Source: a virus. From it: a stretch of 38,453 nt of DNA. The translations under genes and the position numbers were made by a program. This document shows positions 1 to 38,453 of the stretch, in pieces. Positions within the stretch are counted from its first letter, which is position 1, and each line of letters begins with the position of its first letter. Location of the stretch: the IMG/VR virus record IMGVR_UViG_3300029668_000007; one strand, given 5' to 3'. Below the pieces are notes generated by a model. The model was not told the origin of the DNA and did not search any database. It saw nothing but the letters and a program-made list of their open reading frames with translations.

Positions 1-99
1 AGAAAATCGAAATTTCTTAAACTTTTTTTGAATCGAGGAGCCGGTTGATCTCCGACAGCCGCTCATATAACCTGCGTTTTTCCGCCACCAGCGCCGCCC
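1..99. repeat. Terminal exact direct repeat, copy 1 (identical to 38355-38453)
   Basis: A base-by-base comparison shows 99/99 identity with the window end. It contains the 3' end of CDS 17-664 and the UP-like tract of promoter P3. Confidence 0.95.
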
Positions 100-664
100 G
101 GTCGAGTTTCTGGAGATCATTCGCGGGCTCCGGATCCTGCCGGGACTCCTGGGGTTGCTCCGGCGACTGCTCACGCCGGTAGGTGATCTTGTACTCGTCA
201 GCGTTGCTGCGGATGAGCCGCTGGGCCTTTTTGAGGGGGACGCGGTACAGCTCCACAACGCATCCAGCCGGGATGATGGTCATCCAGTTCATGTGGCTGC
301 CACCGCTCCGGGGCTGACCACAGGTAAAGGCCACGCCGGGGCCGATCATCGCACCGCTGTCGCGCCCTGTGGCTTTGGCTATCGTCAGGCCGCTAAGGGA
401 GATCGCTCCCCGAACGGCGGAGACGTTGTGGAGGTATTCCACGACCACTGTCGCCGTTTCTTCCGCCGGGGCCACGTCCGTCTCGCCGTAGATATCCATC
501 AGGAGCTTTCGCGCCGCCGGAAGCGCCTCCGACGGGATCACCCAGCGCCGGGAACCCGAGTCCCACCTGCCGCCCATGAGGCGGATCCGGCGGACGAACA
601 CGGAGCTGTAGGGGGTGGTGATGTAGGCCTTGCCGTCTATGGTCTCAATGGAGATCGCGCTCAT
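17..664 (-). CDS. Hypothetical early protein (215 aa) with an N-terminal GGRWD...RRWVIP motif (DUF5710-like by recollection)
   Basis: The inner ATG at 664 abuts the stop of the upstream gene at 667, whereas the ORF-track start at 751 overlaps that gene. Amino-acid composition looks coding. This is the last gene of cassette P1. Confidence 0.65.
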   Translation of the reverse strand: MSAISIETIDGKAYITTPYSSVFVRRIRLMGGRWDSGSRRWVIPSEALPAARKLLMDIYGETDVAPAEETATVVVEYLHNVSAVRGAISLSGLTIAKATGRDSGAMIGPGVAFTCGQPRSGGSHMNWMTIIPAGCVVELYRVPLKKAQRLIRSNADEYKITYRREQSPEQPQESRQDPEPANDLQKLDRAALVAEKRRLYERLSEINRLLDSKKV

Positions 665-666
665 GC

Positions 667-885
667 TCAATGCCGTTCCTGCCGGATCTCGCCGGTCTCG
701 TCGATGACCAGCGTATAGCCGCGCTTGCCGTCGTGGTAGTCCTGCTTCCATCGGCCGTCGTAGTAGGGCGCGCCGTCAAAAACGATCTCGTCCGCCTCCT
801 CCATGGTGACGTTGCAGTACAGCCAGTCGTCTACCAGCTCGACCATATCCTCGGCGGTGGTGATCTCCTGCTCGTAGGTTTCCAT
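667..885 (-). CDS. Hypothetical small acidic early protein (72 aa)
   Basis: Start METYEQE at 885 is preceded by AGAAGGAGAAAUACA. The N-terminal extension in the ORF track is R/P/G-rich junk. Confidence 0.65.
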   Translation of the reverse strand: METYEQEITTAEDMVELVDDWLYCNVTMEEADEIVFDGAPYYDGRWKQDYHDGKRGYTLVIDETGEIRQERH

Positions 886-900
886 TGTATTTCTCCTTCT

Positions 901-922
901 GCCGGGCTTTGCCCCGCCCGGC
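901..922 (-). promoter_or_regulatory. Intercistronic GC stem-loop (7-bp stem GCCGGGC/GCCCGGC, 8-nt loop)
   Basis: A perfect inverted repeat lies between the stop of 939-1187 and the RBS of 667-885. There is no U-run, so this is more likely an mRNA structure than a terminator. Confidence 0.3.
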
Positions 923-938
923 GGGGGCGTTGATCGTC

Positions 939-1187
939 TTAGTCGTTGACCCATCCCCAGCGGTCGAACCACTTTTTGGGGGCCTCCACGTAGTAGCTGT
1001 ACTCGCCAGCGGCGTAGATGCGCTCCACCTGTACGTCGTCGGGCTCACACACATCCGCCAGCGCGTCCAGCTCGGGGATCAGGGTCTCGGTGGTCACGTG
1101 TACGCCGTGGCCTTCGTCCGTGATGGGGTTCCGGCTGATCTCCATACCGTACTTTTTGGCGATCTCTTTCAGTTCGTTAATGCTCAT
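939..1187 (-). CDS. Hypothetical small acidic early protein (82 aa), first gene of cassette P1
   Basis: Start MSINELK at 1187 lies 8-9 nt after GGGAGA in the conserved leader. The upstream in-frame ATG (the MGDRTM start in the ORF track) has no SD. Confidence 0.65.
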   Translation of the reverse strand: MSINELKEIAKKYGMEISRNPITDEGHGVHVTTETLIPELDALADVCEPDDVQVERIYAAGEYSYYVEAPKKWFDRWGWVND

Positions 1188-1188
1188 T

Positions 1189-1310
1189 GTCCTATCTCCC
1201 ATGCCCGGCGGCTTATCCCGCCCGCGGCCCTTCCTTGATTACGTACTTATTATATATCAAAAATGATAAATAGTCAAGGAAAAATTCAAAATTTCTGAAA
1301 GTTTTTTGAG
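1189..1310 (-). repeat. Promoter-operator-leader cassette, copy 1 (approximate outer limits)
   Basis: It aligns with 2083-2200 and 38262-38400. The 55-nt leader is identical to copy 2. Confidence 0.9.
1249..1277 (-). promoter_or_regulatory. Promoter P1: TTGACT (1277-1272), 17-nt spacer, TATAAT (1254-1249); palindrome TATCA-AAAA-TGATA at 1255-1268 fills the spacer
   Basis: Hexamers and spacing were read directly on the minus strand. An A/T-rich UP-like tract lies upstream at 1278-1310. Confidence 0.8.
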
Positions 1311-1319
1311 TTCTCTTTC

Positions 1320-1349
1320 CCCGTACCCCGTCAATTCTCGGGGTACGGG
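1320..1349 (-). terminator. Perfect 11-bp stem-loop (CCCGTACCCCG / CGGGGTACGGG) spanning the stop codon of 1331-1744
   Basis: The inverted repeat was read directly and the stop codon lies in the 8-nt loop. No adjacent U-run follows on the minus strand, so it is at best a weak terminator or an mRNA 3' stabiliser between cassettes P2 and P1. Confidence 0.3.
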
Positions 1350-1744
1350 CTGTCCATCTGGAGGGGCTCGTCCGGGTGATAGCTGCGCCACGAGTCGTAG
1401 ATATCCAGCGCGCCGATCCTCATCCCGCCGATCATCACCGCGCCCATATCGCCGATCAGGGCCTCACAGATGGCCGTGGCCTGTTCCACGGTCAAGCTGT
1501 CGAAAAATATCCGCCGGGCTTCCCGCTCCATCACGTAGAGCGCGTCGGCCACCAGATACTCCCACTCGTCGGGGCCGTCGTCCACCCGCTGGCCCGCCGT
1601 AAAGATGTTAAAGGATTCGCCGTCGTCCCAGATCTTGGCGATCCGGGGAAGGTATTCCTTCACCCGCTCGTCGTTGAGGGTGTAGACGTAGAGTTCTCCG
1701 TTCCGGGCCTTGATGGATTCCACCAGTTTTTCCAAAGTCGTCAT
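1331..1744 (-). CDS. Hypothetical acidic early protein (137 aa)
   Basis: ATG at 1744 is preceded by CAAGGAGGAAAGAUU. Composition is coding-like and D/E-rich. This is the second gene of cassette P2. Confidence 0.7.
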   Translation of the reverse strand: MTTLEKLVESIKARNGELYVYTLNDERVKEYLPRIAKIWDDGESFNIFTAGQRVDDGPDEWEYLVADALYVMEREARRIFFDSLTVEQATAICEALIGDMGAVMIGGMRIGALDIYDSWRSYHPDEPLQMDSPYPEN

Positions 1745-1763
1745 AATCTTTCCTCCTTGCGTG

Positions 1764-2081
1764 TTATCGGTCTAAGAGTTTCTGCTGATAGTCGCTTTCG
1801 GCGACATTGATCTTGAGTGCGGTCATCACGCTGCCGACCCGGCTCTGCATGGTCGCGTCGGCCCGGACGAGCTGGAAACAGTCGATGATATCACCGGCGT
1901 AGGGGGCGTTCACAAGCGCCTCCCGGACGCGGGTCAGCTTGGCGATCAGCGCGTCCACCTTTTCAGCGGGGACGACCTTCCGGGACTCTTTGTCGGAGTA
2001 GTCGATCATGTAGTCGATGGTCTCCAAGGTGGTCTTCTGGATCTCTTCCGCCCACTTGATCTGCTTCTCAGTGCCTCGCAT
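1764..2081 (-). CDS. Hypothetical early protein (105 aa), first gene of cassette P2
   Basis: Start MRGTEKQIKWAEEI at 2081 follows the conserved leader and SD (GGGAGAUAGGACG). Confidence 0.65.
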   Translation of the reverse strand: MRGTEKQIKWAEEIQKTTLETIDYMIDYSDKESRKVVPAEKVDALIAKLTRVREALVNAPYAGDIIDCFQLVRADATMQSRVGSVMTALKINVAESDYQQKLLDR

Positions 2082-2082
2082 C

Positions 2083-2200
2083 GTCCTATCTCCCATGCCC
2101 GGCGGCTTATCCCGCCCGCGGCCCTTCCTTGATTACGGTATTATTATATATCATAAATGATAAATAGTCAAGAGGAAATTTCAATTTTTGCCTGTTTTTT
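2083..2200 (-). repeat. Promoter-operator-leader cassette, copy 2 (approximate outer limits)
   Basis: It aligns with copy 1. Over the first ~92 nt the only differences are a 3-nt patch and one operator-spacer base. Confidence 0.9.
2143..2171 (-). promoter_or_regulatory. Promoter P2: TTGACT (2171-2166), 17-nt spacer, TATAAT (2148-2143); palindrome TATCA-TAAA-TGATA at 2149-2162
   Basis: Read directly. The architecture matches P1. Confidence 0.8.
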
Positions 2201-2300
2201 TCTGGATTTTTGTACCAAAAATGCTGAAAATTTGCCCCTTCCTTTCATGGCGCTCTCTCCCCTTCTGTGGGAAGATATCCCCAGAAGGGAGCGTGAAAAC

Positions 2301-2723
2301 ATGGCGAATTTCCCACCCTACCAAATGCCACAGACATACCAGCCGCCCATGTATCAGGCGGCGTATCAACAGACCGCCTATCAGCCAGCCCAACAGGCCC
2401 AGAGCGGCCTCAGCGGGCGCATGGTCACCAGCCGGGAGGAGGCGCTGGGCGTGCCGGTGGATTTCATGGGCGGATTGATGATCTTCCCGGACGTGAGCCA
2501 CGGCGCGATCTACACCAAGCTGTTTAACAGCCAGACGGGCCAGACCGATTTTGCGGAGTACCGACGGGTCGCCCGGCCCGAGCCCAAAACAGAGGCCCCG
2601 GAGGCCTACGCGCTGGAAAGCGACGTACAGGCCCTGCGGGATCAGGTGGCGGAGCTGACGGGCCAGATCGACGCACTCAAGACGCGTCGCCGCGCACAGA
2701 AGGAGGCGGCGGCGGATGAATAA
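2301..2723 (+). CDS. Hypothetical protein (140 aa): Q/Y/P-rich N-terminus, globular core, C-terminal coiled coil
   Basis: ATG at 2301 follows GGGAG by about 10 nt. The N-terminus reads MANFPPYQMPQTYQPPMYQAAYQQTAYQPAQQAQ and the C-terminus has heptad-like ALRDQVAELTGQIDALK. Confidence 0.65.
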   Translation: MANFPPYQMPQTYQPPMYQAAYQQTAYQPAQQAQSGLSGRMVTSREEALGVPVDFMGGLMIFPDVSHGAIYTKLFNSQTGQTDFAEYRRVARPEPKTEAPEAYALESDVQALRDQVAELTGQIDALKTRRRAQKEAAADE

Positions 2724-2937
2724 CCCCCTCATGATGCTTTTGCAGGCCGCACAGGGCGGCGGCGATCCCATCCAGATCCTCAGCCAGCTGGCCGGGAATG
2801 ACCCCATGATGGCTCAAGCCCTCAAAATGGTACAGGGTAAGACTCCCGACCAGCTGCGCCGGATGGCGGAGAACATGGCCCGGGAGCGGGGAACAAGCCC
2901 GGAGGCGATCCTCCGGGGGCTGGGTATCAGATCATGA
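2716..2937 (+). CDS. Hypothetical small helical protein (73 aa)
   Basis: AGGAGG lies 9 nt upstream of ATG 2716. The start overlaps the preceding stop by 8 nt, suggesting translational coupling. Confidence 0.65.
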   Translation: MNNPLMMLLQAAQGGGDPIQILSQLAGNDPMMAQALKMVQGKTPDQLRRMAENMARERGTSPEAILRGLGIRS

Positions 2938-2995
2938 AGCACCCGCGGGAGCGCGCGGCCCGCGCTGCGAATATAAGATAAGGAGCGATAACACT

Positions 2996-3766
2996 ATGGC
3001 GGATAATGATTTTTCCAGCGGCTACGCGGTAGGCGTAAGCGAGGGCCGAAACAACTCCAACGGGATGTTCGGCGATGGAAACTGGCTTTGGATCATCGTG
3101 GTCTTTGCCCTGCTGTTCGGCTGGGGTAACGGCGGCTTCGGCGGTAACCGGGGCGGACAGGGCTCGGCGGTGGACGGCTACGTCCTCACCAGCGACTTTG
3201 CCAACATCGAGCGTAAGATCGACGGAGTCAATAACGGACTCTGCGACGGCCTGTATGCTCAGGCCCAGCTGGTAAACGGTGTTCAGCAGAGCATGGCCAA
3301 CGGCTTTGCTCAGGCGGAGCTTTCCCGTTCCAACCAGCAGGCGGCCCTCATGCACCAGCTCTACACCATGGGCGCGGCCAATCAGCAGTGCTGCTGCGAG
3401 ACCCAGCGCCAGATGGAGCGGGGCTTTGCGGACGTGAACTACAACATGGCCACTCAGGCGTGCGATACCCGTAACACCGTCCAGACGGCGGCGCGCGACA
3501 TCATCGACGCGCAGAACGCCGGTACCCGCGCCGTGCTTGATTTCCTGACGCAGGACAAGCTGGCGACCCTGCAGGCCGAGAACCAGTCTCTCAAGCTGGC
3601 GGCCAGTCAGGCCACCCAGAACAACTATCTGGCGGGCGTGATGAGTCAGGAGACCAATCGGATCATCGACCGGGTGGCCCCCTACCCCGTCCCTGCCTAT
3701 CAGGTAGCCAATCCTCTGGCCGGTTGCGGCTGTAACTCGGGCTATAACGGCTGCGGCTGCTGCTGA
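2996..3766 (+). CDS. Membrane-anchored Gly/Gln-rich protein with a Cys-rich C-terminus (256 aa)
   Basis: AGGAG lies 10 nt upstream. There is one TM segment (WLWIIVVFALLFGW) flanked by G-rich tracts, a CCC triplet mid-protein, and a C-terminal GCGCNSGYNGCGCC. Confidence 0.7.
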   Translation: MADNDFSSGYAVGVSEGRNNSNGMFGDGNWLWIIVVFALLFGWGNGGFGGNRGGQGSAVDGYVLTSDFANIERKIDGVNNGLCDGLYAQAQLVNGVQQSMANGFAQAELSRSNQQAALMHQLYTMGAANQQCCCETQRQMERGFADVNYNMATQACDTRNTVQTAARDIIDAQNAGTRAVLDFLTQDKLATLQAENQSLKLAASQATQNNYLAGVMSQETNRIIDRVAPYPVPAYQVANPLAGCGCNSGYNGCGCC

Positions 3767-3787
3767 TCCCCGTAAGGGTGACAATTC

Positions 3788-3809
3788 GGGGCGGGAGTCA
3801 TCCCGCCCC
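3788..3809 (+). terminator. GC stem-loop (GGGGCGGGA-GTCA-TCCCGCCCC) after 2996-3766
   Basis: It is a perfect 9-bp stem. No U-run follows, so it is a possible attenuator or mRNA stabiliser inside the cargo operon. Confidence 0.3.
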
Positions 3810-3828
3810 TGAGAAAGGAATGAACATC

Positions 3829-4236
3829 ATGGCCTGTAAAACTGTTTGTCGGCTCTGCGACCGGCTGGTGATCTCTCAGGCGGTCACCTTCGCGGGCGGA
3901 AACCTGATTATCAACCTCCCGGCGGGGAACTATCAAAACGGCCAGAAGTACTGCATCGTCGTGGCTCAGTCCATCCCGGATACCGCCACCATCAACGCGC
4001 CCGTGGTCGTCACCATCGGCACGGGGACGGCCCAGTACCCGCTGACCAAGGGTAACTGCGCACAGGTCACGGCCTGCGGCATCCGCACGCGCACCAAGTA
4101 CTCCGCCGTCGTCGTCACCACGGCCACCGGCGGGACGTTCCGCTTGCTGGGCCGCCCGGCTTGCGCGCCGAACAACGCCCTTGAGTCCATCAATGGGACG
4201 GATCCCGCCACTGAGGCAGGAGGTGGCACGACGTGA
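3829..4236 (+). CDS. Hypothetical Cys-containing beta-rich protein (135 aa)
   Basis: ATG 3829 (MACKTVCRLC) lies 9 nt after AGGA. The alternative ATG at 3820 abuts the SD. Composition is T/V/A/G-rich. Confidence 0.6.
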   Translation: MACKTVCRLCDRLVISQAVTFAGGNLIINLPAGNYQNGQKYCIVVAQSIPDTATINAPVVVTIGTGTAQYPLTKGNCAQVTACGIRTRTKYSAVVVTTATGGTFRLLGRPACAPNNALESINGTDPATEAGGGTT

Positions 4237-4889
4237 ATGGTATCACCATGAGGATGCTCACCCGCCCCCGCGAGGAGGAACGCCGCCCGGAGGAGACTCG
4301 CAGACGGCGGGAGCGCGACTGGCCGGAAGAGCGGCGCACGGAGGCCTACGGCTACCCGATGGAGCGCCGCATGACGGCGGATCCCTATCGGCATCAGTCG
4401 GACTACACGGAGCCGCCACGGGCGGGTCTCTATGACGGAGGCCGCCTCGGATTCGGAGCCGCCCACTACGACGGCGGCATGACCCGCGCGGACGATCACA
4501 AGCCAACGGCTATCAAGGCCACCGGCACGGTCTGGATGGACTCCCCCACAGCGGAGGAGGAAGAAACCGGCGAGATCGACCAAGAGTCGGCCATGCGCTG
4601 GGTGCAGAGCATGGAGGGGACGGATCCCAACCATCCCCGCGGCGGGAAGTGGTCACCCGAAGCGCTGAAACCTCTGGCGCAAAAGGAGGGCTTCCCCACC
4701 GACGGCCCGGAGTTCTGGGCCTTCTACGCGGTGGCCAACGCCATGTACAGCGATTACGCCGCCACGGCCAAGCGCTACGGCATCCATAGCCCGGACTTCT
4801 ACGCCGACATGGCCGCCGACTTCATCCGCGACGCGGACGCACAGCCGGACAAGGTCGAGCGCTATCTGCGCTATATCGTCCGCAAATAA
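4233..4889 (+). CDS. Hypothetical protein (218 aa): R/E-rich N-terminus, conserved-looking C-terminal domain (motif NAMYSDY)
   Basis: GTG 4233 lies 9 nt after GGAGG and overlaps the previous stop (GTGA). Alternative ATGs are at 4248 and 4254. Confidence 0.6.
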   Translation: MNGITMRMLTRPREEERRPEETRRRRERDWPEERRTEAYGYPMERRMTADPYRHQSDYTEPPRAGLYDGGRLGFGAAHYDGGMTRADDHKPTAIKATGTVWMDSPTAEEEETGEIDQESAMRWVQSMEGTDPNHPRGGKWSPEALKPLAQKEGFPTDGPEFWAFYAVANAMYSDYAATAKRYGIHSPDFYADMAADFIRDADAQPDKVERYLRYIVRK

Positions 4890-4894
4890 CAAGA

Positions 4895-4924
4895 CCCCCT
4901 GCCACATCGGCAGGGGGAATTTTT
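4895..4924 (+). terminator. Intrinsic terminator closing the cargo cluster
   Basis: CCCCCTGCC-ACATC-GGCAGGGGG is followed by AATTTTT. It overlaps the stop codon of the convergent integrase gene. Confidence 0.75.
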
Positions 4925-6485
4925 ACGCCGCCAGTTGAAATATCGCGCATCCATGATATAATAGGAAAGTCATGCAAGACTCCGTTGCTCTGGTGCAAAG
5001 GTTCGGATTATGCCGGGCTTGGTGTACCACATCCACCAAACCCGAACCAGAAATCTCCTCCCCACGGCCCGCCAGATTGTAGGCCACGAGGACAGAGACC
5101 TTCTGGTTCGGGCTTTGTTGTACCACGATCTTATTCACCAGCATATCGATCACATTTCGCATATAATCCTCATCCTCCAGACATCCATCCGCAAAACAGG
5201 ATAGCCACCGCAGGATATCCACCTCTGTCAGCTCGGGCGCGCCGCGCTGCTCATCGGCCAGCTCGGCGGCGATGCTGGCTTTGCGCCCCTCCAGCTCGTT
5301 GATGCGACCCACCAGCGTGGCGGAGGTCGCGCCCTGCTCCACCATGCGCAGTAGGTTGTCCAGCGACCGCGTCACCTCGTCCAGCTGGCGGCGGAGGGAC
5401 ACGGCGGCGCTGTCGTCCTCGGCCTGACGCTGATATTCAGCTGCGGCGGCGTGGGCCAGTGCCTTGATGTTGTCCGGGCTGAGGAGCGTCCGGGCGTGCT
5501 CCACCACCAGCCGCTCCAAGTCGTCCTTGCGGAGGGTGGGCATCTTGCACCCGAGGCGGCGCTTGCGCCCGCTGCACGCGTAGTAGTAGTACCGCGTCCC
5601 GGAGTGATTGTGGCCGCTCTCCCCCGCCATGGGCTTGCCGCACGCGCCACAGTAGAGCTTCGTGCTCAGGAGGTAGTTGATCGTGGCCTTGGTGCGCCCG
5701 GGGGCCGTCGTGTTTTTTCGGAGCCGCTCCTGTACCCGCCGGAAGGTGCCGGGGTCGACGATGGGCGGGACTTGCCCCACCAGCTCCACCTCGCCATTAT
5801 AATGATAGGTGCCGATGTACTTCCTGTTGGACAGCAACGCGTTAAAGGAGGAGCGGTTGAACGCCTTCCCGGCCCGGGTGCGGTAGCCCTGCGCGTTCAG
5901 CTCGTCCGCGATCCGGGCGAGGCTCATGCCCTCGGCGTAGCGCTCAAAGGCCAGCCGGACGGCGGGCGCGGTGGCCGGGTCGATCTGTAGCCGCTTATCC
6001 ACGGACACATAGCCAAGCGGGATGGTGCCGCCGGTGGACAGGGCCTTGGTGGCGTTCTCGTGCATCCCGCGCGTCACGTCCTGCGCAAGCGATTTGCTAT
6101 AGAACTCGTCCAAACTCTCAAAAATGCCCTCGATCAGCGCGCCCTCCGGGTTGGCGCTGATGGGCTCGCACGCGCTGACCACCTTCACGCCATTCTGCCG
6201 GAGCCGGGCCTTGTAGACGGCGCTGTCGTACCGATTCCGGGCGAAGCGGCTGAACTTGTAGACGATGACCACCTCAAAGCCCCGGCGGCTGCTGTCGCGG
6301 ATCATCCGCTGGAAATCCTCCCGGCGCTCCACGTCCCGGCTGGCGGACAGGGCCCGGTCGGTGTACGTATCCACGACCTCGTAGCCCTCCCGGGCCGCGA
6401 ATTCCTGACAGACCCGGAGCTGCCCCTCGATACTGATCTCCTGCTGCTTCTCGCTGGAGTAGCGGGCGTAGATAACAGCTTTCAT
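4923..6485 (-). CDS. int: Large serine recombinase (integrase), 520 aa
   Basis: It has the N-terminal resolvase motif VIYARYSSEKQ, a recombinase domain, the Cys cluster CGACG...YYACSGRKRRLGC, and a coiled-coil region. Size is typical of large serine integrases. Confidence 0.9.
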   Translation of the reverse strand: MKAVIYARYSSEKQQEISIEGQLRVCQEFAAREGYEVVDTYTDRALSASRDVERREDFQRMIRDSSRRGFEVVIVYKFSRFARNRYDSAVYKARLRQNGVKVVSACEPISANPEGALIEGIFESLDEFYSKSLAQDVTRGMHENATKALSTGGTIPLGYVSVDKRLQIDPATAPAVRLAFERYAEGMSLARIADELNAQGYRTRAGKAFNRSSFNALLSNRKYIGTYHYNGEVELVGQVPPIVDPGTFRRVQERLRKNTTAPGRTKATINYLLSTKLYCGACGKPMAGESGHNHSGTRYYYYACSGRKRRLGCKMPTLRKDDLERLVVEHARTLLSPDNIKALAHAAAAEYQRQAEDDSAAVSLRRQLDEVTRSLDNLLRMVEQGATSATLVGRINELEGRKASIAAELADEQRGAPELTEVDILRWLSCFADGCLEDEDYMRNVIDMLVNKIVVQQSPNQKVSVLVAYNLAGRGEEISGSGLVDVVHQARHNPNLCTRATESCMTFLLYHGCAIFQLAA

Positions 6486-6489
6486 ACGC

Positions 6490-7050
6490 TCACCCTCTGA
6501 CCGGCGAGCCGATCGCCGCGTGGCCGTAGCGGATCAATCCACGATCCCCGCCGGTCACGTCCCAAGCAAACCATAGACAGATGACGACCAAGATCACAAG
6601 CAAGGCCAGCGCCACCACGCGCCAGACGCGCATTTGCTTTACTTCGGCGCGGAGGTGCTGCTCCCGCGCCTCGATCTCCGCGGCGTGGGCCTCTTTCAGG
6701 GTTTCCAGCGTGACGGCGGCGTTCCGTTCCATTACTTCCATTTCACGCCGGTGGGCGGCCTTCATGTCGGGGACGTACTCGCTGCCATAGCTGGGCTCGG
6801 GCTGGGGATCCTCCACTTCCTCCGGCGGAGGATCCAGTGGAATGCCCAGCGCCGAACAGATCGAGAAGACCCGGTCAAAGGCGGGAACCGTCGAAGTATT
6901 CAGGAAGTTGTCGATGGTGCCTTTCGAGTTTATGGTCAGATCAGCCAGTTTTTGGGAGGATATGCCCTGCCGGGCCATTTCCGCCCTGACATGCTCCCGG
7001 AGCGCGTCCATATCATACGGCTGCATAGGATCCTGTTCGATTTTGTCCAT
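6490..7050 (-). CDS. XRE-type HTH protein with a coiled coil and C-terminal TM anchor (186 aa)
   Basis: The HTH reads ISSQKLADLTINSKGTIDNFLN and the C-terminal hydrophobic segment is VVALALLVILVVICLWFAW. The stop lies 4 nt before the int start, so the two form an operon. Confidence 0.75.
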   Translation of the reverse strand: MDKIEQDPMQPYDMDALREHVRAEMARQGISSQKLADLTINSKGTIDNFLNTSTVPAFDRVFSICSALGIPLDPPPEEVEDPQPEPSYGSEYVPDMKAAHRREMEVMERNAAVTLETLKEAHAAEIEAREQHLRAEVKQMRVWRVVALALLVILVVICLWFAWDVTGGDRGLIRYGHAAIGSPVRG

Positions 7051-7227
7051 GTTTCTGTCCTCTTTCCCCTAGAAAAATTTGTCGAACGCTGGCGACCGCC
7101 AGAAAGATGTGATTGCGTCCGGGCATAACGACGTGATACACCAGTATCAGCAACGGCCAGCGCTTGCACTGGCTCCATTATAGGACGGCTCGCCCGAAAA
7201 GACAAGAGGAAAGGACGGAGGAAACAC

Positions 7228-7344
7228 ATGACAAATTATCAGGAAGAGATCCTGCGGATGGTGAAGGAGATCCGCACGCCGGAGATCCTGCGGAAGATCT
7301 ACCGCGTCGTGCGGATGATGTACCGGGCGGAGGTGGGCCGATGA
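7228..7344 (+). CDS. Micro-ORF (38 aa)
   Basis: It is too short for the ORF track. ATG 7228 lies about 7 nt after GGAGG. The product is MTNYQEEILRMVKEIRTPEILRKIYRVVRMMYRAEVGR and the stop overlaps the next start (ATGA). Confidence 0.45.
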   Translation: MTNYQEEILRMVKEIRTPEILRKIYRVVRMMYRAEVGR

Positions 7345-7478
7345 GCGCCGACGACCGCGCCCGCGTGCTGGCGCTGCTGGAAAGTTTGTGCCAATTAGAC
7401 CTGTACAAGGTGGGAATTTATGCCGAGACCCTGCTGGAACTGCGCGGGGGGATTGAAAAAGCCACAGAGCCGCGTTAA
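7341..7478 (+). CDS. Micro-ORF (45 aa)
   Basis: It starts with MSADDRARVLALLESLCQLDLYKVGIYAETLLELRGG and is ATGA-coupled to the 38-aa ORF. Confidence 0.45.
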   Translation: MSADDRARVLALLESLCQLDLYKVGIYAETLLELRGGIEKATEPR

Positions 7479-7511
7479 AATGAGAAAAAGAACCATAGGG
7501 AGGACGCGTCT

Positions 7512-8162
7512 ATGCCACTGATCGGGTACAGGGACAACTGTCTTTACTGCGAAATGCACGTTGCGGGAGTGACGCACAAAAATGGCCGTCGGTCACGTCA
7601 AACCATCCTGCGGAGGATCTACTGGGAGGACGAGCCATACGACAGCTTTAGCGCCGAGCGGGACGTGGGCCCGAAACTGACGGAGTTTGAGGGTCAACCG
7701 GCGGTCGAGATCTGGGTGCGCGGCGGCGAGGAGCCGGAAATGGTCGGCTATGTGCCGAAAACGGAGCTGCCCTTTGTCCTGTCCCACTGGGACAGATACG
7801 CCGGGGTCAGCTGCTTTGAGGTATCCGGCGGAGGGACGGACGCGGACGGCGAAAGGCTAAACTTCGGCGCGCGCCTCGTGATGCGCTTCATGGCGACCGA
7901 CGAGGAGAAAAAGAAATACGACGAGAAACACAAAGAGGATCTGGAAAAAGTCAAAAGACAAGAGTTCGTCGACCGGGAAAGAGAGGCCAGAGCCGCGCGC
8001 GCCCGCGCCGCGATCCAAGACCGGGCGGAAGCCGAAAAACGCGCCGAAGCGGCGCGAAAACAGGCGGAAGCCGAGAAAAAAGAAAAACAGAAAAAGGATA
8101 AGATCATCGCGGCTGGAATCATCGTGGCGCTCATGATCCTGCTGAAACTGCTGTTAAAGTAA
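7512..8162 (+). CDS. HIRAN-domain protein with K/E/A-rich coiled coil and C-terminal TM anchor (216 aa)
   Basis: GGGAGG lies upstream. The HIRAN-like pattern is HVAGVTHKNGRRSRQTIL ... VGYVPKTELPFV ... SGGG. The coiled coil reads REREARAARARAAIQDRAEAEKRAEAARKQAEAEKKEKQKK and the TM segment is IIAAGIIVALMILLKLLL. Confidence 0.7.
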   Translation: MPLIGYRDNCLYCEMHVAGVTHKNGRRSRQTILRRIYWEDEPYDSFSAERDVGPKLTEFEGQPAVEIWVRGGEEPEMVGYVPKTELPFVLSHWDRYAGVSCFEVSGGGTDADGERLNFGARLVMRFMATDEEKKKYDEKHKEDLEKVKRQEFVDREREARAARARAAIQDRAEAEKRAEAARKQAEAEKKEKQKKDKIIAAGIIVALMILLKLLLK

Positions 8163-8174
8163 CCACCAAACAGG

Positions 8175-8212
8175 GAAGACCCCCGGACACTACGTCCGGG
8201 GGTCTTCTTTTT
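8175..8212. terminator. Bidirectional terminator between the HIRAN gene and the CI-like repressor
   Basis: A 14-bp perfect stem (GAAGACCCCCGGAC / GTCCGGGGGTCTTC) is followed by TTTTT on the + strand. The last repressor codons lie inside the stem. Confidence 0.75.
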
Positions 8213-8558
8213 GCATTTGGCTGTCCAAGTATGCCAGGAATGCTTCCGCCAAGTCCGGCGGCATGTTGACCACGAACCTGACCAGCCGCTTCTTGGCCTC
8301 GCTCTGGCCCTCCATGGTGCGGGTGATGGACTGGATGTCGCTGCTCACCTGCGGGTCGATCATCTCCCCCTCGCCGGTCTCCAGCCACCGGCGGGAGATA
8401 CCGAACTCGGAACAGATGAGTTTCTTTGTCGCTTCGGTCGGTTCCCGCTTTCCGCTCAGCCACATACTGACGGCGGATTGTTGGATTCCGACGCGGTCTG
8501 CGAGCGCCGCCTGTGTGATTCCGGCCATCTGGATAATCGCTTTGATCCGATCTTTCAA
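8190..8558 (-). CDS. CI-like XRE-family repressor (122 aa)
   Basis: TTG start 8558 lies 8 nt after AGGAGG. The HTH reads ITQAALADRVGIQQSAVSMWLSGKR. The gene is divergent from the rightward early operon, with operators between them. Confidence 0.8.
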   Translation of the reverse strand: MKDRIKAIIQMAGITQAALADRVGIQQSAVSMWLSGKREPTEATKKLICSEFGISRRWLETGEGEMIDPQVSSDIQSITRTMEGQSEAKKRLVRFVVNMPPDLAEAFLAYLDSQMQKEDPRT

Positions 8559-8582
8559 AGGCTTCCCCTCCTTTCAGATAAT

Positions 8583-8611
8583 ATTATATCACAAAATTAT
8601 ATTTTTGTGAA
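8583..8611 (-). promoter_or_regulatory. Leftward repressor-maintenance-type promoter: TTCACA (8611-8606), 17 nt, TATAAT (8588-8583)
   Basis: Read directly on the minus strand. The spacer is filled by the 22-bp palindrome at 8589-8610. Confidence 0.65.
8589..8610. promoter_or_regulatory. Operator: perfect palindrome TCACAAAA-TTATAT-TTTTGTGA
   Basis: The 8-nt arms are exact reverse complements and the site overlaps the leftward promoter. Confidence 0.7.
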
Positions 8612-8619
8612 GTTTTCTC

Positions 8620-8648
8620 TTGACAAATATATTTATGTGAACTATAAT
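8620..8648 (+). promoter_or_regulatory. Rightward early promoter: TTGACA (8620-8625), 17 nt, TATAAT (8643-8648)
   Basis: Both hexamers are consensus with 17-nt spacing, about 30 nt upstream of the RBS of ORF 8680. Confidence 0.8.
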
Positions 8649-8655
8649 TATCACA
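8636..8655. promoter_or_regulatory. Operator: TGTGA-N10-TCACA overlapping the -10 of the rightward promoter
   Basis: It shares the TGTGA/TCACA half-sites of the 8589-8610 palindrome, in the opposite order. Confidence 0.55.
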
Positions 8656-8679
8656 GTAAGATAAAAGGAGGCGGACAGA

Positions 8680-8838
8680 ATGAGTAAAGACAGTATCGCC
8701 AGCGTCATCATGGCCAAGGCGGCGGAGATGACCGACCGGGAAGCGGAGCTGGCCATGGCGGTAGCCGCCGCCATGCAGAGCGGCTACGAGCTGGGCCGAC
8801 TGAGCGCCCAGAAGGACGATAACAAGGCCAGCGCGTGA
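8680..8838 (+). CDS. Small early protein (52 aa), first gene after the rightward promoter
   Basis: It is too short for the ORF track. AAGGAGG lies 7 nt upstream. The product begins MSKDSIASVIMAKAAEMTDREAELAMAVAAAMQSGYELGRLSAQKDDNKASA. Confidence 0.55.
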   Translation: MSKDSIASVIMAKAAEMTDREAELAMAVAAAMQSGYELGRLSAQKDDNKASA

Positions 8839-8863
8839 CGCTGGCGGAGAGAGGGAATAGGAC

Positions 8864-9055
8864 ATGGGAAAAACACGCTATGAGTCCGTAGCCCGGAAGA
8901 TCGTGGATCTGGTGGAAGGAATGACCACCGAGGAATGGCTGAAAATCGCAGCCCTCATCGACGGCTGTATCAAAACACAGATCGCAGAAATGACCATCCA
9001 GAAGCCGGAAAATCTGGAATACCTGCTGGAACAGGCCATGATATCGGACGATTGA
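8864..9055 (+). CDS. Hypothetical early protein (63 aa)
   Basis: ATG is preceded by GAGGGAAUAGGAC. Composition is coding-like. Confidence 0.6.
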   Translation: MGKTRYESVARKIVDLVEGMTTEEWLKIAALIDGCIKTQIAEMTIQKPENLEYLLEQAMISDD

Positions 9056-9074
9056 CCGACGAAAGGAAACCAAA

Positions 9075-9242
9075 ATGCCAAACAAAATCCCGGTGGAAAT
9101 CCAAACCGAAGAACTGGAAGAAACCATCCGAAAGGCCGAAAAACTGGTATCGACGCTGAAAGAGGCCGCCGATCTGGCGCGGGAGATCACGTCCCTCGGC
9201 GAGGCTTTCCGGGTTTACGTCAAAGTGCCGGAAAAAAGCTGA
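9075..9242 (+). CDS. Hypothetical small helical protein (55 aa)
   Basis: It is too short for the ORF track. GAAAGGAAAC lies upstream. The product begins MPNKIPVEIQTEELEETIRKAEKLVSTLKEAADLAREITSLGEAF. Confidence 0.45.
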   Translation: MPNKIPVEIQTEELEETIRKAEKLVSTLKEAADLAREITSLGEAFRVYVKVPEKS

Positions 9243-9266
9243 AAACCACCAAGGAGGAAATAGGAC

Positions 9267-9515
9267 ATGTTCAACCAAGCCCGATTCGATCTCATCCTCG
9301 CACTGACGGGGGAGAAGATGGTCGACGCGGCGGAGGCGATGGGGATATCCATGGCCTCCCTGTACAACAAGCGCCATGGGAAAAACGATTTCACCAGCCG
9401 GGAGATCGAGGCGTTCTGCCGCCACTATATGGTCAGCCCCATGGACGTGTTTTTCGATGGGCTGGAGTACGACCTGCGGAGGGCGCGGGGCGGCTCGAAG
9501 GGGGAGAAAGCATGA
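9267..9515 (+). CDS. HTH DNA-binding protein (82 aa), Cro/regulator-like
   Basis: AAGGAGGAAAUAGGAC lies immediately upstream. The HTH-like segment is MVDAAEAMGISMASLYNKRHGKNDFT. Confidence 0.6.
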   Translation: MFNQARFDLILALTGEKMVDAAEAMGISMASLYNKRHGKNDFTSREIEAFCRHYMVSPMDVFFDGLEYDLRRARGGSKGEKA

Positions 9516-9760
9516 CGGAGCTGCGTATGCGGGCCTACCGCCAGAAAGCCGCGCTGAGAGCGTGGACAGGCCCGGCCATCTATCACGGCATCGAGATCAT
9601 CCCCCGGACGGGCCTCAACCTGCTGCGCTACAAGCGCCGTCTGCGGCGGATGGCCGCGCCGGTGTGCCCGCCGGATAAGACATGGGAGGTCGTGCTGCTG
9701 TTCATGGCGGCGGTGGGGATGTTTCTCTACGCCTTCCTGCGGTGGTGGTTCCTATGCTAA
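9512..9760 (+). CDS. Hypothetical protein with C-terminal TM segment (82 aa)
   Basis: GGGGAG lies upstream and the start is ATGA-coupled. The hydrophobic tail is VVLLFMAAVGMFLYAFLRWWFL. Confidence 0.55.
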   Translation: MTELRMRAYRQKAALRAWTGPAIYHGIEIIPRTGLNLLRYKRRLRRMAAPVCPPDKTWEVVLLFMAAVGMFLYAFLRWWFLC

Positions 9761-10356
9761 AGAGCCATGACTTTCTCCATGCCGTGCCGGGCCAGATGGC
9801 GACCCGCTTTGACCTCGGGACTCACCTCTTTGCTTCGGAGGGGTCGATCAACGCGCACAACACCTACTGCGACCCCCGAAAAATCCGAAGCGTCAAGACG
9901 CTGGAAAAGTCGCTCTGTTACAACGCACACTACCCGGTGGACATACGCGGGAGGAAGACGGCGGATAACGGGCGGACGAACCAACGCTGGACGCTGAACC
10001 TCGGAGCCTGTATCGAGTGCGAGAGCCCCTGCGAGTACGGGATGGAGCGGCTGCGGAGGCTCAAGATCCACGAGCTGTTGGAACTGGGCTGCGGGGCTGA
10101 CTGCCTCACCTGCCCGGAGCCCTGCCGGGTGTACAAGCTGGCCGTGGGGAAAATCGCGGCGGAGGAGATCCAGAAGGCCGTGAAACGGAAACAGGCCGAG
10201 GCCTTCGCCCGGGCGGCGCTGGCTCAATATCTGCCGGAGGGCGCGAAGCACAAAGGCGAAGAACAGCCCCCCAAAGGGAGAGCCCACAGACGGAGACCCG
10301 CGACGGTCAGCGGTGCGGGCGTGGAGCGGGCCGAGAAAAAGGAGGAGACCCCATGA
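9754..10356 (+). CDS. Hypothetical Cys-cluster protein (200 aa)
   Basis: The internal ATG 9754 overlaps the previous stop. The Cys motifs are CIECESPC and CGADCLTCPEPC, which could bind metal or an Fe-S cluster. Confidence 0.55.
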   Translation: MLKSHDFLHAVPGQMATRFDLGTHLFASEGSINAHNTYCDPRKIRSVKTLEKSLCYNAHYPVDIRGRKTADNGRTNQRWTLNLGACIECESPCEYGMERLRRLKIHELLELGCGADCLTCPEPCRVYKLAVGKIAAEEIQKAVKRKQAEAFARAALAQYLPEGAKHKGEEQPPKGRAHRRRPATVSGAGVERAEKKEETP

Positions 10357-10619
10357 GCACGATGGCCTTGGACACACAGGCCCGGACGATCCTTGCACAG
10401 GACACCGCCAGAGCCGCCATGAGGGCGATCCAGTCCCCGGCCTATCTGGACGAGTGCGAAGCGTGGGCCCAGAAGTGGTGGGGCCTCCCCTACGCCGTCG
10501 TCCGCCGGAAGACCCCGGAGGAGCTGGAGCCCCAGCTGACGGCGTGGCTCGACACCCTGCGCCGCCCGGAGCCGGTGCTCTGCGGGAACGTGGAGGTCAT
10601 CCCATTTGAGCGGGCGTGA
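10353..10619 (+). CDS. Hypothetical protein (88 aa)
   Basis: GGAGGAG lies upstream, the start is ATGA-coupled, and composition is coding-like. Confidence 0.6.
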   Translation: MSTMALDTQARTILAQDTARAAMRAIQSPAYLDECEAWAQKWWGLPYAVVRRKTPEELEPQLTAWLDTLRRPEPVLCGNVEVIPFERA

Positions 10620-10630
10620 TGCCCGCGCGA

Positions 10631-10694
10631 GGGAAGGTGTTTAGCGTCCGCGGCGCTGAACGGTTCGCTGGGTCGTCCCCAGCCCTTCCCACCA
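10631..10694 (+). ncRNA. tRNA-like element A (64 nt, not a canonical tRNA)
   Basis: A perfect 7-bp acceptor-like helix (GGGAAGG 10631-10637 / CCUUCCC 10684-10690) is followed by unpaired ACCA. Inside are a 9-bp stem with a 7-nt loop (UCCGCGG) and a 5-bp hairpin (CUGGG-UCGUC-CCCAG). Confidence 0.45.
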
Positions 10695-10831
10695 CGGCGC
10701 GTCTGGTCAACGTGCCGGTTGTCAGTCCCTCCTTGCGAGGGGGAAACTCTCCTTCCGTTGTGCGACAAAGCGGAAAGACGCTTGGCGGCCCGGACAGACG
10801 GGCACGTAATGAGGACGCGAAACACCAACAT

Positions 10832-10927
10832 GGGGCTGGGAGTTCATCAGGAAAAGAACGTCGCCGAAATGCGCGCGGCTGTGCTAACGCGGCGAAGGTG
10901 CGGGTTCGACACCCGCCCGCCCCACCA
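10832..10927 (+). ncRNA. tRNA-shaped element B (96 nt) with an expanded anticodon arm
   Basis: The acceptor helix is GGGGCUG/CCGCCCC with one U-C mismatch. The D-like hairpin is GUUC-AUCAGGAAAA-GAAC. A 5-bp stem (UCGCC/GGCGA) closes 25 nt. A 4-nt variable region precedes a canonical T-arm (GCGGG-UUCGACA-CCCGC), then ACCA. Confidence 0.5.
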
Positions 10928-11042
10928 ACCCCGGGGACGGTTTATCCTTCCGGCCTCCGGGACGTGCCTTGGATCAGGCACTGCATCACCTCCTAGGGGC
11001 ATGACCCCGACCCTACCCCTTCACCATCTTTTCGGGGCGGGC

Positions 11043-11100
11043 GGCCCTCTGGCGCACGGCGAACTGGTACGTCACCGGCGCTCTAAGAGGGCCTATTTTA
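11043..11100 (+). terminator. Long imperfect GC hairpin (outer helix GGCCCUCU 11043-11050 / AGAGGGCC 11086-11093) followed by UAUUUUA
   Basis: The outer 8-bp helix and inner helices (GGCGC/GCGCU, CGG/CCG) were read directly. The U-rich tail is short, so this is a probable end of the + strand non-coding transcript. Confidence 0.4.
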
Positions 11101-11105
11101 TGGGC

Positions 11106-11157
11106 AAAAAAAGGCCCCGGCGAAACCGCCGAGGCCCGAACCAAAGGAAATAGGACT
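11106..11157 (-). ncRNA. Predicted ~50-nt sRNA: 5'-AGUCCUAUUUCCUUUGGUUC + terminator hairpin + U7
   Basis: It is bounded by a near-consensus promoter (11163-11191) and an intrinsic terminator (stem 11136-11113 with one mismatch, U7 at 11112-11106). It contains no ORF and lies opposite to all flanking genes. Confidence 0.55.
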
Positions 11158-11162
11158 CTTGT

Positions 11163-11191
11163 ATTATACCACGAAAAAACCGAGAAATCAA
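11163..11191 (-). promoter_or_regulatory. sRNA promoter: TTGATT (11191-11186), 17 nt, extended -10 TGgTATAAT (11171-11163)
   Basis: Read directly on the minus strand. The -10 is perfect, has a TG extension, and the spacer is 17 nt. Confidence 0.6.
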
Positions 11192-11210
11192 ATCAAGGGA
11201 GGAAGGACAA

Positions 11211-11696
11211 ATGGGCATGAACAAAGGGATGTACACAAGTAACAGCTGCGAATGGGAAACGCCGCTTGATTTTTTTAAGGATCTGGATGCGGAGTTCCAC
11301 TTTGACGTGGACGTATGCGCCACGCCGGAAAATGCCAAATGCACCGAATATTACACCAAAGCGGACGACGGACTGCAAAAAACGTGGAGGGGCTCCTGCT
11401 GGATGAACCCGCCATACGGACGCGGAATCGGAAAATGGATGAAAAAGGCATATGAATCCGCCCAAAGCGGTGCGACGGTGGTGTGCCTCGTACCTGCGCG
11501 GACAGATACCGGCTGGTGGCATGACTACGCTATGCGCGGGGAGGTGCGCTTTGTGCGGGGACGGCTTAGATTTAACGGGCTTAATTGCAATGCGCCGTTT
11601 CCCTCGGCGGTGGTGATATTTCGGGGGAGAGCGGATTGGAAAAAGGAGGAAGGACAATGGAACGAAGAAAATGCCGCCGCTGCGGCCATCCCATGA
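11211..11696 (+). CDS. Phage Dam-like N6-adenine DNA methyltransferase (161 aa)
   Basis: The catalytic NPPY lies in CWMNPPYGRG. Small size and layout recall the phage Dam family. GGGAGGAAGGACAA lies upstream. Confidence 0.8.
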   Translation: MGMNKGMYTSNSCEWETPLDFFKDLDAEFHFDVDVCATPENAKCTEYYTKADDGLQKTWRGSCWMNPPYGRGIGKWMKKAYESAQSGATVVCLVPARTDTGWWHDYAMRGEVRFVRGRLRFNGLNCNAPFPSAVVIFRGRADWKKEEGQWNEENAAAAAIP

Positions 11697-11884
11697 CGCG
11701 GATCATCACCCAGACCATAGAGCCGGGCGGAAGCCGCTGGAAGGCCTGTTACACCTGTCTCAGCTGCGGCCACAAGATCGTGGCTGCGCCCGCTGGGAGC
11801 CGGGCGGAATACGGCAAAAGCTGGCGCTGCTGGCCCCGGAAGCCTACCCCGGAGCAGATGGCGGCAGCAGAATTGGAGGAATGA
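11657..11884 (+). CDS. Zinc-ribbon protein (75 aa)
   Basis: AGGAGGAAGGACA lies upstream of ATG 11657. The two CxxC pairs are CRRCGH and CLSCGH. Confidence 0.6.
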   Translation: MERRKCRRCGHPMTRIITQTIEPGGSRWKACYTCLSCGHKIVAAPAGSRAEYGKSWRCWPRKPTPEQMAAAELEE

Positions 11885-12081
11885 GCATGGAATGGATCAG
11901 TGTTAAGGACAGGATGCCGGAAGACGATGCAACGTATCTTGTATATGGGCGAAACGGGTACGGGATAGGGTTTGCCGTCTATTATGGCGACGGCGAATGG
12001 CTTACCTGTGATGATTTGACCAATATTACACGGTTCATCACTCACTGGATGCCCCTGCCGGAATCGCCAAAGGAGGATTGA
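11881..12081 (+). CDS. DUF551-like protein (66 aa)
   Basis: The sequence MEWISVKDRMPEDD...THWMPLPESP matches the W-x-S-V-x-D-x-L-P ... W-M-P-L-P pattern I recall for DUF551. The start is ATGA-coupled. Confidence 0.65.
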   Translation: MSMEWISVKDRMPEDDATYLVYGRNGYGIGFAVYYGDGEWLTCDDLTNITRFITHWMPLPESPKED

Positions 12082-12084
12082 ACC

Positions 12085-12468
12085 ATGAAAAAGAAACATG
12101 CCCTCATTGCCCTATGCGCCGCCATGCTCCTGCTGCTTTGCGGATGCTCGGAAGCCTCAAAAGCAAATTGGAATATCTCCAAGCAGGCGGATTATTTTGA
12201 GGCCGAGCGGAAAATCACGGTCTACAATGCCCGGACGGATAAAATCATACTGGAAGTTGAGGGCTACATGGCGATCAGCAATAACGATAATAACGAGCTG
12301 GTTGTTACGGTGAAAGTTGGCCCGGGAACCTATAAAAAGAACTATGTATACCTGAACGATTATACCATGTACGTCGTGGAGGACATCACCGGGACGCATA
12401 CAGACCCGTATCATTATCGCCTGTATTTCCACGTCGAGCCGCCCCTGTACGTGGAAACCAAACCATAA
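12085..12468 (+). CDS. Lipoprotein (127 aa)
   Basis: The signal peptide MKKKHALIALCAAMLLLLCGC has a lipobox-like LCGC. AGGAGG lies upstream. The gene is visibly more A/T-rich than its flanks. Confidence 0.75.
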   Translation: MKKKHALIALCAAMLLLLCGCSEASKANWNISKQADYFEAERKITVYNARTDKIILEVEGYMAISNNDNNELVVTVKVGPGTYKKNYVYLNDYTMYVVEDITGTHTDPYHYRLYFHVEPPLYVETKP

Positions 12469-12480
12469 GGAGACCCGCCC

Positions 12481-13497
12481 ATGAACCCATACAGAATCAC
12501 CTCTGCCGCCCTTGTGCTGGCGCTGGCCGCTATCGCCCTGACCGTGTGCGCGGGGCTGGCCGCCGGGCGGAACATGTGGCCGTGGATCGTCGGCTACTGG
12601 GCGGTGCTGACGGCAAAAAATGTTGTGGACTGGATAGGAGGAAAAAAGAATGACCATCAAAGGGCTGCAAAAGCTGATCGGCAAGGATGCCGACAACCTG
12701 ACGCTCATCAACTGCTACGGAGCTGGGGGCATGATCGTCCGCCAGCACCTGAGCGTGTGGGGGCGGGCGATCTACCCCATGGACGGGCTGCCCGTCATGG
12801 ACGAGGAGACGCTGCTGGCGGTGCTGGACGTGCCCCGGGAAAGGTGGAAAAACTGCCACGTGCTGACGGCGGACGCGGACAGCACCCTTCTGACGGCGAT
12901 GATGGAGGACAATCTGGACAGCGACCGCCCGCTGGAGGAGATGGGTATTCAGCTCATCACCGGCGGCGGGGAGTACAAGTTCCTGCTCGACTCGCTGCGG
13001 GGGGAATGCGTTGCCATCCGCCCGGAGTACCTCAAGCCCATCGGCCTGACCAGCGAGCACACGTACTGGCTGCGGGAGACCGGCTGGGACGACAAGACCG
13101 GCGAGGCCAAGCACGTGATCGTTGTCAAGCTAGGGATGCAGAACGTGGCCGCCATCGCCCAGAGCATCGACTGGGGAAGCGACGAGAAGACCGTGGCCCA
13201 GCTGGGCCGGATCTGCGACAAGGCCCGCGCCATCCAGCGGGAGCGGGCGCTGTATGCCGGGGAGGAAAAAGAGGAATGACCATCACCGAGGCCACCCGCC
13301 GAGCCATGGCGGAGGGGAAGAATATCGCCCGGCGCTGGTACGACCGGCGGATCATCATCAAGCCGGAGACCTCGCCGGACTGCTGCCTGATCTGGGTGGA
13401 GGGAAGCAAGCGACCGCCAGCCGTGCGGTGGAACCCGGACGCGGACGACCTGATCTCCGACGCGTGGGAGGTCACGGGTGACTGGTATGAACCGTGA
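12481..13497 (+). CDS. Start of a small 2-TM membrane protein; 3' end unresolved (no in-frame stop before 13497)
   Basis: AAGGAG lies 7 nt upstream. The first ~55 aa (MNPYRITSAALVLALAAIALTVCAGLAAGRNMWPWIVGYWAVLTAK) look genuine. Beyond about 12650 the frame overlaps two better-supported genes and translates to R/G/A-rich junk. Confidence 0.3.
   Translation: MNPYRITSAALVLALAAIALTVCAGLAAGRNMWPWIVGYWAVLTAKNVVDWIGGKKNDHQRAAKADRQGCRQPDAHQLLRSWGHDRPPAPERVGAGDLPHGRAARHGRGDAAGGAGRAPGKVEKLPRADGGRGQHPSDGDDGGQSGQRPPAGGDGYSAHHRRRGVQVPARLAAGGMRCHPPGVPQAHRPDQRAHVLAAGDRLGRQDRRGQARDRCQARDAERGRHRPEHRLGKRREDRGPAGPDLRQGPRHPAGAGAVCRGGKRGMTITEATRRAMAEGKNIARRWYDRRIIIKPETSPDCCLIWVEGSKRPPAVRWNPDADDLISDAWEVTGDWYEP
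12650..13279 (+). CDS. Hypothetical protein (209 aa)
   Basis: GGAGG lies 8 nt upstream and there is a stop in this frame at 12635. Composition is balanced and coding-like. Confidence 0.7.
   Translation: MTIKGLQKLIGKDADNLTLINCYGAGGMIVRQHLSVWGRAIYPMDGLPVMDEETLLAVLDVPRERWKNCHVLTADADSTLLTAMMEDNLDSDRPLEEMGIQLITGGGEYKFLLDSLRGECVAIRPEYLKPIGLTSEHTYWLRETGWDDKTGEAKHVIVVKLGMQNVAAIAQSIDWGSDEKTVAQLGRICDKARAIQRERALYAGEEKEE
13276..13497 (+). CDS. DUF2829 / Tad2-like small protein (73 aa)
   Basis: The N-terminal ITEATRRAMAEGKNIARRWY and C-terminal RWNPDADDLISDAWEV match the recalled DUF2829 pattern (eAl.al.eGkk.aRkgW ... W.p...Dl.aeDWev). The start is ATGA-coupled. Confidence 0.6.
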   Translation: MTITEATRRAMAEGKNIARRWYDRRIIIKPETSPDCCLIWVEGSKRPPAVRWNPDADDLISDAWEVTGDWYEP

Positions 13498-13714
13498 CCC
13501 TCTATATATAGTAGAAACACCTGCGGAGCCTACAGATAGTGCCGAGCCAAGCGCCCCAGAAGGACGCGGGCCGACAAAACGAATCCCTCTCTGCTGCCAG
13601 CGTTGCGCCCACTACCGCCCGACCTTCTTTCTCAAAATCGGGCGGGAATGCGCGGCCTTCGGCACGGTGGCGGGGGTGCTGGACGATAAGTGCGGGTTTT
13701 ACGCGCCGAAATGA
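13478..13714 (+). CDS. Hypothetical Cys-containing protein (78 aa)
   Basis: GTG 13478 lies 6 nt after GGGAGG, with an alternative ATG at 13487. The Cys residues sit in CCQRC ... C ... C. Confidence 0.5.
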   Translation: MTGMNRDPLYIVETPAEPTDSAEPSAPEGRGPTKRIPLCCQRCAHYRPTFFLKIGRECAAFGTVAGVLDDKCGFYAPK

Positions 13715-13762
13715 CGCGGGGCGGATAGCGCCCTATACGACCCTGTAACACAATTAACTATA

Positions 13763-13792
13763 CGCACATATGCATGATTACTCATATGTGCG
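13763..13792. repeat. Perfect 10-bp inverted repeat CGCACATATG-N10-CATATGTGCG (candidate origin hairpin)
   Basis: Read directly. It lies in an A/T-richer gap immediately upstream of the HUH Rep gene. Confidence 0.6.
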
Positions 13793-13832
13793 GGAACCGA
13801 CAAAGGGGGAGGGGGTACGCCATAGGGCGACC

Positions 13833-13855
13833 GGGGGAAACGTCAGGTTTCCCCC
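13833..13855. repeat. Perfect 9-bp inverted repeat GGGGGAAAC-GTCAG-GTTTCCCCC
   Basis: Read directly. It is the second hairpin in the Rep-upstream gap and has no U-run. Confidence 0.5.
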
Positions 13856-13906
13856 ACTCGCCCTTGGCCATCCCGATAAGAGCCAAGAAGGGAATAGGAC
13901 AAGACC

Positions 13907-14971
13907 ATGGGCTATTACGAGAAACGGATCCAGTCGGGGCCGTATCTGGAGGTGTACCGCTACCATGCCCTGCGGTCGCCGGGGAAACAGACCCCAAGGG
14001 GCCCGGTGGAGCGGGACACCACCGAGTATCAGGAGGAACTGAACTCAGTCGCCGCGTGGAAAAAGCTCTTTCGGCTGGAACTGTGTAATTTCAGCCGGGC
14101 GGCGGGAGACCTCTTTGTGACCGTCACCCACCGGGAGCGGATCACCGAGGCGGACGCGCTCCGGGAGGAGCGGAACCTGATCGCCCGGCTCAAGCGGCTC
14201 AGAAAGAAGCTGGGCCTGCCCGAACTGAAATACATTGCCGTGACGGAGGAACAGGGCCGCTGGCACACCCACCTCATCCTCAACGGCGGCCTGACGCTGA
14301 AACAGCTGGTCAAGGTCTGGGGCGACCGGGGCCGGGTGGCGGTCTCCACACTGGAAGACCAGAACAACTACCGGGAGCTGGCCCGTTACCTGACGACAGA
14401 CCACAAGGAGTGCCGCCGGAAGACGGACGAGCACGGCGACCCGGCCATCAAGACCCCGCGGAGGAAATATCAGCGACGCTGGCATGCCAGCCGAAATCTG
14501 GCCCGGCCTGTGGAGAAGGTCAAGCCCGCGCCAAAGCCCCGTCTGGGCGAACCAAAACCGCCCAAGGGCTACCGGCTCCTGCCGGACTGGCGCTTCGGGG
14601 TGGACGTGCTGGGATATTACTACGTGGACTACGCCTGTATGGCGGAGAAATGGGAGCCGAAACCGCCGAAGGGAGGAAAACGGAATGCCAAAAAATCAAA
14701 GGGAAGCCATCCCCGAGCCGACAAAGAGGGTGAGCGAAGCGAACCGAGGCCGAGGACAGCCGGAACGGATCCCGCAGGCCGAAGCTCGCGACCTTCTGGG
14801 CCGCGAGCCGACAGAAAGCGTGGAACAACAGCGGCTCTTCCAGTGGGCGCGGATGGCGGCGGGAGCGCACCCGGAGCTGGGGCTGCTCTACCACATCCCC
14901 AACGAGGGGAAGCGGAGCGTCAAGACCGGGGCCAGAATGAAGGCCGAGGGCCTGAAAAAGGGCGTGCCTGA
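13907..14971 (+). CDS. HUH-type rolling-circle replication initiator (Rep); functional C-terminus uncertain
   Basis: The HUH-like motif is GRWHTHLILNG and the N-terminal ~260 aa look coding. The last ~95 aa are P/R/G-rich and overlap VRR-NUC in another frame. There is no earlier in-frame stop. Confidence 0.6.
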   Translation: MGYYEKRIQSGPYLEVYRYHALRSPGKQTPRGPVERDTTEYQEELNSVAAWKKLFRLELCNFSRAAGDLFVTVTHRERITEADALREERNLIARLKRLRKKLGLPELKYIAVTEEQGRWHTHLILNGGLTLKQLVKVWGDRGRVAVSTLEDQNNYRELARYLTTDHKECRRKTDEHGDPAIKTPRRKYQRRWHASRNLARPVEKVKPAPKPRLGEPKPPKGYRLLPDWRFGVDVLGYYYVDYACMAEKWEPKPPKGGKRNAKKSKGSHPRADKEGERSEPRPRTAGTDPAGRSSRPSGPRADRKRGTTAALPVGADGGGSAPGAGAALPHPQRGEAERQDRGQNEGRGPEKGRA

Positions 14972-15179
14972 CGTGTGTCTGCCGGTGGCCCGGGGCGGCT
15001 GCCACGGCCTGTACATCGAGCTAAAGCGGGAGCGGAGCGGACGGGCGACACCGGAACAGGTGGCGTGGATGGACGCGCTCATGGCGGAGGGGTACGCCGT
15101 CAGCCTGTGCCACGGCTGGGAGCGGGCGGCGGAAGCCATCGAGGCCTATCTGGAGGGAGGCGGGGAGAGTGGAAAATGA
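14685..15179 (+). CDS. VRR-NUC domain nuclease (164 aa)
   Basis: GGGAGG lies upstream of ATG 14685. The PD-(D/E)xK signature is GVPDVCLP ... GLYIELKRE. Confidence 0.75.
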   Translation: MPKNQREAIPEPTKRVSEANRGRGQPERIPQAEARDLLGREPTESVEQQRLFQWARMAAGAHPELGLLYHIPNEGKRSVKTGARMKAEGLKKGVPDVCLPVARGGCHGLYIELKRERSGRATPEQVAWMDALMAEGYAVSLCHGWERAAEAIEAYLEGGGESGK

Positions 15180-15645
15180 ACATCCCTACAGACCTGAAAC
15201 CCAAAAGCCGCCGAATCCTGCCAAGGAGGCCCTGCGGGGCTACCGCTCCCTGCTGCGCCAGCGGGAGGAGGTAGAGCGGGAGGTGGAGGAGCACTACGCC
15301 CGGGCCACGTCCTGCACGGTGCGCCTCAAGCCCTACAAGGCGGCGGGCGGCTCCGCCAGCTACGACCGCATGGCGGAGGACGCGATGAGCGCCGCGGATG
15401 CGCGTCAGGAGCTGGCCGCTCTGGACGAGGCGCTGGCTGCCGAGCTGCGCCGCCTCCGGGAGATGCTCACATGGCCGGAGACGGCCAACCAGCGGGAAGT
15501 CATCCTCCGGCGCTACCTGCGGGGCCAGCGCTGGGAGGCCATCGCCGCCGCCATGTGCTGCGACAAGGTCACCGCGTGGCGCTGGCACGGCGACGCGCTG
15601 GTCACGATTAACGCCAGACTGGCGGAGGAACGGAAGGAACCGTGA
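15169..15645 (+). CDS. Sigma-70 region-4-like transcription regulator (DUF1492/RinA-like by recollection), 158 aa
   Basis: The C-terminal REVILRRYLRGQRWEAIAAAMCCDKVTAWRWHGDAL resembles a region-4 HTH. The GTG start lies 8 nt after GGGAGG. Confidence 0.55.
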   Translation: MENEHPYRPETQKPPNPAKEALRGYRSLLRQREEVEREVEEHYARATSCTVRLKPYKAAGGSASYDRMAEDAMSAADARQELAALDEALAAELRRLREMLTWPETANQREVILRRYLRGQRWEAIAAAMCCDKVTAWRWHGDALVTINARLAEERKEP

Positions 15646-15658
15646 AGGAGAGAACATC

Positions 15659-16216
15659 ATGGAGATCATCATCAAGGGGATCGAGGAGATCCGGCCCTAT
15701 GAGAACAACCCGCGCTTAAACGACGGAGCCGTGGGCGCGGTGGCCGAAAGCATCCGGGAGTTTGGATTCCAGCAGCCCATCGTGGTAGACCGGGACGGAG
15801 TGATCATCGCCGGTCACACCCGCTACAAGGCCGCGAAAAAGCTGGGGCTGACCGAAGTGCCCGTCGTGGTGGCCGAGAACCTGACGGACGAACAGGTCAG
15901 GGCCTACCGGCTGGCCGACAACAAGACCGGCGAACTGGCCGAGTGGGATTTCTCCGCCTTGGAGGAAGAGCTGGCCGGGATCGGCGAGCTGGATATGAGC
16001 CTCTTCGGATTTGACAATTTCGAAGAGGTGCAAGACGTAGAACCGATCGATCAGGTCGGGAGCACAACGGCGGCAATGGAACACAAAATGATGATCGACA
16101 AGCAGACAATAGGCATGACGGAGGAAGAATACGCCGAAATAACAGAAAAACTGGAACGTTACGTAGACCTGAATGGCGTTAGTTTCGGTTTTGTGAGGAG
16201 TTTATTGCATGATTGA
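15659..16216 (+). CDS. ParB-like N-terminal domain protein (185 aa), no methyltransferase domain
   Basis: The motifs are IRPYENNPR and IIAGHTRYKAAKKLG, followed by LADNKTGELAEWD as seen in the ParB halves of phage ParB-methyltransferases. GAAGGAG lies upstream. Confidence 0.75.
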   Translation: MEIIIKGIEEIRPYENNPRLNDGAVGAVAESIREFGFQQPIVVDRDGVIIAGHTRYKAAKKLGLTEVPVVVAENLTDEQVRAYRLADNKTGELAEWDFSALEEELAGIGELDMSLFGFDNFEEVQDVEPIDQVGSTTAAMEHKMMIDKQTIGMTEEEYAEITEKLERYVDLNGVSFGFVRSLLHD

Positions 16217-17618
16217 TTTTATCGGCATAGACAAGATCAAACCAGCAGAGTACAACCCGCGTAAGATCAGCGAGAAGCAGAAAGAACAGCTCATGGAAAG
16301 CATCCAAGAATTGGGATTTGTTATGCCTGTGATCGTTAACAAGGCGAATAACGTAATTATTGCGGGCCACCAGCGGATAAACGCGGCCAGACAACTTGGA
16401 CTTAACGCTGTACCGGTGCAATTCGTCGAAAATCTGGACATCGGCGACGAAATACGATTCAACCAGCTCCATAACGCCAACGCGACAAACCCCAGCAGCG
16501 CAAAATACACCGGTAAGCCTTTCGAGGGGTACGCCGAGAAACCAGCGGACGAGTTCAGGCCCATCACATCAAACGCGGAAAGCGTCAAACAATTATGCAT
16601 CATGATGCTGAAATATGGGAATGTGTTCAGCTGCGTTGTCGAGGGTGAAAGCGTCATTTGCGGGGGGGATTACGTCAAAGCATGCTCGTTGCTGGGTAAG
16701 CCGGTGACCGCTTACGGATTGGAGAAAAAAGACGATCAAGGATACCTGAGCAAAGAATACGGCGTGTATTCCTATGACAGCCTGAAACGCAATACCTACG
16801 TGCAAGGCTTGGCCCAGCTGTACAGAGACCCGGAGAGGCAAAAGCAGGGCAAAAAACCGTACAGTAGTATGCTGTATGAAACCATGGTGCTCCCTTATTT
16901 GCAAGACAAGCCGCAACTGTCAGTGCTGGATTTCGGCTGCGGCAAGGGTGGTTACATCAGCCAGCTGGCAAAACACAGGCGAGCCGTCGGCATTGAATTT
17001 TTCAACAACAACGGTGCGGTCATCGACGTGGCGGCCGGAAATGCAATGATCGACAGGCTCTGCAGGGAGATCGAGACCAACGGGCCGTTTGACGTTGTTG
17101 TGTGCGACAGCGTCATGAACAGCGTTGACAGTCTGCAGGCCGAAAAAAGCGTGATGGGATGCCTTAACCTGTTCGGGACTGGCAAGTGCTTCATCAGCGG
17201 CAGGCCACGAGACAGGGCGGAGGATAAGCTGCGGTCAAAGCGATCCATAACGCTTAGCAAAAGATTCTCGGAGTTCATGGATGCCGACGGCTTCACGGCC
17301 ACATACCGCAAAGGCAACTGGTATTATCAGCACTACCAGACAAAAGAGCAGGTTCAAGACCTTGCAAAGCAAAACGGTTTTGCGATCGACACCATGGCAT
17401 GGGGCAAGCATGGGGACAGCTATCAAACGGCCATGCACAAAACAATGCAGCTGTCAGACGATGATCTGATAGCTGCATTGAGCTTTGAGTTTGACTTGCC
17501 GCTGCCCAGCGGCAGGAGTTATGGCAGACAGGCGGACATTATAGCGGCTTGCCGTCGCGCTGGCTTGCTGCATAGTGATGGGCAAACTGCCAATTACGGC
17601 ACGTGCAGAACGCCTTGA
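16209..17618 (+). CDS. ParB-like domain fused to a class I SAM-dependent methyltransferase (469 aa)
   Basis: The N-terminus reads IKPAEYNPR ... IIAGHQRINAARQLG. The C-terminal half carries SAM motif I (VLDFGCGKGG), GIEF and DVVVCDSVMNSV. No DPPY/NPPY is present. The gene is visibly A/T-richer than its surroundings. Confidence 0.7.
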   Translation: MIDFIGIDKIKPAEYNPRKISEKQKEQLMESIQELGFVMPVIVNKANNVIIAGHQRINAARQLGLNAVPVQFVENLDIGDEIRFNQLHNANATNPSSAKYTGKPFEGYAEKPADEFRPITSNAESVKQLCIMMLKYGNVFSCVVEGESVICGGDYVKACSLLGKPVTAYGLEKKDDQGYLSKEYGVYSYDSLKRNTYVQGLAQLYRDPERQKQGKKPYSSMLYETMVLPYLQDKPQLSVLDFGCGKGGYISQLAKHRRAVGIEFFNNNGAVIDVAAGNAMIDRLCREIETNGPFDVVVCDSVMNSVDSLQAEKSVMGCLNLFGTGKCFISGRPRDRAEDKLRSKRSITLSKRFSEFMDADGFTATYRKGNWYYQHYQTKEQVQDLAKQNGFAIDTMAWGKHGDSYQTAMHKTMQLSDDDLIAALSFEFDLPLPSGRSYGRQADIIAACRRAGLLHSDGQTANYGTCRTP

Positions 17619-17970
17619 CGCTGCAATGCGGGTCATCTGCGTTGATATCTTCCGGCCCAAACGATACGCGTCTGGCATCCTCGATCACCACATGAACGCC
17701 GTTGTGGTCGTCAACTACGGTGGAACCGGCGCACGGCACTACGGCCAGATGGTAGTTCAGCTCATACTTGAAGCTGCTTGACACGCCGCAGAGGTAGTAA
17801 ACACCATCGCCAAGCTCCAAATCATGCGCCTCGGTGACGCCGCCTTTGATATGACGATCATAGGGGCCGAGCAGACAGCGGGCGCAGTGCTGAGACAGGT
17901 CAACACCGTCGACCCTTTTAAGCCATAAATACCTAAATGGAGAGGTGACATTAAGCTGAGTTAGTTTCAT
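17539..17970 (-). CDS. Hypothetical protein (143 aa), lone reverse-oriented gene
   Basis: ATG 17970 lies 8 nt after AAGGAG and the gene has its own promoter. The 3' end overlaps the convergent methyltransferase gene by 80 nt. Confidence 0.55.
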   Translation of the reverse strand: MKLTQLNVTSPFRYLWLKRVDGVDLSQHCARCLLGPYDRHIKGGVTEAHDLELGDGVYYLCGVSSSFKYELNYHLAVVPCAGSTVVDDHNGVHVVIEDARRVSFGPEDINADDPHCSVKAFCTCRNWQFAHHYAASQRDGKPL

Positions 17971-17992
17971 ACGATCGCTCCTTTCGTTTGGA

Positions 17993-18021
17993 ACTTTACA
18001 GCTAAAATCGTTATGTGTCAA
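17993..18021 (-). promoter_or_regulatory. Promoter of the reverse-oriented gene: TTGACA (18021-18016), 17 nt, TAAAGT (17998-17993)
   Basis: Read directly on the minus strand. The -35 is consensus and the -10 matches 4 of 6. Confidence 0.5.
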
Positions 18022-18174
18022 CGGTTTGAAACAGAACAACGCGAAAAAATCCAGCGGGCAAGGGAGGCACTGCGCAAAACGACCAGCCCGTACCTGCGAC
18101 GAGACCTGACGAAATACATTGCCAGAGCCGAGCGGAAGATGAAAGGTTGCAACGCCATGCAACTAAAATCCTGA
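18013..18174 (+). CDS. Possible small basic protein (53 aa)
   Basis: It is too short for the ORF track. The product MCQRFETEQREKIQRAREALRKTTSPYLRRDLTKYIARAERKMKG looks protein-like, but there is no SD and it overlaps the minus-strand promoter. Confidence 0.25.
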   Translation: MCQRFETEQREKIQRAREALRKTTSPYLRRDLTKYIARAERKMKGCNAMQLKS

Positions 18175-18201
18175 TATACTGATATCAGCGGGATCACACA
18201 A

Positions 18202-18235
18202 GGGAGCGGCCTCACGGCTGGCTCCCTGTTTTGTT
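18202..18235 (+). terminator. Intrinsic terminator preceding the late operon
   Basis: GGGAGCGGCC-UCAC-GGCUGGCUCCC (with a bulge) is followed by UGUUUUGUU. Confidence 0.6.
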
Positions 18236-18245
18236 GGAGGCGACT

Positions 18246-18557
18246 ATGGATGGGAACCGTATGAAACACACTGAGAAGAATCCACACTACGACCGGGCGC
18301 GCCACAAGGAGTGGCGGGCCAAGGTGCTGCGTCGTGCTCATGGCCTGTGCGAGGAGTGCGCACGCTATGGCCGCGTCGGTAAGGATGGCCTGCCGATCCC
18401 GGCGACAGTCGCCCATCACATCCAGCACCTCGACGAGCACCCGGAGCTGGCCTACGTCGTCGCCAACGGCCGCGCCCTGTGCGCCGATTGCCACAACCGC
18501 GCTCACCCGGAAAAGGGCGGCCGGAGATACCCCCCCACCCCTAAAGCCAAATTTTGA
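18246..18557 (+). CDS. HNH endonuclease (103 aa)
   Basis: The motifs are CEECARYG ... VAHHIQHL ... CADCHNRAH. GGAGG lies 5 nt upstream. Its position next to the terminase genes is typical of HNH-assisted packaging. Confidence 0.85.
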   Translation: MDGNRMKHTEKNPHYDRARHKEWRAKVLRRAHGLCEECARYGRVGKDGLPIPATVAHHIQHLDEHPELAYVVANGRALCADCHNRAHPEKGGRRYPPTPKAKF

Positions 18558-18630
18558 GAGGGTGGCCGACCGGGGGAGTGCCTGTCTGTATATGCACGGG
18601 GAAATTTTGAGGAGAGGGGGTAAAGCCGAG

Positions 18631-19080
18631 GTGGAGCCAAAAACTTCCAATGACGCGCGCGCTCGCGCGCGCACGGATACTGAACCCGAAAAAGCCGGGG
18701 AAAAATCCGCGAGACGCACGCCGATGGAACGAAAAAAACGGACGATCATCGAGCGGATGCAAAAGCTGGGGACGTACAAGCCGCAATACATGGAGGCCAT
18801 CAATCGGACGGCGAAATTGTACGTTCAGATGGACGAGATCGAAGCGGCGTTCGAAAAATCTGGCGGGAATGTGGTTGTCACGCACACCAACAAGGCCGGA
18901 GCAAAAAACTTCGTTAAGAACCCTTTCTTACAGGCGCGAGACGAGGTCTACACGCAGTTGCTTGCCCATGAGCGAGAGCTGGGGCTTACCCCTGCGGCGC
19001 TCAAGCGAATCAACGAGGCGGCTATGGCAAAAGAAAAGAAAAGCACACTAGGTGAGGCGTTGAAGGCGTTGAGCGGATGA
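18631..19080 (+). CDS. terS: Terminase small subunit (P27-family-like); start uncertain
   Basis: The core region [33 protein letters not shown]...[27 protein letters not shown] resembles P27-family TerS. GTG 18631 follows GGAGAGGGGG. Alternative ATGs are at 18592 and 18724. Confidence 0.7.
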
Positions 19081-20855
19081 TGAGGGGCAAATATGCGGAA
19101 ACAGTATGGAACTACGTGCAGAGCGTACTCAACGGGGAGCGGATAGCCTGCCGGGATCTGACGCTTGGGTGTAGGCGATTCGCGGAAATGGTGGAGAGCG
19201 GGAAGTACGACATCAAGACCAAGGACGCGGATTTCGTGATTGGGATCATCGAGGCGACGTTCAAACACAGGCAAGGGGAAAACCTAAAGGGCGAGCCAAT
19301 GCGCGGCAAGCCCTTTTTACTTGAGCCTTGGCAAAAGTTTTGCTTGTACGCCATGCTGATCTTCTTCAAGCCGGGGACGGAGGAGCGGCTGGTAAAAGAG
19401 GCGTTTATCTTCATCCCGCGGAAAAACAGCAAAACGCTGTTCGCGGCGGCGATTGCCTACGGGCTGGCGATCCTCGAAAGGGCCAGTGGGGCGAAGGTGT
19501 ACGTTGTAGGCGCGGCCCTTAAACAGGCCATGGAAAGCTTTGACAACTGGCGCTACAACATCGAAAACAGCCTGTACGGCAGCCGAAAAGAGGCGGAGGC
19601 GGACGGATGGAAGATCCTCAACAACAGTTTCGGGCACAGTATCAGCCATGAGAATCTGGCGGGAGGCTCCATCAGCCTGAACGCGCTGGCATCCAACCCG
19701 GACAAACAGGACTCCTTTAACTGTAATATCGTCATCGCCGATGAAATCCACGCCTACAAGACACCGAAGCAGTACAACATCCTCAAAGAGGCCACAAAGG
19801 CGTACACAAATAAGCTGGTGATCGGTATCACCACAGCGGGCGACGACGGGACGGGCTTCTGTGCACAGCGCTTGGAGTACTGCCGCAAGATCCTAAACGG
19901 GACAGTGGAGGACGATGCGTATTTTATCTTCGTGTGCTGCGCTGACGCGGACGAAGACGGAGAAGTAGATTTCACGTCGCCGATCCAGCACCAAAAAGCA
20001 AACCCAAACTACGGGATCACAATCCGACCCGCGGACATCATGAACGATGCGCTGCAAGCTCAAAACGACCCACAGCAGCGTAAGGATTTCTTTGCCAAGT
20101 CGCTAAACCGCTTCACGGCGGCGCTCAAGGCGTATTTTGATGTGGAGGAGTTCAGGCGTAGCAACAGGAAAGCGGAGGAGGCGCTGGGAATCAAGCCGGA
20201 GTGGCCGACGGAGAGAAAAATGCGGGCTCTTGCGGCGCTGCGCGCGGACTGGTATGGAGGCACAGACCTGTCCAAACTGCACGACCTGACGGCGGCGGCG
20301 CTGGTGGCACACTATAACGGGATCGATATCATCATCACACATGCATGGTTTCCAATCGTAGCGGCAGCCAAAAAGGCGGACGAGGACAATATTCCCCTGT
20401 TCGGCTGGCGTGATGACGGCTGGCTGGATATGTGCAATGCACCGACCAACGACGCGACGACCGTCGTCAACTGGTACAAGGCCCGGAAAAAGGATGGATT
20501 CAAGATCCGCCAAGTCGGGCACGATCGAAAGTTCTGCCGCGAATATTTCCTTGAGATGAAACGGGCGGGTTTCCGAATCGTCGATCAACCGCAGTATTTC
20601 TACAAGAAAAGCGAAGGCTTTAGGCACATCGAGAGTCAGGTGAAGAATAACCGCCTGTATTACCTCGGAAGCGAAGCCTACGAGTACTGTGTGCAAAACG
20701 TCCGAGCTATCGAAAAAACGGACGACATGATCCAATACGAGAAGATCCAGCCACAGCACAGGATCGACCTGTTTGACGCGTCGGTCTTTGCGGTGATACG
20801 GATGCTAGAAGACATGGAGAGGATAAGCGATGCAAAAAGCTGGATGGATGAGTAA
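19077..20855 (+). CDS. terL: Terminase large subunit (592 aa)
   Basis: The size and position fit. There is a P-loop-like IPRKNSKT and a Walker-B-like IVIADEIH, and the start overlaps the terS stop. Confidence 0.9.
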
Positions 20856-22038
20856 ATGGTTTCCCACCGGGCGAAGCAGAGACAAGCCCGGAAAAGTAAA
20901 AAGGTCTGGGGTGCTTTGCTCGCCGGACGTGTGGACGATCCTGTGCGGGGACGGCTACAAGCCGGTCACCTCCTGCCCGGAGGTGCAGATGTGCGCCGGG
21001 GTCTATGCTGACCTGATCTCCTGCATGACGATCCATCTAATGCAGAATACAGATCAGGGCGACGTGCGGATCAAAAACGAGCTTGCAAAGAAGCTCGACA
21101 TATCGCCAAACAAGGACATGACGAGGAGCACGTTCATGTCCTTGCTGGTTTCTACGCTGATTCTGCACGGCAATCAGGTGACGATCCCACGCTACAACGG
21201 CGAGCTATTGGAGGAGCTACAGCCTGTCAAACCGTCCATGGTAAGCTTCCGACAGGACGGAGAGAGCTATCGAGTGTACGCGGGAGGCCGGGAATACAGC
21301 CCGGACGAAGTGCTGCACTTCCTGATCCGCCCAGACCCGGAACAACCGTGGCAGGGACAAGGGTTTCAGGTGGCTCTTGCGGACGTGGTGCGAAGTTTAC
21401 GGCAGACCAACGCGACCAAAGAGGCAATTATGAAAAGCCCTGCGCCGTCCATCATCGTAAAAGTGGACGGACTGACGGAGGAGTTTGCCAGCAAAGAGGG
21501 ACGAAGGAAACTCCGGGAGCAATATCTGGATGCCAGCGAGACAGGACAGCCGTGGATGATCCCGTCGGAGGCGTTCAGCGTGGAGCAGGTAAAGCCCCTG
21601 ACGCTCAACGATCTGGCAATCGAAAAGAGCCTAGAACTCGACAAAAAGGCGGTAGCGGCCATGATGGGCGTTCCGTCTTTTTTGGTAGGCGTGGGAGAGT
21701 TCAAGCGGGAGGAATTTAACTGGTTCGTGTCCACCCGGGTCATGGCCGTAGCAAAGAGCATTGAACAGGAATTGACGAAAAAGCTCCTGTATTCGCCGGA
21801 ACTGTACTGGCGGTTTAACCATCGAAGCCTGCTCAACTACGACATCGGAGAGTTGGTCAACGCGGGTAAAGAGATGGTCGACCGCATGGCGCTGCGGCGG
21901 AATGAGTGGCGCGACTGGCTGGGCTTTGCGCCGGATCCTGATATGGACGAGTTGCTGGCACTGGAAAACTACATCCCGGCGGATCGTCTGGGAGATCAAG
22001 GTAAACTCGTGAGAGGAGGTGAGAGCGATGAGGAGTGA
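20830..22038 (+). CDS. Portal protein, HK97 family (402 aa)
   Basis: It lies directly after terL with an overlap. Its size, and the order portal-protease-capsid, fit the family. Confidence 0.85.
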
Positions 22039-22606
22039 ACGACAGACCCGTGGCGGCGCGACTCGCTTTGAGACGCGGGAAGAAAACGGCAAAAAGAAAA
22101 TCGAGGGTTACTTTGCCGTGTTCGACAGCAACTACGAGATCTTTGACGGGGCGACGGAAAGCATCGATCGTCACGCCTTCGATGGGGCGCTGGACGGTGA
22201 CATCCGGGCACTGATCGACCACGAGACACGTCTGGTGCTGGGCCGCACGACGGCGGGCACCATGACGCTGCGAGTGGACGAGCATGGACTGTGGGGCAGC
22301 ATCGAGATCAACGAGCAGGACAGCGACGCAATGAACCTGTATGCGCGGGTACAACGGGGCGACGTGAGCCAATGCTCCTTCGGCTTCGACATCCTCCAAG
22401 AGCGGACGGACGTGGATCCGGGGACTGGGGCCGTCCATTGGACGATCGAGCGCGTAAAGCTCTACGAGGTGTCCTGCGTGACGTTCCCGGCGTACAAGGA
22501 GACCGCCATTTCCGCCCGGGCGGCGGAATATCAGGAAATCCAAAAAAGGCAGATCGAGCTCTGGAAAGAGCGGATGAAAGCGAGGCTGAAAAAAGAATGG
22601 CATTGA
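22028..22606 (+). CDS. Prohead protease, HK97 family (192 aa)
   Basis: ATG 22028 lies 8 nt after GAGGAGG, whereas the ORF track starts at GTG 22019. The pattern IEGYFAVFD ... LIDHE ... VLGR ... SFGF is typical of the family. Confidence 0.85.
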   Translation: MRSERQTRGGATRFETREENGKKKIEGYFAVFDSNYEIFDGATESIDRHAFDGALDGDIRALIDHETRLVLGRTTAGTMTLRVDEHGLWGSIEINEQDSDAMNLYARVQRGDVSQCSFGFDILQERTDVDPGTGAVHWTIERVKLYEVSCVTFPAYKETAISARAAEYQEIQKRQIELWKERMKARLKKEWH

Positions 22607-24021
22607 GACAGGTCATCCTCGGCAAAAAGATCGGGGATCTGAACAAGGAACTGGCGGCGGAGGAAACCAAAGAGGCCGAACTGCGGGAGCGCAGGGCCGA
22701 AATGGAGCGCCGCGAGGCGGAACTGACGGAAGCGGTGGAGGAAGTCACCGAGGAAACCAGCCCGGAAGACAAGGAAGCGCTGGACGGCGAACTCGCCAAG
22801 TACGAGGAGGACGACAAGGCGCTGGCAGCGGAGGAAGAAGAACACGAGACCAAGCGACAGGCCATCAAGGCCCAGATCGCGGAGCTGGAAAAGGAGCTGG
22901 AAGAAATCAACGAGCGCAGCGCCTCCACCGGCAAAAAGGCGGAAGACCGCAAAGAAAGGAAGGCTGAAAGACCTATGGAGAATCGGAAATTCTTTGGCAT
23001 GGACGTACAGGAGAGAGACGCATTTTTCGCGCGGGAGGATGTGAAGGGCTTCCTGCGGACGCTGCGCGAAATGGGCCGCGAAAAGCGGAGCATTACCGGC
23101 GGCGATCTGACCATCCCCGACGTGATGCTGGGCATTATCCGCCAGCAGACCGCCGAGAACAGCAAGCTGCTGAAACACGTGACTGTGCGTCAGGTTCCCG
23201 GCACTAGCCGGATGCTGGTGGCGGGCGCTATCCCGGAGGCCGTATGGACGGAGATGTGCGCCAAGCTCAACGAGCTTGCTCTGAGCTTTACCAATGTGGA
23301 GATGGACGGCTACAAGGTGGGCGGCTTCATCCCCGTATGCAACGCCCTGCTTGAGGACAGCGATATCGCGCTGGCGACCGAGGTACTGACCGCCATTGGC
23401 CGAGCTATCGGCCTTGCGCTGGATAAGGCTATCCTGTACGGCACGGGCACCAAGATGCCGCTTGGTATCGTGACCCGTCTGGCCCAGAGCAGCGAGCCGA
23501 GCGGCTACTCCACCAACGAGCGCGCTTGGGCCGATCTGCACACAAGCCACCTCAAGGCCATCACCAACAAGACCGGCGTGGAACTGTTCAAGGAGATCGC
23601 GACGATCAGCGGCGCGACCAGAAACGATTACGCCAGCGGCGCGAAGTTCTGGACCATGAACGAGGCGACCAAACTCAAGCTGACCGTGGAGGCCATGAGC
23701 CTCAACAGCGCCGGTGCGCTGGTAACGGGTATGCAGGACGTGATGCCGGTCATCGGCGGCACGATCGAGACCCTCAACTTCATCCCGGACAACCAGATCA
23801 TCGGCGGCTACGGCGAACTGTACGTGCTGGCCGAGCGTGCGGGCGTAAAGCTGGCAACCAGTGAGCACTGCCTTTTCATTGAGGATCAGACCGTATTCAA
23901 GGGCACTGCCCGCTACGACGGCAAGCCCGTGATCGCGGAGGGCTTCGTCGGCATCGGCATTGCCGGTACTGCGCCGGACGCTGACGACGTGACCTTTGCC
24001 AGCGATACCGCAAACCCTTGA
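22597..24021 (+). CDS. Major capsid protein, HK97 fold, with N-terminal coiled-coil scaffold-like domain (474 aa)
   Basis: ATG 22597 overlaps the protease stop. The first ~115 residues are an E/K/A-rich coiled coil and the remainder has HK97 MCP-like length and position. Confidence 0.85.
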   Translation: MALRQVILGKKIGDLNKELAAEETKEAELRERRAEMERREAELTEAVEEVTEETSPEDKEALDGELAKYEEDDKALAAEEEEHETKRQAIKAQIAELEKELEEINERSASTGKKAEDRKERKAERPMENRKFFGMDVQERDAFFAREDVKGFLRTLREMGREKRSITGGDLTIPDVMLGIIRQQTAENSKLLKHVTVRQVPGTSRMLVAGAIPEAVWTEMCAKLNELALSFTNVEMDGYKVGGFIPVCNALLEDSDIALATEVLTAIGRAIGLALDKAILYGTGTKMPLGIVTRLAQSSEPSGYSTNERAWADLHTSHLKAITNKTGVELFKEIATISGATRNDYASGAKFWTMNEATKLKLTVEAMSLNSAGALVTGMQDVMPVIGGTIETLNFIPDNQIIGGYGELYVLAERAGVKLATSEHCLFIEDQTVFKGTARYDGKPVIAEGFVGIGIAGTAPDADDVTFASDTANP

Positions 24022-24296
24022 GTGCGGCCCTGCAAAAGCTGGAAGTAGGGTCGCTGAGCCTGTCTCCCAAATTTAGCCCGGAGACGCTGGAATACACCAG
24101 CACCACCACAGGAGCGTCCGCCAAAGTGACCGCCACGGCGGCCAAAGCTGGCGCGAAGATCGAGATCAAAAACGGCGCTACGGCGGTGACCAACGGAGGC
24201 TCTGCCACGTGGGCGACCGGCGCTAACGTGCTGACGATCAAGGTGACCTACGGTACGACCGTGCGAACCTACAAGGTGACGGTCACTAAGAGCTAA
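24018..24296 (+). CDS. Ig-like (cadherin-like beta-sandwich) domain protein, 92 aa; decoration protein or capsid C-terminal extension
   Basis: The pattern is LSLSPKFSPETLEYTSTT...VTATAAKAGAKIEI...GANVLTIKVTYGTTVRTYKVTV. The TTG start overlaps the capsid stop (TTGA) and has no SD. Confidence 0.6.
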   Translation: MSAALQKLEVGSLSLSPKFSPETLEYTSTTTGASAKVTATAAKAGAKIEIKNGATAVTNGGSATWATGANVLTIKVTYGTTVRTYKVTVTKS

Positions 24297-24301
24297 GAGA
24301 C

Positions 24302-24330
24302 GGGAGCGGGCGTGATTCGCGCCCGCTCCC
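24302..24330 (+). terminator. Perfect 11-bp GC stem-loop after the capsid/Ig genes
   Basis: The structure is GGGAGCGGGCG-TGATTCG-CGCCCGCTCCC with only a weak U tract after it. It is a likely partial terminator or mRNA stabiliser. Confidence 0.4.
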
Positions 24331-24354
24331 CTATTCCCAGAAAGGAGGGCGCAC

Positions 24355-24645
24355 ATGGACAAAACGACGGTGCTGTCGCTGGTCAAATCCCGTCTAAACC
24401 GCTTACAGAGCGATACCAGTATGGACGAATACCTGCTGGTGCTGATCGACGCGGCGGAGGAAGAACTCAAGCGGACGGGAATCACCATCCGGGAGGGAAG
24501 CGCCGACGACGCGTTCCTCCTGACGAATCTGGCCGTGTGGCGATACCAGAACAGGGACAGCGCGGGGGCCATGCCTCCGTGGCTGGCCCAATACCGGCGG
24601 GAGCGCTGGCTGGCGGAAAGGGCGGTGCATGAGGATGCTCCTTGA
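24355..24645 (+). CDS. Head-tail connector (gp6-like) protein (96 aa)
   Basis: AGGAGGG lies upstream. The size, position and the LLVLIDAAEEELKRTGITI pattern resemble the phage head-tail connector family. Confidence 0.6.
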   Translation: MDKTTVLSLVKSRLNRLQSDTSMDEYLLVLIDAAEEELKRTGITIREGSADDAFLLTNLAVWRYQNRDSAGAMPPWLAQYRRERWLAERAVHEDAP

Positions 24646-24985
24646 TAGTGGTATCTGCACTGTGTTTCAGCGGGAGGACGTATCAGAGGGCGGCGGAATG
24701 CCGAAGTACGAATACACCGTACTGACTAAGAGCTGGTATGGCGAGCTGGACTTTGAGACCGTGCCCGTAAACCCCAACGGCAAACGAGAGGACACTGAGG
24801 CCAGCTCAAGGATCCGAATCTACCAAAACCGCCAGATCGACAACCACACGGTGGTAGTGCTGGCAGACGTGGGCGCACTGCCGAAAACCGGCGTGCGCTA
24901 CGACGTGACGCGGGCCTATCACGGCCACGACGACGATAACGGCCAGCCCATTACCGACCTGACGTTAAAGGCGGTGGAAGCATGA
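24629..24985 (+). CDS. Head closure / head-tail adaptor protein (118 aa)
   Basis: The call rests on position and size in a conserved HK97-type order. The start overlaps the preceding gene. Confidence 0.55.
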   Translation: MRMLLDSGICTVFQREDVSEGGGMPKYEYTVLTKSWYGELDFETVPVNPNGKREDTEASSRIRIYQNRQIDNHTVVVLADVGALPKTGVRYDVTRAYHGHDDDNGQPITDLTLKAVEA

Positions 24986-25296
24986 CACTGCCGGAGTTTG
25001 GGCGGCTGCTGGCGACGGTAGACCCGGACGTTAAGCACCACGTCAGCGCCAAGCGCGGGAACTATACCACGTGGGCCGAGTATGAGCGCATCGACGCTTC
25101 GGCGGATGGTATCAATCAAGGCGGATGGAAAGTACAGGTGGAGCGATACACGCGGGACGAGTACGACGAGATCGCGGCGGCGCTCTATGACCTGCTACAG
25201 CACCGGGACAACTTGGCCGTGGAGTACCTGATGGACAGTGAGGGCGACGGCGAGGATCTGGTCATCCGGCACCTGTTCGATTGTGAGGTGTGGTGA
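24982..25296 (+). CDS. Hypothetical head-tail joining protein (104 aa)
   Basis: The call rests on position only. The start is ATGA-coupled. Confidence 0.5.
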   Translation: MTLPEFGRLLATVDPDVKHHVSAKRGNYTTWAEYERIDASADGINQGGWKVQVERYTRDEYDEIAAALYDLLQHRDNLAVEYLMDSEGDGEDLVIRHLFDCEVW

Positions 25297-25297
25297 G

Positions 25298-25735
25298 ATG
25301 GCTAATTTCCATGTGCAGGGGGTAGACGGCCTTGCCAAAGGTCTAAAGCTATTAGGCCAAGAGACAGGCCCAATGGCGGAAGATATGCTAAGAGCGGGAG
25401 CCGTAATCATGATCGGGACATGGAATCAGGTCATTATCGCCAGAGGCCATGTGGACACGGGAGCCATGCTTAAAGGCGTAAAAGCAACAAAAATCAAGAA
25501 AAACAAAGACGGGGATCTTGAAATCCAAGTTTACCCTCAAGGGAAGGACAAGGACGGAACGCGAAACGCGGAAAAAGCCTTTCTGCTGCATTACGGCTGG
25601 AAAAGCAATGCGGCTACAAAAGGGCCATGGGTCGGAGATCACTTTGTGAACGAGATCGAAGACCAAGGAACACCAAAGGCGATAGAAGCCATGGAATTTA
25701 TCATGAACAAACAGATTGAAAGGAGTGGACTCTAA
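25298..25735 (+). CDS. HK97 gp10-like tail-completion protein (145 aa)
   Basis: The start MANFHVQGVDGLAKGL... and its position before the major tail gene fit the family. The gene is visibly A/T-richer than its neighbours. Confidence 0.6.
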   Translation: MANFHVQGVDGLAKGLKLLGQETGPMAEDMLRAGAVIMIGTWNQVIIARGHVDTGAMLKGVKATKIKKNKDGDLEIQVYPQGKDKDGTRNAEKAFLLHYGWKSNAATKGPWVGDHFVNEIEDQGTPKAIEAMEFIMNKQIERSGL

Positions 25736-26326
25736 ATGGCATTTGTGGGCATGAAGCACGTTGTAGCCGCCCCAATCAAAACGGAAGTAGCCGGTCAGGC
25801 TGTGACCTACGACACGGGCGTGGAGATCGGCGCGGCGATCAGTGCGACGGTGACCATCAACCGCAACACCGAGGGCCTGTATGCTAACGACGCGCTCAAG
25901 GAGAGCGACAACAGCATCACGGGCGGAACCATTGACCTCAACATTGACGATATCAGCGACGACGCGGCGGAAAAAATCCTAGGGGTCAAAAAGACGGCGG
26001 GAGAAAGCCAAAATCCGACGGTCTTCCACGAGACGGGCGAGGCTGCGCCCTATGTGGGCCTTGGATACTACCGGGTGCGGCGGCTCAACGGCGTTGAGAG
26101 CTATCGGGCGTACTGGTATCACAAGACCCAGCTTTCCATGGCCAACGAGACGGCCAACACCAAGGCGGGGAGCATCACGTGGCAGACTCCTACCCTCAAT
26201 GGCAACATCATGGCCGTGGTCAACGATTCCAGCGGAAAAAGCAAATTCCGGGACTACGCAGACTTTACGGAGGAATCCAAGGCGATTGCGTGGCTGGACA
26301 CCAAGGCCAACGTGGCGGGGGCTTAA
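25736..26326 (+). CDS. Major tail protein (196 aa)
   Basis: AGGAG lies 10 nt upstream. The gene sits immediately before the G/GT chaperone pair and the tape measure, and is phi13-family-like by recollection. Confidence 0.75.
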   Translation: MAFVGMKHVVAAPIKTEVAGQAVTYDTGVEIGAAISATVTINRNTEGLYANDALKESDNSITGGTIDLNIDDISDDAAEKILGVKKTAGESQNPTVFHETGEAAPYVGLGYYRVRRLNGVESYRAYWYHKTQLSMANETANTKAGSITWQTPTLNGNIMAVVNDSSGKSKFRDYADFTEESKAIAWLDTKANVAGA

Positions 26327-26328
26327 AA

Positions 26329-26697
26329 ATGGCCGAGCTGAGAATGAAAGTGGCGGGGCGCGAGCTGCGCTTCGCCTTTGATCTACAGGCGTGGTTCGAC
26401 GTGGAGGCGGCCTTCGGAAGCCTAAGCGAAATGAACCGGCGGCTGGAAGAAAACGAGCGACCCATGGAGGTCAGTATGGAGCTGGCGGCCATCACGGCCA
26501 CGGCGGGAGACCGGGGGAGCGAGCCTGTGACGGTGGAATGGCTGCGGGAGCACCTGACCCCAAAACAGGCCAGCAAGGCCGCCATGCTGGCGAAAACGGC
26601 CTTTGTGGAGGGTATGACCCGGGACGAAGACGAGCCGGAGGGAGCTACGGACGTGGTGCTGGAAGAGCTCGAAAAAAAAACGAACGCCGAAGCCTAA
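26329..26697 (+). CDS. Tail assembly chaperone G (122 aa)
   Basis: It lies between the major tail and tape measure genes. An A9 slippery run precedes its stop. Confidence 0.75.
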   Translation: MAELRMKVAGRELRFAFDLQAWFDVEAAFGSLSEMNRRLEENERPMEVSMELAAITATAGDRGSEPVTVEWLREHLTPKQASKAAMLAKTAFVEGMTRDEDEPEGATDVVLEELEKKTNAEA

Positions 26698-26864
26698 AAG
26701 CAATCCGATTCTTGGGCTACGGGCTGACGGCGGGGCTCAGTCGGGCGGAGGCGCTCACTACCCCGCCGTCAATAATCATGGAGCTATATTTGCAGCGGCG
26801 GGATTATGACGACCAGCTGCACGGGATCAAAAGAAAGCGCCTTGCGGATTGGAGTGACGAGTAA
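26329..26864 (+). CDS. Tail assembly chaperone GT (-1 frameshift product)
   Basis: The -1 frame is open from the slippery run at 26672-26680 to the stop at 26864, which abuts the tape measure start. Confidence 0.65.
26672..26680 (+). promoter_or_regulatory. Slippery A9 run (G AAA AAA AAC) for the G/GT -1 frameshift
   Basis: Read directly. The zero-frame codons are GAA AAA AAA ACG. Confidence 0.7.
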
Positions 26865-28861
26865 TGGCGGTGCGGGAGATCAAGACAAGCATTGCACTGG
26901 ACGGCGAACAAGCCTTTAAGCAGGCGCTGGCGGACGCGAGCCGGAATCTGCGCGTTATGGACGCAGACCTGAAAGCGGCTGCGACCGAATTTAAGGTAAC
27001 CGGCGACGCACAGCAATACTACACGGAGAAAAGCCGAAGCCTGAAAGAACAGATCGCCCAGCAGGAGCAGGTCGTAGACGCGCTGGTGAATGCGGTGCGG
27101 CAAAGCGCCGCCGTATACGGAAACAACAGTGCGAAAACGGACGAGTGGCGAATCAAGCTGAGCAATGCCACCGCCAAACTGATGACCATGAAAAAAGGCC
27201 TCCAAGACACGGACAAGGAGGCGGAGGAGTTTGGGCGGGACAGTAAGCGCGTCGGGAAACAGATCGAGGACGGGATCGGAGACGGCGCGGAGGAAGCCAA
27301 CAAGAGCGTTAAAGACCTGATTGAAAACCTACAACAGGACATCGGAAGTATCAAGGGGAGCGTAGGCTTTCAGGTGGCCGCCACGGTAACGCAAACCATT
27401 TCCAGCGCCGTGCAGGGCATGACGGAATTTGTGGAAAGCAACCGGGACTACCGCCGCGTCATGGAGCAATACGAGATAGCCGCAGAAGCTGGAAAGCACA
27501 ACAAGGATGCCATGAAAGAGATGCTGTTCAACATGGCGGCGTTCTCGGGCGACTTCGACGGTTCCGTTGAAGCCATGACAAACCTGATGCAAACGGGCCT
27601 TACTGCCGACTGGATGGAGAAAGCGACGGATATATTCTCATATGCTTCGATCATGTTTAAGGACACCCTTAAACTTGAGCAGCTGTCCGGCGACTTTCAG
27701 GAGTCGGTGGCGACGGGGAAACCTACGGGCGCATTCGCAAATTTTGTGGAAAAAATGGGCGGGAGCGTCGAGGAACTCGAAAAAGTAATGAGCGACGCGG
27801 GAACGACGGAGGCCAAGGCCATTGCAGCGCTGACCTACGTAGCCCCGAAAGGATATAAATCCAATCTGGATTCATACAACGAGAAAACGTCGAGCCTACA
27901 GGATGCGGCGAAAGCACAGCTGGAGCTGGCGGACGCGTGGGCCGGAGTCTCGGAAAAGCTGGAGCCACTGACGACGACAATGACCGTAGAGATGACGGAG
28001 GTCGTGAAACTGCTTGGCGACACCATAGACGACCTAATGCCAGTGCTGGAAGACATCGTGGAAAAAATCGGAGCGGTGGCACGGAAAGCGGTAGGCGTTA
28101 TCGACGACATTCACGATCTGGGGATCTTTGGGCTATTTGGAACCCACGCGGGCGAATCGGACGAAGAAGCACGGGCGGCGGTAGAGGGCTCTCTGAAAAA
28201 TCAGCCAAGTAAAGAAACAATGGAAAACTATCTCCCGAACGACTATGAAGCCCAAAAAGCGGCTATAGCGGCCGGGAAAAGTGCCGGAAGCGAATACGCG
28301 AAAGCACTCATCGGAGAGGCGGAGGGCGCGCTGCTGGACGACGAGAGCCTACAGAACGCCATTGACCTGCTGACGAGCGGATGGACGCTGGGCGGAGAGG
28401 ACGAGGCCGCGAACCGGCTGGAACAGCTGGGGCTGACGGACGAACAGAAACAACAGGTCATCGACGAGATGGGAAAACTGGGGATGGACATGAGCGACAG
28501 TCTGGACACGTCACTGACCGACGGGATGAATACTGCCGGGGCGAATGCCGCCGTGGCGGGACAGAACGTGGGGATTAGCGCCCAAAACGGGCTGAGTAAG
28601 GGATTCGCGGCGGCGTATATTACGACGGTGGACTGGGTCAACCGTATCAACGCGGCGGCGGCCAGTCTCGGGAGCGGGCTGGGGGCCGTGCCCACGTACG
28701 GCCTGAGTAACGGCGGATACTTCGGCGGGACGCTGGGGCGAAACCGTCTGAGCGTGACAATCCCGCTGAATATCAACGGGCGCGAGGTGGCGCGGGCCAC
28801 GGCCAGCGATATCAGCGCCATACAGGGCCAACAGTCGAGCCGCGCGTCTCGGCTGCCGTAA
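26864..28861 (+). CDS. Tape measure protein (665 aa)
   Basis: It is the longest tail gene, helical and A/E/K-rich, in the canonical position after G/GT. Confidence 0.85.
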   Translation: MAVREIKTSIALDGEQAFKQALADASRNLRVMDADLKAAATEFKVTGDAQQYYTEKSRSLKEQIAQQEQVVDALVNAVRQSAAVYGNNSAKTDEWRIKLSNATAKLMTMKKGLQDTDKEAEEFGRDSKRVGKQIEDGIGDGAEEANKSVKDLIENLQQDIGSIKGSVGFQVAATVTQTISSAVQGMTEFVESNRDYRRVMEQYEIAAEAGKHNKDAMKEMLFNMAAFSGDFDGSVEAMTNLMQTGLTADWMEKATDIFSYASIMFKDTLKLEQLSGDFQESVATGKPTGAFANFVEKMGGSVEELEKVMSDAGTTEAKAIAALTYVAPKGYKSNLDSYNEKTSSLQDAAKAQLELADAWAGVSEKLEPLTTTMTVEMTEVVKLLGDTIDDLMPVLEDIVEKIGAVARKAVGVIDDIHDLGIFGLFGTHAGESDEEARAAVEGSLKNQPSKETMENYLPNDYEAQKAAIAAGKSAGSEYAKALIGEAEGALLDDESLQNAIDLLTSGWTLGGEDEAANRLEQLGLTDEQKQQVIDEMGKLGMDMSDSLDTSLTDGMNTAGANAAVAGQNVGISAQNGLSKGFAAAYITTVDWVNRINAAAASLGSGLGAVPTYGLSNGGYFGGTLGRNRLSVTIPLNINGREVARATASDISAIQGQQSSRASRLP

Positions 28862-28873
28862 GGAGGGAGCGAG

Positions 28874-29602
28874 ATGAGGTTTAACGGCGTGGACGTGCGG
28901 GATATCCATCCACGGATCAGCATCAGTAAGGAGATCCCGCCGGGCTGCCCGGAGCGGACGGTGGAGACCGTCCAAGGCTGGGACGGAGAGACCTTCGCGG
29001 CGGTGCGGACAGAACAAGGGGAGTATTTGGCGCGGATCAATATCGCCTGTCGGACGCGGGACGACGCGTGGGAGGCTCGGTCGCGGCTGGCCCGGTGGGC
29101 TGCCAGCTCCGGGGACGGCGTGGGAGAGCTGGAACCGACCCATTGGCCGGGGAAGGCCTACGAGGCGGTGCTGGGAAGTATCTCCGCGCCGGAGTTTACG
29201 TTCGGCTTTGCGACGGTGGACGTGACATTCATCCTCCCCCGCCCCTATGCCCATGACACCTATATCAGCCGGGCCAGCGGGACGGGCGGCGCGGAAATGG
29301 CCGTCAGCGGGGACGGCGTATGCCGCCCCACCATCCGCCAGAACCTCGCGGCGGAAAGTGACGGGCTGGTGTGGAAGCTGGACGGGAAAGCCTTTCTGAC
29401 GCTGGTGGGGACAATTTCGGCGGAGGCGGTGGTGGAGATGGACACCAAGGCCGGGAGCCTGACCGTGAACGGATCCCATGCAGAGAGCCTGATCGACTAT
29501 ACGGCCAGTCTGTGGCGGCCCGGCTTTACGCCGGGGGTACACAAGATCACCAGCACGGACGGCGGCCAAATGGAAGCGAGTTGGCGGAACGAATGGATGT
29601 AG
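28874..29602 (+). CDS. Distal tail protein (Dit / siphovirus tail component), 242 aa
   Basis: It directly follows the tape measure. The size and the start MRFNGVDVRDI... are typical of the family. Confidence 0.7.
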   Translation: MRFNGVDVRDIHPRISISKEIPPGCPERTVETVQGWDGETFAAVRTEQGEYLARINIACRTRDDAWEARSRLARWAASSGDGVGELEPTHWPGKAYEAVLGSISAPEFTFGFATVDVTFILPRPYAHDTYISRASGTGGAEMAVSGDGVCRPTIRQNLAAESDGLVWKLDGKAFLTLVGTISAEAVVEMDTKAGSLTVNGSHAESLIDYTASLWRPGFTPGVHKITSTDGGQMEASWRNEWM

Positions 29603-31440
29603 TGTATATCTTCGACGCGGCGCGGCGGGTGCGGAAAGTGCTGCCCGGCGGCGTGAGCGAGCTCGTCCACAAAGAGGCGGACTACGAGCTGGAGGCAGAG
29701 GTCACCATGGGCGCGGGCGTGCGCCCGGGGGAATTTCTCGGCTTTAGGTGTGTGGACGGGCGTTTCCGGCTGTTTGAGGTGGACGAGACGGAGGAGGACG
29801 ACCTGCTGGCCGTGACGCGGATCACCGCCACGGACGCGGCGGCGGCGGAACTGACGGAAAAGGTGATCGAACACGTGGAGCTGACGGACAGCGCCCCGGC
29901 GGACGGTGCGGCGGCGCTGCTGGCGGGGACGGCGTGGGAGATCCGGGCCGCCGCTGCCGGGAAGCGGAAAGCCACGCTGACGGTGTACTACCAGACGGCG
30001 TGGGAAGCGCTGCGGGACATGGCGACGGCCTGTGCGGTGCGGGTCGTGCCCTATTACGATTTCAGCGGCGGAGCCATCACGGCCCGCTGCATTGACCTAC
30101 AGGAGATGGAGCCAATTTTCCGGGGCCGTATCTTCGACGGCGCCACCGACGCGGGGAGCGTGTATCTGACCCGGACGGGGAGCCCCTGCACGGTGGCCTA
30201 CGGCGTGGGGAAAGCCACCGGCGAAGGAAACGACCCTACCCGGCTGACCATTGCGGGCGTGACGTGGAGCAAGGCGGGCGGAGATCCGGCGGACAAACCC
30301 TCCGGCCAGACGTGGATCGCCGACGAGGCAGCGCTGGCCAAGTACGGGCGGAAAGAGATGGTCTTCAGCGACCAACAGATCACCGACGCGGCGGAGCTGC
30401 TGGAAAAGACGTGGGAGGCGCTGGAAGCCCAGCGGGAGCCCATCATCGGAGGGACGGCCACCGTCCAAGATATGGAGATGCTGCCCGGTCAGAGCCACCG
30501 TAAGATCCGGCTCTACGATCTGGTGGCGGTCATCACCCGACAGGGGGAGACCTTTACAAGCCAAGTGGTGGACATCGAGCGCGACTACATCCGCCCGGAA
30601 GAGACCAAGATCAAGCTGGGTGCGGAGAAGGACGAGTGGAAAAAGAGCCTGACAAAACAGATCGCCAGCATCAAGAGCGACCTTGCCAAGGCCCGGGGCG
30701 GCGCTGGCCGGGCCGGGAACAGTGCCGAGAAGAATAAGGAGCTGATCGTGGAGAACATGGACTTGATCCGACTCCACACCATCGCCATAAACGAACAGGC
30801 CAACAAGATCAGCGAGACGGAGATCAAGCTGGAAAAGGCCACGGTGCGGATCACGGCCAACGAAAAGATACTAGCCAGCCAAGGAGACCGCCTGAGCAGC
30901 ACGGAGATCCTGCTCAACGGCTCGGATACCACCATCGGCCTTGTGGCCAAGGTGGAAGCCAACAGCGAGGCGATCTCGTCCGCCAACATCCGCATAGACG
31001 GTCAGGCCGCCGAGATCCAACTGAAAGTCTCCAAAAACGGCGTGATCTCTTCTATTAACCAGACCAGCGAGAGTATCACCATCAGCGCCAACAAGGTCAA
31101 CCTCAAGGGGTACGTGACGGCCAGCGACCTGAGCGCGGAAGTGGCCAACATCAACAAGTTTTTCGCGGGGACGGCTCAAGCCCAGCGGATGGACATCAAC
31201 AATCTGACGACACAGACCTTTCAGGCGACCAACGTGTCGCTTATCAACTACGATTGCGGATGGAAAACCAAGACCTTTGTGACAGGCGTATCGTTCCCAC
31301 GCTACGTGGAGGGAACGATCTACTACAAAGACCAGAGTGGGAACAATGCCCACATGACCGTACTCACCCCCAAAAAGAACTCCAACGGGAGCGTGTCATC
31401 CAAAGAAGTTGTGTATCTAGGGAGGGCCATAGACGACTGA
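29593..31440 (+). CDS. Tail-associated protein (Tal / prophage tail endopeptidase-like), 615 aa, with C-terminal coiled coil
   Basis: ATG 29593 overlaps the Dit stop. Its position after Dit fits, and residues ~400-520 have a heptad-rich repeat region. Confidence 0.7.
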   Translation: MDVVYIFDAARRVRKVLPGGVSELVHKEADYELEAEVTMGAGVRPGEFLGFRCVDGRFRLFEVDETEEDDLLAVTRITATDAAAAELTEKVIEHVELTDSAPADGAAALLAGTAWEIRAAAAGKRKATLTVYYQTAWEALRDMATACAVRVVPYYDFSGGAITARCIDLQEMEPIFRGRIFDGATDAGSVYLTRTGSPCTVAYGVGKATGEGNDPTRLTIAGVTWSKAGGDPADKPSGQTWIADEAALAKYGRKEMVFSDQQITDAAELLEKTWEALEAQREPIIGGTATVQDMEMLPGQSHRKIRLYDLVAVITRQGETFTSQVVDIERDYIRPEETKIKLGAEKDEWKKSLTKQIASIKSDLAKARGGAGRAGNSAEKNKELIVENMDLIRLHTIAINEQANKISETEIKLEKATVRITANEKILASQGDRLSSTEILLNGSDTTIGLVAKVEANSEAISSANIRIDGQAAEIQLKVSKNGVISSINQTSESITISANKVNLKGYVTASDLSAEVANINKFFAGTAQAQRMDINNLTTQTFQATNVSLINYDCGWKTKTFVTGVSFPRYVEGTIYYKDQSGNNAHMTVLTPKKNSNGSVSSKEVVYLGRAIDD

Positions 31441-31595
31441 TGAAAGAGATCATTGAGAACGTCATCCAAGCGCTGAACAAGGTGGACACCCACGGGGAAA
31501 ACAGTCTCAACTACCTGCTGGCCAGCATCCAGACATTGCGGGAGCTGCTGAAAACCATAACGGAGGCGAGCCAAAATGAAAATCAAAACGAGTAA
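31440..31595 (+). CDS. Hypothetical small protein (51 aa)
   Basis: The start is ATGA-coupled to the Tal stop. The product begins MKEIIENVIQALNKVDTHGENSLNYLLASIQTLRELLK. Confidence 0.45.
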   Translation: MKEIIENVIQALNKVDTHGENSLNYLLASIQTLRELLKTITEASQNENQNE

Positions 31596-31833
31596 GGGAC
31601 ACGAATACGAAGCGGCCTATCTGGGCGGGCCAACACAGCTCGGAGACCTCGTGATGCTCCAATACGCGGACGGGCGGCGGCTGCCGGAGATCGCCGCGGA
31701 GTTTGACGGGCTGGACTGGTTGGAGCGGATCGACGAGAATCAGGGAAACAAGCACTTCGCGGGCTACTCCCGGCTCAACGGGATCAGCCGAAACGGCGGG
31801 AACGTGCTGGTCGAGCTGGCGAAGGAGGGATGA
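31576..31833 (+). CDS. Hypothetical tail-module protein (85 aa)
   Basis: GGAGG lies 9 nt upstream and composition is coding-like. Confidence 0.6.
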   Translation: MKIKTSKGHEYEAAYLGGPTQLGDLVMLQYADGRRLPEIAAEFDGLDWLERIDENQGNKHFAGYSRLNGISRNGGNVLVELAKEG

Positions 31834-31835
31834 CC

Positions 31836-33122
31836 ATGGCGGAGAGCGTTGCGCGGGTAGCACGGTATGAGATCGAGCTGAACGATCCGCTGGTCAACCT
31901 CAACGTGCCGGGGCTGCTCGTCCAGAACGACAAGCTGGCGGACACGGTGGTGCTGGCCGTCACCAAGGGCGGACAGGCGGCGACCCTGACCGGGGCGACG
32001 GCATTCGGCGAGTTCGAACGCCCTGTGGACGGGGCGAAGATCCGCTGCGCCGGGACAGTCAGCGGCGGGACGATCACCATCCCCCTGTTGGATCAGTGCT
32101 ACAAGTACGCCGGGAGCTTCGTCCTCATCATCCGCTGTAACGACGGGAGCCGGGAGCGGAGCCTGATGCGGCTGTCCGGCTATGTCGAGCGGGGCGGCGA
32201 CGGCGTTATCATCGACCCAAGCGGCTCCATCCCAAGCTACGGCGATCTGGAACAGGCCATCGCCAACTGTAACGCCGCGGCGGCTGCGGCCACGGCGGCG
32301 AAAAATGAACTCCTACAGGCCAAGGCGGACGGCGAGTTCACCGGCCCTCAAGGGCCTCAAGGCCCCACCGGCCCACAGGGAGCGACCGGCCCACAGGGAG
32401 CGACGGGCGCGACCCCAAACCTCACCATGGGGACGGTGACCACCGGCGCGCCGGGGACACAGGCCAGCGCCAGCTTCAGCGGGACGGCGGAGGAGCCGGT
32501 GCTGAATCTGGTGATTCCACGGGGCGACACGGGCGCGGTGGACGGTGTGGACTACTACGAGGGTACGCCGGAGGCGCTGGGGACAGCGTCGCCCGGTACG
32601 GCCAACGGGCTGTCGCGCGGTAACCACGTCCACCCAATGCCGACGGCGGATCAGATCCCGGTCGCGTCCGGGGAGAGTCAGACAGTGGGAGCCAGCCTGA
32701 CAATCATCAAAGATACCGTGGCCGCCAAGGTAGCCACGGTGAATGGAAAAAGCCCGGAGAACGGCGTGGTCACGTTGGGCGCGGCGGATATCGCCGCCGA
32801 AGACGGGAAAACGGTACAGGCCAAGCTGGCGGCGCTGGAGGCGCGGCCACAGGGCGGAGCCACCGAACATACCGCCACCCTGACGGCGGTGGGCTGGACG
32901 GGCGACAGCGCCCCCTACACCCAGACCGTGACCGTGACGGGGCTGGCGGCGGACGCTCACCTGATCGTGGGCCTCGCGCCGGCGGTGACGGCGGAGGAGA
33001 TGGAAGCGGCTGCTGCCGCTATGCTGCTAGCCACGGGTCAGGCGGCGGGAAGTATCACCATCAGCGCCTTTGGCGACAAGCCGGAGGCGGCGCTGCCGAT
33101 CCTCATCATGGAGGTGGGCTGA
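31836..33122 (+). CDS. Tail fibre / baseplate upper protein (BppU-N-like) with collagen-like repeat (428 aa)
   Basis: ATG 31836 lies 7 nt after GGAGG, with an alternative at 31830. There are eight G-X-Y triplets mid-protein and an A/T/G-rich C-terminal region. Confidence 0.7.
   Translation: MAESVARVARYEIELNDPLVNLNVPGLLVQNDKLADTVVLAVTKGGQAATLTGATAFGEFERPVDGAKIRCAGTVSGGTITIPLLDQCYKYAGSFVLIIRCNDGSRERSLMRLSGYVERGGDGVIIDPSGSIPSYGDLEQAIANCNAAAAAATAAKNELLQAKADGEFTGPQGPQGPTGPQGATGPQGATGATPNLTMGTVTTGAPGTQASASFSGTAEEPVLNLVIPRGDTGAVDGVDYYEGTPEALGTASPGTANGLSRGNHVHPMPTADQIPVASGESQTVGASLTIIKDTVAAKVATVNGKSPENGVVTLGAADIAAEDGKTVQAKLAALEARPQGGATEHTATLTAVGWTGDSAPYTQTVTVTGLAADAHLIVGLAPAVTAEEMEAAAAAMLLATGQAAGSITISAFGDKPEAALPILIMEVG
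32343..32414 (+). repeat. Collagen-like G-X-Y x8 coding repeat (GPQGPQGPTGPQGATGPQGATGAT)
   Basis: Read from the translation. The nucleotide unit GGCCCACAGGGAGCGAC occurs twice. Confidence 0.9.
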
Positions 33123-33123
33123 C

Positions 33124-33906
33124 ATGGGCATTATCAGCTATTTCCCCGGCGGGAGTGCGGGCGGCGGAACGGGGCTGCCGGAGTACACGTACACAGGTAA
33201 CGCCTCCTTGATCGACGACGGGGACGGAAACTGGCGGATCAAGTTTCTGACAAGCGGCGTATTGACCTTTACCAAGCTAGGGAGCGCTAAGGGCGGCCTT
33301 GACGTGTTCCTCGTTGGTGGCGGCTGCGCAGGCGGAAGCGGCAACTGGGACGCGAACAACGGCTACGGCAAGGCGGGCAGCGGTGGTTACACCAAAACCC
33401 AGAAGGGCGTTCAGGCGGCTGTGAACACGGCCTACAACATCGTGATCGGCGCGGGCGGGCAAAGCGCCTTTGCGTCTGGCGGAAGCACCAGCGCCCTTGG
33501 CGTGACAGCGAACGGCGGTACGAAGCTGGGAGGCGGCAGCGGCGGCGGCGCTTATGGCAATAATCAGGTGAACAACGGCGGCTCCAATGGCGGCAACGGA
33601 GACCCGCAGGACGCCGCCAACATCGGCATTGACAGTTGGGGTTCCCCCGGTAAGGGACAGGGGACGACCACGCGGGAGTTCGGCGAGAGCACCGGCACCC
33701 TCTACGCGGGCGGCGGTGGAGCTGGCGGAAACGGCTCCGCACAGGCCAAGGGCGGCAGCGGTGGCGGCGGCAACGGAGCGTGGAACGGAAACCAGCCCAC
33801 CAGCGGCGCGGCCAACACCGGCGGCGGTGGGGGCGGAATGTACTACGGCCTTACCACCCTCGGCAAGGGCGGAAGTGGAATTGTCGTGATTCGCAACCAC
33901 AGATAA
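33124..33906 (+). CDS. Glycine-rich tail fibre-associated protein (260 aa)
   Basis: ATG 33124 follows the previous stop directly. Long GGxGG tracts and a terminal GGSGIVVIR are typical of phage glycine-rich domain proteins. Confidence 0.65.
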   Translation: MGIISYFPGGSAGGGTGLPEYTYTGNASLIDDGDGNWRIKFLTSGVLTFTKLGSAKGGLDVFLVGGGCAGGSGNWDANNGYGKAGSGGYTKTQKGVQAAVNTAYNIVIGAGGQSAFASGGSTSALGVTANGGTKLGGGSGGGAYGNNQVNNGGSNGGNGDPQDAANIGIDSWGSPGKGQGTTTREFGESTGTLYAGGGGAGGNGSAQAKGGSGGGGNGAWNGNQPTSGAANTGGGGGGMYYGLTTLGKGGSGIVVIRNHR

Positions 33907-33918
33907 GGAGCGAAAAGC

Positions 33919-34185
33919 ATGAACGAAATGAATTATGCCGTGGTGGAAAACGGAACGGTGACGAACATCATCTGGCTGTATCCCGGCAATGCATCGGACT
34001 TCCCGGTGGCTGTGCCCTGTGGGGACTTGCCCGTGGCCATCGGGGACACCTACGACGGCGAACACTTCTACCGGGCCGGGGAGCGCGTGCTGACAGCCCT
34101 TGAACAGGCCCAGAAGGACGCGGAGGACATGCAGGCGGCGCTCGAGCTACTGGGCGTCAACAGCGAAACGGAGGAAGCAGAATAA
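33919..34185 (+). CDS. Hypothetical protein (88 aa)
   Basis: AAGGAG lies 8 nt upstream and composition is coding-like. Confidence 0.6.
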   Translation: MNEMNYAVVENGTVTNIIWLYPGNASDFPVAVPCGDLPVAIGDTYDGEHFYRAGERVLTALEQAQKDAEDMQAALELLGVNSETEEAE

Positions 34186-34436
34186 TGCAGGAACGTGCAA
34201 AACAGATCGTGGTGGACTACTTTAACTCTCACCTGGAAAAAACGGACGGAAAGCAAATCGGCCTTGAAGATGTGCATGTAGTGTGGTTTTGCAAAACGTT
34301 ACAAAATTGGAAAGCTCTGCTGAGTACCAACGTCCGCGACGGGGTATATTACGAAATCACCCACAACGGAGACAAAAACGAGACCTACGTGGACGTATAC
34401 AAGAAGTGGGAGAACTACGCCGTAAGGGAGGACTGA
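34185..34436 (+). CDS. Hypothetical protein (83 aa)
   Basis: GGAGGAAG lies upstream and the start overlaps the previous stop (TAATG). Confidence 0.6.
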   Translation: MQERAKQIVVDYFNSHLEKTDGKQIGLEDVHVVWFCKTLQNWKALLSTNVRDGVYYEITHNGDKNETYVDVYKKWENYAVRED

Positions 34437-34438
34437 CC

Positions 34439-34855
34439 ATGGGCAAATACTACGACGCGGCGCTGGTACTGCGGGGGATCATGGACAAGGCCGGGGCCAT
34501 GCTGACGGACGAACAGGCCTTGAAGGTGACCGCCCTGTATCCACTGTGGGACGCTGCGAAGACCTACGCCGTGGGCGACCGCGTGCGGTACGCTGGCAAT
34601 CTGTACCGCTGCTTGCAGCCTCACACGGCGCAGGAAACGTGGAATCCTGCCGATGCTCCTTCCCTATGGGCCAAGGTGCTGACCAGCGAGACCGGCGAAA
34701 TCCTGCCATGGGTACAGCCGGACAGCACCAACCCATACGCCAAGGGCGACAAGGTGACGCACAACGGCAAGACGTGGGAAAGCCTTGTGGACAATAACGT
34801 TTGGGAGCCGGGTGCAGTCGGAACGGAAAGTCTGTGGAAGGAAGTGGCGGCATGA
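34439..34855 (+). CDS. Carbohydrate-binding protein with two CBM5/12-like repeats (138 aa)
   Basis: The two repeats are YAVGDRVRYAGNLYRCLQPHTAQETWNPADAPSLW and YAKGDKVTHNGKTWESLVDNNVWEPG...SLW. Confidence 0.6.
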   Translation: MGKYYDAALVLRGIMDKAGAMLTDEQALKVTALYPLWDAAKTYAVGDRVRYAGNLYRCLQPHTAQETWNPADAPSLWAKVLTSETGEILPWVQPDSTNPYAKGDKVTHNGKTWESLVDNNVWEPGAVGTESLWKEVAA

Positions 34856-34941
34856 TCGGCTTTGTGGTCGGATTTGTGGTCGGCGGGATCGTCGGCTTTG
34901 TGGTGGCCGCGCTGCTGGCGGCGGGAAGGAGCGAGCTATGA
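34852..34941 (+). CDS. Micro-ORF encoding a 29-aa single-TM peptide
   Basis: It is too short for the ORF track. The product is MIGFVVGFVVGGIVGFVVAALLAAGRSEL. It is ATGA-coupled at both ends, to the CBM protein and to the endolysin. Confidence 0.45.
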   Translation: MIGFVVGFVVGGIVGFVVAALLAAGRSEL

Positions 34942-35651
34942 CCGGCGAGAGAGCCGCTGCCTTCGCCCGGTCGAAGATCGGACAGGGGTATATCTACGGG
35001 GCCAGAGGACAGACGTGTTCAGCGGCCTTCCGGCGGCAGCAGGCCCATCAGTATCCAGATCAGGCCCAGAATATCCTCGTCACCGGGGCCAAGTGGGACG
35101 GGCGGCCCGTGTGGGACTGCGCCCAGCTGACCCGCTTTGCCGCCAAGGCGGCGGGGGTGGAGCTGCCCAGCGGGGCCACCAGCCAGTGGCGCAAGGCCCC
35201 GTGGAAGCGCAAGGGCACCATAGACACCCTGCCGGAGGGCGAAGTGGTGTACCTGTACCGCCAGAAAGGCTCCATCATGCAGCATACCGGCCTTGCGCTG
35301 GGGGACGGCACCTGCGTCCATGCCCGGGGCACGGCCTACGGCGTGGTGCATCAGCCGGTCAGGGATTACCCGTGGACGCACTGGGCCAGCCCGTGGGAGG
35401 CGGAGAGCGCTCCCCTGCCGGTGGAACCCATCGACCACATGACGGAGGCCACCGTGTACGCGGAAAACGGTCTGCCGGTGAAGCTGAGGAATAAGCCCAG
35501 TCAGGGCGAGAACCTGTACTGGCACGTGCGGAGCGACACGCCCGCCACCATCCGCCAGCCGGGCGAAGAATGGTCACAGATCACGGCGCTATGCACCGAC
35601 GGAATCCGCCGCACCGGCTGGATGATGTCGCGATTTTTGGTACAAGAATGA
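34938..35651 (+). CDS. Endolysin: NlpC/P60 peptidase plus SH3-like C-terminal domain (237 aa)
   Basis: The catalytic Cys context is WDCAQLTRF and the His context is HTGLALGDGTCVHA. The C-terminal beta-rich domain ends in GWMMSRFL. Confidence 0.8.
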   Translation: MTGERAAAFARSKIGQGYIYGARGQTCSAAFRRQQAHQYPDQAQNILVTGAKWDGRPVWDCAQLTRFAAKAAGVELPSGATSQWRKAPWKRKGTIDTLPEGEVVYLYRQKGSIMQHTGLALGDGTCVHARGTAYGVVHQPVRDYPWTHWASPWEAESAPLPVEPIDHMTEATVYAENGLPVKLRNKPSQGENLYWHVRSDTPATIRQPGEEWSQITALCTDGIRRTGWMMSRFLVQE

Positions 35652-35702
35652 AACTTTGTGCCATTAAATCACGAAAATGCGAAACTTTGTACCGTTAAAT
35701 CA
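35650..35702. repeat. Two 22-bp direct repeats GAAACTTTGT(G/A)CC(A/G)TTAAATCA (35650-35671, 35681-35702)
   Basis: Read directly. They match at 20 of 22 positions, have a 31-bp start-to-start spacing, and lie in an A/T-rich gap after the endolysin gene. Confidence 0.85.
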
Positions 35703-35744
35703 AAAAAATGTGGAATTTATTGCCGGAAAGGGGGTGAAAACGAA

Positions 35745-36047
35745 ATGACTACCAGCGAAATCATCTCCTTTGCGGCCATGATCGTCGCCCTGCTGATGCT
35801 GATCCTCACAGGCCGCCGGGACACGAGGGGCGGAGCGTCCGAGCAGGGCGAGGTCAAGAGCACCCTCAGGGGTATCGCTAACGGAGTGGACGACATCCGC
35901 GTGGAGCAGCGGGCCATGCGGAACGATATCGTCAACCTCTCCGTCCGGGTGGGGAAGGTGGAAGAAAGCGCGAAATCCGCCCACCACAGGATCGACGCGC
36001 ACGAAACAAGGCTGAACAAGTTGGAAAGCGAGGAACAGAAAAAATGA
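35745..36047 (+). CDS. N-terminal TM plus coiled-coil lysis-module protein (100 aa), holin/XhlA-like
   Basis: GGGGGTGA lies upstream. The TM segment is IISFAAMIVALLMLILTG, followed by heptad-like repeats. Confidence 0.55.
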   Translation: MTTSEIISFAAMIVALLMLILTGRRDTRGGASEQGEVKSTLRGIANGVDDIRVEQRAMRNDIVNLSVRVGKVEESAKSAHHRIDAHETRLNKLESEEQKK

Positions 36048-36496
36048 GGAAGATCATGGTGTGGATGCTGGCACTGGTGCTCCTGCTCACGCCCGTCTGG
36101 GCGCTGGCGGAGGAAAGCATCCTGAAACAGGTGGACTGGACGCAGGTGGTCGTCTCCATCATCGGCGCACTGGCGGCGGCTATGTCCGCCCTGCTGGCGA
36201 GAGTATGGACGCGCTACGTGCGCCCGTGGCTGGAAAAGCGGGATATGATCGACGCGGCGAAGATCGCCGTGGAAGCCGCGGAAGCCATGCTGGGCCGGTA
36301 TCTTGGGGAAGACAAATGGGCATATGCGTTGAACAGAATGAAAGATATGGGATTTAACATCGAATCGGAGGTCGTGCTGGACGCGCTGAAAGCCGCATGG
36401 AAACAGCTCGATTTGAAGCAGCTCGCCTCTGGGGAGAAGACGAAACCGCCTGAAGAATCCTCCGCTGCCGATCCTGCCGAGGCTGCGGAGGGCTAA
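36044..36496 (+). CDS. Putative holin / membrane protein (150 aa), LL-H-family-like by recollection
   Basis: Two hydrophobic segments (MVWMLALVLLLTPVWAL and VVVSIIGALAAAMSALLA) are followed by AAKIAVEAAEAMLG...KWAYA. Confidence 0.5.
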   Translation: MRKIMVWMLALVLLLTPVWALAEESILKQVDWTQVVVSIIGALAAAMSALLARVWTRYVRPWLEKRDMIDAAKIAVEAAEAMLGRYLGEDKWAYALNRMKDMGFNIESEVVLDALKAAWKQLDLKQLASGEKTKPPEESSAADPAEAAEG

Positions 36497-36499
36497 CCC

Positions 36500-36694
36500 A
36501 TGGAGCACGGGCGGCAGGATTACGAGAGGGTCATTGATCTGTGGGTGCGCTCAGAGCGTGACCGCAGGGCGCTGAAACGTAAATACCTCGACGGCATCTG
36601 CTACGAGCAGATCGCCGACGAGCTCGGAATCAGCCCTAGAACCGTGCAGAACATCGTCAACAGGTGGCGGGGAACAGTAGAGCGCCACCTATAA
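36500..36694 (+). CDS. Small sigma-70 region-4-type HTH protein (64 aa)
   Basis: GGAGGG lies 7 nt upstream. The motif is RRALKRKYLDGICYEQIADELGISPRTVQNIVNRW. Confidence 0.6.
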   Translation: MEHGRQDYERVIDLWVRSERDRRALKRKYLDGICYEQIADELGISPRTVQNIVNRWRGTVERHL

Positions 36695-36700
36695 AAACAA

Positions 36701-36730
36701 ACGCCGGGGATTATTCCCCGGCGTTTTTTT
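36701..36730. terminator. Bidirectional intrinsic terminator between the late operon and cassette P3
   Basis: ACGCCGGGGA-TTAT-TCCCCGGCGT is flanked by an A-run upstream and T7 downstream. The stop codon of the minus-strand HTH gene lies in the loop. Confidence 0.85.
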
Positions 36731-36944
36731 GCTGCATTAAATCGTCCATCTGACACCCAAGCGTCTGCGCCATCAGGCTCAGCGCGTGGGAGGAAGGAGA
36801 ACAAAACCCGTGCTCCCATCGGGAGATCGCCAGCGGCTTGCATCCGACTGCTTCCGCCAGCTGGGCTTGGGTCAGCCCGGCGGCGATACGGGCGGCGGCG
36901 ATGGGACTTTGTGCGCCACGGGCGCGGGGACTAGTTCTGGCCAT
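36711..36944 (-). CDS. XRE-family HTH protein (77 aa), last gene of cassette P3
   Basis: ATG 36944 lies after AAGGAGGAAUCCC. The HTH reads LTQAQLAEAVGCKPLAISRWEHG. Confidence 0.75.
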   Translation of the reverse strand: MARTSPRARGAQSPIAAARIAAGLTQAQLAEAVGCKPLAISRWEHGFCSPSSHALSLMAQTLGCQMDDLMQQKNAGE

Positions 36945-38055
36945 GGGATTCCTCCTTTTTTTGCTTTGCGCGGCGATTGCGGTAGTAGAGCCTGTTGTAT
37001 GCATTATCATATAGACCGGCACAAACATCGAGCCACTGCCCGCTGCTCATTGCCGATAATAGGGCGGATGGGTCAACGTTGGGGAGTACCGTCCAGCCGC
37101 GGAAGGCTTGAGCCGTAGAGAGCGCGCTGGCGGCAGAATTGACGTTGGGAAACTCCTCCGGGTGCTCCCGGAGAAACTGTCGAACGTTGGTGACCTCGTA
37201 AATATGGCCGTCCGGCGAGCGGAGGCGGAAGAACTTGCGGATCCTTGAGGGGGTCGGGTAGTCCACATGGCCGTCCAACGTCTCCCGGGAAACCACCTGC
37301 CACCCGGCAGTGCCGCCGTTTTTATAAAGGAGTAGGATCGCGGTCTTGGGCTTGGGAAAATAACCCGGATGATCGTCCATAAACGCCTGAAGGTTGTCCG
37401 TCTTGTAGTACTCGCCTTTTGGGGAGCGGAGCACCCAACGCCTGTATTGAGGTTTAGCCTTGGCGGGATCATTTTTTCGCTCCGCTTCCGCTTTCCGCCG
37501 ACATTCCATCGAGCAATAAAGGCGCTGGTGTTTATTGAGCTCACAGCCGCATACCTCACATACACGGACGCGGCTTTCGACGGCTTTTTTGTAGACTTCC
37601 GCCCGGATGGGTCTGCGCCTTTCGTTGATCGCGTCTTTGTTCTGTTTATAGCGCCGGAGAGCGTCCTTTTTCCAGATCTCCTTAGCACAGGCGGGACAGT
37701 AACGCTGGAGGCCGCCCTCCACGATATACTCCGCGCCACAGCGCTCACAGCGCGACACGCTGCCGATCTGCCGCGCGTGCCCTGCCTTTTTGCGTTGATA
37801 ATGCTCCGCATTATGTTTGCGGTCAGCTTCCGCCTGACACTCCGGGCAGCGGTAGGAGCGCGGGTAGCCGTAAAAGGTGGAGCCACAGTCGGCGCATACT
37901 TTCGGCTTCGGCTGCTGGTGGTTGCCGGGAAGCTTCCCCAGCTGGGCCCGTGCGGCCTTCTCACGCTGGCCCAGCGCGACCTGCCGACACTGCGGCGAAC
38001 AGTAAAAGCGGTGGCGGCCGGTGAGTTCCCGGCCACACACCTCACACACTTTCAT
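36931..38055 (-). CDS. Multi-zinc-ribbon protein with two tandem C-terminal DNA-binding-like modules (374 aa)
   Basis: There are four CxxC...CxxC units, two of the form CEVCG...(F/L)YCSxxCR. The duplicated module reads LRSP(K/D)G..Y.(K/V)T(D/N)... F(M/L).(D/E)HP..FP. The start overlaps the upstream stop. Confidence 0.7.
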   Translation of the reverse strand: MKVCEVCGRELTGRHRFYCSPQCRQVALGQREKAARAQLGKLPGNHQQPKPKVCADCGSTFYGYPRSYRCPECQAEADRKHNAEHYQRKKAGHARQIGSVSRCERCGAEYIVEGGLQRYCPACAKEIWKKDALRRYKQNKDAINERRRPIRAEVYKKAVESRVRVCEVCGCELNKHQRLYCSMECRRKAEAERKNDPAKAKPQYRRWVLRSPKGEYYKTDNLQAFMDDHPGYFPKPKTAILLLYKNGGTAGWQVVSRETLDGHVDYPTPSRIRKFFRLRSPDGHIYEVTNVRQFLREHPEEFPNVNSAASALSTAQAFRGWTVLPNVDPSALLSAMSSGQWLDVCAGLYDNAYNRLYYRNRRAKQKKEESHGQN

Positions 38056-38261
38056 CAGATCCTCGAGCCTTCCCGGACGATGATCTCATCCTGACAATAA
38101 TCATCATCCGTGGTACACACGGCGATGCGGACTTCCAGCCCGTCGTTCTCGGCCTTTTTTGCTTCCTGCCGGGCCATGCGGAGCGCCTCGCGCTTCACGG
38201 TGCTGCCGTTATCGGAGGCGTAGTTGCTGCCGACCTGTACCGCGTACCAATTCCTGCTCAT
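38055..38261 (-). CDS. Hypothetical small protein (68 aa), first gene of cassette P3
   Basis: ATG 38261 lies 9 nt after AGGAG in the diverged leader copy. Confidence 0.65.
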   Translation of the reverse strand: MSRNWYAVQVGSNYASDNGSTVKREALRMARQEAKKAENDGLEVRIAVCTTDDDYCQDEIIVREGSRI

Positions 38262-38400
38262 CGTTGTATCTCCTATCGCCCGGCGGCTTGTTCCGCCCGC
38301 GGCTCCTTATTGATTACGATATTATTATATATCAAAAATGATAAATAGTCAAGGAGAAAATCGAAATTTCTTAAACTTTTTTTGAATCGAGGAGCCGGTT
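38262..38400 (-). repeat. Promoter-operator-leader cassette, copy 3 (approximate outer limits; runs into the terminal overlap)
   Basis: It aligns with copies 1 and 2. The promoter and operator are near-identical and the leader is diverged, but the GC stem is retained. Confidence 0.85.
38324..38352 (-). promoter_or_regulatory. Promoter P3: TTGACT (38352-38347), 17 nt, TATAAT (38329-38324); palindrome TATCA-AAAA-TGATA at 38330-38343
   Basis: Read directly. The architecture matches P1 and P2. Confidence 0.8.
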
Positions 38401-38453
38401 GATCTCCGACAGCCGCTCATATAACCTGCGTTTTTCCGCCACCAGCGCCGCCC
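38355..38453. repeat. Terminal exact direct repeat, copy 2 (identical to 1-99)
   Basis: Identity is 99/99. It includes a duplicate of the 3' end of CDS 17-664 (38371-38453), which should not be counted as a separate gene. Confidence 0.95.

Follow-up and report, generated by a model that had tools for sequence, protein, structure and literature searches.

The three direct repeats carried by this DNA would be copies of one regulatory cassette within a swappable module of about 3.85 kb in a temperate Bacillota phage. Each copy would provide a near-consensus sigma-A-type promoter with a 14-bp palindrome, TATC(A)-N4-(T)GATA, in its 17-nt spacer, and this palindrome would be the operator for a 77-aa XRE-type HTH protein, C3, encoded by the last gene of the locus. 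From the sequence and from comparison with relatives, we are reasonably confident that a single cassette present three times in an accessory module and autorepressed by C3 is the best overall explanation. Throughout, "the window" means the whole stretch analyzed, 38,453 nucleotides of IMG/VR virus record IMGVR_UViG_3300029668_000007.

Three repeats share one promoter and operator geometry

The assembly is circular, with positions 1-99 equal to 38355-38453 and a unit of 38,354 bp. Self-comparison with a repeat finder returned a single three-copy family, which sets the limits of the direct repeats (about 110 nt, minus strand) at 1185-1294, 2079-2188, and 38260-38369. Identity within the family was 90% for 2079-2188 and 75% for 38260-38369. 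The repeats are spaced 894 nt apart and 1,279 nt apart across the circular junction, matching the distances of 894 nt and about 1.28 kb in the initial annotation. That annotation had also described each repeat as a promoter, palindrome, hairpin leader, SD, and start codon, and both the repeat finder and an alignment confirmed this composition. On the minus strand, the conserved block comprises, in order, an A/T tract, the -35 box, the spacer, the -10 box, the leader, and the ATG. In 3 of 3 cassettes, the hairpin lies 20 nt from the -10 box and 3 to 4 nt from the GGAG, the GGAG lies 8 nt from the ATG, and the -10 box lies 61 to 62 nt from the ATG.

Near-perfect sigma-A promoters had been proposed for every copy, and a promoter scan found TTGACT-17-TATAAT in all three (1277-1249, 2171-2143, and 38352-38324), with 11 of 12 consensus matches. 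The core promoters on the minus strand are P1 (1249-1277; -35 TTGACT at 1272-1277 and -10 TATAAT at 1249-1254), P2 (2143-2171; the same boxes at 2166-2171 and 2143-2148), and P3 (38324-38352; boxes at 38347-38352 and 38324-38329), each with a 17-nt spacer. The alignment places A/T-rich tracts 5' of the -35 box on the same strand, at 2172-2232 for P2 (UP-like) and 1278-1310 for P1, while the tract of P3 extends into the 3' end of B3, the gene upstream (stop codon 17-19, equivalent to 38371-38373).

In a pattern search of the window, exact TATCA-N4-TGATA occurred only at 1255-1268, 2149-2162, and 38330-38343. These sites, to which no strand is assigned, read TATCAAAAATGATA in copies 1 and 3 and TATCATAAATGATA in copy 2. 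At the one-mismatch setting, 0.26 matches are expected by chance, and a single one-mismatch match was found, at 19640. The palindrome had been said to fill the promoter spacer exactly. It does lie in the spacer in all copies, but it covers 14 of the 17 positions, directly next to the -10 box. TATCA-N4-TGATA has the 5-4-5 layout (5-bp arms around a 4-bp center) of the 14-bp palindrome bound by the 434 repressor.

The immunity region holds operators of the TCACAAAA..TTTTGTGA type, and TATCA-N4-TGATA was absent from that region. This comparison upholds the earlier view that the operator is unlike those of CI and implies a second repressor. Comparative data support the proposal that a repressor distinct from CI uses the spacer palindrome as its operator.

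Operators and in-operon regulators vary jointly among relatives

C3 (36711-36944, minus strand; locus-terminal) is an XRE/HTH_3 protein that scored 45.5 bits against Pfam HTH_3, for which the cut-off is 23 (E = 7.5e-12). Its nearest solved structures are the DNA-binding domains of P22 C2 and 434 repressor (E about 4e-4). Unlike those two repressors, C3 has no C-terminal dimerisation or cleavage domain, lies outside the immunity locus, and has no lysis-lysogeny switch role.

The same cassette was found flanking different cargo in related phages, as had been anticipated. Here, the same leader stands behind other perfect spacer palindromes, namely, TATCC-AAAA-AGATA, TATACCGC-AA-GCGGTATA, TACCACTCA-T-TGAGTGGTA, and TACGCA-A-TGCGTA, and more distant relatives carry ATCCA-TT-TGGAT and ATGGTCA-T-TGACCAT. 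The spacer palindrome takes at least five other forms among these phages, and the in-operon regulator changes alongside it. The HTH gene is last in the operon in relatives too.

TATCA operators pair with C3-type HTHs of 95 to 100% or 63 to 67% identity and TATCC operators with those of 70 to 75%, in relatives that are mostly closely related and from one metagenome collection, such that not every operator-regulator pairing counts as an independent event. The TATACCGC operator pairs with a C3-type HTH of another recognition helix (CTQKDV instead of CKPLAI). The TACCACTCA-T-TGAGTGGTA and TACGCA operators pair with a different protein of 115 aa, which has no Pfam HTH match and exists in two versions with 12 of their 18 differences within residues 68 to 95. 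One relative, L077, has the cargo of the window (C1 97% and C2 98% identical) but a TATCC operator and the 70%-type HTH. TATCC and TATACCGC operons also hold a second HTH protein of 168 to 183 aa, which could be the binder in those operons.

The palindrome could instead be a target of prophage immunity control, with CI (8190-8558) or HTH-TM (6490-7050) binding it and silencing the locus in lysogens. Both HTH proteins are encoded by this phage, and the CI operator region holds the pentamer TATCA within ATATCACAAAA. However, copies of HTH-TM that are 97 to 99% identical occur in phages with three different cassette operators (TATCA, TATCC, and TACGCA), and HTH-TM was not found in three contigs carrying the TATCA operator. 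CI occurs with three different DNA-binding domains, two of which are found with the TATCA operator, and its own operator repeats, besides their different sequence, have a different spacing. We consider immunity control of the locus very improbable. Of the two repressor candidates in the initial annotation, HTH-TM is thus excluded, while among relatives the XRE gene at 36711-36944 moves together with the operator and varies with it. Because the in-operon regulator tracks the operator while CI and HTH-TM do not, and because L077 has exchanged its operator along with its HTH, C3 is the most likely repressor of all three promoters.

The locus is an accessory module with probable nested transcription

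The module is sharply delimited, at 2228 and 36730, and the backbone homology of phages with the same backbone ends at 2228. It lies about 2.7 kb from the prophage end, in the accessory arm by the attachment site of the integrated prophage. Judged by these comparisons, this is an exchangeable block of accessory genes close to the end of the prophage, a placement absent from the initial annotation. Among GenBank phages, there was no DNA match to positions 1-2300 of the window, and the HTH protein C3 matched one unannotated human-faecal phage record.

The cargo comprises seven small or zinc-ribbon proteins, all encoded on the minus strand. Profile searches gave no family match for A1 (1764-2081; 105 aa, pI 5.5), A2 (1331-1744; 137 aa, acidic, pI 4.3), B1 (939-1187; 82 aa, acidic, pI 4.5), or C1 (38055-38261; 68 aa, pI 5.0). 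B2 (667-885; 72 aa, very acidic, pI 4.1) is cargo in other cassette types as well, as seen by comparison with relatives. B3 (17-664; 215 aa) is assigned to phrog_18108, has a DUF5710/XPB-N-like N-terminal domain, and ends inside the P3 A/T tract. C2 (36931-38055; 374 aa, basic, 18 Cys) has homologs that recur in other cassette types; read by eye, it contains several CxxC...YCSxxC zinc ribbons and two "RSPxGxxY...GW" repeats. Two further GC hairpins lie on the minus strand among these genes. An 11-bp hairpin over the A2 stop codon (1320-1349) has no U-tract, is absent from the terminator scan, and is not a canonical terminator, and a different one, GCCGGGC-N8-GCCCGGC (901-922), folds 2 nt 5' of the B2 SD.

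Three leftward transcription units had been proposed. Three promoter sequences are indeed present, but the units are probably not independent, as the terminator scan and folding found no canonical intrinsic terminator between them. One bidirectional intrinsic terminator (36699-36726; fold z = -3.5) closes the locus. With a single locus terminator, nested read-through transcripts that extend to the repressor gene and give negative feedback are therefore probable. An HTH dimer occupying the promoter spacer would obstruct RNA polymerase. Given read-through from P2 and P1, the repressor gene would be transcribed from all three promoters, each of which its product would then shut off. Expression is predicted to surge at entry and then to settle at a low, self-limited level.

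In all public sources, the cargo is named "hypothetical protein." Searches of Pfam, the PHROGs function classes, NCBIfam, and PADLOC gave no match for it, and there was no functional match for three cargo proteins against PDB sequences or for a B3 AlphaFold model against PDB and viral folds. By analogy, the cargo most likely consists of counter-defence or other host-interaction accessory genes, a reading that we favor tentatively and put somewhat short of an even chance. Under the same regulation, the cargo could be lysogenic-conversion genes (superinfection exclusion, host defence, or physiology) expressed at a low level in the lysogen. The locus occupies the classical moron position in the accessory arm by the attachment site, autorepression yields steady low expression, and the cargo matches no known anti-defence protein, all of which fit this alternative. 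Against it, 5,027 defence-system models matched nothing but generic HTH, the cargo is small, mostly acidic, and hypervariable among otherwise identical phages, and very strong promoters with an in-operon repressor are the pattern of anti-defence operons (PMC13551039). We regard lysogenic conversion as possible but doubtful.

Comparison with known systems

In Aca operons, an inverted repeat lies over a strong promoter and a small HTH gene stands at the operon end (PMC13551039; Birkholz et al., NAR 2019, PMC6765145). Up to three operator and hairpin pairs can precede adjacent operons, only one of which holds the regulator; hairpin motifs also occur between genes, and the predicted start lies a few nucleotides after the operator, followed by a 5' untranslated region (UTR) hairpin (PMC13551039). 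Control of several neighboring accessory operons by one small repressor was described in 2026, mainly in Proteobacteria and Streptococcus elements (Feussner et al., NAR 2026, PMC13551039). The present locus resembles Aca operons in its last-gene small HTH, in the palindrome on that gene's own promoter, in its several operator and hairpin pairs with a single regulator gene, in the intergenic hairpins, and in a predicted start just past the operator and ahead of the hairpin, and by this analogy its architecture matches Aca-type control of neighboring anti-defence operons. Unlike Aca operons, the cargo here includes no known Acr or anti-defence gene, and C3 is no recognizable member of a solved Aca family; its best match among Aca proteins with solved structures was Aca3, with an E value of 0.054 that reflects generic HTH similarity.

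A conserved early regulatory sequence also precedes many anti-defence genes in archaeal viruses (Bhoobalan-Chitty et al., Nat Commun 2024, PMC11065993). As in our locus, one promoter-regulator motif stands before several accessory sets and is usable as bait for further accessory genes, but that system has archaeal promoters and another regulator, and a hairpin-SD module was not reported for it (PMC11065993).

If our model is correct, the cassette is a search handle, and the genes behind it in gut Bacillota phages become candidates for counter-defence or host interaction. At least a dozen unannotated protein families already lie behind the cassette. The model, if true, would also extend multi-operon control by one small repressor to uncultured phages of high-GC gut Firmicutes. 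The natural operator and regulator swaps on a constant backbone provide matched pairs for the study of HTH-operator specificity. The sole feature without an explanation from known systems is the hairpin, which is independent of the regulator.

A leader hairpin independent of promoter and regulator

Each leader of about 55 nt contains a 26-nt module, GCCGCNGGCGG-N6-CCGCCGGGC. A pattern search of the window found this module only at 1203-1228, 2097-2122, and 38278-38303 (0.13 expected), and all three copies fold on the minus strand. Copy 1 (1203-1228) is followed by a GGAG at 1196-1199 and an ATG at 1185-1187. Copy 2 (2097-2122) reads GCCGCGGGCGG-GATAAG-CCGCCGGGC, with GGAG at 2090-2093 and ATG at 2079-2081, and copy 3 (38278-38303) has GGAG at 38270-38273 and ATG at 38259-38261. 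The alignment bore out the earlier observation that leaders 1 and 2 are identical and that copy 3 has diverged in its loop (GAUAAG to AACAAG) and flanks.

Relative to composition-matched shuffles, the hairpins of copies 1 and 2 were not more stable (z about -0.3), and copy 3 gave a z of -2.0; stability was significant only in the AT-richer context of L068. Across 26 distinct sequences, seven of the nine stem pairs were invariant, two showed one-sided (G.U) changes, and none showed a compensatory change. Apart from those two stem changes, which yield G.U solely on the sense strand, variation within the family falls in the loop and one bulge. Variant stems were absent from the family in a stem-agnostic scan. 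Extending the search to metagenomes and genomes with R/Y-degenerate stems likewise revealed no covariation, and most matches of these two scans were chance hits in unrelated taxa. None of the representative bacterial genomes scanned carried the element. It had been argued that the kept stems reflect selection on structure or on a binding site. Both stem strands are indeed kept, but the lack of compensatory change in 26 copies makes this argument weaker than stated.

Phages with C3-type HTHs and phages with the unrelated 115-aa regulator share one leader hairpin, which is found alongside six operator forms, and promoter-less intergenic copies were found in L025, L007, L068, and L145. It is always on the sense strand, 3 to 4 nt 5' of the SD and 15 to 16 nt 5' of the start codon, including in the promoter-less copies. 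Among sig64, C2, C3, B3, C1, and B2, no phage protein always accompanies it. Taken together, its distribution indicates that the hairpin is a distinct RNA-level module, tied neither to the promoter nor to the identity of the regulator.

One alternative is that the hairpin is a second, mRNA binding site of the operon's HTH, which would repress translation as Aca2 and Aca1 do. Those proteins bind 5' UTR hairpins, and their motifs lie before several neighboring operons and between genes (PMC13551039); the hairpin here abuts the SD, and C3 has an Arg-containing N-terminal tail. However, the RNA motif of Aca1 and Aca2 coevolves with the protein, whereas the present hairpin is identical across unrelated regulators and the six operators, and its GGCGG/CCGCC arms are unlike the operator's TATCA/TGATA. 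The Aca hairpin also ends about 20 nt 5' of the start codon and does not abut the SD. In addition, neither L068 nor L125, both of which carry the hairpin, shows a detectable homolog of C3, C2, or sig64 within 11 to 14 kb. Binding by the operon's HTH is therefore quite unlikely. The element could otherwise act as DNA, as an inverted-repeat protein site or as a recombination or pause site downstream of the transcription start. GGCGG-N6-CCGCC is also a DNA palindrome, and stems that are invariant and free of compensatory change are what sequence-specific recognition predicts. The fixed strand and distance from the SD and start codon, kept in promoter-less copies, speak against a DNA site, as does the fact that both stem substitutions are C to T, keeping RNA G.U pairing while breaking the DNA palindrome. 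More distant relatives hold different GC hairpins at the same pre-SD position, two of which differ by a G-C to C-G swap. We judge a role as DNA to be highly unlikely.

Stabilizers at the 5' end of Gram-positive mRNAs, such as the ermC and aprE leaders, the phage SP82 stabilizer, and the cryIIIA STAB-SD, protect mRNA from 5'-end-dependent decay through a 5'-near stem-loop and/or ribosome binding. The present leaders likewise have a stem-loop near the 5' end, and a purine-rich SD-like tract often precedes the hairpin. Unlike those stabilizers, the present hairpin starts about 13 nt from the predicted 5' end and also occurs between genes. The most likely role of the RNA-level module, to which we give an even chance, is that it stabilizes or insulates the translation start region. 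That the hairpin and SD form a portable post-transcriptional element, common to phages with unrelated transcriptional regulators and recognized by a host RNA-binding protein or RNase or by a conserved phage protein, seems unlikely. If they did, many gut phages would have in common a second layer of control over accessory or counter-defence genes, one that does not depend on the repressor of the individual phage.

Several other identities for the hairpin were rejected. As an intrinsic terminator or attenuator, it is followed by a purine-rich SD with no U-tract and is absent from the terminator scan. The stem is too short for an RNase III site. Its 5-bp GC stem and purine-rich loop resemble a lambda boxB-like antitermination site, but no boxA-like partner is conserved and every unit starts from a promoter of its own. 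An integron attC-like cassette site would be at the wrong cassette end and without an integron integrase. A reading of CGTAATCAAG as a third operator half-site was also rejected, since that sequence is conserved even beside entirely different operators. Rfam 15 gave zero matches at gathering score for the whole window, and with permissive settings the region 1150-2260 yielded just two matches, both far below threshold and outside the leader. One hairpin variant, GCGGGAUAAACCG, resembles the 3' end of a CRISPR type I-E repeat, but mimicry of that repeat was set aside, as the loop varies freely.

Repeated cassettes in the circular assembly

The window is a circular assembly in which positions 1-99 recur as 38355-38453, giving a unit of 38,354 bp. 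A repeat search returned a single three-copy direct-repeat family at 1185-1294 (copy 1), 2079-2188 (copy 2, 90% identical), and 38260-38369 (copy 3, 75%), with promoters termed P1, P2, and P3. On the minus strand, each copy runs from an A/T-rich tract through TTGACT, a 17-nt spacer, TATAAT, and a leader to GGAGATA and ATG. Spacing is constant: the -10 box and the leader hairpin are 20 nt apart, GGAG follows the hairpin after 3-4 nt, and a further 8 nt separate GGAG from ATG. The promoters match 11 of 12 consensus positions in a promoter scan. In the window, exact matches to the palindrome TATCA-N4-TGATA fall in the three cassettes only; allowing one mismatch (0.26 chance matches expected) added one match, at 19640. 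The 26-nt hairpin module (GGCGG-N6-CCGCC core) is also confined to the cassettes (0.13 expected). Thus, the three promoter-operator-leader copies proposed in the initial annotation are real, being recovered by repeat, promoter, and pattern searches. Two details differ: the palindrome, described as exactly filling the spacer, does lie within it but covers 14 of its 17 positions, and in copy 3 the A/T tract extends into the 3' end of the upstream gene.

The sole window matches to the CodY-box consensus AATTTTCWGAAAATT are at 1289-1303, 2218-2232, and 38364-38378 (equivalent to 10-24), with 2-3 mismatches allowed and 0.2 expected. Each falls in the A/T tract that precedes a cassette promoter. The matches could be sites for a host regulator, or could simply reflect A/T-rich, UP-like tracts against a GC-rich genome.

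Operator and regulator change together

Searching viral and metagenome collections by sequence pattern and by protein, we found dozens of related loci. In close relatives, all three cassettes and their cargo are retained, barring gene insertions and deletions. Elsewhere, the same leader (CGTAATCAAG, hairpin, and Shine-Dalgarno [SD] sequence) follows promoters with different perfect spacer palindromes, and comparison of the loci revealed that the in-operon regulator differs according to the palindrome. The TATCA-N4-TGATA operator is accompanied by an HTH protein of the C3 type (C3 is the XRE protein encoded at 36711-36944), with 95-100% or 63-67% identity to that of the window, and TATCC-AAAA-AGATA is accompanied by one that is 70-75% identical. 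With TATACCGC-AA-GCGGTATA, the C3-type protein differs in its recognition helix (CTQKDV versus CKPLAI). Both TACCACTCA-T-TGAGTGGTA and TACGCA-A-TGCGTA occur with an unrelated 115-aa protein that has no HTH match in Pfam; 12 of the 18 substitutions between its two versions are within residues 68-95. More distant operons, found via homologs of B3 (17-664), carry the spacer palindromes ATCCA-TT-TGGAT and ATGGTCA-T-TGACCAT in a consensus promoter. One related contig, L077, has window-type cargo (C1 and C2 97% and 98% identical) yet a TATCC operator and the 70%-type HTH protein, and is a natural swap of operator and HTH together.

The initial annotation had called for a second repressor, distinct from the prophage repressor CI (8190-8558), and named two candidates, C3 and the HTH-TM protein (6490-7050). 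A second repressor is supported, as the operators of the immunity region are of another type and the in-operon regulator changes with the palindrome. The HTH-TM protein is 97-99% identical in phages with TATCA, TATCC, and TACGCA operators, and it was not found in three contigs with TATCA operators, one of them (25 kb) being possibly incomplete. For CI, three different DNA-binding domains occur on this phage backbone; the TATCA operator is found with two of them, as is TATCC. Neither HTH-TM nor CI tracks the operator, and HTH-TM is excluded by this comparison; C3, which does change with it, is our best candidate for the repressor of all three promoters on sequence grounds. The core reading of a promoter-operator-leader cassette under a second repressor, most likely the XRE protein from the last gene of the P3 unit, is thus supported.

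CI itself is mosaic (8190-8558; related contigs L226-L231). Its C-terminal ~75 residues are nearly identical, and there are three N-terminal HTH domains with the recognition regions QQSAVSMW, TGAAISRI, and GMSAVSLL. The exchange of immunity types is therefore not tied to that of the accessory module.

The leader hairpin is a separate module

Stem conservation had been read as selection on structure or on a binding site. All 9 pairs are retained in 26 distinct hairpin sequences, 7 being invariant and 2 changing on one side (C to U, giving G.U). These sequences, most of them gathered using patterns with fixed stems, show no compensatory change and hence no statistical covariation, which makes that argument weaker. 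Copies 1 and 2 are no more stable than composition-matched shuffles (z about -0.3; copy 3, z = -2.0). In an AT-richer phage, the hairpin is clearly stable (z = -3.3). No further stem turned up in family members when a stem-agnostic scan was run with the flanks as anchors. Across 17 distinct hairpins, there are 12 different loops (pattern RDNAAR) and the bulge base is G, A, or T.

What speaks for an RNA-level role is position: every copy of the hairpin lies on the sense strand, 3-4 nt ahead of an SD. Promoter-less intergenic copies occur in four related contigs (L025, L007, L068, and L145). The leader layout is echoed by a different 7-bp GC hairpin at 901-922 (minus strand), which lies 2 nt ahead of the SD that serves the internal gene B2 (667-885). 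GC hairpins also precede internal-gene SDs in contig L211, where the two differ by a G-C to C-G swap. The leader hairpin is identical with C3-type HTH proteins, with the 115-aa protein, and in loci with neither. It is a separate module of uncertain function.

In two ~160-kb contigs, L070 (minus strand, about 7471) and L071 (about 3723), consensus promoters run into the same leader start (TATAAT-N5-CGTAATCAAG), a purine-rich tract, and GGAGAT, with neither the GC hairpin nor an obvious spacer palindrome. Strong promoters of these hosts may thus generally have the CGTAATCAAG leader start. In the distant contig L206, which has a B3 homolog, TGGAATTT-N4-5-CGCC-N-AATC occurs at 3680-3720, 4240-4290, and 5600-5650, before three consecutive genes, and is another repeated regulatory element of an accessory region.

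Transcript layout and cargo

Two genes are behind P2 (1764-2081 and 1331-1744), three behind P1 (939-1187, 667-885, and 17-664), and three behind P3 (38055-38261, 36931-38055, and 36711-36944). The only canonical terminator (36699-36726) directly follows the HTH gene, and no hairpin was found in the interval from B3 to P3. Since no canonical terminator separates the units, they likely form nested read-through transcripts, closed by one terminator, rather than independent units. A perfect 11-bp hairpin at 1320-1349, lacking a U-tract, overlaps the stop codon of A2 (1331-1744) just upstream of P1; its possible roles are partial termination, RNA processing, and stabilization of the 3' end.

The last gene of the locus encodes the 77-aa XRE/HTH_3 protein C3 (E = 7.5e-12). 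The other seven have no family match in Pfam, NCBIfam, or PADLOC and are named hypothetical in every public source. Five of the seven proteins are small, four of these being acidic (pI 4.1-5.0). B3 has a confident predicted structure (pLDDT 87); in a fold search, its full-length matches were uncharacterized viral proteins only, with local matches of the N-terminal domain to DUF5710 and XPB-type domains. C2 (36931-38055) is basic with 18 Cys, several CxxC...YCSxxC zinc ribbons, weak YacG/PhnA-like matches, and, read by eye, two RSPxGxxY...GW repeats. Its relatives (contigs L056, L064, L066, L067, and L077) are found again as distal genes in cassette operons that have other operators, sometimes as a tandem pair with the domain order reversed.

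Comparison with Aca-type regulation

The closest known system is the regulation of anti-CRISPR and anti-defense operons by Aca-type proteins, in which a small in-operon HTH protein binds an inverted repeat in the promoter and, for Aca1 and Aca2, also a 5' UTR hairpin (PMC13551039). Up to three operator-plus-RNA-motif pairs precede neighboring operons, only one of which encodes Aca, and RNA motifs are also intergenic (PMC13551039). In archaeal viruses, a repeated regulatory sequence precedes many anti-defense genes (PMC11065993). The window locus has the same architecture as Aca systems, and by that measure would work like an Aca-controlled multi-operon locus, with strict Aca membership requiring association with a proven Acr. 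Unlike those systems, its cargo includes no known anti-defense gene; C3 is not recognizably a named Aca (best match Aca3, E = 0.054); and Aca1 RNA motifs track the regulator, whereas this hairpin does not. The locus is a further member of a recently described class and not new in kind.

A swappable module in the accessory arm

In contig L064, identity to the window is about 96% from 7909 down to 2228 and resumes at 36730 in the leftward direction. Between these boundaries, the alignable sequence is limited to ~70 nt spanning the -10 box and leader (84-87% identical) and to a C2 fragment. The locus is one swappable module. Cargo is shared across operator types: C1 (38055-38261) is found behind TATCA and TATCC operators, a 145-aa MKYEVEV protein behind TATCA and TATACCGC operators, and B2 homologs behind several. 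This supports the suggested cassette shuffling as an evolutionary process. Among close relatives, none showed a simple deletion between two copies.

On one side of the locus are the lysis genes and a small sigma-like gene (36500-36694); on the other, five rightward genes lead to the serine integrase. In an integrated copy (L236, a 158-kb human-gut contig), bacterial genes start immediately past the homolog of gene 4233-4889, so the attachment site is probably near 4890-4920, where a bidirectional terminator separates that gene from the integrase. By this placement, the locus is part of the accessory arm and about 2.7 kb away from the end of the prophage. The phage has a GC content of about 60%, and its large terminase most resembles those of Bacillota siphophages (Geobacillus phage GBSV1, 61%). 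Of the five rightward genes that separate the locus from the attachment site, one (2996-3766) encodes a 256-aa protein (phrog_16490) with a Gly/Asn-rich N terminus, a membrane-like segment, and a C terminus ending in CGCNSGYNGCGCC.

Follow-up and report, generated by a model that had tools for sequence, protein, structure and literature searches.

A predicted membrane-anchored protein with a HIRAN-like domain encoded between the integrase and repressor genes of a temperate phage

The window, a 38,453-nucleotide stretch of viral DNA (IMG/VR record IMGVR_UViG_3300029668_000007), contains three open reading frames of 38, 45 and 216 aa on the same strand, located between two leftward units, an HTH-TM/serine-integrase operon and a cI-like repressor gene. 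The longest of them, ORF3, encodes a protein with an N-terminal domain that is a remote relative of HIRAN, a highly charged helical spacer and a predicted C-terminal membrane anchor (Table 1). We tentatively propose that ORF3 is an accessory gene of the lysogeny module of a gut-Clostridia temperate phage, which may serve exclusion or defence by acting on incoming DNA. This is the reading that we favour, with less than even confidence.

Table 1. Features of the integrase–repressor region (positions in the window).
Feature	Position	Strand	Basis and remarks
Large serine recombinase (integrase), 520 aa	4923-6485	-	Pfam Resolvase, Recombinase, Zn_ribbon_recom, E 1e-27 to 1e-14
HTH(XRE)-helical-TM protein (HTH-TM), 186 aa	6490-7050	-	HTH_3 E 4.9e-4; phrog_3 'transcriptional repressor' 2.4e-8; TM aa 139-168
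Divergent intergenic region	7051-7227	.	95-97% conserved across relatives
ORF1, 38 aa	7228-7344	+	called as gene in related contigs; identical protein in 9/10 loci
ORF2, 45 aa	7341-7478	+	ATG overlaps ORF1 stop (ATGA, 7341-7344)
Sigma-70-like promoter candidate for ORF3 alone	7453-7481	+	TTGAAA-17-TAAAAT, 10/12
ORF3, 216 aa	7512-8162	+	GGAGG-type RBS; ends at terminator
ORF3 aa 1-128, divergent HIRAN-like beta-rich domain	7512-7895	+	AF2 pLDDT 94.5; family profile
ORF3 aa 129-196, highly charged E/K/R/A helix spacer	7896-8099	+	63% charged, 9% hydrophobic
ORF3 aa 195-216, predicted C-terminal transmembrane tail anchor, then stop codon	8094-8162	+	hydropathy segment
Bidirectional intrinsic terminator	8172-8210	.	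17-bp stem, 10 G-C pairs, T-run; also called on minus strand
cI-like repressor, 122 aa	8190-8558	-	HTH_3 1.9e-12; Phage_CI_repr 1.6e-4; phrog_4 1.3e-17

The original prediction placed a rightward three-ORF unit in the gap between integrase and cI, and the Pfam and PHROG matches of both leftward flanks bear this out. The HTH-TM gene lies 4 nt upstream of the integrase gene in the same orientation, and its product is likely a membrane-tethered regulator. At the nucleotide level this gene is 96-98% identical in phages whose integrase genes are only 81-82% identical, and in L021 a homologue (28% identity, E 2e-7) stands before a tyrosine integrase gene. In the divergent intergenic region, a leftward promoter-like site on the minus strand (TTGTCT-17-TATAAT, 7205-7177) would serve the HTH-TM gene and the integrase. 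A consensus rightward promoter for ORF1 could not be found in 7051-7227. The cI-cro operator palindrome (TCACA-N12-TGTGA, 8589-8610) has no copy in the intergenic region between integrase and ORF1, so there is no evidence for cI control of the three-ORF unit. The attP crossover is located inside the 3' end of the integrase gene, at ~5017-5027. In an integrated copy (L027), identity to the window is 100% from position 5020 on, and the integrase has 497 aa. An attP in the 7051-7227 gap, which would split the unit upon integration, was rejected, the junction being at ~5020 inside the integrase 3' end.

A strong terminator had been claimed for the end of the unit at 8175-8212. We find it at 8172-8210, with a folding energy of -34.7 kcal/mol (z = -7.3 versus shuffles), where it serves the convergent cI gene as well as the rightward unit. 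As read from the sequence, each of the three ORFs has a GGAGG-type ribosome-binding site 6-8 nt ahead of its ATG, and the trio occupies the same gap in all close relatives examined. An Rfam scan of 6400-8900 gave no RNA family, the sub-threshold matches falling mostly on the terminator hairpin. No relatives of the unit, the HIRAN-like domain, a family member or the family consensus turned up among 50,697 annotated phage records searched by megablast and tblastn, and a search for related loci with a narrow alignment returned near-identical viral contigs only.

The hexamers of the promoter candidate for ORF3 are kept as TTGCCA and TAAGAT in diverged relatives, and the homologue in L033 is preceded by an analogous site and also followed by a terminator. 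Because this sigma-70-like site sits just upstream of ORF3, the three ORFs may not form a single operon. ORF3 has a moron-like anatomy, being a single gene flanked by a promoter-like site of its own and a strong terminator. The C-terminal TM anchor proposed for the 216-aa protein is predicted by hydropathy at residues 195-216; among the homologues it is conserved in P0001 and P0003-P0007, with P0002 apparently frameshifted. No N-terminal signal sequence is found. ORF3 is predicted to be tail-anchored, and its HIRAN-like domain would therefore be cytoplasmic. The segment between domain and anchor had been described as a charged K/E/A/R coiled coil, which could not be substantiated: besides its composition (Table 1), residues 129-196 show no heptad register with hydrophobic a and d positions. 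The AF2 model of ORF3 has one continuous helix from residue 130 to 215, and the spacer resembles an ER/K-type single alpha-helix, which is the better description for it. Were it a single helix, it would span roughly 10 nm. Relatives carry P/S/T-rich linkers in place of the charged helix.

Judged by their substitution patterns, ORF1 and ORF2 are real small genes under purifying selection rather than chance ORFs. The pN/pS ratio over 10 related loci is 0.09 for ORF1 versus 1.17 in one alternative frame, the other having no synonymous differences, and 0.44 for ORF2 versus 1.0 and 1.6 in the other frames; these values rest on few independent substitutions, for ORF1 especially. The two ATGA-coupled micro-ORFs of the original prediction are thereby confirmed. 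An alternative 104-aa ORF (7164-7478) was rejected; its N-terminal part is low-complexity out-of-frame sequence, where pN/pS favours the 38-aa frame. The residue pattern of ORF1 resembles a two-helix peptide with two EILR repeats and ORF2 looks helical, with no detectable similarity between the two. A search for remote homologues of the micro-ORFs turned up only close relatives of ORF2, in clusters of 45-58 aa, and the PADLOC scan of ORF1 gave chance-level matches only.

Recurrence of the micro-ORFs upstream of HIRAN-like genes in other prophages, as the original prediction had considered, is not seen beyond close relatives: they are lacking in front of every more distant HIRAN-like gene examined. 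Covariation ties the micro-ORFs to the HTH-TM gene and not to the HIRAN-like gene. Conservation is highest in the block made up of the HTH-TM gene, the intergenic region and ORF1, with 96-99% identity against 81% for the integrase gene, and its gradient has a break within the 3' end of ORF2. We conclude that the micro-ORFs belong to this phage group only and are part of the HTH-TM/divergent-promoter block. They are more likely small regulators of the HTH-TM/integrase switch than obligatory partners of the HIRAN-like protein.

A stricter separation is possible, though doubtful. ORF1 and ORF2 would then be small regulators of the HTH-TM/integrase block, for example a recombination directionality factor (RDF) acting with the serine integrase or an anti-repressor, and would have no functional link to an ORF3 inserted downstream. 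The lack of micro-ORFs in front of distant HIRAN-like genes, the break in conservation in ORF2 and the promoter-like site between ORF2 and ORF3 all point in this direction. Some serine integrases have small RDFs, such as TP901-1 Orf7 and SPbeta SprB. However, with 38 and 45 aa the micro-ORFs are shorter than known RDFs, and no homology of either to a known RDF or regulator was detected in Pfam, PHROGs, PADLOC, NCBIfam or the homologue search. ORF2 and ORF3 are also separated by a gap of only 33 nt that contains no terminator, and an in-frame 18-nt near-repeat encoding ILR(K/R)IY links ORF1 and ORF3, both of which argue for a connection.

The N-terminal domain of ORF3 is a HIRAN relative by remote homology only. 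A Pfam scan of ORF3 gives no HIRAN (PF08797) match at E up to 1, the gathering score being 24.7 bits, and neither direct scans against the Pfam, PHROGs, PADLOC and NCBIfam libraries nor PDB sequence searches with the ORF3 protein and with two profiles returned anything meaningful. PF08797 is by far the most frequent family matched by the 74 domain-only family members, in 20 cases. All of these matches are sub-threshold (best E 3.3e-5; 12.5-17.7 bits in the three inspected) and cover only profile positions 33-94. In a search of 5.8 billion sequences, the family profile finds the Pfam-annotated HIRAN proteins P0221 (1.5e-8) and P0222 (7.3e-8). Alignment of the family profile with P0222 by hhalign gives 97.7% and E 1.9e-12. 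P0222 is a genuine HIRAN protein, with 38.5 bits against PF08797 and a match to PDB chains of HLTF HIRAN at 4e-6. Foldseek with the high-confidence AF2 model of the domain, built on the alignment of the 74 sequences, gives E 0.098 at best against the PDB, with HLTF missing from the top 50, and the full-length model gives noise only. Against BFVD, Foldseek finds a HIRAN-annotated phage protein (E 5.2e-5, TM 0.47) and a helicase (6.7e-4). The HIRAN-like assignment of the original prediction thus holds as a remote relationship bridged by the family profile and P0222; Pfam makes no such call on ORF3 itself, and HLTF was not recovered by Foldseek from the PDB.

On the aligned residues, binding of 3'-OH ends by this domain is not established, because the HLTF dyad Tyr93-Asp94 falls on Glu60-Gly61 of ORF3 in the transitive profile alignment and the conserved aromatic-acidic pair of the family lies one residue off. 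This pair, at positions 59-60, is aromatic in 72 of 74 members at the first position and Glu, Asp or Asn in 66 of 74 at the second. At the position equivalent to HLTF Tyr72, Phe or Tyr is present in 66 of 74 members and His22 in ORF3. Tyr72, Tyr93 and Asp94 are residues of the HLTF 3'-OH pocket. The family-invariant residues are Gly19, Arg29, Gln30 and Gly79, which are not among the known contact residues of HLTF.

The domain could share HIRAN ancestry and be a protein-binding or other module that does not bind DNA ends, in which case a DNA-end sensor fails whatever the role of ORF3. We regard this as rather unlikely. It is consistent with the negative Foldseek search of the PDB, with the partial and sub-threshold Pfam matches, with the Glu-Gly in place of the Tyr-Asp dyad and with the divergent set of invariant residues. 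The proposal that HIRAN proteins are HipA antitoxins (PMC11706625) also counts in its favour. Against it stand the aromatic and acidic or amide pair conserved one residue from the HLTF dyad and the aromatic residue at the Tyr72-equivalent position in most members. In addition, fusions to RNase_T, SNase and BRCT domains occur in single family members, and a fusion to nucleases speaks for a nucleic-acid role.

The family is widespread in human-gut Clostridia prophages, comprising 305 representative clusters at 50% identity (E up to 0.001), and the window's own cluster at 99% identity holds 196 sequences. The family carries no annotation in Pfam, NCBIfam or PADLOC, and its only PHROG matches are phrog_37629, phrog_13363 and phrog_27141, none with a function. 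TM segments are predicted in 109 of the 150 representatives examined (~73%). In most of the membrane-anchored representatives two N-terminal TMs precede the domain, which is C-terminal, and in 16 it is the anchor that is C-terminal; either topology would place the domain in the cytoplasm. Among assembled genomes, an integrase gene is found within ~3 kb in 9 of 11 further contexts and a cI-like gene in a tenth. All seven metagenome contexts, hand-chosen for inspection, have an integrase or cI-like repressor gene within ~3 kb, and in every metagenome context examined the HIRAN-like gene adjoins, usually divergently, an HTH-integrase operon.

HIRAN-like membrane genes recur in other prophages, a point raised with the original prediction, and they adjoin serine, tyrosine and rve-type integrases. 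The window group has a serine integrase, and the context of P0169 has a tyrosine integrase together with an HTH-TM homologue. In six other clusters the HIRAN-like gene is divergent from an 81-aa gene, followed by an rve-type integrase, with a lysis cassette on the other side; a Pfam HTH match of the 81-aa gene is recorded in three of the six. Placement beside three unrelated integrase classes together with predicted membrane tethering is a strong comparative signal for a role in the service of the lysogen or in the lysogeny decision.

The integrase-repressor gap of Firmicutes prophages often holds exclusion genes that are expressed in the lysogen, for example sie2009 and ltp. For ORF3, we infer superinfection exclusion or defence as the preferred function. 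The protein would be made in lysogens, and its HIRAN-like domain, held at the inner face of the membrane by the charged helix and the anchor, would bind DNA, possibly ends or ssDNA like HLTF HIRAN. Acting at the site of DNA entry at the membrane, ORF3 would capture or block superinfecting phage DNA or other incoming DNA. No defence model of PADLOC-DB 2.0 matches ORF3, and among 74 family members there are only marginal matches (E 0.002 or weaker). The cytoplasmic location of the domain counts against the exclusion reading, as the known Sie and Ltp proteins work from the outside or from within the membrane and do not use a cytoplasmic DNA-binding domain. The constant adjacency to the HTH-integrase operon fits a regulatory role equally well. 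If ORF3 intercepts incoming DNA from the cytoplasmic side, this would add a new mechanism to superinfection exclusion or defence and would give HIRAN domains a bacterial role beyond fusions with helicases. As a sensor, ORF3 would instead bear on how prophages perceive DNA entry. Under either reading ORF3 is a short, single-gene and directly testable candidate.

As such a sensor or regulator of the lysogeny switch, which we consider unlikely, ORF3 would detect, at the membrane, DNA ends or ssDNA that stem from superinfection, DNA import during competence or damage, and would signal to the neighbouring HTH regulator, possibly via ORF1 and ORF2. The output would be integrase expression, induction or excision, not a block of DNA. 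Besides the adjacency to the HTH-integrase operon and the high conservation of the block from the HTH-TM gene to ORF1, this is suggested by two phages with different integrase classes in which an HTH-TM protein and a HIRAN-like TM protein are neighbours at ~30% identity. A precedent is the membrane protein SzaL of the pneumococcal lysogeny module, which is implicated in ImmAR-independent activation (PMC12637031). However, the rve-type prophages have no micro-ORFs and their 81-aa gene has no predicted TM in the two copies checked, so there is no constant partner. ORF3 moreover contains no signalling domain and comes with a separate promoter-like site and terminator.

Both functions could conceivably meet in a new class of prophage membrane-tethered DNA-end sensors, a speculation to which we give little credence. 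A rigid helix would hold the domain ~10 nm below the membrane, where it would capture the leading 3' end of entering DNA, be it phage DNA, competence DNA or conjugative ssDNA. It would then block this DNA or signal a change of prophage state via the HTH regulator and the two micro-proteins, for example as an escape from 'chromosomal curing' by transformation.

A role in phage DNA metabolism, with ORF3 anchoring replicating or entering phage DNA to the membrane like phi29 p16.7 or protecting 3' ends from a rolling-circle-type Rep, is improbable: the combination of anchor, helical spacer and nucleic-acid-binding domain parallels p16.7, the phage encodes a REP_ORF2-G2P-type initiator and the fusions to nucleases and BRCT point to DNA transactions, but ORF3 lies outside the early/replication operon, in the lysogeny module on the opposite strand and isolated by a terminator, and phages whose replication modules differ have the gene placed likewise.

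Compared with known systems, the domain of ORF3 is homologous to the HIRAN domain of HLTF (PF08797; PDB 4S0N, 4XZF, 2MZN) via profile bridging, and both have a beta-rich core with the common motifs A-[IV]-x-V and [IV]-G-[YFH]-[IV]. They differ in that the NPYDxN motif of the 3'-OH pocket is replaced by E-[YF]-[ED]-G-x-P in the ORF3 family, which has in addition the invariant Arg29 and Gln30 and a G-G-G loop. The ORF3 domain is joined to a membrane anchor, whereas that of HLTF is joined to a SNF2 helicase. Lactococcal AbiP and phi29 p16.7, which act on phage DNA at the membrane, resemble the predicted ORF3 protein in joining a TM anchor to a cytoplasmic nucleic-acid-binding part, and p16.7 also has a spacer, which is a coiled coil. 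Their domains are unrelated to that of ORF3 and neither gene is part of a lysogeny module; AbiP is reportedly plasmid-borne and p16.7 an early lytic gene.

Closer in genomic setting are lactococcal Sie2009 and Ltp of S. thermophilus TP-J34, small membrane-associated proteins encoded in the same slot by independent transcription units. ORF3 likewise forms a separate unit between integrase and repressor genes, its product is predicted to be membrane-associated, and expression in the lysogen is presumed to be shared. There is no sequence relationship, and ORF3 has no named PHROG, Pfam or NCBIfam match. Ltp is an external lipoprotein whose target is the tape-measure protein, in contrast to the predicted cytoplasmic domain of ORF3 with its relation to a DNA-binding fold.

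The architecture had been thought to be without described precedent, which is not wholly so: thaL, a named gene in the lysogeny module of a pneumococcal prophage with a C1-type repressor, encodes a TM segment and a HIRAN domain (PMC12637031). ThaL is only named in that work, which assayed no function for it. Tblastn of the window's domain, two family members and the family consensus against the 50,697 phage records gave no streptococcal match, and a genuine HIRAN lipoprotein as query found unrelated HIRAN genes only. The comparison is one of architecture and location: both proteins combine a HIRAN or HIRAN-like domain with a TM segment in the lysogeny module of a Firmicutes prophage. The ORF3 family is too diverged for a Pfam HIRAN call, and ORF3 differs from ThaL in being tail-anchored via a long charged helix and preceded by two micro-ORFs.

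Our analysis shows that ORF3 encodes a conserved, membrane-tethered and cytoplasm-facing HIRAN-superfamily domain, found as a moron-like unit in many Clostridia prophage lysogeny modules. The original prediction of a rightward three-ORF unit between leftward lysogeny genes is confirmed from ORF calls, domain matches and the terminator; its anatomy, including the flanking genes, was described correctly. A GGAGG-type ribosome-binding site precedes each ORF, and ORF3 has its own sigma-70-like site, which is kept in diverged relatives. The cI/cro-like intergenic region has 30% G+C in a 60% G+C genome and contains consensus divergent promoters and palindromic operator-like sites.

Features of the int-cI gap and related sites in the window
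Feature	Coordinates	Strand or direction	Remark
Terminal direct repeat	1-99 and 38355-38453		99 bp, exact
Serine integrase	4923-6485	(-)	
attP crossover	about 5017-5027		
HTH-plus-TM protein	6490-7050	(-)	
Divergent intergenic region	between HTH-TM and ORF1		177 bp
ORF1	7228-7344	rightward	38 aa
ORF2	7341-7478	rightward	45 aa; ATGA overlap with ORF1
Sigma-70-like site of ORF3	7453-7481		
ORF3	7512-8162	rightward	216 aa
18-nt near-repeat	7285-7302 (ORF1), 7605-7622 (ORF3); also 7249-7266		17/18 identical, in frame
Bidirectional terminator	8172-8210		-34.7 kcal/mol, z = -7.3
cI-like repressor	8190-8558	(-)	convergent
cI/cro-like intergenic region	8559-8679		
Operator-like sites	8589-8610; related arm 8625-8652		TCACA-N12-TGTGA
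Divergent promoters	8620-8648		TTGACA-17-TATAAT, 12/12
Early gene, weakly Tad2-like	about 13276-13497		73 aa

The exact terminal repeat shows the window to be a closed circular phage contig of ~38.35 kb rather than a prophage within host DNA. An integrated copy lies in a 158-kb human-gut metagenome contig (L027), at the 3' end of a tRNA-Lys(CTT) gene (L027 7614-7689). Since this copy is 100% identical to the window only from position 5020 onward, the attP crossover falls within the 3'-terminal part of the integrase gene. The integrase has 520 aa in the circular form, and integration shortens it to 497 aa. In the prophage the three-ORF unit is ~2.2-3.1 kb from attL. In precomputed Pfam matches, an early gene shared with L027 (15936-16157) is weakly Tad2-like (anti-Thoeris) and a gene of a relative matches AcrIC5 (L004 340-567); both are possible counter-defence genes.

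The HIRAN assignment holds as distant homology, but not as a direct match: searches of Pfam, NCBIfam, PHROGs, PADLOC and PDB sequences with ORF3 gave no match. By exhaustive profile search, its first 130 residues define a family with 305 representative clusters (E up to 0.001). HIRAN (PF08797) is by far the commonest Pfam family matched among 74 domain-only members scanned singly (20 members, best E 3.3e-5, profile positions 33-91), with all inspected matches under the gathering score. Among 5.8 billion sequences, the family profile retrieves two Pfam-called HIRAN proteins (E 1.5e-8 and 7.3e-8). The bridging protein P0222 matches the family profile with 97.7% probability (E 1.9e-12), reaches 38.5 bits on PF08797 (cut-off 24.7), and matches solved HLTF HIRAN domains at 4e-6 via an RDPNNxYDKNAI motif. 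At the level of sequence profiles, this chain from family profile through P0222 to PF08797 and HLTF establishes homology of the ORF3 domain to HIRAN. The structural evidence is less clear-cut. The AlphaFold model of the domain, built with the 74-sequence alignment, is confident (pLDDT 94.5). Foldseek against the PDB gave no match, with HLTF absent from the top 50. Its matches in the viral library began with two family members, followed by a protein of a Lactobacillus phage annotated as HIRAN (E 5.2e-5, TM 0.47) and by a helicase (6.7e-4).

Tyr72, Tyr93 and Asp94 have a functional role in HLTF HIRAN. By transitive alignment the Tyr93-Asp94 dyad falls on Glu60-Gly61 of ORF3, one residue offset from the aromatic-acidic pair that the family conserves, [YF]59-[EDN]60, and the Tyr72-equivalent position is Phe/Tyr in most members and His22 in ORF3. 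We read the N-terminal part as a divergent HIRAN-superfamily domain with only putative 3'-OH end binding. Individual members are fused to RNase_T, SNase or BRCT domains, which indicates a nucleic-acid context. The bridging proteins P0221 and P0222 (166 aa) carry a signal peptide with lipobox (…LSAC) and are predicted extracytoplasmic lipoproteins, which would be an unexpected place for a DNA-end-binding domain.

The predicted tail anchor is borne out by hydrophobic residues 195-216, conserved in the homologues P0001 and P0003-P0007 (P0002 appears frameshifted). With a C-terminal anchor and no signal peptide, the N-terminal domain must by prediction be cytoplasmic. The proposed charged coiled coil is not demonstrable. 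Across residues 129-196, 63% of positions are charged and 9% hydrophobic; the segment has 19 opposite-charge pairs at i/i+4 spacing and lacks any heptad register with hydrophobic core positions. AlphaFold draws this spacer, which is probably an ER/K-type single alpha-helix, as one long helix; relatives have P/S/T-rich linkers at this position. TM segments are predicted in 109 of 150 family representatives (57 two N-terminal, 33 one, 16 C-terminal anchor, 3 other combinations), and 14 more have a zinc-ribbon-like N-terminus without TM. The family is characterised by predicted membrane tethering of a domain that faces the cytoplasm.

ORF1 and ORF2 are called as genes of the same lengths in all related contigs. 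The ORF1 protein is identical in 9/10 loci, with few, mostly synonymous DNA changes. Across these ten loci ORF1 has a pN/pS of 0.09 in the annotated frame versus 1.17 in one alternative frame (undefined in the second, with zero synonymous differences), and ORF2 0.44 versus 1.0 and 1.6; independent substitutions are few and the direction is clear, so that we treat both as real small genes on this coding signature. No homologues were found beyond the window's phage group, nor library matches in Pfam, NCBIfam, PHROGs or PADLOC. Compared with the diverged relatives L002 and L004, nucleotide identity is 81-82% for int, 96-97% for the HTH-TM gene, 95-96% for the HTH-TM/ORF1 intergenic region, 98% for ORF1, 89-92% for ORF2 and 71% for the ORF3 domain, the latter over a partial alignment only. 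From this gradient, the micro-ORFs belong with a strongly conserved HTH-TM/divergent-promoter/ORF1-2 block, and ORF3 is the variable cargo downstream. They may regulate the HTH-TM/int switch, e.g. as RDF or anti-repressor, independently of ORF3. The near-repeat translates as ILRKIY in ORF1 and, within the HIRAN-like domain's conserved RQTILRxI helix, as ILRRIY; ORF1 holds a second EILR copy. The repeat may be a partial duplication or mimic of this helix.

The HTH-TM protein, co-transcribed with the integrase, combines an XRE-type HTH with a helical segment and a TM helix at the C-terminus, and may act as a membrane-bound regulator of lysogeny or integration. Its gene is 96-98% identical at the nucleotide level versus 81-97% for the integrase itself. 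A homologue in an unrelated phage (L021 5904-6338, 28% identity, E 2e-7) precedes a tyrosine integrase and likewise adjoins a HIRAN-like TM gene.

In other prophages, surveyed as originally suggested, the HIRAN-like membrane gene recurs near integrase genes, but the micro-ORFs do not, being missing beside it in every more distant prophage examined. On phage-size contigs with P0169, a HIRAN-like-2TM gene is followed by an HTH-TM gene and a tyrosine integrase, both former proteins being about 30% identical to the window counterparts. In six clusters (P0197, P0167, P0175, P0193, P0192, P0194) the HIRAN-like gene is the sole plus-strand gene between the lysis cassette and an 81-aa gene (Pfam HTH match on record in 3/6), with an rve-type integrase following at the prophage end. 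At L033 it comes with a promoter-like site and a terminator-like hairpin of its own. Such rve-type prophages (L023, L024, L025, L026, L033, L034) encode an RVT_1 reverse transcriptase adjoining the tail-fibre and lysis region at the locus ends, which looks like a diversity-generating retroelement. In assembled Oscillospiraceae and other Clostridia genomes, an integrase lies within ~3 kb of the family gene in 9/11 loci and a cI-like gene near it in one further locus.

We tentatively prefer a superinfection-exclusion or defence function, held at somewhat below even confidence. ORF3 would be expressed in lysogens and act on DNA at the membrane, its HIRAN-like domain engaging incoming DNA directly behind the site of entry. 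The earlier interpretation is supported in part; the mechanism itself is one that we infer, and it is testable. A serious but clearly less probable rival is that the protein acts as a regulator or sensor coupled to the neighbouring operon of HTH (or HTH-TM) and integrase genes. This view draws on the HTH-TM pairing conserved across integrase classes and on a second pneumococcal lysogeny-module membrane protein, distinct from ThaL, reported to influence prophage activation (PMC12637031). The gene's placement makes it less likely that ORF3 serves to replicate the phage's own DNA at the membrane.

PADLOC models of defence systems gave no match to ORF3 or family members. PHROGs counterparts are function-less families, chiefly phrog_37629. 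The nearest functional analogues we take to be Sie2009 and Ltp, exclusion genes of the int-repressor gap, and AbiP and phi29 p16.7, membrane-anchored nucleic-acid binders; none has a sequence relation to ORF3. The family is real, widespread and uncharacterised. The one direct precedent that the literature search gave is pneumococcal ThaL, a TM-segment and HIRAN-domain protein annotated but not studied in its source (PMC12637031). Compared by description only, it is likewise a membrane-anchored HIRAN-type accessory gene of a lysogeny module, and we rate the ORF3 family among such ThaL-like genes.

What the first reader, a model, noticed from the sequence alone, without database searches (positions are those of the whole stretch)
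10631..10927. Two tRNA-shaped elements ending in ACCA inside a non-coding locus, neither a canonical tRNA
**Element A (10631-10694, 64 nt).** It has a perfect 7-bp acceptor-like helix followed by unpaired ACCA. It lacks a D-arm. A 9-bp stem with a 7-nt loop (UCCGCGG) stands in for an anticodon arm, and there is also a 5-bp hairpin.

**Element B (10832-10927, 96 nt).**
- It has a 7-bp acceptor helix with one U-C mismatch.
- It has a D-like hairpin with GG in its loop.
- It has a 5-bp anticodon-stem-like helix that encloses 25 nt instead of a 7-nt loop.
- It has a 4-nt variable region.
- It has a textbook T-arm (GCGGG-UUCGACA-CCCGC), a discriminator A, and CCA.

Such minihelix-like ends are what RNase P, the CCA-adding enzyme, EF-Tu and tmRNA-type tRNA-like domains recognise.

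Possible roles are all inferential:
- decoys or replacements against tRNA-targeting host defences;
- processing punctuation that releases the 137-nt RNA between them;
- a minimal tmRNA-like module.

The serine integrase is 4 kb away and does not use tRNA-type att sites, so an attP remnant is unlikely.
Basis: partly seen in the sequence, partly recalled or inferred. Interest (0 to 1): 0.75.

Follow-up and report, generated by a model that had tools for sequence, protein, structure and literature searches.

The report
tRNA-like modules flanking phage small RNAs
Both tRNA-shaped elements in this gut-phage non-coding locus are real, and they most likely act as cutting signals for the cell's tRNA-processing enzymes, releasing a small two-hairpin RNA that is a widespread, undescribed phage motif normally found a few bases upstream of true tRNA genes.

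Summary
Both elements exist as described. Element B (10832-10927) scores above Rfam's tRNA threshold in a sensitive search (35.6 bits). It has a 37-nt arm where the anticodon arm should be. Element A (10631-10694) is a D-armless mini-tRNA. Relatives keep both folds through compensatory changes.

They are modules of a non-coding RNA array in a temperate Bacillota phage. In 20+ related contigs the order is always mRNA | module | X | module | (Z | module) | Y-terminator. Five interchangeable module types (A-E) share only an acceptor stem, a T-arm and ACCA/ACAA, which are the acceptor-stem, T-arm and 3'-end features RNase P uses. Four of the five types follow an A(-2)U(-1) leader.

The RNA between A and B ends in a core of two hairpins with invariant G-GAMAGA-C loops (10764-10803). 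I found this core in about 30 unrelated phage groups. In nine of them a canonical tRNA begins 5-7 nt after it. It matches no Rfam family, and I found no paper describing it.

Best reading: the modules are tRNA-mimic punctuation that releases small RNAs (confidence 0.55). B probably has an additional function, because its 19-nt inner loop never varies. The tmRNA and attP readings are rejected. The decoy reading remains open. No expression data were available.

The parts
10631..10694 (+). Element A: D-armless tRNA-like module. Acceptor 10631-37/10684-90; long arm 10639-46/10654-61 with loop UCCGCGG; T-like arm 10667-71/10679-83; ACCA 10691-94.
   Evidence: Sequence. Fold z = -4.5. Identical in five or more relatives. 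All 20 pairs are kept against D-type homologues, with 5 compensatory pairs.
10695..10763 (+). 5' domain of RNA X. Hairpin a 10696-701/10711-16; hairpin b 10726-44; CU-rich single strand AACUCUCCUUCCGUUGUGC 10745-63. It starts at the base after A's ACCA.
   Evidence: Conserved in relatives, with hairpin b rewritten compensatorily in the L020/L044 type. Anti-Shine-Dalgarno-like 5-mers are enriched upstream of X cores in general, 40% against 17%.
10764..10803 (+). X core: GACA, hairpin 1 (AAGCG-GAAAGA-CGCUU, 10768-83), linker GGCG, hairpin 2 (GCCCG-GACAGA-CGGGC, 10788-803).
   Evidence: Covariance model R1 scores it 64.8 bits. The structure is 94.6% paired against 19-39% when slid, with 15-20 double changes per pair in hairpin 2. 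Found in about 30 unrelated phage groups. No Rfam match.
10804..10831 (+). 28-nt spacer between the X core and B, ending in the leader ...CAU immediately before B's first G.
   Evidence: Sequence. In other relatives this spacer is only 4-7 nt.
10832..10927 (+). Element B: tRNA-like cloverleaf with an expanded 37-nt arm (outer stem 10861-66/10890-95, inner helix 10871-74/10881-84) in place of the anticodon arm. T-arm 10900-16; ACCA 10924-27.
   Evidence: Rfam tRNA 35.6 bits. Covariation. The 19-nt inner sequence AUGCGCGCGGCUGUGCUAA never varies. B is present in every close relative.
10928..11101 (+). RNA Y. It starts at the base after B's ACCA. It has single-stranded AUCACCUCCU (10985-94), a conserved CCCUACCCC/GGGGCGGGC helix, and a long hairpin 11043-50/11086-93 followed by UAUUUUAU (terminator).
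   Evidence: Conserved in all relatives, including distant L032. Terminator-like site.
11106..11191 (-). Neighbouring minus-strand unit. Its membership in the array is uncertain. Promoter-like TTGATT-17-TATAAT with a TG extension (11191-11163) and a strong terminator (11137-11106), giving a CU-rich RNA of about 50 nt.
   Evidence: Scan. Conserved in L002, L003 and L005.

Best explanation
A and B are tRNA-mimic processing modules in a polycistronic non-coding RNA array, transcribed with the phage's early (+ strand) operon. Each module keeps the acceptor stem, T-arm and 3' ACCA that RNase P and the tRNA 3'-end machinery read.

Proposed steps (all inferred):
1. RNase P cuts at the 5' side of each module, usually after an A(-2)U(-1) leader.
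2. 3' maturation trims back to the CCA.
3. The transcript falls into the upstream mRNA, module A, RNA X (10695 to about 10810), module B and RNA Y, which ends at its own terminator.

X thus gets its 3' end the way it does in other phages, where a real tRNA sits 5-7 nt after its second hairpin.

The fold, the covariation and the array grammar are shown. Cleavage, RNA stability and the function of the released RNAs are inferred. B, with its invariant 19-nt inner loop, probably has a further role of its own, which is unknown.
For: 1. Array grammar. In every related contig the number of tRNA-like modules equals the number of junctions between non-coding RNAs: B|Y; A or B|X|B, C, D or E|Y; B|X|C or E|Z|D|Y.
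2. Interchangeable modules. Types A-E substitute for one another. They share only the acceptor stem, a T-arm with a 7-nt loop, and ACCA/ACAA. E is a bare acceptor/T-arm minihelix.
3. Boundaries. X and Y begin at, or one base after, the base following ACCA.
4. Leader. Types B, C, D and E are preceded by ...A-U|G. Bacterial RNase P prefers U(-1) and A(-2) and pairs with RCCA (PMC4919922).
5. Real tRNAs in the same position elsewhere. In nine unrelated phage groups a canonical tRNA (Asn, Gly, Pro, Gln, Tyr, Ser, Met, Arg) starts 5-16 nt after the GGAMAGAC of the X core. In 30 cases the tRNA starts 5-9 nt (mode 6) after the hairpin end, against 0.08% for random positions. In seven other groups a U-run follows the hairpin instead.
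6. L032 has the order tRNA-Met, X, C-type module.
7. The module folds are maintained by compensatory changes.
Against: - There are no expression or end-mapping data.
- In the window itself the X core is 28 nt from B, not 5-7 nt.
- Element A lacks the A-U leader.
- B's 19-nt inner loop is invariant while its enclosing stem is fully rewritten. B is kept even in relatives without X (L004, L155). A mere cutting signal would not need either.
- B's covariation rests on only two lineages.
- A itself has no sequence variation among its own copies.
- The loci used for the tRNA-spacing counts include related contigs, so the counts overstate the number of independent events.
Confidence: 0.55

Rival explanations
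1. The modules are the payload. They would be abundant acceptor-stem/CCA mimics that act in trans, for example as decoys or sponges for host toxins or defence enzymes that attack tRNA 3' ends or bodies, or B would bind a specific partner through its conserved arm. X and Y would be independent passengers.
For: B is present in every close relative, including those without X. B's 19-nt inner loop is invariant while the stem around it is rewritten. The features shared by all modules are also what acceptor-end-targeting enzymes would see. The number of modules per array varies from 1 to 3.
Against: Modules A, C, D and E are freely exchanged and lost, which fits position-dependent rather than sequence-dependent use. 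Some modules end in ACAA rather than CCA. No defence or anti-defence gene is linked. Module number tracks the number of junctions exactly.
Confidence: 0.2
2. The locus is mainly a cis-acting transcription device. The G-GAMAGA-C hairpins of X would act on the elongating polymerase, like boxB or put antitermination signals, so that transcription survives a long untranslated stretch and the Y terminator. The tRNA-likes would be secondary.
For: In Neisseria-type prophages X sits at the 5' end of up to three early transcription units per genome. In E. coli prophages, degenerate units lie downstream of the repressor-like HTH gene. In the window no + strand promoter was found between the Y terminator and the next gene. 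The loops resemble the lambda (GAAGA) and P22 (GACAA) boxB loops (own knowledge).
Against: In seven phage groups and in a Treponema chromosome, hairpin 2 is itself followed by a U-run, like a terminator. The fixed 5-7 nt spacing to tRNA 5' ends has no obvious meaning for antitermination. No partner protein is conserved nearby.
Confidence: 0.1
3. A and B are decaying tRNA pseudogenes, or copies of host tRNA fragments, with no present function.
For: Neither has a usable anticodon loop. ARAGORN rejects both. Phage tRNA arrays do decay.
Against: All helices are intact and kept by compensatory changes. The loop and T-arm sequences are invariant across lineages whose stems have diverged. The position in the array is strictly conserved. 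No canonical tRNA sharing B's D-arm was found in IMG/VR.
Confidence: 0.06
4. The locus is a tmRNA-like (possibly two-piece) module, or a DNA-level attachment site for the serine integrase.
For: A weak permuted-tmRNA match of 19.3 bits covers B's T-arm, CCA and a downstream GGGGCGG. B's inner 19 nt are conserved at the sequence level.
Against: ARAGORN finds no tmRNA. The score is far below the threshold of 47. GGGGCGG pairs within Y and stays unchanged in L032, where the upstream acceptor strand differs. There is no tag reading frame. Stem covariation argues for selection on RNA rather than on a DNA site. The integrase is 4 kb away.
Confidence: 0.03

Closest known systems
tRNA punctuation and tRNA-like processing signals (mitochondrial transcripts; MALAT1/mascRNA and MEN-beta)
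   Same: A tRNA-shaped structure without decoding function is cut by RNase P and RNase Z to define the ends of neighbouring RNAs (PMC4919922).
   Different: Those cases are eukaryotic or organellar. Here the setting is a bacterial virus, with several interchangeable module types in one array, most with an encoded CCA.
C4 antisense RNA precursor of phages P1/P7, a phage regulatory RNA matured by RNase P
   Same: A phage regulatory RNA whose end is made by host RNase P (cited in PMC4919922).
   Different: Rfam reports no C4-family match here at E up to 10. C4 is a single RNA of enterobacterial phages, not an array of separate tRNA-like modules.
Phage tRNA gene clusters that also encode small stable RNAs of unknown function (T4 species 1 and 2 RNAs; own knowledge, not checked here)
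   Same: Small structured non-tRNA RNAs are co-transcribed with tRNAs and released by the tRNA-processing machinery. X lies inside such arrays in nine phage groups.
   Different: In the window family the true tRNAs are replaced by non-decoding mimics. No sequence relation to the T4 RNAs was tested.
Canonical tRNA (Rfam RF00005)
   Same: B has the acceptor, D-arm, T-arm, G18G19, UUCGA T-loop, discriminator and CCA, and passes the family threshold.
   Different: There is no 7-nt anticodon loop: 23-25 nt form an extended arm. G stands in place of U8. The acceptor has a mismatch. A lacks the D-arm altogether.
boxB hairpins of lambdoid nut sites and the HK022 put RNA (for the X core only)
   Same: Small nascent-RNA hairpins with purine-rich GNRA-like loops, placed near the start of early transcripts. 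The loops GAAAGA/GACAGA resemble GAAGA/GACAA (own knowledge; PMC9378689 for put).
   Different: X has hexaloops, occurs across phyla, usually lies next to tRNA genes or a U-run, and has no associated N-like gene. No functional test was made.

Membership tests
Canonical tRNA (RF00005) | Score at or above the curated covariance-model threshold | tested here: met
   B scores 35.6 bits against 29 in the sensitive search. Type-2 B scores 34.6 bits. B was not reported with default filters. A gave no match at E up to 10.
Canonical tRNA (RF00005) | 5-bp anticodon stem closing a 7-nt loop with U33 and a readable anticodon | tested here: not met
   B encloses 23-25 nt that form a further helix. A has a 9-bp arm with loop UCCGCGG and no U33. 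ARAGORN calls neither in the window.
Canonical tRNA (RF00005) | Acceptor stem, T-arm with a UUCRA-type loop, discriminator and CCA | tested here: met
   B: GCGGG-UUCGACA-CCCGC, A73, CCA, and a 7-bp acceptor with one mismatch. A: perfect 7-bp acceptor, ACCA, and a T-like loop GUCGUCC.
Canonical tRNA (RF00005) | Aminoacylation and use in decoding | not testable with these tools
   Needs charging assays.
tmRNA (one-piece or permuted) | tRNA-like domain plus tag reading frame and pseudoknots; detection by ARAGORN or Rfam | tested here: not met
   ARAGORN finds 0. tmRNA_permuted scores 19.3 bits against 47. The proposed closing helix does not covary.
RNase P substrates of tRNA-like type (what it works like) | Coaxial acceptor/T-arm minihelix with 3' RCCA and a single-stranded leader, preferably U(-1) | tested here: met
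   All five module types have it. Types B, C, D and E have A(-2)U(-1). The requirement is as stated in PMC4919922.
RNase P substrates of tRNA-like type (what it works like) | Actual cleavage by RNase P at the predicted site | not testable with these tools
   Needs an in vitro cleavage assay or end mapping.
Any Rfam 15 family (for RNA X, Y and Z) | Match to a curated covariance model | tested here: not met
   No relevant match at E up to 1-10 in the window region or in 18 related loci.
Phage attachment site (attP) in a tRNA gene | Copy of the 3' part of a host tRNA next to the integrase, conserved as DNA | tested here: inconclusive
   Complete folds with RNA-type covariation. The site is 4 kb from a serine recombinase.

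The most novel reading that the evidence does not exclude
The tandem G-GAMAGA-C hairpin RNA (X) is a new, cross-phylum class of phage RNA with a dedicated function. It could be a protein- or polymerase-binding module used for antitermination, for host takeover through an anti-Shine-Dalgarno seed, or for anti-defence. Phages would deliver it by parking it 5-7 nt upstream of a tRNA or a tRNA mimic. B would be a second new functional RNA, whose tRNA body carries a conserved 19-nt effector loop to a tRNA-binding target.
Probability: 0.3. Interest if true: 0.85.

Novelty: new variant of a known kind. Interest (0 to 1): 0.68.

Why it matters
If correct, temperate gut phages build operons of small RNAs and use stripped-down tRNA mimics, rather than promoters and terminators, to cut them apart. 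This strategy is known from mitochondria and from a few eukaryotic long non-coding RNAs, and I found no description of it as a modular system in bacterial viruses.

The work also exposes an RNA motif that is conserved almost base-for-base in phages of Bacillota, Neisseria-type Pseudomonadota and Actinomycetota, and in a spirochaete chromosome. It is tightly coupled to tRNA 5' ends, has no Rfam family, and I found no description of it in the literature. A degenerate form occurs in 427 of 5426 complete E. coli genomes, which makes it experimentally tractable.

Tried and rejected
- tmRNA or two-piece tmRNA: rejected.
- Known RNA family for X, Y, Z, A, C, D or E: none found in Rfam 15.
- Literature: searches by sequence strings and by concept returned nothing that describes X or these modules.
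- X as a sigma-70 promoter, because it contains TTGRC(A): rejected. The -10 positions are not conserved, the implied start would fall inside the tRNA, and the covarying stem is unexplained.
- Minus-strand coding of the CU-rich or anti-Shine-Dalgarno-like stretches: rejected. The short reading frames are not conserved among relatives.
- Dedicated protein partner of X: none found. No ORF family within 8 kb either side is shared by more than 3 of 32 phage groups. Very small or fast-evolving proteins would be missed.
- Base-pairing target of B's conserved loop within the phage: none found. The best site, -28.6 kcal/mol, is within the range given by shuffled queries.
- Canonical tRNA ancestor sharing B's D-arm: none in IMG/VR. 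The extra hits were chance matches in a structural-protein coding region.
- More diverse B sequences from metagenomes: only two stem types exist.
- HK022 put and Tn916 canT papers: looked at, and no sequence relation could be established.
- Host search for a parental tRNA: not possible.

Full report
**Observation**

The locus 10620-11210 lies between an 88-aa ORF (10353-10619) and a Dam-type DNA methyltransferase gene (11211-11696). It sits in a + strand operon of a temperate, HK97-like phage of Bacillota. The phage carries a large serine recombinase at 4923-6485(-).

ARAGORN calls no tRNA or tmRNA in the window. Rfam with default filters reports nothing. When only 10500-11250 is searched with permissive filters, B (10833-10924) matches the tRNA model at 35.6 bits (threshold 29, E = 1e-5), with 25 nt in place of the 7-nt anticodon loop. 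A folds much better than shuffled sequence (z = -4.5). B does not stand out by energy alone (z = -1.4).

**Relatives and covariation**

Exact-pattern scans of IMG/VR and of metagenomes recovered more than 20 related contigs, including human-gut assemblies.

- B occurs in two lineages. Their anticodon-like stems are completely different but still paired: UCGCCG/CGGCGA against GCACUC/GAGUGC, with U-A and U.G intermediates.
- The 19 nt inside the arm (AUGCGCGCGGCUGUGCUAA), the D-arm and the T-arm stems do not vary. The acceptor 5' strand varies slightly.
- On 12 distinct sequences the cloverleaf is 95.5% paired, against 38-54% for slid partners. Four of six pairs in that stem show double changes.
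- RNAalifold finds the same arms independently.
- A is invariant among its own copies. It has a homologous type, D, in other relatives. Across A and three D sequences all 20 pairs hold, with compensatory changes at five.

**Array grammar**

The relatives carry five module types:

- B: a full cloverleaf with an expanded arm.
- C.
- A and D: D-armless.
- E: a bare acceptor/T-arm minihelix with a 12-nt bulge.

They share only an acceptor stem, a T-arm with a 7-nt loop, and ACCA or sometimes ACAA. Their order follows one rule: mRNA | module | X | module | (Z | module) | Y-terminator. Contigs with only Y have one module. Those with X and Y have two. Those with X, Z and Y have three. X and Y begin at, or one base after, the base following ACCA. 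Types B, C, D and E are preceded by A-U. That matches the U(-1)/A(-2) leader preference and the RCCA pairing of bacterial RNase P (PMC4919922).

**The RNA between A and B**

Its 3' part (10764-10803) is GACA, AAGCG-GAAAGA-CGCUU, GGCG, GCCCG-GACAGA-CGGGC.

- A 41-nt stretch is 97.6% identical in a prophage recorded under Helicobacter pametensis, whose relatives carry a Neisseria-type uptake sequence (my reading of the flanks printed).
- Pattern scans found the core in more than 119 viral contigs. These fall into about 30 groups that share no proteins.
- It also occurs in Tetrasphaera phage TJE1, in a Treponema genome bin and in a Kingella plasmid.
- The hairpin-2 stem varies freely while the loop G-GACAGA-C is fixed. 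One variant rewrites hairpin 1 as GCUG-GAAAGA-CAGC.
- On 43 sequences the structure is 94.6% paired, against 19-39% slid, with 15-20 double changes per pair in hairpin 2.
- No Rfam family matches. No paper was found.
- No ORF family within 8 kb is shared by more than three groups.

One caveat applies. The scans fixed the sequence of hairpin 1 or of hairpin 2. The apparent invariance of hairpin 1 is therefore partly imposed by the search.

**Coupling to tRNAs**

- In nine phage groups a canonical tRNA of varied identity begins 5-16 nt after GGAMAGAC.
- In seven groups a U-run follows the hairpin.
- In six groups a ribosome-binding site and start codon follow.
- In the window family a tRNA-like module follows.
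- Measured from the hairpin end, 30 hairpins are followed by a tRNA start at 5-9 nt (mode 6). The figure for random positions is 0.08%. The loci are partly related, so these are not 30 independent events.
- Model R1 also finds single-hairpin units (UGAC, stem, GGAAAGAC, stem) in front of further tRNAs in the same arrays.
- The 40 nt upstream of X cores are enriched in 5-mers of the 16S 3'-tail type: 40% against 17%. This is suggestive only.

**Interpretation**

The simplest account is that X is a small RNA whose 3' end is made either by a terminator or by RNase P cutting the next tRNA. The window family has replaced true tRNAs with minimal mimics that keep only what the processing enzymes need. 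This makes A and B punctuation.

B's invariant loop, and its presence in relatives that lack X (L004, L155), argue that it also has a function of its own. I found no pairing target for the loop in the phage.

A decoy role for the CCA-ended modules cannot be excluded. An antitermination role for the X hairpins is a serious alternative for X. It is suggested by X's position at the start of early operons in Neisseria-type prophages and next to the repressor gene in an E. coli prophage found in 427 genomes. The U-run contexts argue against it.

**Limits**

- Nothing here shows transcription or cleavage.
- B's covariation rests on two lineages.
- The host is not identified beyond Bacillota and the gut.
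- Bacterial genomes were scanned only with one strict pattern.

Noticed in passing
window 10928-11101 (+): RNA Y follows B. It is conserved in all relatives and in distant L032. It exposes AUCACCUCCU (10985-94), a 10-nt identity with the 3' tail of 16S rRNA (the anti-Shine-Dalgarno region; own knowledge). It ends in a long hairpin plus a U-run.
   Followed up: partly
window 11106-11191 (-): A promoter-like site (TTGATT-17-TATAAT with a TG extension) and a strong terminator on the minus strand would give a CU-rich RNA of about 50 nt. The unit is conserved in L002, L003 and L005.
   Followed up: no
L008, L045, L158, L159, L032 (e.g. L045 minus strand 1024-1265): Z is a conserved RNA of about 250 nt between two tRNA-like modules. 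It contains two T-arm-like hairpins (GGUGCGGGUUCGAUCCCCGC and GGCGGGUUCGGGGAUUCCCGCC). It has no Rfam match.
   Followed up: partly
L160 2420-3310 (E. coli NZ_CP028122.1 2273378-2274268): An unannotated 0.9-kb region lies beside a repressor-like gene of a Rac/lambdoid-type prophage, and a match to its first hairpin unit occurs in 427 of 5426 complete E. coli genomes. It has five exact GGAAAGAC, several of them in hairpins preceded by UGAC. It also has a T-arm/acceptor-like element followed by a sequence resembling the RprA seed and terminator (37 bits, below the threshold of 70).
   Followed up: partly
L046 3247-3299 (-), Treponema sp. MAG JAITHW010000004.1: A stand-alone X core lies between two apparently chromosomal ORFs that look to me like sugar-transporter binding-protein genes (the record is unannotated). 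Hairpin 2 is followed by UUUAUUU, as for a terminator.
   Followed up: no
L047 37725-37779 (Tetrasphaera phage TJE1, NC_019930.1): An X core with a compensatorily changed hairpin 2 lies inside a 1.7-kb stretch with no annotated genes.
   Followed up: no
L049 3530-4130: A tRNA-like gene with a long insertion is followed by five or more degenerate GAMAGA hairpin units within 600 nt.
   Followed up: no
relatives L003, L004, L006, L009, L138 and others: Two short hairpin cassettes are inserted at varying places in and around the array, even inside X in L003. They are R (GGGUGCGRAGCACC) and H (GCCCACRACGCG...GCGUGGAGYGGGC).
   Followed up: no
window 10869-10887: B's invariant loop contains CGCGGCUGU, which is complementary to the 16S rRNA 530-loop GCAGCCGCG (9 pairs including one G-U; 16S sequence from memory). 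A match of this length is expected by chance with probability of about 0.1-0.3, so this is only a lead.
   Followed up: no

Follow-up and report, generated by a model that had tools for sequence, protein, structure and literature searches.

A candidate 52-nt countertranscript gene in the rightward early operon of a temperate gut siphovirus

Countertranscripts of rolling-circle and theta plasmids, such as RNAII of pMV158/pLS1 and the ctRNA families of Rfam, are about 50 nt long and target the initiation region of Rep. The c4 RNA of P1 and P7 is a small phage antisense RNA that covers a ribosome-binding site, and the SD-targeting small RNAs of Firmicutes carry a free CU-rich 5' tail followed by a terminator. 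To our knowledge, Proteobacteria are the source of almost all phage small RNAs characterised so far. Lambda OOP RNA measures 77 nt and is made from promoter pO, antisense to the early transcript; P22 sar RNA (68/69 nt) blocks translation by covering the ribosome-binding site of an early/immunity gene, and DicF, a prophage RNA of 53 nt, prevents translation of ftsZ (PMC12197685).

Here we describe a candidate gene on the minus strand (11106..11157) of a window of DNA from a temperate siphovirus of the human gut, meaning the whole stretch of 38,453 nucleotides that was analysed. Judged by its sequence, it encodes a well-formed, conserved predicted small RNA of a familiar phage-regulator type. 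Like lambda OOP, the RNA would be short, would end at a terminator and would be made from its own promoter against a rightward early operon, a few kb from PR. OOP, however, covers the 3' end of the coding gene cII and leads to cleavage by RNase III, whereas the predicted RNA overlaps a non-coding leader only, upstream of the next gene. The two share no sequence or Rfam relationship, and the host is E. coli in one case and a Firmicutes-type gut bacterium in the other.

Comparison with the other systems gives a similarly mixed picture. P22 sar is directly antisense to the ribosome-binding site of ant, whereas the RNA predicted here would start 35 nt short of its neighbour's and is imperfectly complementary to it. 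The c4 RNA arises by processing of a sense precursor, and there the nucleotides that set specificity covary with the targets, whereas no covariation is seen here. With the plasmid ctRNAs the predicted RNA shares a free 5' tail, a terminator hairpin and a U-tract, and its best site in trans is the initiation region of an HUH Rep gene; yet the plasmid RNAs are encoded opposite the rep leader, whereas this locus lies 2.7 kb from Rep, and the Rfam model ctRNA_p42d reaches just 15.5 bits, below its gathering score of 50. RNAs of the RsaE/RoxS type and DicF, which act in trans, likewise direct an unpaired pyrimidine-rich segment against purine-rich SD regions, but their seeds are the most conserved part, whereas the RNA studied here varies most in the centre of its seed.

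The predicted transcription unit on the minus strand

Both the promoter and the terminator that the preliminary description of this DNA had claimed are present in the raw sequence and in a consensus scan. The promoter comprises a -35 hexamer TTGATT (11186..11191) and an extended -10 element TGgTATAAT (11163..11171) separated by a 17-nt spacer, and it scores 10/12 plus the TG extension. A perfect extended -10 at 17-nt spacing is a strong promoter in Firmicutes. Transcription would start at A11157 or G11156, 6-7 nt past the -10 element, from which we infer an RNA of 52 nt running to 11106. Its prediction draws on the fold and on the sequence variants described below.

The predicted fold consists of a free 5' tail and a GC-rich hairpin (MFE -24.2 kcal/mol, z = -2.7). 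The CU-rich tail, AGUCCUAUUUCCUUUGGUUC (11138..11157, 19-20 nt), is predicted to be single-stranded; its ends, GUCCUA and UGGUUC, are invariant among relatives and its centre is variable. The terminator hairpin (11113..11136), which is found in the raw sequence, the consensus scan and the fold alike, has a 10-bp stem (arms 11136-11127 and 11122-11113) closed by a GUUU loop (11126-11123), with one U-G among the 10 bp. The plus-strand equivalent of that pair (11132/11117) would be a C-A mismatch. A U7 tract follows at 11106..11112 (raw sequence and consensus scan). We also considered the hairpin as a plus-strand terminator and rejected it, since no U-tract follows it on that strand. The consensus scan found no plus-strand promoter between 11106 and 11208.

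No other promoter scoring at least 10/12 lies within 150 nt of a strong terminator in the whole window, and such a pair occurred in none of 100 dinucleotide shuffles. By an arithmetic estimate, about 0.4 such pairs would still be expected if the 12 promoters and 19 terminators of the window were placed at random, so the juxtaposition taken alone is suggestive at most. Rfam 15 yields no match in the window at gathering thresholds, and in E-value mode over 10550-11260 every match over the RNA is sub-threshold (14-20 bits against thresholds of 41-80).

Conservation and contexts of the cassette

The promoter-RNA-terminator unit recurs in 21 related contigs, with 17 distinct RNA sequences in 22 sequences overall. 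The -10 element formed part of two search patterns, and only the set of 10 contigs retrieved via a neighbouring protein, rather than via the motif, is unbiased for conservation. In these 10 contigs the -35 hexamer and the extended -10 are invariant: none of 20 promoter and TSS-proximal positions varies, nor does any of 20 in the terminator stem, against 5 of 14 in the spacer segment (11172-11185, minus strand) and 21 of 89 (24%) third-codon sites of the adjacent gene. One disruptive stem change occurs, in L102. All relatives are close, with an RNA identity of about 94%; p-values rest on few substitutions, and no compensatory changes in the terminator stem were seen among them. Variation in the seed centre is near the neutral rate, and at the tetra-allelic position 11150 all four bases occur. 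With promoter and stem invariant and the spacer varying, comparison of these sequences makes it likely that the discrete minus-strand transcription unit is real.

The unit forms part of a cassette of ~103 bp (11106-11208), with the U-tract as left edge and the ATG of the next gene as right edge. It precedes two alternative downstream genes, occurs in several upstream contexts, and is missing as a block from three contigs (L099-L101) that keep the upstream block. Beyond the left edge the DNA differs in L082/L103 and L108, although U5-U8 is retained in all variants. Within the cassette the translation-initiation region of the next gene, AUCAAGGGAGGAAGGAC (11192..11208, plus strand), is invariant in the protein-anchored alignment, whichever gene lies behind. 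In the contigs compared, the RNA gene and the next gene's ribosome-binding site travel together as one cassette. A second copy of GGAGGAAGGACAA (11645..11657, plus strand) stands before the zinc-ribbon ORF (ATG 11657); the copies at 11198-11210 and 11645-11657 bracket the Dam gene insertion, and Dam-less relatives have one copy. Copies of an initiation-region motif at 8853 and 9255 likewise flank a 2-gene insertion as direct repeats, 8853 being the left repeat.

Outside these relatives the cassette was not found. A covariance model of the 17 RNA variants detected no second copy in the window, in 76 other Dam-phage loci or in L099-L101; a 20-mer search of 185,579 species genomes returned nothing, and there was no cassette match among GenBank phages. 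The sole other match of the covariance model is weak, antisense and directed to the HTH site discussed below. A search with the integrase retrieved relatives at 25-29% identity only.

The direct repeats bear on a reading without any regulatory RNA, in which the plus-strand ribosome-binding-site look-alike at 11141-11156 would be a fossil of cassette exchange at repeated initiation-region motifs, with promoter and terminator incidental, or with the terminator insulating a non-coding tRNA-like array from stray antisense transcription. Two documented indels are indeed bracketed by such repeats (8853/9255 and 11198/11645), and the likeness between the tail region and the HTH site extends past the seed (ACCAA..AGGAAATAGGAC), which fits common descent. 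Nucleotide diversity of the transcribed region equals that of third-codon sites (0.054 vs 0.056), and the figure of ~0.4 given above means that adjacency of a promoter-like and a terminator-like element by chance is not rare. Against this reading, invariance falls precisely on the -35, the extended -10 and the stem, around a spacer more variable than neutral sites, and the cassette boundaries coincide with the predicted transcript ends. In addition, the U-tract is maintained in every variant despite the changing flank, and the extended -10 is perfect, with the spacing of a strong Firmicutes promoter. We take this alternative seriously but find it unlikely.

Coding alternatives fare far worse. 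The stretch 10620-11210 is non-coding, with GC flat across codon positions. Two ORFs are candidates for a small protein or a type I toxin-antitoxin pair, a minus-strand ORF of 41 aa (11218-11093) and a plus-strand TTG ORF from 11159; the former was suggested by six variable sites that, in the alignment of relatives, can be read as falling in one codon phase. Neither candidate is conserved. The minus-strand ORF meets TAG or TAA at 11150 in L081, L089 and L085, and the plus-strand ORF meets TGA in L104. The reading frame of the latter, compared with that of the next gene, moreover differs from one cassette context to another, most of its substitutions are non-synonymous, and its peptide, truncated in L104, is hydrophilic, not hydrophobic. 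The stop codons in relatives effectively refute the small-protein reading, and for a type I toxin-antitoxin system a conserved small hydrophobic ORF overlapped by antisense RNA is lacking; we give the coding alternative next to no credence. For 10900-11040 there is also a weak Rfam match to tmRNA (19.3 bits, E = 0.09). A permuted tmRNA at this place was rejected, as its putative acceptor pairing shows no covariation in relatives.

Proposed pairing with other early genes

The RNA had been proposed to act in trans as an anti-SD riboregulator of five genes, and the complementarities listed for these are all present as described. The best trans site is the initiation region of the HUH Rep gene (13880..13900, ATG 13907), at -27.1 kcal/mol. 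That of the HTH gene (9248..9266, ATG 9267) reaches -24.6 kcal/mol through 12 perfect bp (9255-9266) and a 5-bp extension after a 2-nt bulge, and the site before the gene at 8864 (8853..8863) reaches -21.5 kcal/mol; these three are on the plus strand, and 8853-8863 and 13890-13900 both read GGGAATAGGAC. On the minus strand the leaders of cassettes P1 (1189..1200) and P2 (2083..2094) are candidate targets too and both read GGGAGATAGGAC. They are one duplicated leader and cannot count as two separate sites.

Shuffled controls favour such pairing. ATAGGAC occurs 7 times against 2.3 expected, a count reached by 1 of 100 shuffles. Seven initiation regions are predicted to pair with the tail at -20 kcal/mol or below, whereas shuffled seeds give 0.4 and shuffles that keep the UUCCUU core 0.7, and none of 1000 shuffles matches this. 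The eight best sites all belong to early or lysogeny genes and none to a late gene (Fisher p = 0.005). A different control removes much of the contrast: used as seeds, the reverse complements of ordinary initiation regions find a mean of 5.7 others at -20 kcal/mol or below, and 37% of them reach at least 7 sites. The pairing excess reduces to the plus strand resembling a ribosome-binding site, and the argument from the shared AUAGGAC extension, which had been singled out as the striking feature, does not stand. Part of the recurrence of the motif can furthermore be explained by shared ancestry, since the copies at 8853/9255 and 11198/11645 flank cassette insertions.

In several relatives ATAGGAC is wholly absent from the HTH and Rep sites. 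No covariation of seed and target was seen: the targets keep A opposite the tetra-allelic 11150, and the variants of the seed, which comprise all four bases at RNA position 8 (U, G, A, C) and two larger changes, do not vary in step with those of the targets.

A tail that occludes the ribosome-binding sites of an early/replication/moron regulon, widened to HTH 9267, 8864, Rep 13907, P1, P2, Dam, 7050 and 7512, would fit the unshuffled energies, the confinement to early and lysogeny genes, and the free CU-rich tail with terminator known from SD-targeting small RNAs of Firmicutes. It would also fit the fact that the HTH and Rep sites differ in relatives and yet rank among the top partners for each genome's own RNA, at -20 to -25 kcal/mol. 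Contigs that lack the cassette contain no site below -20.3 kcal/mol, although for L099-L101 this absence is confounded with phylogenetic distance. Speaking against such a regulon are the reverse-complement control, the independent assortment of seed and target variants, a seed centre conserved no better than the neutral rate, the loss of ATAGGAC from relatives' sites, and the duplication of P1/P2 together with motif copies that flank indels. A five-gene anti-SD regulon is possible, in that above-shuffle pairing and early-gene confinement stand while covariation, seed conservation and the reverse-complement control do not bear it out; as an account of what the RNA is for, we regard the regulon as doubtful.

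Proposed local action within the early operon

A PR-like promoter of perfect consensus (8620-8648) adjoins a CI-like repressor gene, and plus-strand genes flank the unit on both sides, so that the candidate RNA lies within the early operon, downstream of PR, and is encoded on the opposite strand. No CI-operator-like TCACAAAA..TTTTGTGA palindromes of the PR/PRM region type were found at the RNA promoter. The strongest partner predicted for the RNA in a genome scan is the early-operon transcript itself: at 11106..11157 (plus strand) it is perfectly complementary, and it tops the scan at -32.6 kcal/mol. The preliminary description did not consider this cis site. Within the cis stretch, CCAAAGGAAAUAGGAC resembles a ribosome-binding site, but no conserved ORF follows. 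Next to this stretch, the 5' tail is predicted to pair with 11192..11208 at 16 of 17 positions (four G-U, one mismatch), with an energy of -22.0 kcal/mol here and -19 to -24.3 kcal/mol in relatives. Just upstream of the cassette (11042-11100) lies a plus-strand hairpin followed by UAUUUUAU; it might stop part of early transcription and so shrink the cis target.

For a cis-antisense RNA the variable seed centre is tolerable, because cis complementarity is preserved automatically. All told, we judge the RNA to be probably a real countertranscript that acts locally and is comparable to lambda OOP, P22 sar or the plasmid ctRNAs. To the complete reading, a gene within this phage's rightward early operon for a ~52-nt countertranscript that acts locally by base pairing, we assign a probability of roughly 40%. 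The constitutive-looking, sigma-A-type promoter would fire against the early operon and the RNA would end 52 nt later at the strong intrinsic terminator. Through its unpaired CU-rich tail it may then pair locally with the complementary early-operon mRNA and could in addition pair imperfectly with the SD region of the next gene. Either pairing would lower downstream expression, of the Dam or zinc-ribbon gene and then of RDF and Rep, possibly through occluded ribosome loading or duplex-directed cleavage, with interference from convergent transcription as a possible further contribution. That translation would be affected is not self-evident, because the cis duplex would lie upstream of the next SD, which begins ~35 nt beyond the RNA 5' end, and not on it. 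As a secondary effect, the RNA might cross-pair with the initiation regions of HTH and Rep, which are similar.

A more ambitious variant would make the 103-bp unit a portable regulatory cassette: an antisense RNA gene carried with its own target site at swap junctions, which would control whichever gene lands behind it, the single hypervariable tail nucleotide setting specificity between co-resident or superinfecting relatives. In that case the nucleotide would resemble the specificity nucleotides of c4 or of plasmid copy control, and the tail might restrain the HTH and Rep genes as well. We think this decidedly unlikely.

The transcript, or transcription itself, might instead serve replication, as a primer or as transcriptional activation for a replicon driven by the HUH Rep. 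A primer or activation role was once proposed for lambda oop/pO, and primers made by RNA polymerase are known at single-strand origins of rolling-circle replicons. This phage encodes an HUH/G2P-type replication initiator, the minus polarity implies that the RNA would be made on the displaced plus strand, and the non-coding region in which the RNA sits is long and structured. Release at an intrinsic terminator does not yield a primer, however; no origin features were identified in this analysis, Rep is 2.7 kb away, and related phages keep the rest of the non-coding region without the cassette. A replication role is accordingly very improbable in our judgement.

Local countertranscript action, if validated, would extend control of this type to the temperate phages of gut Firmicutes, an under-studied group, and would give a handle on the timing of methylase, excision factor and replication gene expression. 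An RNA gene that is inherited together with its target site as one block would also usefully illustrate how recombination can spread regulatory RNA modules.

Anatomy and setting of the predicted RNA gene

The window genome is temperate and siphovirus-like. A large serine recombinase (4923-6485) and a CI-like repressor (8190-8558) are encoded on the minus strand, and divergent consensus promoters lie at 8583-8648. The rightward early operon holds a weak HTH gene (start 9267), a Dam methylase (11211-11696), a HUH/G2P-type Rep (13907-14971), a DUF551 protein, a recombination directionality factor and ParB-like proteins; terminase and structural genes come after it. The related contigs stem from human gut metagenomes, and our searches found no host genome for the window phage. 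At 12481-13497 (plus strand) lies a 338-aa ORF whose GC by codon position is atypical (0.78/0.60/0.56) and whose Tad2-like domain is confined to the last 70 residues; a 209-aa ORF in another frame overlaps it (12650-13279, plus strand; GC3 = 0.90). The gene model may be wrong here, or there may be a frameshift.

Both the sequence and a promoter scan bear out the minus-strand promoter and terminator proposed in the preliminary description. A -35 TTGATT (11191-11186), a 17-nt spacer and an extended -10 TGgTATAAT (11171-11163) are followed, 30 nt past the -10, by a GC-rich 10-bp terminator stem (11136-11127 with 11122-11113; GUUU loop) that runs directly into a U7 tract (11112-11106). With A11157 or G11156 as its first base, the predicted RNA is 52 nt long and folds into a free 15-19-nt tail and a hairpin (-24.2 kcal/mol, z = -2.7). 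No U-run follows the hairpin on the plus strand, where a U-G pair of the stem would read as a C-A mismatch; the latter makes the hairpin structure a minus-strand feature. Nowhere else in the window do a promoter and a terminator that are both strong lie at most 150 nt apart, and 0 of 100 dinucleotide shuffles contained such a pair. By our arithmetic, scattering the window's own 12 promoter-like and 19 terminator-like sites at random would still yield about 0.4 pairs, which leaves the juxtaposition by itself only suggestive. No conserved ORF was found after the plus-strand ribosome-binding-site look-alike (11138-11156) in the window and its relatives. Both candidates are broken in relatives: a TGA in contig L104 truncates a plus-strand TTG ORF, which also shifts frame between cassette contexts, and in three relatives a minus-strand 41-aa ORF runs into a stop (TAG or TAA).

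The RNA gene forms the right end of a non-coding stretch of ~590 nt (10620-11210) with GC flat by codon position. Its plus strand bears tRNA-like units ending in CCACCA, the widely conserved element S1 and the conserved, structured block X (10985-11094). The tRNA-like array (10622-10697 and 10833-10927, plus strand; relatives L081-L089) has CCACCA ends and no decoding ability, and ARAGORN called none of its units. Type A (10833-10927) scores 35.6 bits against Rfam tRNA, with 25 nt replacing the 7-nt anticodon loop, and its anticodon stem carries a compensatory change in L094 (GCC/GGC to GUC/GAC). Type B (10622-10697) is apparently D-armless and combines a GGGAAGG/CCTTCCC acceptor, a hairpin of 7 bp (loop UCCGCGG) and a T-arm. 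Among close relatives, one unit type (A, B, C or D) is exchanged for another at one position. An element core, AAGCGGAAAGACGCTTGnCnGCCCGGACAGACGGGC (10767-10802, plus strand; L118-L140), folds into two hairpins of 5 bp each (loops GAAAGA and GACAGA) and has a boxB-like look; exact matches occur in 30 viral contigs, 20 of them unrelated phages with wholly different flanks, it is also present in GenBank prophage record BK070131.1, and no Rfam family covers it. In block X, AUCACCUCCU (10986-10995) resembles the 16S rRNA 3' tail. At the end of the block stands a long hairpin (GGCCCUCU...AGAGGGCC) with UAUUUUAU after it, back to back with the minus-strand terminator; the hairpin immediately before this terminal one covaries across relatives and, on the plus strand, contains a U-G pair.

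Cassette boundaries and conservation

The Dam protein retrieved 4 close viral contigs and the 88-aa neighbouring protein 9, all nine with the unit; a 20-mer over the -10 recovered the identical 9. A block X pattern found these and L099-L101, which keep block X without any of the unit, and a promoter-anchored pattern gave 12 further copies in metagenomes. In total 22 sequences (window plus 21 contigs) represent 17 distinct RNA variants. The conserved unit (11106-11208) begins at the U-tract and stops at the GGAC directly ahead of the next gene's ATG; its edges coincide with the predicted transcript ends plus the adjacent ribosome-binding site. To the right lies Dam or a 75-aa zinc-ribbon ORF (MERRKC..., ATG 11657 in the window); to the left lies block X with TTTTATGGG in most contigs, and elsewhere block X with a 45-nt insert (L082/L103) or different DNA (L108). 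Given these interchangeable flanks, the unit behaves as a separable cassette.

Variability was counted in 10 contigs retrieved via the neighbouring protein and therefore unbiased toward the motif. Our neutral proxy, the third codon positions of the neighbouring gene (88 aa), varies at 21 of 89 sites. No change is seen in the terminator stem (0/20), the stretch from transcription start to extended -10 (0/14), the -35 hexamer (0/6) or the 16 nt from -35 to GGAC (0/16); the promoter spacer varies at 5 of 14 positions, the hairpin loop at 1 of 4 and the 5' tail at 4-5 of 21. At the 24% neutral proxy we calculate P ~0.005 for 0/20 changes, an approximate value given the linkage between sites. Nucleotide diversity agrees with these counts: the spacer has 0.137, compared with 0.054 for the transcribed part and 0.056 for third codon positions. 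This pattern fits a promoter and terminator under selection, unlike a multi-target seed. The tail ends GUCCUA and UGGUUC are invariant, and the anti-SD centre is variable, occurring as UAUUUCCU, UAGUUCCU, UAAUUCCU, UACUUCCU, UAUUUUCU, UAUUUCCCAU and UAUUCCCCA. At position 11150, within the tail, all four bases are found in a set of 10 close relatives, with invariant neighbouring positions; as 0 of 1320 columns of adjacent coding DNA in the same contigs are tetra-allelic, it is an outlier. We put the probability that a real transcript is made from the predicted RNA gene at about 0.7.

Complementarity to translation-initiation regions

The complementary sites described earlier are indeed in the sequence, and there are 7 copies of ATAGGAC where 2.3 would be expected. 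Its sole copy away from gene starts (7180-7186, plus strand) is overlapped by a minus-strand promoter-like site at 7177-7205 (TTGTCT, 17-nt spacer, TATAAT). When the 20-nt tail was scanned against 54 curated translation-initiation regions, seven passed the cut-off of <= -20 kcal/mol: Rep (13907, -27.1), HTH (9267, -24.6), the minus-strand cassettes P1 (1187, -22.7) and P2 (2081, -22.6), Dam (11211, -22.0), the gene at 8864 (-21.5) and the minus-strand gene at 7050 (-20.0 kcal/mol). Shuffled seeds gave 0.4 sites at this cut-off and shuffles keeping the UUCCUU core 0.7, and 0 of 1000 shuffles attained seven. The eight best sites all lie in the early/lysogeny part of the genome (8/29 versus 0/25, p = 0.005).

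A stricter control took as seeds the reverse-complemented -20 to -1 segments of real initiation regions, at the same -20 kcal/mol threshold. These matched 5.7 other regions on average and 37% attained at least seven, which removes most of the surprise from the seven hits and leaves the AUAGGAC extension, once singled out as the striking feature, unsupported as such. Since this control performs similarly, the result reduces to the ribosome-binding-site resemblance of the plus strand: judged by its sequence, 11138-11156 would pass for one of the early-gene sites, a family with pattern RCCAARGG...GGAC and a start codon 0-6 nt later. An RNA with no regulatory role would agree with this resemblance, though less readily with the invariant promoter and terminator, and we consider it improbable.

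Motif copies at 8853-8863 and 9255-9266 flank two small genes as direct repeats, and the related contigs L003/L086 are without these genes and have a single copy at the junction. Likewise, GGAGGAAGGACAA is repeated directly around the Dam gene (11198-11210 and 11645-11657); Dam is missing in about half of the relatives, where one GGAGGAAGGACAA copy is found. These bracketing repeats suggest that gene cassettes are gained and lost by recombination at ribosome-binding-site motifs. P1 and P2 share an identical 52-nt leader, each behind its own strong promoter; with repeats bracketing indels and a leader in common, part of the motif recurrence would stem from cassette exchange at repeated initiation-region motifs. 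The cassettes P1 (1185-1290) and P2 (2079-2185), on the minus strand, have a moron-like look: their promoters are near-consensus (TTGACT, 17-nt spacer, TATAAT), and the leader has a GC-rich hairpin ahead of a GGGAGATAGGAC site.

Natural variation offers a test of the proposed five-gene regulon (HTH, the gene at 8864, Rep, P1 and P2). Seed-target covariation is absent. Seed and target variants assort independently, the A of the ATAGGAC sites is kept even in genomes whose RNA has G, A or C at position 8, and in several genomes the HTH and Rep sites lack ATAGGAC (GCCAAAGGGGGACAAGGAC and GAACCAAAGGGGAAGAAAGGGAC). Even so, the HTH, Rep and adjacent-gene sites stay near the top of the ranking for each genome's own RNA (-19 to -25 kcal/mol), and the three cassette-less contigs have no site below -20.3 kcal/mol. 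These energies fit conserved targeting via two short anchors or family resemblance equally well, and regulation of these genes in trans is unlikely to be the RNA's main role.

Proposed local action and standing of the RNA

Of all partners scanned, the tail is predicted to pair most strongly with plus-strand RNA from its own locus, to which it is perfectly complementary (-32.6 kcal/mol, tail alone). As the promoter scan found no plus-strand promoter within the cassette, downstream genes must be read through the locus from PR, the predicted rightward early promoter (8620-8648), which makes this complementary RNA available. Inherited together with the RNA gene, the adjacent initiation region (11192-11208) shows no variation and can pair with the tail over 17 positions, with one mismatch and four G-U pairs. 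Because of the perfect cis partner and the co-travelling initiation region we favour a local countertranscript, and tentatively see local or cis action as the main role. No CI-operator-like sequence was found at the RNA promoter, which may therefore be constitutive; we infer that PR read-through may occlude it during lytic growth.

Rfam holds no family match for the predicted RNA. It overlaps neither a coding region nor the neighbouring SD, and its seed is not its conserved part. It thus falls outside every described family, though the kind of regulator is known: it would work in the manner of lambda OOP and P22 sar (PMC12197685) and of rolling-circle plasmid countertranscripts. The predicted local countertranscript would lower expression of whatever gene follows the cassette, and trans effects on HTH and Rep may be an extension of this local action.
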